DNA of 24,408 nucleotides, taken from the IMG/VR virus record IMGVR_UViG_3300025888_000028, positions 1-24,408 of that record; one strand, written 5' to 3'. This document shows, piece after piece, positions 1-24,408 of the stretch (position 1 is its first letter; the number at the start of each line of letters is the position of its first letter). The DNA comes from a virus. Its lineage: Duplodnaviria > Caudoviricetes. The position numbers and the translations under genes are program-made. Below the pieces are notes generated by a model. The model saw nothing but the letters and a program-made list of their open reading frames with translations. It made no database searches and was not told where the DNA came from.

Positions 1-488
1 TCACGCTGCTGGTCGACGCGGGCAGCCGTGTTGACTGCCGGCGGCCCCGCCTGCTCCACGTCGGCCTCGTCGCCGGCCTCGATCAAGAACATCTTGAGCA
101 GGCCGTTCTTGAGGGCGTAGGAGAGCGCCTTGCCGCTGCCCTTGTCGTCGGTGTCGACGCCTTCGCCGGGGAAGCTCACGCTGTAGGCCTCTGCGGGGTC
201 GTCGATGTTCACGAAGGTCAGACGCAGGACGAGCGTCGTCTTGTAGCGTGCGGCGCCACTCTTGGTCACGCCGACCTGGTCGCAGCCGACGGACGTCTCA
301 TCGATGCCGCTCATGAAGGCGACGCCGTGTTTGATAAGCGCTGGGCGCAGAGCGGCGACCACGTCGTCATGCTTCATGTAGGTGAAGCTCGGGCCGCTCT
401 GCGTCTTGCCCTGCTTCTGTATGTAGCCCACCTCGCCCATCACAGCCAGGAGCCGCGCGGCGAGCGTGGGGGGTGTCTGTTCAGTCAT
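1..488 (-). CDS. erf: ERF-family single-strand annealing recombinase (3' end outside window)
   Basis: Not in the ORF track; translated by hand: MTEQTPPTLAARLLAVMGEVGYIQKQGK...FTYMKHDDVVAALRPALIKHGV...GEGVDTDDKGSGKALSYALKNGLLKMFLI. This matches the ERF G-x-A-x-(S/T)-Y-A-x-(K/R) signature. GGAGGT RBS upstream. Confidence 0.85.
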   Translation of the reverse strand, partial: MTEQTPPTLAARLLAVMGEVGYIQKQGKTQSGPSFTYMKHDDVVAALRPALIKHGVAFMSGIDETSVGCDQVGVTKSGAARYKTTLVLRLTFVNIDDPAEAYSVSFPGEGVDTDDKGSGKALSYALKNGLLKMFLIEAGDEADVEQAGPPAVNTAARVDQQR

Positions 489-516
489 GGGTACGTGTAC
501 CTCCAAAGCCGCGCGC

Positions 517-1194
517 TCAGTGCGTGCGTGTGCTGTAGGTGATGTCCTCTTCGCAGCCGGGCACGTCGTCGCCGGCCTTGTAGGTCTTGGCGATGCGTGC
601 GGTGTCGAGGAGCCAGAACTCGCGCGGGATCTTCGCCTCGTCGACGACCTTGTAGCCGCGCGTCTTCACCATGCCGACGGTGCCGGCTTCGGTGCGGGTG
701 ACGCTCTCGGCGACCGGGATGGGCGCGGTCGGGACGACCTGGATGGGCTCCGACGCGGGCGTGGGCTCTTCGCCCCGCTTCGCTGCTGCGGCGGCCTCCG
801 CCTCAGCCTTGGCGCGAGCCGCCGCAGCCTCCCTCTCGGCACGCTCTGCCTCGCGACGGGCGGCCTCTTCGGCTGCGATCTTGGCCGCGTAGTAGACACC
901 GGCCTTCTCGTCGACGGTCTTCCTCGCCGCCTTGAAGGGTTCGTAGGCGTCATTGAAGGCGGCGTCGATCGCGTTGCACTTGGCGAGCGACTCCGCCTTT
1001 ACCTCGTCGTGCCGGGCCTTGGCCTGCTTGAGGCCCTTGGTCACGAAGGCCAGCACGGTCTTGGCGCCGGCGTCGGTCTCGTCGTCGGTGATGACGAGGG
1101 CTTCGGCCTGCGTGGCCAGCTCGAGGCCGGCCTCGCGGATCGCTGCGGCCTCAAAGTCGTAAGGTTGCAGGGCGGTTTTGGTGTTGGGGGTCAT
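517..1194 (-). CDS. Coiled-coil phage protein with Gp157/Gam-like C-terminus, recombination-module neighbour
   Basis: Long helical region, Ala/Glu/Pro linker and C-terminal VVDEAKIPREFWLLDTARIAKTYKAGDDVPG. AAGGAG RBS, ATGA overlap, adjacent to erf. Confidence 0.6.
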   Translation of the reverse strand: MTPNTKTALQPYDFEAAAIREAGLELATQAEALVITDDETDAGAKTVLAFVTKGLKQAKARHDEVKAESLAKCNAIDAAFNDAYEPFKAARKTVDEKAGVYYAAKIAAEEAARREAERAEREAAAARAKAEAEAAAAAKRGEEPTPASEPIQVVPTAPIPVAESVTRTEAGTVGMVKTRGYKVVDEAKIPREFWLLDTARIAKTYKAGDDVPGCEEDITYSTRTH

Positions 1195-1472
1195 GCGGTC
1201 TCCTTGGTGCGCTCGAGCTGCGCGCGTGCCGCAGCGTCGACGCGCTCAGCGGCCAGGCGGCCGCGGGCTGTCAGTGAGTAGTAGCGGTTCGAGGCCAGCA
1301 CGGCCGCGGCGTCTTCGTTGGCGCGGCGCAGGAAGGTCAGGGCCATCTCGGGGCTCGGCGGCAGGACTGGCGCGAAGTGGTAGCCGTTGGTCCGTGCCTC
1401 GTCTTCGCACTCGGCCTCATAGTCGAGCTGCATGTATCGGGGATATGTCTCAGCGTAGGCGGGGTTGGTCAT
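1191..1472 (-). CDS. Hypothetical phage protein (93 aa)
   Basis: Starts MTNPAYAETY; ATGA coupling on both sides. Confidence 0.7.
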   Translation of the reverse strand: MTNPAYAETYPRYMQLDYEAECEDEARTNGYHFAPVLPPSPEMALTFLRRANEDAAAVLASNRYYSLTARGRLAAERVDAAARAQLERTKETA

Positions 1473-1828
1473 CGCGCACCGTCCACACTGCAGAATCCGC
1501 ACTCGCAGCCGTCGACGTGATGCCAGCCATCCTGCGGCGTCCCTTTGCCGCCGGGGCCGAAGGTCGTGTTGTGGTAGGGCGCGCTGCCCGTCACGCGGAA
1601 CCGCTCCGCGTTCCGGTTGCCCGGCAGGTAGTCGATGGTGTAGTTGTGACCGCGCTTTCCGACAGCCTGGATGGTGGCGGGCAGCTGGGCGGCCTTCACC
1701 TGGTCGAGCGTCAGGCTTTCACCCTCATGCCGGCAGCCCTCGCAGGCGTCCGGCCTCTCGTCGTCAAGCACGCCGCAGAACTGGCAGCCCGCGTCGGGCT
1801 GGCGGTTATCGTCGTAGGGGGCGCTCAT
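1469..1828 (-). CDS. Cys-rich putative zinc-binding hypothetical protein
   Basis: CQFC...CEGC near the N-terminus and HHVDGCECGFC at the C-terminus; ATGA coupling. Confidence 0.65.
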   Translation of the reverse strand: MSAPYDDNRQPDAGCQFCGVLDDERPDACEGCRHEGESLTLDQVKAAQLPATIQAVGKRGHNYTIDYLPGNRNAERFRVTGSAPYHNTTFGPGGKGTPQDGWHHVDGCECGFCSVDGAR

Positions 1829-2130
1829 GCCGCCGCCGCAGCGTCCGTGTGCCACTTCGCAGCCCGCGCCTTCGCGGCCTTGCGGGTGCGGAAGCGGACC
1901 TCGCGTGAGAGGTGGAAACTCGTCGCCTTACCGCTGCGGGCGCCTTTGCCGACGGGCCGATAGATGAAGGCGGCGTACTTGCCGTCGCCCATGCGCTCCG
2001 TCGTGTAGCAGTAGCGCCAGCCGTTGTGCGTCCAGAAGCGGTAGGCGGGCTGCCGGGGGAAGAGCGCGGCCAGTGCCGGCTCGGCGTTGAGGATGGCCTG
2101 CCACGTCTTCTGGTCGGTGGACGGGCTCAT
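1825..2130 (-). CDS. Basic hypothetical phage protein (101 aa)
   Basis: ATGA-coupled in the chain; basic C-terminal helix FRTRKAAKARA. Confidence 0.7.
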   Translation of the reverse strand: MSPSTDQKTWQAILNAEPALAALFPRQPAYRFWTHNGWRYCYTTERMGDGKYAAFIYRPVGKGARSGKATSFHLSREVRFRTRKAAKARAAKWHTDAAAAA

Positions 2131-2300
2131 GCCGCTACCCCGATCGGCTCGGGGCAGCAGCTCGCGCTCATGGTCTCGCCGCTGAGGAAGAACTCAGAGG
2201 CGAGAATGCAGACCGGCTCGCCGTAGGCGTTGCTCTCGATGAACATGCACTCGGGGCAGCCGATCTCGTGTCCGGCCTGCCAGCCGTCGAGGCCAGTCAT
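2127..2300 (-). CDS. Small Cys-rich hypothetical protein (57 aa)
   Basis: MTGLDGWQAGHEIGCPECMF...VC...CC; ATGA overlaps at both ends. Confidence 0.6.
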   Translation of the reverse strand: MTGLDGWQAGHEIGCPECMFIESNAYGEPVCILASEFFLSGETMSASCCPEPIGVAA

Positions 2301-2395
2301 GATGGCACCGCCTGCAGCGCCAAGAGCGCGATGGCGGTGAGCATGCCGATGAAGCCCAGCGTCAGGATCACGATGGTGAAGGCCAGGAGCCTCAT
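2297..2395 (-). CDS. 32-aa single-pass membrane peptide
   Basis: Below the ORF-track cutoff: MRLLAFTIVILTLGFIGMLTAIALLALQAVPS*. Exact ATGA overlaps with both neighbours. Confidence 0.65.
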   Translation of the reverse strand: MRLLAFTIVILTLGFIGMLTAIALLALQAVPS

Positions 2396-2652
2396 GACGG
2401 CCACACAATCGCAAGAAGAACGCAGGTAGCCAGCAGGCTGGCGGCCGTGATCAGGAAGTAGAACGTCCACACGGCGGCGTCAGAAAGGACGGTCGTGCGA
2501 CGCGGGCGCCCGGTCCAGCGGCGATGCTGGGGCGCGGTGACGAGCCTATGTCCGTGCGTAAAGGCGCGGTCGGTGGTAGTGTGAGTAGTGGTCCGAGTGT
2601 GGACTGTTGAGGCCTTCAGCTTACCGGCGGGGGCCTCTTCTTCTGCTTTCAT
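2392..2652 (-). CDS. Hypothetical protein with C-terminal TM helix, first gene of early operon
   Basis: AAGGGG RBS; C-terminal hydrophobic AAVWTFYFLITAASLLATCVLLAIVW. Confidence 0.55.
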   Translation of the reverse strand: MKAEEEAPAGKLKASTVHTRTTTHTTTDRAFTHGHRLVTAPQHRRWTGRPRRTTVLSDAAVWTFYFLITAASLLATCVLLAIVWPS

Positions 2653-2731
2653 CTGTTCCCCTTGGTCGGAATCACCCGTCTGTGCTGTCTGTGCGCGCCT
2701 CCTTTCGATGCTGCTTGATACCGTCGGCTTT

Positions 2732-2761
2732 AGTTTATGGCGATTAGTATGCCCGTGTCAA
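2732..2761 (-). promoter_or_regulatory. Sigma70/SigA-type promoter for the early (erf) operon
   Basis: TTGACA (2761-2756), 18 nt spacer, TAAACT (2737-2732) in an AT-rich intergenic patch. Confidence 0.7.
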
Positions 2762-2778
2762 GGGGCAGATGAACGGGG

Positions 2779-2970
2779 TTAGGAGGTCTTCAGCAGGGTG
2801 TCGATGGACTCACGCGAAACGTACCACCAGCCACGATCGCCGCCCGGCTGGACGGCCCGCAGCTTGCCCTCGCGGATGAGCTTGACGATGAACGGCCGAC
2901 TCCACGTCACGCCGTACTCCGCGCGCATGTACTTCTGCGCATCGCCCATCTGAAGCATGTGATCTCCCAC
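2779..2970 (-). CDS. Excisionase/MerR-like (HTH_17-type) DNA-binding protein
   Basis: SRPFIVKLIREGKLRAVQPGGDRGWWYVSRESIDTLL pattern. Start uncertain (GTG 2976 or 2970, ATG 2958). Confidence 0.75.
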   Translation of the reverse strand: MGDHMLQMGDAQKYMRAEYGVTWSRPFIVKLIREGKLRAVQPGGDRGWWYVSRESIDTLLKTS

Positions 2971-2976
2971 GCACAC

Positions 2977-3032
2977 ACTCTACCTGTTGCAGACGTTTCA
3001 GTCATTATGCGTCGTTGCAGGAGGGGCGTCGA
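2977..3032 (-). promoter_or_regulatory. Putative tandem promoters with GTTGCAG direct repeats
   Basis: ATGACT-17-TAGAGT (3005-2977) and TCGACG-17-CATAAT (3032-3004); GTTGCAG at 2986-2992 and 3014-3020. Confidence 0.4.
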
Positions 3033-3204
3033 AGATCGCATGCAGGTCCGCCGGGTGGATCAGGATGCGACCGGCCGTAGTGCGCTGCGCCGGCACGGCT
3101 CTCTTCTCGATCCAGCGGCGCACGGTGCTCGGGCTCACCTTCAGGTGCCACTCGAGCGCGATGTAGGCTGCCGCCTCCCGCGGGCTCAGGCGTTGGTCTT
3201 CCAT
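2998..3204 (-). CDS. Excisionase/MerR-like (HTH_17-type) DNA-binding protein
   Basis: LSPREAAAYI...VSPSTVRRWIEKRAVPAQRTTAGRILIHPADL; AGGAGG RBS. Confidence 0.85.
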   Translation of the reverse strand: MEDQRLSPREAAAYIALEWHLKVSPSTVRRWIEKRAVPAQRTTAGRILIHPADLHAIFDAPPATTHND

Positions 3205-3315
3205 GTGCTCCTCCTGGGCCGGTACGAAGCCCCGGCCGCGGCGTCGACGGTGCGCCTGATGCAGGTGGCCCCTGGAATCACAGCGGGTGCGAACAGATGT
3301 TCGCGTGAGGTCATG

Positions 3316-3549
3316 CTACTCCTTGACGTTGACGGAACTCTCCTTGGCGCCTATTCCGTAACGCGGATCAAAGGGGCTGAGGTAGTTGTAGGCGAAGGCG
3401 ATCACGGCGGCGATGCCGGCCGCAGCGATGCCCTTCCACTCCCCGCTGCCCAGGTCGAAGATGCTCGTGCCGAACGTGGCCAGCTGCGCCAGCACGGTCG
3501 CTGCGAAGACCAGCAGCAGGGTCTTTCCGATGTTCACTGCCTGGTTCAT
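3316..3549 (-). CDS. Holin-like two-TM membrane protein (77 aa)
   Basis: MNQAVNIGKTLLLVFAATVLAQLA...WKGIAAAGIAAVIAFAYNYLSPFDPRYGIG. Two hydrophobic segments and a P-x-D-x-R-Y-G tail as in actinophage holin-like proteins; AAGGAG RBS. Confidence 0.6.
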   Translation of the reverse strand: MNQAVNIGKTLLLVFAATVLAQLATFGTSIFDLGSGEWKGIAAAGIAAVIAFAYNYLSPFDPRYGIGAKESSVNVKE

Positions 3550-3601
3550 GGTCACTCTCCTTACGTTGTGATGGACAAGCCGTAGATCGCCAGGCCGACG
3601 A

Positions 3602-3772
3602 TCATGTCGATTGTCTCCCCGCGCGCCGCGCCTCGACCGCGAGCATACGCGTGCCGCTGCGCTGTCCCTTCGCCCGGCTGAGGTTTGCCATGCATCAGGT
3701 GATCGCGGCCTGGTCGCCGTAGTTGGCCATGCGCACCAGGCGCCGTCGCTGCTTGGCCTTGCGCCCATTCAC
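3602..3772 (-). pseudogene. Small basic ORF interrupted by an in-frame TGA
   Basis: GTGA-coupled start; MNGRKAKQRRRLVRMANYGDQAAIT*CMANLSRAKGQRSGTRMLAVEARRAGRQST*; internal TGA at 3697-3695. Confidence 0.3.
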
Positions 3773-4611
3773 GGCAGCGGCCAGCGACTGACCGCGTACT
3801 GCAACACCCGCTCGCGGACATCGTCAGTGAGATCCTCGAGGTCAGACAGGATGCGCAGCTCAGTGCTGAGCGACACGCCCTCAAGGTACGTCTGCGTGAG
3901 GCCCGCGAAGGGCACCGGCGCCTGCAGCGGCTCGGGGGACGGCGCCGGTGCCTCGCTCGCGGGTTGCTCCGGATCGAGCTCAGCGGTCACCGGAGCGGCG
4001 CCGGCGGGGCCGGCCGGCGCAGAGTCAAATGGTGGGCGCTGGCCACCTCGAAAGACTTCATTTGGGGGCTCGGTGGGCTTCGGAGGCGCCGTCTTGTGGG
4101 CTTTCACCACGCCGCCTGTGGCGCGGAGGCGATACCCGCCGCCCTTGGCCGAGTTGCGGCTCTCCAGCTTGCCGTCGCCGACCATGCGGCCGAGGATGCC
4201 AAAGATGCTGCCTTTCGGGACGCCGATGGCCGCCGCCACTTCGGGGCCTGAGTGCCAGCCTTTGTCGCGCTGCAGGTAGGCGAGCGCGTCCTCCTGCCGC
4301 TGCTTCTTGACTCGCCGCTGTTCTGCGGCCATGTCGATCTCCTCTCCTGGAATGTGGCGGGGCGCCGGCGCCGCGCTCGTCACGGCCTCACCGTGAGCCG
4401 AGGTCGACGCCCCGCGCCTGCGGGACCTCTTCTTGCCGCCGCCGCAGAGGTTGCAGCGGTCGCGTGGGTTGTAGGCGGATAGCAGGCCGCCGCACGCGCA
4501 GCGGTCGCCGAGCTCGCCGTAGCAGCAGGCCGCGCCGGAGCAGCCGCTGTGGCCGCCGTACTTGCTGCCCGGTGGGCGTGGGGCGGCGGTGCTGGCGGCG
4601 GCGAGGGTCAC
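3769..4611 (-). CDS. Winged-helix DNA-binding protein with Cys-rich N-terminal extension
   Basis: wHTH-like ALAYLQRDKGWHSGPEVAAAIGVPKGSIFGILGRMVGDGKLESRNSAKGGGYRL. N-terminus has CC, CAC and CNLC. GTGA-coupled start at 4611; second strong start at 4332. Confidence 0.7.
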   Translation of the reverse strand: MTLAAASTAAPRPPGSKYGGHSGCSGAACCYGELGDRCACGGLLSAYNPRDRCNLCGGGKKRSRRRGASTSAHGEAVTSAAPAPRHIPGEEIDMAAEQRRVKKQRQEDALAYLQRDKGWHSGPEVAAAIGVPKGSIFGILGRMVGDGKLESRNSAKGGGYRLRATGGVVKAHKTAPPKPTEPPNEVFRGGQRPPFDSAPAGPAGAAPVTAELDPEQPASEAPAPSPEPLQAPVPFAGLTQTYLEGVSLSTELRILSDLEDLTDDVRERVLQYAVSRWPLP

Positions 4612-4835
4612 GGGTCACGCTCGACGCTCACGACCGCGCCGTTCTTGACCCAGACCACGAGGTCGTCGCCGATGCGCATCCACCACGTGTCGCGGTCCAT
4701 GGACTCGATGTGCAGCCAGTCGTCGACCACGAGCTCGTCGAAGACCTCGCCGTCCTTCGACTGGCGCTCGATCGGGTCGCCGGACTTGGTCCACGCGAGG
4801 AAGCGCCAGGTCTCGCCGGGGCGGGGCTTAGGCAT
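4608..4835 (-). CDS. Hypothetical phage protein (75 aa)
   Basis: MPKPRPGETWRF...FDELVVDDWLHIESMDRDTWWMRIG; overlaps both neighbours; GAGGT RBS. Confidence 0.75.
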   Translation of the reverse strand: MPKPRPGETWRFLAWTKSGDPIERQSKDGEVFDELVVDDWLHIESMDRDTWWMRIGDDLVVWVKNGAVVSVERDP

Positions 4836-5100
4836 CGGTGGCAACCTCGTAAGTAGCCTCGAAAATGTCCGGCTTGCAGGGGTAGAACTCGCCCGCCACG
4901 CCACGAATGATGAAGTCGCCGATGTCGGCCCTATGAACGCCTTCGAGCGTGCTGATGAGCATGTAGGCCGGGCCGGGGTCTTCTTGCCCGGCTACCGCAT
5001 GGCCGCCTTCGCTCCGGACCCACGCGGCTACCGGCTCCAGGTCGCCGTACGTCTCCAGCTGTCTAGCCTCGATGACGACGGGCTTCTTGCGGTACTTCAC
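4828..5100 (-). CDS. Conserved small phage protein (YRKKPVVIEA...TLEG...GEFYPCKPDIF family)
   Basis: Recognisable motifs of a widespread phage family; GTGA-coupled to the transglycosylase. Confidence 0.85.
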   Translation of the reverse strand: MKYRKKPVVIEARQLETYGDLEPVAAWVRSEGGHAVAGQEDPGPAYMLISTLEGVHRADIGDFIIRGVAGEFYPCKPDIFEATYEVATDA

Positions 5101-5765
5101 AGCGCCCACGGCCCCCACCCGCTCGACCTGTACAGCCGCAGTCCGACGGCGAGGTTGTACTCGGGGTCGGTGAGCCGCCACGGGTCGGAGACGTGCCCCG
5201 GCCATATCTGCAGCAGACCAGTGCAGCCGATGACGCCGTTGTAGGCGTTCTGCCTGCCGGAGCTCTCGCGCTGGATGATGTAAGCGAGCTGCGAGAGGGT
5301 GTAACGAGGCCACCCTACGTGCCGCGCCAAAGGTATCCAACGCACGCCGTTCGATGACCCGCCGGGGCAGCGCATCCTTGCCACGAGCCGCCCCGTCCGC
5401 TGCCGAAAGTCTCGTCTCATGTGCCGCCAATAACGTCCAGACGTCATCCAGCGCGCCTTGTCAGCACGCCGGGCAGGCCGCGGCGAGGCAAACGGACGAT
5501 GGTGCATCGAAAGGCAGGTCCGCGCGCGGCTCCAGACGCGATACGAACGGACCGCAGCATGGCGCCAGCGCATGGCCCACCTGACGACGCTGGGGGGCGC
5601 AGGGACGACGATGGGAGTCGGAGTGGCGGTAGGAGCCGCAGAGGGCGACGGCGGCGGCGAATCACCAGCCCCCGCCATGTCGATCGCCGTGGCTAGTGTC
5701 AGCACCACGAGCGCCGCGACTCCGGCAAAGACGAGAGCCGAGCACAGTGCGTTGGTGAGCCTCAC
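5097..5765 (-). CDS. Signal-anchored lytic transglycosylase (SLT/lysozyme-like domain)
   Basis: N-terminal hydrophobic segment and Pro/Thr linker. Motifs IIQRESSG (catalytic Glu), GLLQI, DPEYNL and GWGPW. GGAGG RBS before GTG 5765. Confidence 0.85.
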   Translation of the reverse strand: MRLTNALCSALVFAGVAALVVLTLATAIDMAGAGDSPPPSPSAAPTATPTPIVVPAPPSVVRWAMRWRHAAVRSYRVWSRARTCLSMHHRPFASPRPARRADKARWMTSGRYWRHMRRDFRQRTGRLVARMRCPGGSSNGVRWIPLARHVGWPRYTLSQLAYIIQRESSGRQNAYNGVIGCTGLLQIWPGHVSDPWRLTDPEYNLAVGLRLYRSSGWGPWAL

Positions 5766-5793
5766 AAGCGCCTCCGTGTTCTCTCGCAAGGTA

Positions 5794-5949
5794 ACGACCC
5801 GACGCTGCGCAGAGGGAAGCGGGCGGCGCGATGGGATGTGGTTCGCACAGGCGGGAGCCACCGAAGGGGGAGCGGCGACTGGAGTGCCCTCTCTGCGCAG
5901 CGTGAGGTCGTCATGCTGCGCAGCGGAACACAACAACCGCCGCAGACCT
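5794..5949. repeat. Long inverted repeat with additional hairpins; candidate structured RNA
   Basis: Perfect 13-bp IR acgctgcgcagag (5802-5814) / ctctgcgcagcgt (5891-5903), extended after a 2x2 loop by acgacc/ggtcgt. Adjacent hairpin at 5916-5949. Confidence 0.7.
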
Positions 5950-6038
5950 GAATAGCGCTAGCTCAATTGACGGGAAAACTATCCTTCTGTCCGCAGTCGT
6001 CCGATAACGGCAGTAGGGCAACCAACTCGGAGGGCGTG

Positions 6039-6701
6039 ATGCTGGTAGCTACTTTCGGTCCAAGCACAGGGTGGAACGGCAAGACGATCACCTACGATGC
6101 GAGCGTCTTCACGCTGGAAGGCCAGGGCCCGATCGGCGCTGCGGACGTCATGGCTTACGACGCCCAGGGGCACCTCGTCTGGACTTCGGATGGGACCAGG
6201 GCGTGGGTCGGAGCACGTGCTCAAGCTAGCCCAGCCAAACCAACCGACCAGAAGATCGACGCAGTCTTCCAGAAGGCTCTCGTCTCGCCCGGCGACGGAA
6301 GGACCGCGGGGCAGCAGGCCGCCGGGATCATCGGCCTTCTGCTGGTCGTGTGCGGTCTTGGCGCGGCCGTCTACTTCTTCCTCTTCTTTAACACCTCGAT
6401 CGAGGTCCCAGTAACGGACCTGGGTAACGGCCTCACCGTGGGCGGCGGCCGGGTCAACAACCTTGGCCTCATGGGCGACCGGCAGAACGGCATCATTGTC
6501 GGCTTCGGCTTCGCGGTCGTCGGCGGGGTTCTGATGTTCATCGGCAGAACGCGCAAGGCTGCTGCGTCACCCGCTCCAGTGGCAGCACCGGATCTGCGCT
6601 GCAGCTCCTGCGGCGGGTCGGTCGGCATGGGCATCAGTTACTGCCCGCACTGTGGGGGTCGGCTGCCATGGGCTAGCGATGCGGGAGACGCCGGCTCGTA
6701 G
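6039..6701 (+). CDS. Two-TM membrane protein with C-terminal zinc ribbon (moron-like)
   Basis: GGAGGG RBS; two TM helices flanking a loop; CSSCG...YCPHCG ribbon. Only credible plus-strand gene in the window. Confidence 0.8.
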   Translation: MLVATFGPSTGWNGKTITYDASVFTLEGQGPIGAADVMAYDAQGHLVWTSDGTRAWVGARAQASPAKPTDQKIDAVFQKALVSPGDGRTAGQQAAGIIGLLLVVCGLGAAVYFFLFFNTSIEVPVTDLGNGLTVGGGRVNNLGLMGDRQNGIIVGFGFAVVGGVLMFIGRTRKAAASPAPVAAPDLRCSSCGGSVGMGISYCPHCGGRLPWASDAGDAGS

Positions 6702-6716
6702 CGATTGCCGGCTGCG

Positions 6717-8357
6717 TCAGGTGGTCGGGTCGAACAGTGACGCGGCATCACTCGTTGCCGCTGCCTTCGGCGCCTTCTTGAACGTCTGCGACGTGTGCCG
6801 CAGTGGCGGGCAGTCAATGCCTTTGCCGTCGAGCAGATCCTCGACAGTCAGCAGCTGCAACCGCGGATGCTTGCCCCAGGGCGAGGTGTAGAAGCCGGCC
6901 GTCGCCGCTTCCTCGCGCATGGGCTTCGTCGTCTCCTGCATGCTGATCAGCACGCCGATCACGGCCTCTTCCCGGTCGACTACGCCGCGCAGCTCGTGCA
7001 CGTGTGCCCGGCCCGTGTGGCCAGCCTTCACGCTGATGATGATCTGCTTCACGTCGCCGCTGTCGCCCTCGTGGAAGTAGATCCGCCCGTCGATGCCCCT
7101 GTCGGCGCCTTTCTTGCGCTCGACGCCGCGGGCGTGCACCTGGTCGAGTGCCCACCACTGGAACTGGTAGGGGTCGGCCGCGGCGAGCACCTTAGCGTCG
7201 GAGACGCTGGCCGGCTCGCCAATGACCTCGTAGGTCTCATCGACACTCTCGCCATAGGCGTCTCGCAGGCGCCGGCGGATGAGGGCGATCGCAAGGTAGG
7301 TAACGTCGATGCCGATCCACGGTCGACCGAGCTTCTGAGCCGCGTCGACCGCGGTGCCGCAGCCACAGAAGGGGTCGAGAACGACGTCGCCTTCGTTGCT
7401 GGAAGCTCGGATGATGCGCTCGAGGAGGGCCTCTGGCTTCTGCGTCGGGTAGCCAAGGCGCTCTGCGGCTTGCGAGCCGATGGCCGGAATGTCGTCCCAC
7501 AGGCTCTGGAGTCTCACTCCCTGCGATTCGTCGAGGTACATCTTGAGCCTAAGAGCGCCCCCCGCCTTGGCCGGAAAGTGCAGCCGCCCCTCTCTGTCGT
7601 ACTTGCGCAGGCGCACCTCGTCACACCCCCAGCCGTTTGGATGAGGCTGGTACGTCACGCCGTTGCTCGCGGTGTACGGGAAATGCAGGTTCGGACGTTG
7701 GCCGGGGTTCCGCAGCGTGACCGACTGCCAGCGCCGGCCATCGGGATCGGAGTACTTGAAGGTGCGCTCGATGTAGTCCAGGGCGAAGGCTGTGTAGAGC
7801 TGATTCCAGGTGTAGGCCCCCGTCTTCGTGTAGACCAAGATCGTGTCGCAGACGGCTCCGAAGCTGCGGCTCACATTGCCGTGGCTGTGCGTGCGCTTCC
7901 AGGTGATCTCGTTGAGGAAGCTCCTTGGGTCGAAGACTGCGTCCATGAGAACGCGCAGGTACGCGCTGGCTGTGTCGTCGCAGTGCAGGTACAGGCTGCC
8001 GGTCGGCTTCAGCGCACGCCGCAGCTCCACGAGCCGCGGCGCCATCATCGCCAGGTAGGCCATCATGTTGCTCGTGCCGAGCAGCTTGCGCAGCGCCTGC
8101 ATGGCGACCGACACCTGGCCTCCCTCGACGATCATCGCCTCGAGCGCGAGCTCGGCCTCCATGCTCCAGGTCCAGGTGTCCTCGAAGGCATGGATCTGCG
8201 AGGATGCCTGCTCGCCGGAGTGCTCCTTGAACAGCACGTTGTAGTTGGCGTTGCTGTTGAAGGGTGGGTCGAGGTAGACGAGGTCGACCGACTCGTCGGC
8301 GACGTAGCGCCGGAGGATGTCGAGGTTGTCGCCGTAGTAGAGGGTGTTGGCGGGCAA
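6717..8357 (-). CDS. Beta-class amino (N6-A/N4-C) DNA methyltransferase fused to an Mrr-like restriction endonuclease domain
   Basis: LYYGDNL, motif [20 protein letters not shown], motif [12 protein letters not shown]-terminal [11 protein letters not shown]...IIISVKAG resembles a PD-(D/E)xK core. Start TTG 8357 or GTG 8384. Confidence 0.9.
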
Positions 8358-8359
8358 AG

Positions 8360-9106
8360 CTATCCGGCGACTCTCTCCAGCCACGGTGCTCTGTTCTGCC
8401 AGAACACGAGGGAGGACACCTGCTGCAGGAGATTCTGGGTGTCCTCTCTGACCGCCTCGCCTCTGTCGTCGATGAGCGAGATGCGACCGTAGCCATTCGT
8501 GTGCATGAGGTCCCCGAACTCCGCATAGACCGCCACGGCGCGGTTCCACATCGACTCCGCAGCAACGGGCTCAACGACGGCATGCTGGGAGACCACGTAG
8601 AGGCTCGGCTTGTGCTCGTGACCTGACGCGCCGACGATTCGATGGTTGCGCTCGATCTCAACCCCCTTGCCCGCGAGCTCCTGTGCGACCTCCTCCGTGA
8701 AGTCCTTCCGCGCCTTCTCCGGTTTGGCCAGCTCATACCCGACGGCGTCGGCGAGCTGCAGGGAAGCCGTGGCCACACGCCAAACCGCATCGCCGATGCC
8801 GTCGCCGCTCACGGTCGCCGAGATGCGCCCGTTCTGAAAGACCAGCCCGAGACTCCCGCAGATGTCCTGTCCCACCCGCAGCAGTGTCGCGGATCGCTTC
8901 TGAAGTCTCTGAACCGCAACGGACGTGCCTTGGCTGTAGTCGGTGACCTCGAGAACCCCATCGTGGTCAGTGATGAACACAGTGACGCTGTCTCCGTCTG
9001 GGTAGTAGAGAGCAGTGTCGCAGACGAGGCGGTCGTCGAGGACACTGCACTCGACCTCATCACTGAGGTGGCTCAGCAGGGCATCGGCTACGACCTGGGG
9101 GTTCAC
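8360..9106 (-). CDS. DUF1828/DUF1829-like protein
   Basis: [15 protein letters not shown]...VTDYSQG N-terminal pattern and [10 protein letters not shown]-terminal pattern; GAGGAGG RBS; GTGA overlap. Confidence 0.7.
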
Positions 9107-9594
9107 GATTCCTCCTCGAAAGGTATCACCATCTGATCGGCGATGACGGGTGCCACGTAGGCGGTCCGCATTTCGACATGCAGCTGTCGGCAGAACACTT
9201 CTAGATGTTCCCTCTCTGAGAAGCCGCCAACACCATCCAGTTCGCGCGCACAACGGGTAGCCCTGCCCAGAACCCAGACGTGCTCATGGGGCCGCTTCTC
9301 GATGCGTGGAGGGAACCCGTTCGGACATCCTCGATTGCGATGCTTCCCGACTGCGGTGAAGTGCCACATCAACACGGTCTCGCCGTCAAGATCGAGCTTG
9401 AACTTGTGCCCGGACGGAACGGCGGCGTTGTGCATCAGGCTCAGAGACCCCGTCGCCACGCCTTCTACCTCAACGTGAAACACCGCCCTGAGCTCGTCCT
9501 GGGAAACACGCTGCCAGTTCATGCGCTGTGGCCGCGTCACCACCTTGTCTGCCAGCAGGAAAGACTGCACCTGCTGCTCCCCGAGCCGCCCCAT
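9103..9594 (-). CDS. His-motif protein (DUF6978-like), partner of the DUF1828-like gene
   Basis: KHRN...PHEHVW...LEVFCRQLHV motif pattern; translationally coupled to the downstream gene. Confidence 0.6.
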   Translation of the reverse strand: MGRLGEQQVQSFLLADKVVTRPQRMNWQRVSQDELRAVFHVEVEGVATGSLSLMHNAAVPSGHKFKLDLDGETVLMWHFTAVGKHRNRGCPNGFPPRIEKRPHEHVWVLGRATRCARELDGVGGFSEREHLEVFCRQLHVEMRTAYVAPVIADQMVIPFEEES

Positions 9595-9629
9595 GCCCCC
9601 ACCGCCGCGTCGAGTTCCTGTGTGGGGAC

Positions 9630-9659
9630 AACCTACAGGACGGGCCCGGTCAGCGGCAA
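9630..9659 (-). promoter_or_regulatory. Putative promoter of the accessory cassette
   Basis: TTGCCG-18-TAGGTT between the endolysin stop and the ATG at 9594. Confidence 0.45.
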
Positions 9660-9671
9660 GGAGGCGTTGGC

Positions 9672-10433
9672 CTACTTCTCCACCTCGAACCACCAACAGT
9701 TGCGCAGCGGGCGGTCCTTCTTCAGCACGCCCTCCAAGTAGCCGGTCCTGGTGTTGAACTCGGCGGTTGTGCAGGTGCCGTCGCCATTGTCGTGAACGAA
9801 CGTGATCGCGTGGTCCGGGTCGCTGTGGCCGTCGAAGTCGATCACACCGGGACAGCCGGGGTCGGGGTCGCTGGTCAAGTGGATGCCGTTACGGTCCGCC
9901 TGAGCGTCGGAAAGCATGAGGTCGGTGCCGGCCCAGCGAGAGCCCCTCTTGAACGCCGCTGACCCCGCCTTGACCCATGCCCACGAAATGCCAATCACAC
10001 AGTAGGCGACAGCGCCCCAACCCCACCACGTGTTGTACTTGATGTGGTTCGAGTGCGGAGGATTCTCCATCGTGCCGAGTTCGTGCTTGATGATCTCCAG
10101 AGCTCGCAGACGTAGCCTGGTCTGCACGCTCTGCCGGTGCTTCACCAGCTCTAGCTGCGCCAGTCGTGCGGCGCGGCGCTTGCGCAGAGCGGGCGGCAGC
10201 GGAAGCCGCTTCGAGAGGTAGTCGTAGAGCAGCTGTCCGGCGATAGGCTTGAGATTCGCCTTCGAGTAGCCGAGTCGGTGCTTGGCCTGCTGCACGGCGG
10301 CGCAGGTGAGGGCGCCCATCTGGCCGTCGACCACGAGCTCGCGGCGTGGGGAGTAGAAATCGTTGTTGTTGATGCGCCACTGCAGGTTCTTGACGCGCTT
10401 ACCTTTGGAGCCGTAGTGGAGCGTTGTGGACAT
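9672..10433 (-). CDS. Endolysin: peptidoglycan-binding domain plus CHAP amidase/peptidase
   Basis: TLHYGSKGKRVKNLQ...VDGQMGALTCAAV binding motif. CHAP-like KYNTWWG..AYC...DHAITFV...AEFNT. GAGGAGG RBS. Confidence 0.85.
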   Translation of the reverse strand: MSTTLHYGSKGKRVKNLQWRINNNDFYSPRRELVVDGQMGALTCAAVQQAKHRLGYSKANLKPIAGQLLYDYLSKRLPLPPALRKRRAARLAQLELVKHRQSVQTRLRLRALEIIKHELGTMENPPHSNHIKYNTWWGWGAVAYCVIGISWAWVKAGSAAFKRGSRWAGTDLMLSDAQADRNGIHLTSDPDPGCPGVIDFDGHSDPDHAITFVHDNGDGTCTTAEFNTRTGYLEGVLKKDRPLRNCWWFEVEK

Positions 10434-10462
10434 GGCGTGCCTCCTCTAAAGTGCTTTGCCGG

Positions 10463-10786
10463 TCACGGTCTCGTCTTCACGCGCACGCGCCCCGCTTGGC
10501 AGATGAGCCGCTCGCGCGTGCCCTGCAGGCGCAGGTAGAGCCAGTAGGCGCCGGCAACGAGCGGCTCCGGGTCGCCGTAGAGCGCCTTTGCCTGCGGCGG
10601 CAGAGTGTCCTCGACCCACTCGGCCTGCGCCCAGGTCCAGTCGCCTGTGTCCTGGCCGGAAGAGACCAGCGCCAGAGACGCGGCGTAGAGCGTGGGGTCG
10701 GCGGGCTGGCCGTCGACCATGAACCCGGAGACGCTCACGTATAGGTCCTCAACGGCACCGACGTAGAGGACAATCTGCTCACTCAT
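10463..10786 (-). CDS. Hypothetical beta-rich virion-associated protein
   Basis: AAGGAG RBS, ATGA overlap; GAYWLYLRL...GRVRV Ig/BppU-like pattern. Confidence 0.65.
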   Translation of the reverse strand: MSEQIVLYVGAVEDLYVSVSGFMVDGQPADPTLYAASLALVSSGQDTGDWTWAQAEWVEDTLPPQAKALYGDPEPLVAGAYWLYLRLQGTRERLICQAGRVRVKTRP

Positions 10787-11055
10787 GGCGTGCTCCTTTC
10801 GACGGCGCTCGCGCGCAGGCAGGGGCCGCGACGCTCAAGGCTGGCCTCGAGGCGCGGAGTGGCGGCAGCCGAAAGGTGCAGCGGATGGGCAAGCTCGGGG
10901 CCGCGTGCAGCGATGGTCATAGTTGGCCCACGGGCGGCGCAGGCGAACGTCCCGCGGTCCACGATCCGCGCCACGCAATCGAGCTTGCGCGCGAAGAAGC
11001 GCCCGACCTGGTAGGCGAGGGCCTGGAAGATGCGGCCTTGGAAGGCGCCGCTCAT
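10783..11055 (-). CDS. Hypothetical protein (90 aa)
   Basis: ATGA-coupled on both sides; N-terminal AFQGRIFQ repeat. Confidence 0.6.
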   Translation of the reverse strand: MSGAFQGRIFQALAYQVGRFFARKLDCVARIVDRGTFACAARGPTMTIAARGPELAHPLHLSAAATPRLEASLERRGPCLRASAVERSTP

Positions 11056-11573
11056 GTCTTGATGATGAAGCTGCGGGTTCGGTAGGGCTGCAGGTTGTTG
11101 TGGGCGAGGTAAGAACCCGGGTTTATGTCCGTACCGGCAGCTAAGGCGTAGCCGCCGCCGCCAACGGTAATATTTGCCGCCCCCATGTTTCCTGTGCCAG
11201 ACACCACAAATCCTTTCGTGCCGGTACTATCTGCGTAATGTACGTGTGGGGGCACCTCGTTTGAGGTTAGCGCGTGCGTCTTCTCGCCGCCGGTCCCGCC
11301 GAGCGTGCCGAAGTTGGCGTCGCCGCTTTTGTAGCCGACCGGCACCATGCCGCGCATGTCGGGCAGGGAGAAGTGCGTCCCGTCCACCCCGCCGTAGGTG
11401 CCCCGGATGAGCGCCGAGAGGTCTGGGTAGCTGGCGATGAGCTGGCTGGAGCCGTCCTCGATGAGCCAGCCCGCGGGCGGCGTCGCCACCGGCCACATTA
11501 TCTCGGCGCCGGTGGGGGCGATGCCGACTGGGCCTTGCGGGCCGAGAATCGTCGCCTGTTTCGACCAGGCCAC
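11052..11573 (-). CDS. Tail fibre tip protein with phage tail-collar domain
   Basis: PTGAEIMW..PPAGWL..DG..YPDL..FSLPDMRG..GGEKTHALT..PPHVH..HNNLQPY..FIIK. Confidence 0.9.
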   Translation of the reverse strand: MAWSKQATILGPQGPVGIAPTGAEIMWPVATPPAGWLIEDGSSQLIASYPDLSALIRGTYGGVDGTHFSLPDMRGMVPVGYKSGDANFGTLGGTGGEKTHALTSNEVPPHVHYADSTGTKGFVVSGTGNMGAANITVGGGGYALAAGTDINPGSYLAHNNLQPYRTRSFIIKT

Positions 11574-11576
11574 GAC

Positions 11577-11813
11577 TCAGCTCAGGACGTAGACATCGCC
11601 GGTCGCGGTGTCGAGGTAGAAGTCGCCAGCGATGGACCCGGCGACTGAGGTCGGCGCGCCGCTACCCGTGAACCACTTGGCGCCGCGCGTGCCCGTTGCG
11701 CCCGCGTCTCCCGTGTCGCCCTTGGCCCCGGTCGCGCCAGTCGCGCCGCCAGCCCCCGTTGCGCCCGTGGCACCGGTGTCGCCCTTGATATTCGCTTGCT
11801 GCGTCCACGCCAT
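11577..11813 (-). CDS. 78-aa collagen-like fibre subunit
   Basis: 12 consecutive G-X-Y triplets followed by WFTGSGAP...GDFYLDTATGDVY; TAAGGAG RBS. Confidence 0.85.
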   Translation of the reverse strand: MAWTQQANIKGDTGATGATGAGGATGATGAKGDTGDAGATGTRGAKWFTGSGAPTSVAGSIAGDFYLDTATGDVYVLS

Positions 11814-11823
11814 GGTGCGCTCC

Positions 11824-12249
11824 TTAAGTCAGTTGGTAGACGATGCCGCTGTTGCGGTCGAGGTAGTAGTCGCCGGCCTTTGAGCCGACGACCAGCGTCG
11901 GCACACCGTCCCCGCTCCACCACGTCGCGCCGCGATCAGCGATGTTCTGCCAGTAGCTGGCGTCGGGCGGCTCGTGCCCGGCGTGCACCATAGTGCAGAT
12001 GTAGGAGCTGCCCGCGGAGAAGACAACATCGTTCGCGGCATAGCTCGCGCCGGCGCTCCAGTCACCGCGCCACGTCATGCCGACCGGGCCGGTGATGCCC
12101 GCGAGCACGTCGGGGGCCAGGTCTTCGGCGGTGACGCTATGCGGCGTGACCGAGTGCGCAGCGTCCCACCAAGTGCCGTCGACCGGCGCTTCGTCGTCGG
12201 GATCATTTGCGAACTCGGGGCCGGCCAAATGAGAGTGGAAGACCTCCAT
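11824..12249 (-). CDS. Fibre-associated protein with CBM5/12-like module and C-terminal fibre repeat
   Basis: WRGDWSAGASYAANDVVFSAGSSYIC...PP..SYW; C-terminus paralogous to the 78-aa protein. Confidence 0.8.
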   Translation of the reverse strand: MEVFHSHLAGPEFANDPDDEAPVDGTWWDAAHSVTPHSVTAEDLAPDVLAGITGPVGMTWRGDWSAGASYAANDVVFSAGSSYICTMVHAGHEPPDASYWQNIADRGATWWSGDGVPTLVVGSKAGDYYLDRNSGIVYQLT

Positions 12250-12252
12250 CTA

Positions 12253-12819
12253 CTAGCCGAAGACGAGCTTGATGAGTTGAGTGGCAATGCCGCTGATAAG
12301 TCCCGTCAGGAAGAGCAGACCGACAAGTAACCAGAAGTTCGAGACGAGCTGCTCCCTGGTGAACTTCTTGGGAGCTTCTTCTGCCGCGTCGGTCAGTACC
12401 ACCGCTGCGTCCTTAGCCGCGTCCACCCTGACGGTAGCGGCTTTCTTGGCCGCAGTTTCGACATGGGCCGCGACTTTGTTGGCTGCCATTTCTGCCGCGT
12501 CGGCAATCAGAGCTGCGTGGTCTATGGCGCTGGCCTCGGAGTCGATGCGACGCTCGTCCGCGAACAGTGAACGGTGCTTCTCCGTGCACTCCGTAGCCTG
12601 GTCACGCTGGTAGTTCTTGAGTTGCTCAGCGAGAGTCGCGGCGCGCTCCTTGCCATCTTTCACATGTTTGGCGAACAGGCGGAGCGTCTCCTTTTGGTTC
12701 TCGTCGAGGTCTTCGTTTGTCGCGACTAGCGCCTTGAGGATGTCGTCGACCCCAGCGCCGCCGTTCTCCCTGCTGCGGAGCACGATGCCCTGCATGGCCT
12801 TCTCGAAATGGTCGCTCAT
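12253..12819 (-). CDS. Coiled-coil protein with C-terminal TM helix (possible lysis accessory)
   Basis: GAGGAGG RBS before MSDHFEK; helical Ala-rich body; FWLLVGLLFLTGLISGIATQLIKLVFG. Confidence 0.7.
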   Translation of the reverse strand: MSDHFEKAMQGIVLRSRENGGAGVDDILKALVATNEDLDENQKETLRLFAKHVKDGKERAATLAEQLKNYQRDQATECTEKHRSLFADERRIDSEASAIDHAALIADAAEMAANKVAAHVETAAKKAATVRVDAAKDAAVVLTDAAEEAPKKFTREQLVSNFWLLVGLLFLTGLISGIATQLIKLVFG

Positions 12820-12829
12820 CCTCGCCTCC

Positions 12830-14455
12830 TCACCTGCGCCGCCGTTTGCGCGGCCTGCGTTTTGCCCCCAGCTCGCGCCGCGCCATGAGCCTGTCGAGCC
12901 TCGTTGACCTCGTGCCGACCTCCAGCGTGATCTCGCGATCGACAAGGCGGCCGGCGACGCTCGTCACGAGCATCCGGCCGCCCTTCTCGGGCTGCACGTC
13001 GAGGTTGACGAGCATCATCCCGGGGCGCAGGTAGATGGCCGGCACGTCGACGCCCCCCCAAAGATGCGCGTCACCCTTCATCGGAATGCTCCCGGTCGGC
13101 TTCGGCCAGAGGCCGTCGCGCAGGCGCTGCGTGGCGACCAGGGTCGCGTCGGAAGACGAGTTGCAGGTATCGGTGAGGTCGAGGAACTTGGTTTTCCACT
13201 GCGCGCCTAGCGGTCCCTCGGCATCGCTCACGGTGACGCTGCTCACGCGGCCGTTCTGCCGCGTGTAGTGCGCCACTACTTTGTTGCAGCAGTCCTGCCA
13301 GTCACGGCGCACACCCCACTCGCCGAGGTTCGGGTCAACGAACGACGTAACGATGAGTTGGTGACCGGGCACCGTCGCGGCCGTCCACGGCTTGCGGTAG
13401 AAGAAGGTTTGTCCGTCGTCAAAGCCGTAGTTCCAGTCGAGCATCTGATTGACGTCCTCGATGAGCTGGCCCACGGTGGTCGGGTCGGAGAAGTCGGCGT
13501 GCTCGAGCACGTAGCCGCTCGTATCCGGGAAGTCGATGTGATCGTCGTCAACGAGGCTGAGCACGGCGTCGCGGACGATGCGCTCGGGGGTCACGTTGGC
13601 GCCGAGGTCGGAGGCGTAGACGCGCAGGTCGTCGAAGGCGATGCCGGAGAACAGGTACCAGTCGTCGACGGAACTGCTGTCGGCGTCGGTGTAGCTGGTG
13701 ACGACTTCGCCGACTTGCTCGAATCTCCACACGAGCACAGTCACGTCGTCGCCGATGTCCCCAGCGTCGAGGCTCACGTCGTCGTCCGGCGCAAAGGTCG
13801 CGGGGCTAGTCCAGATGAGACGGTTGACGCTGCCGCCGCTGAGCTTGTCGCGGCCGTAGAGCTTGCAGCGCAGCGACACGTCGAGATTGTCGCCGGTGTA
13901 GTGGAACTTGAACGCCGATATCTGCTGCGTCGTGGGGATGCCGTCGAAGAGTTGCCAGTAGGCGCGACAGTTCATGCCGTCGTGGAGGGTCTGCCCGGGG
14001 TCGCCGCCCTGGCACGAGACGCGCATCACGAGCTTGTCGTCGTCCTCGATGCCGACCGTGAACCTGTCTGAGTACTTCGTCGACTGGTCGGTCTCCCAGC
14101 TCGCGATGATGCCGTCGACGTAGCAGCGGCGGAAGTACTCGTCGTCGGAGAGGTAGCCGTTGTATCCGGTGGCCTCGATGGTCAGGCGATCGGCCTCGAC
14201 GAAGCCGATGTCCGGCTCCTCGACGCGGCCCTCCCAGAGTAGGTGCTGATTCACGTCGCGGATCGCGACGGGCTCGTTCACGTTGTCGGCGTAGCGGCTG
14301 ACCGACTTCGGCGGCACTACGTCGATGCTGGCACTCGTGAAGCCGCCCTTGCGGTCGATGTTCCACTCGGCGTCGAGCACGTCGACGCCCTGGCCGCCCA
14401 TCTTCGGGCGTTCGACGAACTGCGTGGTGGCGAAGACTTCGGCGGTGGTCGTCAT
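12830..14455 (-). CDS. Minor tail protein (baseplate hub/Tal-like)
   Basis: ATGA start MTTTAEV; LLWEGRVEEP...IEATG N-terminus; CNKVVAHY...LRPGM C-terminal hub pattern; lies downstream of Dit. Confidence 0.75.
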   Translation of the reverse strand: MTTTAEVFATTQFVERPKMGGQGVDVLDAEWNIDRKGGFTSASIDVVPPKSVSRYADNVNEPVAIRDVNQHLLWEGRVEEPDIGFVEADRLTIEATGYNGYLSDDEYFRRCYVDGIIASWETDQSTKYSDRFTVGIEDDDKLVMRVSCQGGDPGQTLHDGMNCRAYWQLFDGIPTTQQISAFKFHYTGDNLDVSLRCKLYGRDKLSGGSVNRLIWTSPATFAPDDDVSLDAGDIGDDVTVLVWRFEQVGEVVTSYTDADSSSVDDWYLFSGIAFDDLRVYASDLGANVTPERIVRDAVLSLVDDDHIDFPDTSGYVLEHADFSDPTTVGQLIEDVNQMLDWNYGFDDGQTFFYRKPWTAATVPGHQLIVTSFVDPNLGEWGVRRDWQDCCNKVVAHYTRQNGRVSSVTVSDAEGPLGAQWKTKFLDLTDTCNSSSDATLVATQRLRDGLWPKPTGSIPMKGDAHLWGGVDVPAIYLRPGMMLVNLDVQPEKGGRMLVTSVAGRLVDREITLEVGTRSTRLDRLMARRELGAKRRPRKRRRR

Positions 14456-15147
14456 GCGCTGTCCCTGAACTTGGCCCACACCTTGCAGGCCGCAGAAAGC
14501 GTCCATGCCTTGGTCGCCGCGAAGGCTTCCCAGGCGCCGTAGGCGTCCTCGTCGTTGCGGATCGCCATCTCCGTCGCGGCGACGCTGCCGGGGTTCAGCG
14601 TCAGTGTCACGTCGCGCCCGAAGACCATGCTGGCGCCGCCGTTGATGAGGACGTTCGCTCCGTAGTCCTCTTCTCCCAGGAAACACAAGGTCCAGTAGCC
14701 GTCCCCGGCGTCGGCCGGGGCATCGGAATCTATCTGGACGTTCATGGCGACAGTCGCGGCCCCCGATGGCACGGCGACGGTGCCGCCTGCTGTGTGCCAC
14801 GCATCGGCCGCATATGACGACGGATACGTGTACGGGATGAGTTCGGAGCCCGCCACCATCGCTCCCGCAGCATCGAAGAACACCGCGTATACGGTCGCCT
14901 CGCAGTGCGTCGCATCAGTGCCGTGCGCGCCGAAGACTATCGACCAATCCAGCGACTCGGCATCTCCTACTGCTACCGCGTCAGACTGGCAGTCGCCGTT
15001 TGAATCGGGCGTCTTCGCGCACGCGGTCGCTCCTGCGGGAACGGCTCCCCATGGGACTGACGTGACGCGCTCTGGGGCGGAACCAAAGCCGACGCCCCAG
15101 CCGGATGCGTCGGCTGCGAAGGCGGGGTTCCCGATGAGGTTGCTCAC
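14452..15147 (-). CDS. Tail-associated protein with carbohydrate-binding (CBM4/9-like) domain
   Basis: NLIGNPAFAADASGW...VAVPSGAATV jelly-roll pattern; C-terminal INGGA...WTLS...VWAKFRD module. Confidence 0.7.
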   Translation of the reverse strand: MSNLIGNPAFAADASGWGVGFGSAPERVTSVPWGAVPAGATACAKTPDSNGDCQSDAVAVGDAESLDWSIVFGAHGTDATHCEATVYAVFFDAAGAMVAGSELIPYTYPSSYAADAWHTAGGTVAVPSGAATVAMNVQIDSDAPADAGDGYWTLCFLGEEDYGANVLINGGASMVFGRDVTLTLNPGSVAATEMAIRNDEDAYGAWEAFAATKAWTLSAACKVWAKFRDSA

Positions 15148-16391
15148 CGGAACATCTCCCAGCGCGAGAGGTAGGTCCCGTCAAGAATCAACCCTGGCGC
15201 CGGGTCGCTGCCGCTGGGCTCGACGAAGACGAACAGGTCGAAGCCCTCGCGCGGCGCCTTGATGCCGTGACCCTGCATGCGCCCGGTCGCGTCGATCTCG
15301 TAGGTCGGTGCGCCGGTCGCCACGTAGGCGTGGTCGTAGAGCCAGCCGAAGCGCACGTAGTGGGTGTCCTCGGCGGGGTCTGAGTACCAGACCAGGCCCC
15401 AGTCGATGGGCACCAGCACCACCCGGTCAACGTACAGGCCGCCCGTGACGGCCTTGCCATACAGGCTCAGCGCCGCCGTGCCGTAGTGCACCCACTCGCC
15501 GAGGTCGTGCCAGGCAAGTACCTCGTTGTTGAGCGCGACATTCGTTGAGGGGTTGCGCGCCGTGCCGTCCTGCTTGCGCTTGGCGAGGTACCCCTCGTAG
15601 CCGGCTCCGCCCCGTGCGCGCGCCCAGACGCGATAGCGACCAGGCCGCGCGGCGGCGGCAGGTACGACGTTGTTGAGCACCGTCCAGGCGGTTGTGTCGG
15701 CGGAGTCGAGCTTTGCCGATAGGCCGCCGTGGCAGTTGGCGTTGCCGTTGTAGCTGTACCACTCGGCGTCGAGGTCGCTGTCCTCGGCCTCGAAGACGTA
15801 GTCGTCGATCGACGTGCCGCCGGTGCAGAGCGCCACGCAGACGAACTGCATGCCGACGCCGGCGCCCGACCATCCGCGGGTGACCGTGAGGCGCAGCCGA
15901 GGGTCGCCCTGGCCCTCAAGCGTGCCGAGAGAGACGAGCGCGGGGGAGGTCACAGACACGGCCTCAAACAGCGCCACAGCCTCGCCATAGCCCCACGGCT
16001 CGCAGACGAGCACGACGTCGCAATAGGCGATGTTCGCCTTCTCGTAGCGCAGGTCGAATGGGGCCGCGAGCGCAGGGCTGCGCCGCACCACGAACGTCAC
16101 CGCATTGGCCGCGTTCTTGGGCTTCACGACGAGCGTGTTGACTTCCTTTCCCAGCTCGGTGCGCAAGGCGTTCTCTTGCGTGATGAGGTCGTCCTTGCTG
16201 GCGCCCCTCAGGCGGATCGTGTAGTGATGCTGGCGCAGCTTGCCAGAGCGCCGCGCGAGCTGCGTGTTGATGTCGGCATAGATGTTCGCGGTCTCCTCGT
16301 CCTCGTAGGTGACCGTGCCGAAGTCGACCTCGTTCCAGAGATGGAGGCCGACAGGGAGGGCGCCGAGGGTTGCCTCGAGGTACTCAGGCAC
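15144..16391 (-). CDS. Distal tail protein (Dit-like) with inserted carbohydrate-binding-like domain
   Basis: Follows the tape measure gene; LVCEPWGYG motif; insert FEAED...PGRYRVWARAR...WHDLG...VDRVVLVP. Confidence 0.7.
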   Translation of the reverse strand: MPEYLEATLGALPVGLHLWNEVDFGTVTYEDEETANIYADINTQLARRSGKLRQHHYTIRLRGASKDDLITQENALRTELGKEVNTLVVKPKNAANAVTFVVRRSPALAAPFDLRYEKANIAYCDVVLVCEPWGYGEAVALFEAVSVTSPALVSLGTLEGQGDPRLRLTVTRGWSGAGVGMQFVCVALCTGGTSIDDYVFEAEDSDLDAEWYSYNGNANCHGGLSAKLDSADTTAWTVLNNVVPAAAARPGRYRVWARARGGAGYEGYLAKRKQDGTARNPSTNVALNNEVLAWHDLGEWVHYGTAALSLYGKAVTGGLYVDRVVLVPIDWGLVWYSDPAEDTHYVRFGWLYDHAYVATGAPTYEIDATGRMQGHGIKAPREGFDLFVFVEPSGSDPAPGLILDGTYLSRWEMFR

Positions 16392-17889
16392 CGGCGAACC
16401 TCCCGCGCTGCAGGCGGTCGACCTGGGGCCCGAGGCTGCGGTTCATGATGTCCGTGAGCTCGCGCAGGCCGGCCTTGCCGCCGACCACGGGGCCGTGGAA
16501 GTGGTTGTGGACGTGGAGCTCGGTGACGCCTGCTCCCTTGCGACCCAGCGGCGTGACCGTGACGCGCTCACCTGCCGGGTTGTCGCCGACCACGATCTGC
16601 TGCGCGCCGCGAGCGATGAAGTCACCGCCAGAGGCAAAGCCGGGAAGCAAGGACGCAGGGCTCTTCATGTACCACGGCGTCTGGTAGGCGTCCTTGATGA
16701 TGCCCGCCTTGTTCGCCTCGTACTGCGCCTGCGTGATGTGGCCGCCCTTGTAAGCGGCCTCGTTTGCAGTCGCGGCGGCGCTCTCGGTGGCCTTCGCCTG
16801 GTTGGTGGCGGTCTGCCAGCTCTGATATGCCTTGATGGCTTCGTAGATGGCGAACCCCGCCGCCGCCGCCGCCAGTCCGACGGCCGTGTACGAGGCCGCG
16901 AGGCCGACGTTGGCTGTGATGATCGCCGGCACCTTGGCCACCCACTTAACAAGCGAGAGCGTTGCCCCGGACGTGGCCAGCCTCGACGCCCGGACGGCGA
17001 CGGCGAAGCCCCTCACCGCGCCAGCCGCGCTCTGGATGACCATTGCTCCCTTGACCACGACGACGAAGGCGGCCAGAGCAGCGGTCGCTGGCACGAGCAC
17101 GGGGGCAAGAGGTCGCACGGCTCTGAGCGCGGCCCCGAACAGCCTCACCATCGGCGTCATCGCCGGCACCACGTCGCGAGCGATGGTGATCTGGATTCCT
17201 GTGAGCGCGATCTGCATCTCGCGCTGTGCCTGCACGGCCTTCTTGTAGTCGGCCAGGTCCTCGTCACTCCAGACCATGCCGGAGTCCTTGAGCGTCTTGT
17301 TCGTCTGCGCCATATCTTTGGCGCTCGTCGAGTACCATGCCGACATGCTGAGGGCTCCGCGGCCGAGCAACTTGACGGCCATGTTCGTGCGGTCGGCGCC
17401 GGAGCCCATCTCGGCGAGCGCGTCGCGCGTCGCGAGGATCGCCTCTGTGTCGCTCATGGACTTGAGCTGATCGACGGAGATGCCGAGACGTTCGAAGACT
17501 GCGGCGGCGGTCTTACTGCCGTTGCGCGCTTCGTCGATCGACTGCGCCAGCTTCTTGATGCCGACGCCGCCGGTCGTCGCCTCGATCCCGTATCGCTGGA
17601 ACTCGCCGGAGAGAATCGAAGCCCCCTCCGTCGTGATGTCGATCTCGCGCTTGAGGGCCGCGATTCCGGCGCCCTGCTTTTCCAGCGTCACCACGCTCTT
17701 GACGATGACGCCGGTGAGCGCGGCGACACCGACGGCGGCGTAGTTCGACGCCTTGTTGAGACCAGCGCCGTACTTGCCGAAGACGCCCTGCGTCTTGTCG
17801 GCAGCGTTCGCGACTTCGCCGAGCGCCTTGACGCCGCCCTTCGAGTCGCCGGTCACCACAAGGCGGATTGCTTCCGTCATGGTGCTCAC
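16384..17889 (-). CDS. Tape measure protein (short, about 500 aa)
   Basis: Ala-rich helical protein; FERLGISVDQLK; hydrophobic segments; FASGG...VGDNPAGERVTVTPL tail; follows the chaperone genes. Confidence 0.9.
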   Translation of the reverse strand: MSTMTEAIRLVVTGDSKGGVKALGEVANAADKTQGVFGKYGAGLNKASNYAAVGVAALTGVIVKSVVTLEKQGAGIAALKREIDITTEGASILSGEFQRYGIEATTGGVGIKKLAQSIDEARNGSKTAAAVFERLGISVDQLKSMSDTEAILATRDALAEMGSGADRTNMAVKLLGRGALSMSAWYSTSAKDMAQTNKTLKDSGMVWSDEDLADYKKAVQAQREMQIALTGIQITIARDVVPAMTPMVRLFGAALRAVRPLAPVLVPATAALAAFVVVVKGAMVIQSAAGAVRGFAVAVRASRLATSGATLSLVKWVAKVPAIITANVGLAASYTAVGLAAAAAGFAIYEAIKAYQSWQTATNQAKATESAAATANEAAYKGGHITQAQYEANKAGIIKDAYQTPWYMKSPASLLPGFASGGDFIARGAQQIVVGDNPAGERVTVTPLGRKGAGVTELHVHNHFHGPVVGGKAGLRELTDIMNRSLGPQVDRLQRGRFAGA

Positions 17890-17890
17890 G

Positions 17891-18235
17891 TCACACCAGA
17901 CCCAGGAGCGTCATCACGGCAGCCTTGTCTTCGTCGCCTATGTCCCGGATGCAGAGCGCGCCGGCCTTGCGCATGAACGTCACTTCGGGCTCGACGAAGC
18001 TGGCGGCGATGAGGAACTCGATGAGCGTCAGTGCCTCGGCCTCTGTGACAGGCTTGGCGGTGTGCTGCCGCGCCATGATGACGACGACCTTCTTTGGGAC
18101 CTTGCCGTCGCGCATGAGGGCGAAGGTGTCGGGGCGCTTGACCTTGGCCACACCGCCGCTCGGCAGCGTCACCGTCTGCGCGACGTTCTTCGGCCACTCG
18201 GCGGCGGGGGTCGGCGTCAGGTTCTCGTCGGTCAT
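17891..18235 (-). CDS. Tail assembly chaperone, gpG-like
   Basis: VTLPSGGVAKVKRPD...AASFVEPEV...DEDK; GGAGG RBS; immediately upstream of the tape measure gene. Confidence 0.75.
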   Translation of the reverse strand: MTDENLTPTPAAEWPKNVAQTVTLPSGGVAKVKRPDTFALMRDGKVPKKVVVIMARQHTAKPVTEAEALTLIEFLIAASFVEPEVTFMRKAGALCIRDIGDEDKAAVMTLLGLV

Positions 18236-18645
18236 GCAGGCGCCTCCTCTGCGACGTCTTCGGCCTGCTGCGCTTCGATGCGCCGCAGCAGTTCGCGCTC
18301 CGCGGGGTCCTGCGCTTCGTAGGCATCCAGACGCAGGTACAGGGTGCGGTCGAGCGCCCACGCGAGAGGCGGGTCGGTGAGGCTGAGTGCGGCGGCGGGA
18401 GAACGGCTCCAGCAGCTGGAGACCATCGCCAAGTGGAGCGCCTCGTCGGTCTCGCAGAACTCCGCCAGCGCCCACTCAGCGATGAAGCGCCGGTCGGACT
18501 CGAGCAGTTCGTCGACCTCGACCTCCTCGTGTGTAAACGAGGCCGCGGCGATCGCCGCAAGGTCCCCGCCCGCCGGCAGCAAAGCCGACAGGTCGGGGAC
18601 CTCGAGCGGGGCGACGGCGCCGCTGGGCAGTCGAATCAGCATCAC
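18232..18645 (-). CDS. Tail assembly chaperone paralog with gpT-like extension
   Basis: IRLPSGAVA...PD..AL...AAASF..EV paralogous to the neighbour, plus RSPAAALSLTDPPLAWALD extension. Confidence 0.65.
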   Translation of the reverse strand: MMLIRLPSGAVAPLEVPDLSALLPAGGDLAAIAAASFTHEEVEVDELLESDRRFIAEWALAEFCETDEALHLAMVSSCWSRSPAAALSLTDPPLAWALDRTLYLRLDAYEAQDPAERELLRRIEAQQAEDVAEEAPA

Positions 18646-19676
18646 GATCCGTAGGTCTCGTAGGTCGGCGTAGCGTTGACCACGGTGATGGTGGCGAGGC
18701 TCGCGGTGGCGAGGTCGACGCGCGCCTCGTAGTCGATCTTCGTCTCGCGCCGGCGCACGTTGGCGATGTCGTCGGGGCTGTTCTTCACGTACTGGCAGCC
18801 GGGCATCTCAATCCAAGCCGCGGCGTTGCGACCCGTCGAGCCGATCTCCTCGCGGTGCGTGAGCTTGACCGTCGCGGCGAACTGATCGCCGTTGACCATC
18901 GAATTCCAGTCGGCGTCGACCATGCTGCGCTTGGTGATGGTGCCCTCCAGCGCCGGGTCGCCGGACTCGTCGTTCTTGAACATGATGGCCGAGGGGTAGT
19001 CGGAGACGGACTCGAAGGCCTGCTCGGCCTCGACGCCCGCGGAGACCTTGAGGTCGAAGTCCTTGGTGCGCGCCGAGTCGGCAAGCCAGTCGAGCGTCAT
19101 GTCGCCGCGGCGGAAAGCGGTGGAGGTGTCGAAGGACGGCGTGATCGTCGGATCTGCGATCTCTGCCGCGTACAGCGGGAGCATCGTCACGTCGAGCAGG
19201 AAGAAGCCGTTGGCGAACGAGAAGGCGATCTGCGTGACCGCGGCGCCGTTCACCTGCCAGTATTTGTCTCCGGCGTCCTTGGCGAGGAGTTGCAGCGTCT
19301 TCGGCTCGGTGGCCGCCCATCCGGCGACGTGCTTCGTGCAGCCCGCGGGCACGGGGTCGCTGTCCGGGTCGGTGACCAGGGCGGCTCCGGGCGTGCTGAC
19401 GATCGTGCCGCCGAAGGCGCCCAGCATGAGCATGAGGTCGCTCGGCCGGCAGGAGAGGCCCTTGATCTCGACCGCGGGCTTGTAGTCCTTGGTGCCCAGA
19501 TGCGGCGCTTTGCCCATCACGCCAATGGTCTTGCCCGCCTCTTCCAGCGGCTCCCAACCGGGATCTACCTTGATGTTGTCGGCGCGCAGGAAGAAGACGT
19601 TGCTCGACACGGGGCTCGTGCCGTTCTCACCGTTCGGCGCCTGCTCCAGCGCCGCTTGGATCCATGCTCCGGCCAT
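18642..19676 (-). CDS. Major tail (tube) protein
   Basis: 344-aa beta-rich protein between terminator and chaperones; ends TITVVNATPTY; AAGGAGG RBS; no sheath gene present. Confidence 0.8.
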   Translation of the reverse strand: MAGAWIQAALEQAPNGENGTSPVSSNVFFLRADNIKVDPGWEPLEEAGKTIGVMGKAPHLGTKDYKPAVEIKGLSCRPSDLMLMLGAFGGTIVSTPGAALVTDPDSDPVPAGCTKHVAGWAATEPKTLQLLAKDAGDKYWQVNGAAVTQIAFSFANGFFLLDVTMLPLYAAEIADPTITPSFDTSTAFRRGDMTLDWLADSARTKDFDLKVSAGVEAEQAFESVSDYPSAIMFKNDESGDPALEGTITKRSMVDADWNSMVNGDQFAATVKLTHREEIGSTGRNAAAWIEMPGCQYVKNSPDDIANVRRRETKIDYEARVDLATASLATITVVNATPTYETYGS

Positions 19677-19677
19677 C

Positions 19678-19887
19678 TCAGGCCTCCTTGTCCTTGGCCT
19701 TCTTGGCCGTCTTGGGGGGCTCTAGGTCGACGACTTCGAGCGGCGTGTTCTTGGTGAGGCGTTGTGCCTCGCTGACGCTGAGGCCGAGGTCCTTCAGGGG
19801 CACCACGACGCCGGGCGCATAGACTCCCGGCACGCCGAGGACCCGCCTCGGCTCGCCCTTGTAGCCCGGCCAGGTGATGCCCTTCAT
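19678..19887 (-). CDS. Small virion-module hypothetical protein
   Basis: GAGG RBS; Lys-rich tail; alternative start at 19908. Confidence 0.65.
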   Translation of the reverse strand: MKGITWPGYKGEPRRVLGVPGVYAPGVVVPLKDLGLSVSEAQRLTKNTPLEVVDLEPPKTAKKAKDKEA

Positions 19888-19904
19888 GGCGGATTCCTCT
19901 CTGG

Positions 19905-20399
19905 TCATGGGGACTCTTGAACGGTCACGGAAAACACGTGTGCGGCGTCACGAATGATGCCGTTGTCGGTGGTCCATACGCGCGCCAGTCCGCCACCGCC
20001 CCACTCGACAGAACCGCAGTCGAGCGACGTCTGGGGGGCGAGGATCTCCTTGGCGGCGCGCATGTAGCGCAGCAGCGCCATGCCCTGGCGCTCGGAGATG
20101 TCGTAGCCGACCATGAAGGCGACCTCGATCGGCTCCGCGACGGTGTACTCGTCGCCGATGTCGGGGCCGCCCTGCGGGTCCTCGACAACGGGGCGCAGGA
20201 CCACGGCAGGGTAGGAAATAGCCTCGAGCATGCTCTGTTCGCTGGGGTCCCACATGAACTTGTAACTAGCCTCAGCCGGAATGAGGAGCTGGATGTCGTC
20301 GTTGAACTCGGAGTTGAGTTCCGCGACTTTGGCGGGGAGGTCAGCCTGCAGCTTGGCCTTCATCTCACGCATCACGCGCTCGGGGCCCTGCATGCTCAC
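19905..20399 (-). CDS. Tail terminator-like protein
   Basis: Acidic, YPAVVL motif; position between neck and tube genes. Confidence 0.6.
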   Translation of the reverse strand: MSMQGPERVMREMKAKLQADLPAKVAELNSEFNDDIQLLIPAEASYKFMWDPSEQSMLEAISYPAVVLRPVVEDPQGGPDIGDEYTVAEPIEVAFMVGYDISERQGMALLRYMRAAKEILAPQTSLDCGSVEWGGGGLARVWTTDNGIIRDAAHVFSVTVQESP

Positions 20400-20977
20400 G
20401 GGGTGCCCCGCAGGTCGACGTGCTGCAGGTTGCCGAAGCCGCCGCCGGAGCGCACGACGCCGGCCAGGGCGCTGCCGCCGATGCCCATGGAGCTGCGCTC
20501 CTCAGCGACGAGCCAGGCGTGCGTGAGCTTCTGGTACTGCGTGCCCCACTTGGCGGGCATGCGCAGGACGGGGCGCACGTAGGAGAAGTAACCGCCGTAA
20601 GACTTGGCCTTCGAGGACTCGCTCATGCCGTAGCTGCCGCTGGTCTTGGTGATCGTCTCGGAGTAGCCGCTGCCGCCGGTCATGCTCGAGCGCAGCGCGC
20701 CGGTGAGCACGCCGACCTTGTGCGAGTGATACTTGAGCGCTTTCCAGGCGGCGTAGGTGGGTTCGTTGCGTGCCCAGGTCGCACCCGAGGCGCGCCCCTC
20801 TGTCTCAAACTGCTCGCCCATCTGTCTCTGGAACAGCTCGCCGAAGGCGCGCAGGGCGTCGCCCCAGTCCTCGATCCCCTTCGTGAAGCGGCTGACGCGG
20901 TACTGAAACTCCTTGAGCGGCGGGTCGGTGCGCAGGTCGAAGGTGACGCCGGAGTTCTGGCGGGTGACGTTGGCCAT
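20396..20977 (-). CDS. Virion morphogenesis / tail completion protein (Mu gpG-like)
   Basis: EQFETEG...W..NEPTY..WK...LTGALRSS...RPVL. Confidence 0.75.
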   Translation of the reverse strand: MANVTRQNSGVTFDLRTDPPLKEFQYRVSRFTKGIEDWGDALRAFGELFQRQMGEQFETEGRASGATWARNEPTYAAWKALKYHSHKVGVLTGALRSSMTGGSGYSETITKTSGSYGMSESSKAKSYGGYFSYVRPVLRMPAKWGTQYQKLTHAWLVAEERSSMGIGGSALAGVVRSGGGFGNLQHVDLRGTP

Positions 20978-21420
20978 CAGAACGGCGCCTCGCTGGTAGG
21001 CTTCCGGGTCATGGTGGCCACGTCGGAGTAGTCGTCGAAGTCGTAGGCGATGCTGGTGCCGGAGCGCACCATGTCGGCCGCGAGCCCGCCCTTGTCGATG
21101 AGGTCGAGGCCGGCCTGGTAGGTCTTCTCGTGAGCGGTAGCGGCGCCGGCGTCCCCTGAGACGCCCGTCGCCGCCGGGAAGAGGCTGCGCAGGATGCGCG
21201 CCGCAGACCCGGACATGCAGGTCGCCCTCAGGGTCGCCAGCGCCTCGTTGTCGGTGATCGGGAGCACGTAGCCCCTGTGCCTGCGCAGGCGGCCGTCGAT
21301 CTCGGCGCTCACCTGCGTGATGAGGACCCCGGCGCCCGCCTGCGTGAGCTGCGTCTCGTCGCCGAGCTCGCCGACCGCGCTGATCAGCGGGTAGACGTCG
21401 TCGAGGGTGCAGTAGTCCAT
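20977..21420 (-). CDS. Head-tail adaptor (Mu gp36/DUF1320-like)
   Basis: YCTLDDV...SAEIDGRL...GYVLPI...YQAGLDLI. Confidence 0.75.
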   Translation of the reverse strand: MDYCTLDDVYPLISAVGELGDETQLTQAGAGVLITQVSAEIDGRLRRHRGYVLPITDNEALATLRATCMSGSAARILRSLFPAATGVSGDAGAATAHEKTYQAGLDLIDKGGLAADMVRSGTSIAYDFDDYSDVATMTRKPTSEAPF

Positions 21421-21425
21421 GGTGC

Positions 21426-21719
21426 CTACTCGCCCCCGTCGTCCTCGCCGTCGGCGTCGCCCTCGAGCAACGCGATCAGCTCGTCCTTGTTCATGCGGAG
21501 GTTGGCCTCGAGGCCCGCCTCGGCGCACATCTCGCGCAGCTTCTTGTTGCTCTTGCGGTGAAGGTCGTTCTCGGCCAGCGCCTCGTACTGCTTGTCGGTG
21601 AGAAGCTCGGCGGAGCCGGCTTCGACCATGGCCTCGTCGACGATCTCCTCTGGCACCTTCTCGCCGACCTCGTAGACCTGCTCGCCGGCGTCGATCTTAT
21701 GCTTCGCGATGTACGGCAT
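21426..21719 (-). CDS. Small acidic head-module protein with C-terminal HeH/Rho-N-like helix pair
   Basis: KSNKKLREMCAEAGLEANLRMNKDELIALL; GAGG RBS. Confidence 0.75.
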   Translation of the reverse strand: MPYIAKHKIDAGEQVYEVGEKVPEEIVDEAMVEAGSAELLTDKQYEALAENDLHRKSNKKLREMCAEAGLEANLRMNKDELIALLEGDADGEDDGGE

Positions 21720-21737
21720 ATCCTCACGTCCCTTGAG

Positions 21738-21774
21738 GCCGGGAGCAGGGCCGGTCACAGGCCCGACTCCCGGC
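21738..21774 (-). terminator. GC-rich stem-loop after the capsid gene (attenuator or mRNA stabiliser)
   Basis: gccgggag-tc-gggcc-loop-ggccc-tg-ctcccggc; no U-tract. Confidence 0.55.
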
Positions 21775-21789
21775 AGTCACGTCATACGG

Positions 21790-22722
21790 TCAGCTGATGA
21801 CCGTGGTGAACAGGTAGCCGGCGGCGGCGCACACCACGAGCTCGTCGGTGTAGTCGTCGACGTAGCGCGCCCAGCTGCGGCGATCGCGGTCCTCCCAGGG
21901 CTGGCTCACCTGGAAGCGACCCACGCCGTCGACGTTCCAGACGACGGTGCGCATCGGGACGATGATCCGGCCGCGGTTCTCGTCAACCGACTTGGGGTAG
22001 TAGGCCCAGAGGGCGCTCTTGCCCCAGAGGTCGACGAAGGTCGTGCCGTTGTAGTAGGTGCCGGGGCCGACGATCACGCGATCGATGCCGAGCACTGCGG
22101 CGACCTGCTCCTGCGTCGGCACGCCGAAGGGGCCGGTGCTGCCGAAGATCGCGTTCTTGATCGCGGTCAGCTGCCGCAGGTACTCCCACACGGTGTCGCT
22201 GATGATGAGGGTGTTGACCTTGTGACCGGTCGCGGGACGCACGGCCGCATTGGCGGTCACGCGGTTGCCCCACGGATCGGAAGCCGTCGAGTCCCAGCGA
22301 GCGGTGCTCGTCAGTGCGCTCGTCTGCGTGAAGACGCTCGCGGAAAAGAGCTTGCTGGCGATGCGGTACTCGGCGTTGATCATGACCTCGTCGACCACGG
22401 CAGCAATGGCGTCCTGCTCCGGGTCGACCATCGGGTCGGCGTTCTTCAGCGACTCGACGTCGGTCAGGGCCTTGGCGCCGTAGCCCTTGCACCCGTAGGT
22501 GCTGGTCGAGTAGCTCCAGTCCACGACCTTGTACTCGTCGCGGGGCGCCCGCTGGATGTCGTGCAGGCGGTTGTTCTTGCCCGCGACCCAGTACAGGCCG
22601 GTCTGCTTGTTGACGTTGAGCACCGGCGCGACGATCGGGCCGATGAACTCCTGCTGGGCCGCGTAGTCGAGGGCGAACCCCGACTCCGCGACGTCGATGT
22701 GAAGATCTTCTGGACGCGGCAT
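21790..22722 (-). CDS. Major capsid protein
   Basis: 310 aa; LHID..S.FAL.Y...FIG..VAP...EYRIA...W....SDP...NTLII...AGYLF; canonical position; GAGGGG RBS. Confidence 0.9.
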   Translation of the reverse strand: MPRPEDLHIDVAESGFALDYAAQQEFIGPIVAPVLNVNKQTGLYWVAGKNNRLHDIQRAPRDEYKVVDWSYSTSTYGCKGYGAKALTDVESLKNADPMVDPEQDAIAAVVDEVMINAEYRIASKLFSASVFTQTSALTSTARWDSTASDPWGNRVTANAAVRPATGHKVNTLIISDTVWEYLRQLTAIKNAIFGSTGPFGVPTQEQVAAVLGIDRVIVGPGTYYNGTTFVDLWGKSALWAYYPKSVDENRGRIIVPMRTVVWNVDGVGRFQVSQPWEDRDRRSWARYVDDYTDELVVCAAAGYLFTTVIS

Positions 22723-22737
22723 CTCAGTTCACCCCTC

Positions 22738-23139
22738 TCAGGCGGGGTTGGTGATGGGGATGGGCAGGACGTCGACGATGATGGTGCCGGTGCCGGAGGC
22801 CTTGGCCTCCATGGCGCGGCCCAGGACGTTGGACTTGAGCGCGGCGGTGGCGGGGATCTTGATGCCGTGGCCGCTGGCGTCCGACACGATGTAGTCGCCG
22901 ATGAGGATCGCCGTGGTGGCGTCGACGTAGACCTCGCACTCGCCGCGCGTCACGACGGACGCCTGGCCGGCATCGGCGGGCTTGTTCTTGAGGACGCCGA
23001 GGCACGGATCGTTGGCGCCTGCTACTGCGGCGGTGCTTGCCGCCGAGAGCTTGACGATGTGGTACTGGATCGCCGTCATGGACCCGGACGCGATGTACGT
23101 CTTACCGGTCTGGCGGCCGGTGGGCAGAATGGTTGTCAC
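22738..23139 (-). CDS. Capsid cement/decoration protein (DUF2190-like)
   Basis: LGVLKNKP..GQASVV..G...IGD.IVSDASG...LGRAMEA; AAGGAGG RBS. Confidence 0.8.
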   Translation of the reverse strand: MTTILPTGRQTGKTYIASGSMTAIQYHIVKLSAASTAAVAGANDPCLGVLKNKPADAGQASVVTRGECEVYVDATTAILIGDYIVSDASGHGIKIPATAALKSNVLGRAMEAKASGTGTIIVDVLPIPITNPA

Positions 23140-23142
23140 TGG

Positions 23143-24408
23143 TCAGCCCTCCTTTCCGTCCAGGAAGTTCTGGTAGCGCTCCTGGATCTCGTTGGGGTTC
23201 TCGGAGAGCACGAGGCCCATGGCCTTCGGGTAGCCGATGCCGTCCTTGGCCATGCGCGCCCGGCTGAGCTCGGAGAGCTCGACGTCGGCCCGCTTCGTGG
23301 GCTTGCCTTCGCCTTCGCTGCCGGTGCCGTGCTCGGTCGTGTCGATGACCTTGACGGTGTGGCTGGCGAGGGCCAGCTCGGCTTCGACCATGTTGCGATC
23401 GGCCAGGCCGAGGAAGTAGTCCCGCTGGCCGGGCGAAACGGTGTTCTCCGTCTTGATCTTCTCGTCGAGCTTGATCGTGAAGGCGGCGATGGCGCCCGTC
23501 TTCTCGGTCTCGGCGAGCTTGATCTCAGCCGCGTCGGCCCGCTTCGTCTCAGCCGCGTCGTGCTCAGCGAGCTTCACGACCTCGGCCAGCACGAGCGCCT
23601 CAGGGGCGTCTTCGGCCAGGTTGAGCTTGGTTGCTACGGTCTTCATGGGGTCACTTCCTTTCGTTGCGGCGTCGCCATCGGCGAGCACCACGTCTTGGCC
23701 TTCGTCAGCCTTCGCGAGTTGCGAAGCAGCGTCGGAACTGCCGTCTATGGGCTCGGCGTGGTCGCCGGGGTCTTCGGTGAGTGCGTGTGCGGAAGCCTTG
23801 CGTATGGCCTCGCGGAGATAGGTGCGGATGACAGGGATGCCGAGCTTGCCGCCGAGCGCCTCGTTGGCCGCGGTAAGCGCGTCCTCCAGCTTGGCGACTG
23901 CGGCGGCGACGGGGTCTGTTTCGGCAAGTCCGGTGGGGCCTTCCGATGCCTTCATGTTTTCGGGCACGTCGTCTTCGGTCTTGCCGGGGTTCTCCTTCAA
24001 CCACTTGGCGCGCATCTTGGCCTTGATGAACTCGGGGATGGCGGCGAGGGTGACCTCAGACAGCGACAGCGTCACGGCGACGCGCTGCTTCTCGGCGGCG
24101 TTCTTGACGCCAGGCATGAGACGCAGGACGGGCGTGTTCGTCAGGGTCAGCGAGCGCAGGACGTTGTCGACCTTCTCACCGGTGTCGTTCAGGGTGACGG
24201 GGCCGATCTCGACGCTGCCGTACTTATACTGGTCGTCGCTGAGCATGGTGGCGCCGATGCCGGTCCACTTGACGTCAGCCCAGAGCGCGAGGCCGGTGAC
24301 GTCGTCCTCTTCGTAGCTGGCGAGGTAGACGCGCTTCACCCAGCCGGCCGCCGGCACCGAAGTGTCGTGCTTGCCGGAGGAGTCGACCACGGGCTCGGTG
24401 CCCAGGAC
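23143..24408 (-). CDS. Mu I-like prohead protease-scaffold (5' end outside window)
   Basis: AAGWV...LWADVKWT..G...YKYGSVEI...LTLTNTP protease motifs; helical C-terminal scaffold; frame open to the window edge. Confidence 0.85.
   Translation of the reverse strand, partial: VLGTEPVVDSSGKHDTSVPAAGWVKRVYLASYEEDDVTGLALWADVKWTGIGATMLSDDQYKYGSVEIGPVTLNDTGEKVDNVLRSLTLTNTPVLRLMPGVKNAAEKQRVAVTLSLSEVTLAAIPEFIKAKMRAKWLKENPGKTEDDVPENMKASEGPTGLAETDPVAAAVAKLEDALTAANEALGGKLGIPVIRTYLREAIRKASAHALTEDPGDHAEPIDGSSDAASQLAKADEGQDVVLADGDAATKGSDPMKTVATKLNLAEDAPEALVLAEVVKLAEHDAAETKRADAAEIKLAETEKTGAIAAFTIKLDEKIKTENTVSPGQRDYFLGLADRNMVEAELALASHTVKVIDTTEHGTGSEGEGKPTKRADVELSELSRARMAKDGIGYPKAMGLVLSENPNEIQERYQNFLDGKEG

Follow-up and report, generated by a model that had tools for sequence, protein, structure and literature searches.

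The best explanation for three adjacent minus-strand genes in the window, by which we mean the whole 24.4-kb virus record analyzed here (about 63% complete, 67% G+C), is that they encode a fiber composed of a base, a self-repeating shaft, and a tip joined through completed split knots, a reading that we favor by a modest measure. The layout in which the knot is split between genes is real, conserved, and widespread; that the subunits join in trans appears quite likely, and the presence of more than one shaft per fiber is slightly favored. The window sequence was also present in peat and soil metagenome runs. Its minus strand carries, in order, genes for a Mu-like protease, cement, major head protein, neck, tail, tape measure, and tail tip, followed by the three fiber genes, two small genes, and an endolysin. 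The tail module (12830..17889, minus strand) comprises the tape measure (16384-17889) and three tail-tip-sized genes downstream of it, for which a profile scan returned no family match, and the endolysin (9672-10433) lies on the opposite side of the fiber genes. A Gly-X-Y run, matches to tail-fiber PHROGs, and this site between tail genes and endolysin place the product among collagen-like phage fibers.

The base (141 aa; 11824..12249, minus strand) has an N-terminal anchor-like peptide, a CBM_5_12-like middle (E 2.6e-4, below cut-off), and a C-terminal acceptor, and it matches tail-fiber PHROGs. The acceptor occupies its last 36 residues (11827..11934, minus strand), assigned to knot strands 1-3 by alignment. 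The shaft (78 aa; 11577..11813, minus strand) consists of a donor strand (residues 1-11, with a predicted strand at 3-8; 11781..11813, minus strand), a collagen-like segment (residues 11-44; 11682..11783, minus strand), and an acceptor (predicted strands 47-50, 65-68, and 73-77; 11580..11687, minus strand). Its Gly-X-Y triplets number 12, as originally predicted, in a count that includes the final triplet at the opening of the module; the shaft matches Pfam Collagen at E 1.1e-5, below cut-off, and at 0.29 nm per residue the collagen-like segment measures approximately 10 nm. The tip (173 aa, GTG start; 11052..11573, minus strand) begins with a donor (residues 1-12; 11538..11573, minus strand) and continues into a domain resembling Collar (E 8.6e-17) and Gp10_C (E 4e-7), which is likely the receptor-binding end. 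The two likenesses from which the original prediction set out were both confirmed: base and shaft end in the same 36-aa module, which aligns without gaps (21/36 identical) and stops at the same column, and shaft and tip both begin with M-A-W-x-x-Q-A-x-I-x-G.

The meaning of these likenesses comes from modules that are not interrupted. With a module pattern that contains no stop (120 of approximately 170 viral loci), 87 of the 103 distinct modules among the matches listed continue as a single chain and the other 16 terminate, confirming the fused form described in the original prediction. The rule W...N-I-x-G is matched by 55 of the 87 fused modules, and most of the other 32 have Y instead of W. 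An alignment of 46 fused modules shows a turn of 6-7 residues after the last Tyr (44/46) and then a strand, W/Y-x-x-x-x-N-I-x-G, that leads into collagen. This strand is the N-terminal peptide of the shaft and tip; the donors are homologous to strand 4 of fused knots, and both gene boundaries cut the module just before its last strand, as had been proposed. The split form also has its own sequence signature, with L, F, or M two residues past the last Tyr in 11/13 terminal versus 3/54 internal modules and Arg-Gly preceding the first strand in 9/13 versus 2/54, indicating a remodeled subfamily rather than a set of truncations.

Several variants of the knot were encountered along the way. Some proteins at three loci (L178, L180, L251) end in a complete knot with its own Trp strand, a self-closed cap, and in certain long shafts (L080:3536-4099, L081:3536-4099, L362) the collagen run is interrupted midway by a second bead, which is of a different type and uncut. 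The fused knot profile matched VP88 of Singapore grouper iridovirus (PDB 8HIF chain y4, residues 352-386; E 0.001), a chain that was also the top Foldseek row for the fused knot model, and weakly matched the C-terminus of lymphostatin (E 0.043).

The module was confidently modeled as a four-strand knot of approximately 45 residues, and AlphaFold2 gave a confident paired strand at the N-terminus of the shaft, where we infer the strand with which residues 3-8 would pair. The knot is predicted to be a small four-strand trimer knot and is not pilin-like, contrary to the pilus-like fold first suggested; its homotrimeric state is assumed from the collagen run. Among the trimer-trimer pairs that had been proposed for modeling, shaft acceptor with shaft donor was run with 3+3 chains and passed weakly, with a score outside the tool's calibration. 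The predicted donor-acceptor contact was accompanied by a change in acceptor pLDDT, which was 57-59 without the donor and 79-81 with it. Of the idea that the N-terminal peptide completes the C-terminal domain of a neighbor, the identity of the donor with the last knot strand is supported, AlphaFold2 agrees through the paired strand, and the complex model lends weak support.

Under the proposed mechanism, the three genes would yield one collagen-like fiber in which each of the two gene boundaries separates strand 4 of a trimer-forming knot from strands 1-3. Each protein would trimerize, leaving three empty strand positions in its C-terminal knot, and the three N-terminal donors of the next trimer would fill the previous knot and then continue into the collagen helix. 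With a donor at one end and an acceptor at the other, the shaft would be able to join its own kind, so that several copies would stack between a single base and a single tip. The base, which lacks a donor, would nucleate the chain, and the tip, which lacks an acceptor, would cap it. We infer the order base, shaft(n), tip, with fiber length set by the shaft:tip ratio. A broader proposal is that this represents a widespread phage 'collagen pilus' in which a shaft that can be as small as 50-80 residues polymerizes by chaperone-free three-strand exchange from an acceptor-only base and is stopped by any protein tagged with a 10-residue donor, with length following translation rates and heads swapped by the gain of one short N-terminal peptide; we advance this version tentatively, as possible but short of favored.

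The base would dock on the tail through its N-terminus, for which its N-terminal peptide and a BppU_N-like gene are candidates. This 107-aa gene and a 90-aa gene (10783-11055) together occupy 10463..11055 on the minus strand and are candidate docking adaptors; the BppU_N assignment is a lead only (Atlas score 0.96, BppU_N on 12% of one cluster). By eye, genes resembling the pair in size and character lie directly upstream of the base in NBR1, KYD2, EmiRose, L298, and L362. Also by eye, the Phe-rich start of the 90-aa gene (minus strand) resembles the start of the base at L121, and a 295-aa gene adjoining the L121 base starts like the base of the window. From these sequences, two N-terminal anchor types seem to be shuffled among fiber genes. 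Elsewhere in the window, two minus-strand genes directly upstream of the tape measure (17891-18235 and 18232-18645) overlap by ATGA and have similar starts by eye (LPSG-x-VA-xxxx-PD); instead of a frameshift pair, they could be tail assembly chaperones that are paralogs. A DNA methyltransferase gene (6717-8549, minus strand), with NCBIfam adenine-specific methyltransferase matches below cut-off, lies between the endolysin and the early genes.

The same split, which the original prediction had proposed to seek in related phages, was found and is conserved across them. The ten base homologues (42-81% identical, 131-150 aa) all terminate at one common column, and a shaft search returned 133 proteins, with 57 of the 120 listed fitting a loose rule of donor start and acceptor end (57-136 aa). 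Across the fetched loci there were 300 acceptor-ending ORFs, 136 of them distinct and one of these at an edge, and the next gene had a donor start in 107/135 cases, compared to 48/671 for other ORF ends, many of which represent overlapping frames or acceptors with longer tails. Acceptor-then-donor order persisted in 93/113 cases once donor-pattern loci and the window's own copies were left aside. In the reciprocal scan, which is looser than the acceptor scan, an acceptor-ending gene precedes 45 of the 76 distinct donor starts; of the others, 7 belong to genes that themselves carry a terminal acceptor and 24 show neither arrangement, several of them lying behind an acceptor with a longer tail. 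Altogether 38 distinct acceptor-shaft-donor triplets were found; most of the loci had been retrieved with patterns based on the shaft, and they lack phylogenetic independence.

The layout occurs in the cultured phages NBR1 and KYD2 (Nocardia) and EmiRose (Corynebacterium), the shaft of PMBT6 (Bifidobacterium) is 88% identical to that of one locus, and genome matches include Corynebacterium, Mycobacterium, Alcaligenaceae, and many Cyanobium/Synechococcus. Variants include loci in which no shaft intervenes between base and tip, loci with two shaft genes (L099, L104, L298), and, in cyanobacteria, the order base-tip-shaft. In L371, L348, L351, L373, and other Cyanobium/Synechococcus loci, base, tip, and shaft are three genes behind the major head protein gene, an order and site that suggest a head fiber, and some of these loci carry two or three different tips. 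The heads of 69 donor-start genes include Collar, Gp10_C, GDSL esterase, beta-helix, Mtd second domain, Phage_tail_C, BppL_N, and DUF7298, and 34 of the 69 had no Pfam match.

Whether the shaft repeats is a separate matter from whether the joint is real. In a fixed chain of one base, one shaft, and one tip trimer, the joint would be genuine, the split would serve tip swapping rather than length, and order would be set by small acceptor differences or by co-translational assembly; we regard this as rather unlikely, though well worth keeping in view. Base and shaft acceptors do differ as classes (similarity 47.7 for base-shaft versus 53.7 for shaft-shaft), and the many shafts of 150-250 aa and the loci with two shaft genes fit a fixed chain equally well. 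Repetition of the shaft is instead favored by the shaft-shaft model, weak as its pass was, by loci in which the shaft is not between base and tip or is encoded after the tip, and by the likeness of the shaft and tip donors, and of the two acceptors, within a locus compared to shuffled pairs. Moreover, some shafts are only 50-54 aa and nearly collagen-free, and would bring little gain as single spacers. Translation signals point in the same direction: the TAAGGAG ribosome-binding site of the shaft (11820..11826, minus strand) overlaps the base stop codon and gives an anti-SD duplex of -8.4 kcal/mol, compared to -2.1 for the tip and -1.7 for the base, consistent with the originally noted contrast between a strong shaft site and a weak GTG tip. 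Across 36 loci, which are not independent of one another, the shaft SD is stronger than that of the tip in 25 and weaker in 10 (Wilcoxon p 0.001). The latter 10 loci and the long shafts count against the best explanation, as do an excess of in-frame junctions into tips, the 28/135 acceptor genes without an adjoining donor gene, and the 24/76 unpaired donor starts.

The in-frame excess bears on a further reading, in which readthrough of the shaft TGA makes the tip at least partly, as a low-rate shaft-tip fusion with an intact knot, and only the base-shaft and shaft-shaft joints form in trans. At the shaft-tip junction of the window (11574..11579, minus strand), TGA and one codon (3 nt) precede the GTG in frame, so that readthrough may occur there; it would yield a 7-residue loop, within the 6-7 of fused modules, and the tip SD is weak. 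The base-shaft junction, by comparison, is a stop plus 10 nt, out of frame. Junctions are in frame and open at 10/38 base-shaft, 23/44 shaft-tip, and 10/22 base-tip sites, those into tips being in frame more often than one in three, and spacers are divisible by three in 49/107 cases overall (p 0.008). However, the remaining 21/44 shaft-tip junctions lack an open in-frame connection, each of the three stop codons is represented, and L121, with a similar base, shaft, and Collar tip, has its tip ATG one base after the shaft stop and out of frame, indicating that readthrough cannot be the general rule. The acceptor module was not found in 39 longer relatives of the tip, and the in-frame excess may be a relic of a nonsense change that created the split; we consider readthrough improbable. 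We give a similarly small chance to a three-strand unit that trimerizes alone, the N-terminal peptide merely starting the collagen helix, so that three separate short fibers dock independently. A hydrophobic residue in terminal acceptors, at the position of a Lys in fused knots, could close the core without a partner, and the acceptor genes without an adjoining donor gene fit such a unit, but it leaves unexplained why unrelated tips (Collar, GDSL esterase, beta-helix, Mtd second domain, Phage_tail_C, and others) begin with exactly the missing strand behind acceptor genes, and the acceptor was modeled less confidently on its own than with the donor. Finally, the greater number of fused modules might suggest one fused gene that recently decayed, or stops that are assembly errors. 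This was rejected and is hardly credible, because the split is conserved: shaft homologues by the dozen, like the base homologues, share the position of their stop. In addition, the shaft is preceded by an SD of its own, a distinct sequence signature marks the split form, and identical stops occur in other assemblies. In the X2 run one contig spans 10900-12218 with 1 differing letter, and in the X3 run two contigs differ by 1 and 0, with no change or indel at the base or shaft stop among the matches listed; these runs and the source run may belong to one campaign. Two JGI contigs differ at 1/1198 bases and keep both junctions.

The base-shaft-tip fiber with split knots has likenesses to several known systems. 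Chaperone-usher pili also consist of tip, shaft, and base subunits; each pilin, an Ig-like fold lacking its seventh strand, is completed by the N-terminal strand of the subunit that follows it, and TasA fibers reportedly also use donor-strand complementation. The proposed completion would be analogous, but the split knot is a four-strand domain of 45-50 residues and not an Ig-like pilin, its joint likely exchanges three strands between trimers within a virion fiber, and its polarity is reversed, with the tip donating and the base accepting. No chaperone or usher match was found among the 19 structural-region proteins scanned from this incomplete record. The trimerization domain of collagen XV/XVIII and the N-terminal knots of Mtd, GVE2 ORF18, and phage hyaluronidase (PDB 3N3F, 3HSH, 1YU2, 7CHU, 6X3M) are one-chain domains to which the knot shows 4-23% identity, middling Z, and no Pfam match; 0/46 fused and 0/60 split modules, all short, matched a collagen XV/XVIII- or Mtd_N-type Pfam family at E 0.1. 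Fused collagen-bead fibers, including PHROG tail-fiber families, alternate the same knot with Gly-X-Y runs in one long gene rather than three short ones; at L149 and L174, single ORFs of >2100 codons hold 10 and 12 near-identical fused knots between collagen runs.

The original prediction knew of no such phage fiber, yet the base-(shaft)n-tip architecture has been described for cyanophage A-1(L), whose neck fiber gp82-(gp81)14-gp80 self-assembles at about 1:14:1 from trimers arranged head to tail, with N-terminal beta-hairpins of the shaft modeled against the previous trimer (PMC10966104). The architecture is therefore not new; the split-knot joint is unrelated in sequence. As far as the accessible parts of that account go, A-1(L) likewise has three adjacent base, shaft, and tip genes and a base C-terminal domain that resembles the shaft, as in the window. 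However, gp81 is a 168-aa globular bead without collagen, lengths and composition differ from those of the window's proteins, three profiles of the split-knot family score under 2 bits against gp80, gp81, and gp82, and the accessible text describes no completion of a split domain. Split-knot homologues occur fused or split. Relatives of A-1(L) are described, in the available portion of a preprint, as having longer fibers and high shaft expression (bioRxiv 10.64898/2026.02.14.705889), and a referee of the A-1(L) paper raised the question of how the length of ruler-less fibers is controlled (PMC10966104). In the nozzle of podophage A1002, beta-strands missing from a tail domain are supplied by a second protein (gp42 and gp39; PMC13730344), from the accessible text a one-off beta-propeller completion and not a repeatable fiber joint. 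No description of the split-knot joint was found in the open-access literature searched, and a search for donor-strand complementation with phage fibers gave only bacterial pili and biofilm fibers. As proposed, the split-knot fiber operates in the manner of donor-strand pili and of the A-1(L) fiber, and belongs to neither family.

If this explanation is true, it would provide a second, unrelated route to base-shaft-tip phage fibers, built on a much smaller joint than the one in A-1(L), and would explain recurring genes annotated as hypothetical or minor tail proteins in Actinomycetota phages, cyanobacterial and Alcaligenaceae genomes, and gut and soil viromes. Since fused and split forms coexist, the step from a long repeat gene to a polymerizing subunit is open to direct study, and the 78-aa shaft makes the length setting of ruler-less fibers testable. 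In protein engineering, a 10-residue tag able to attach diverse heads to a fiber would also be a useful joint.
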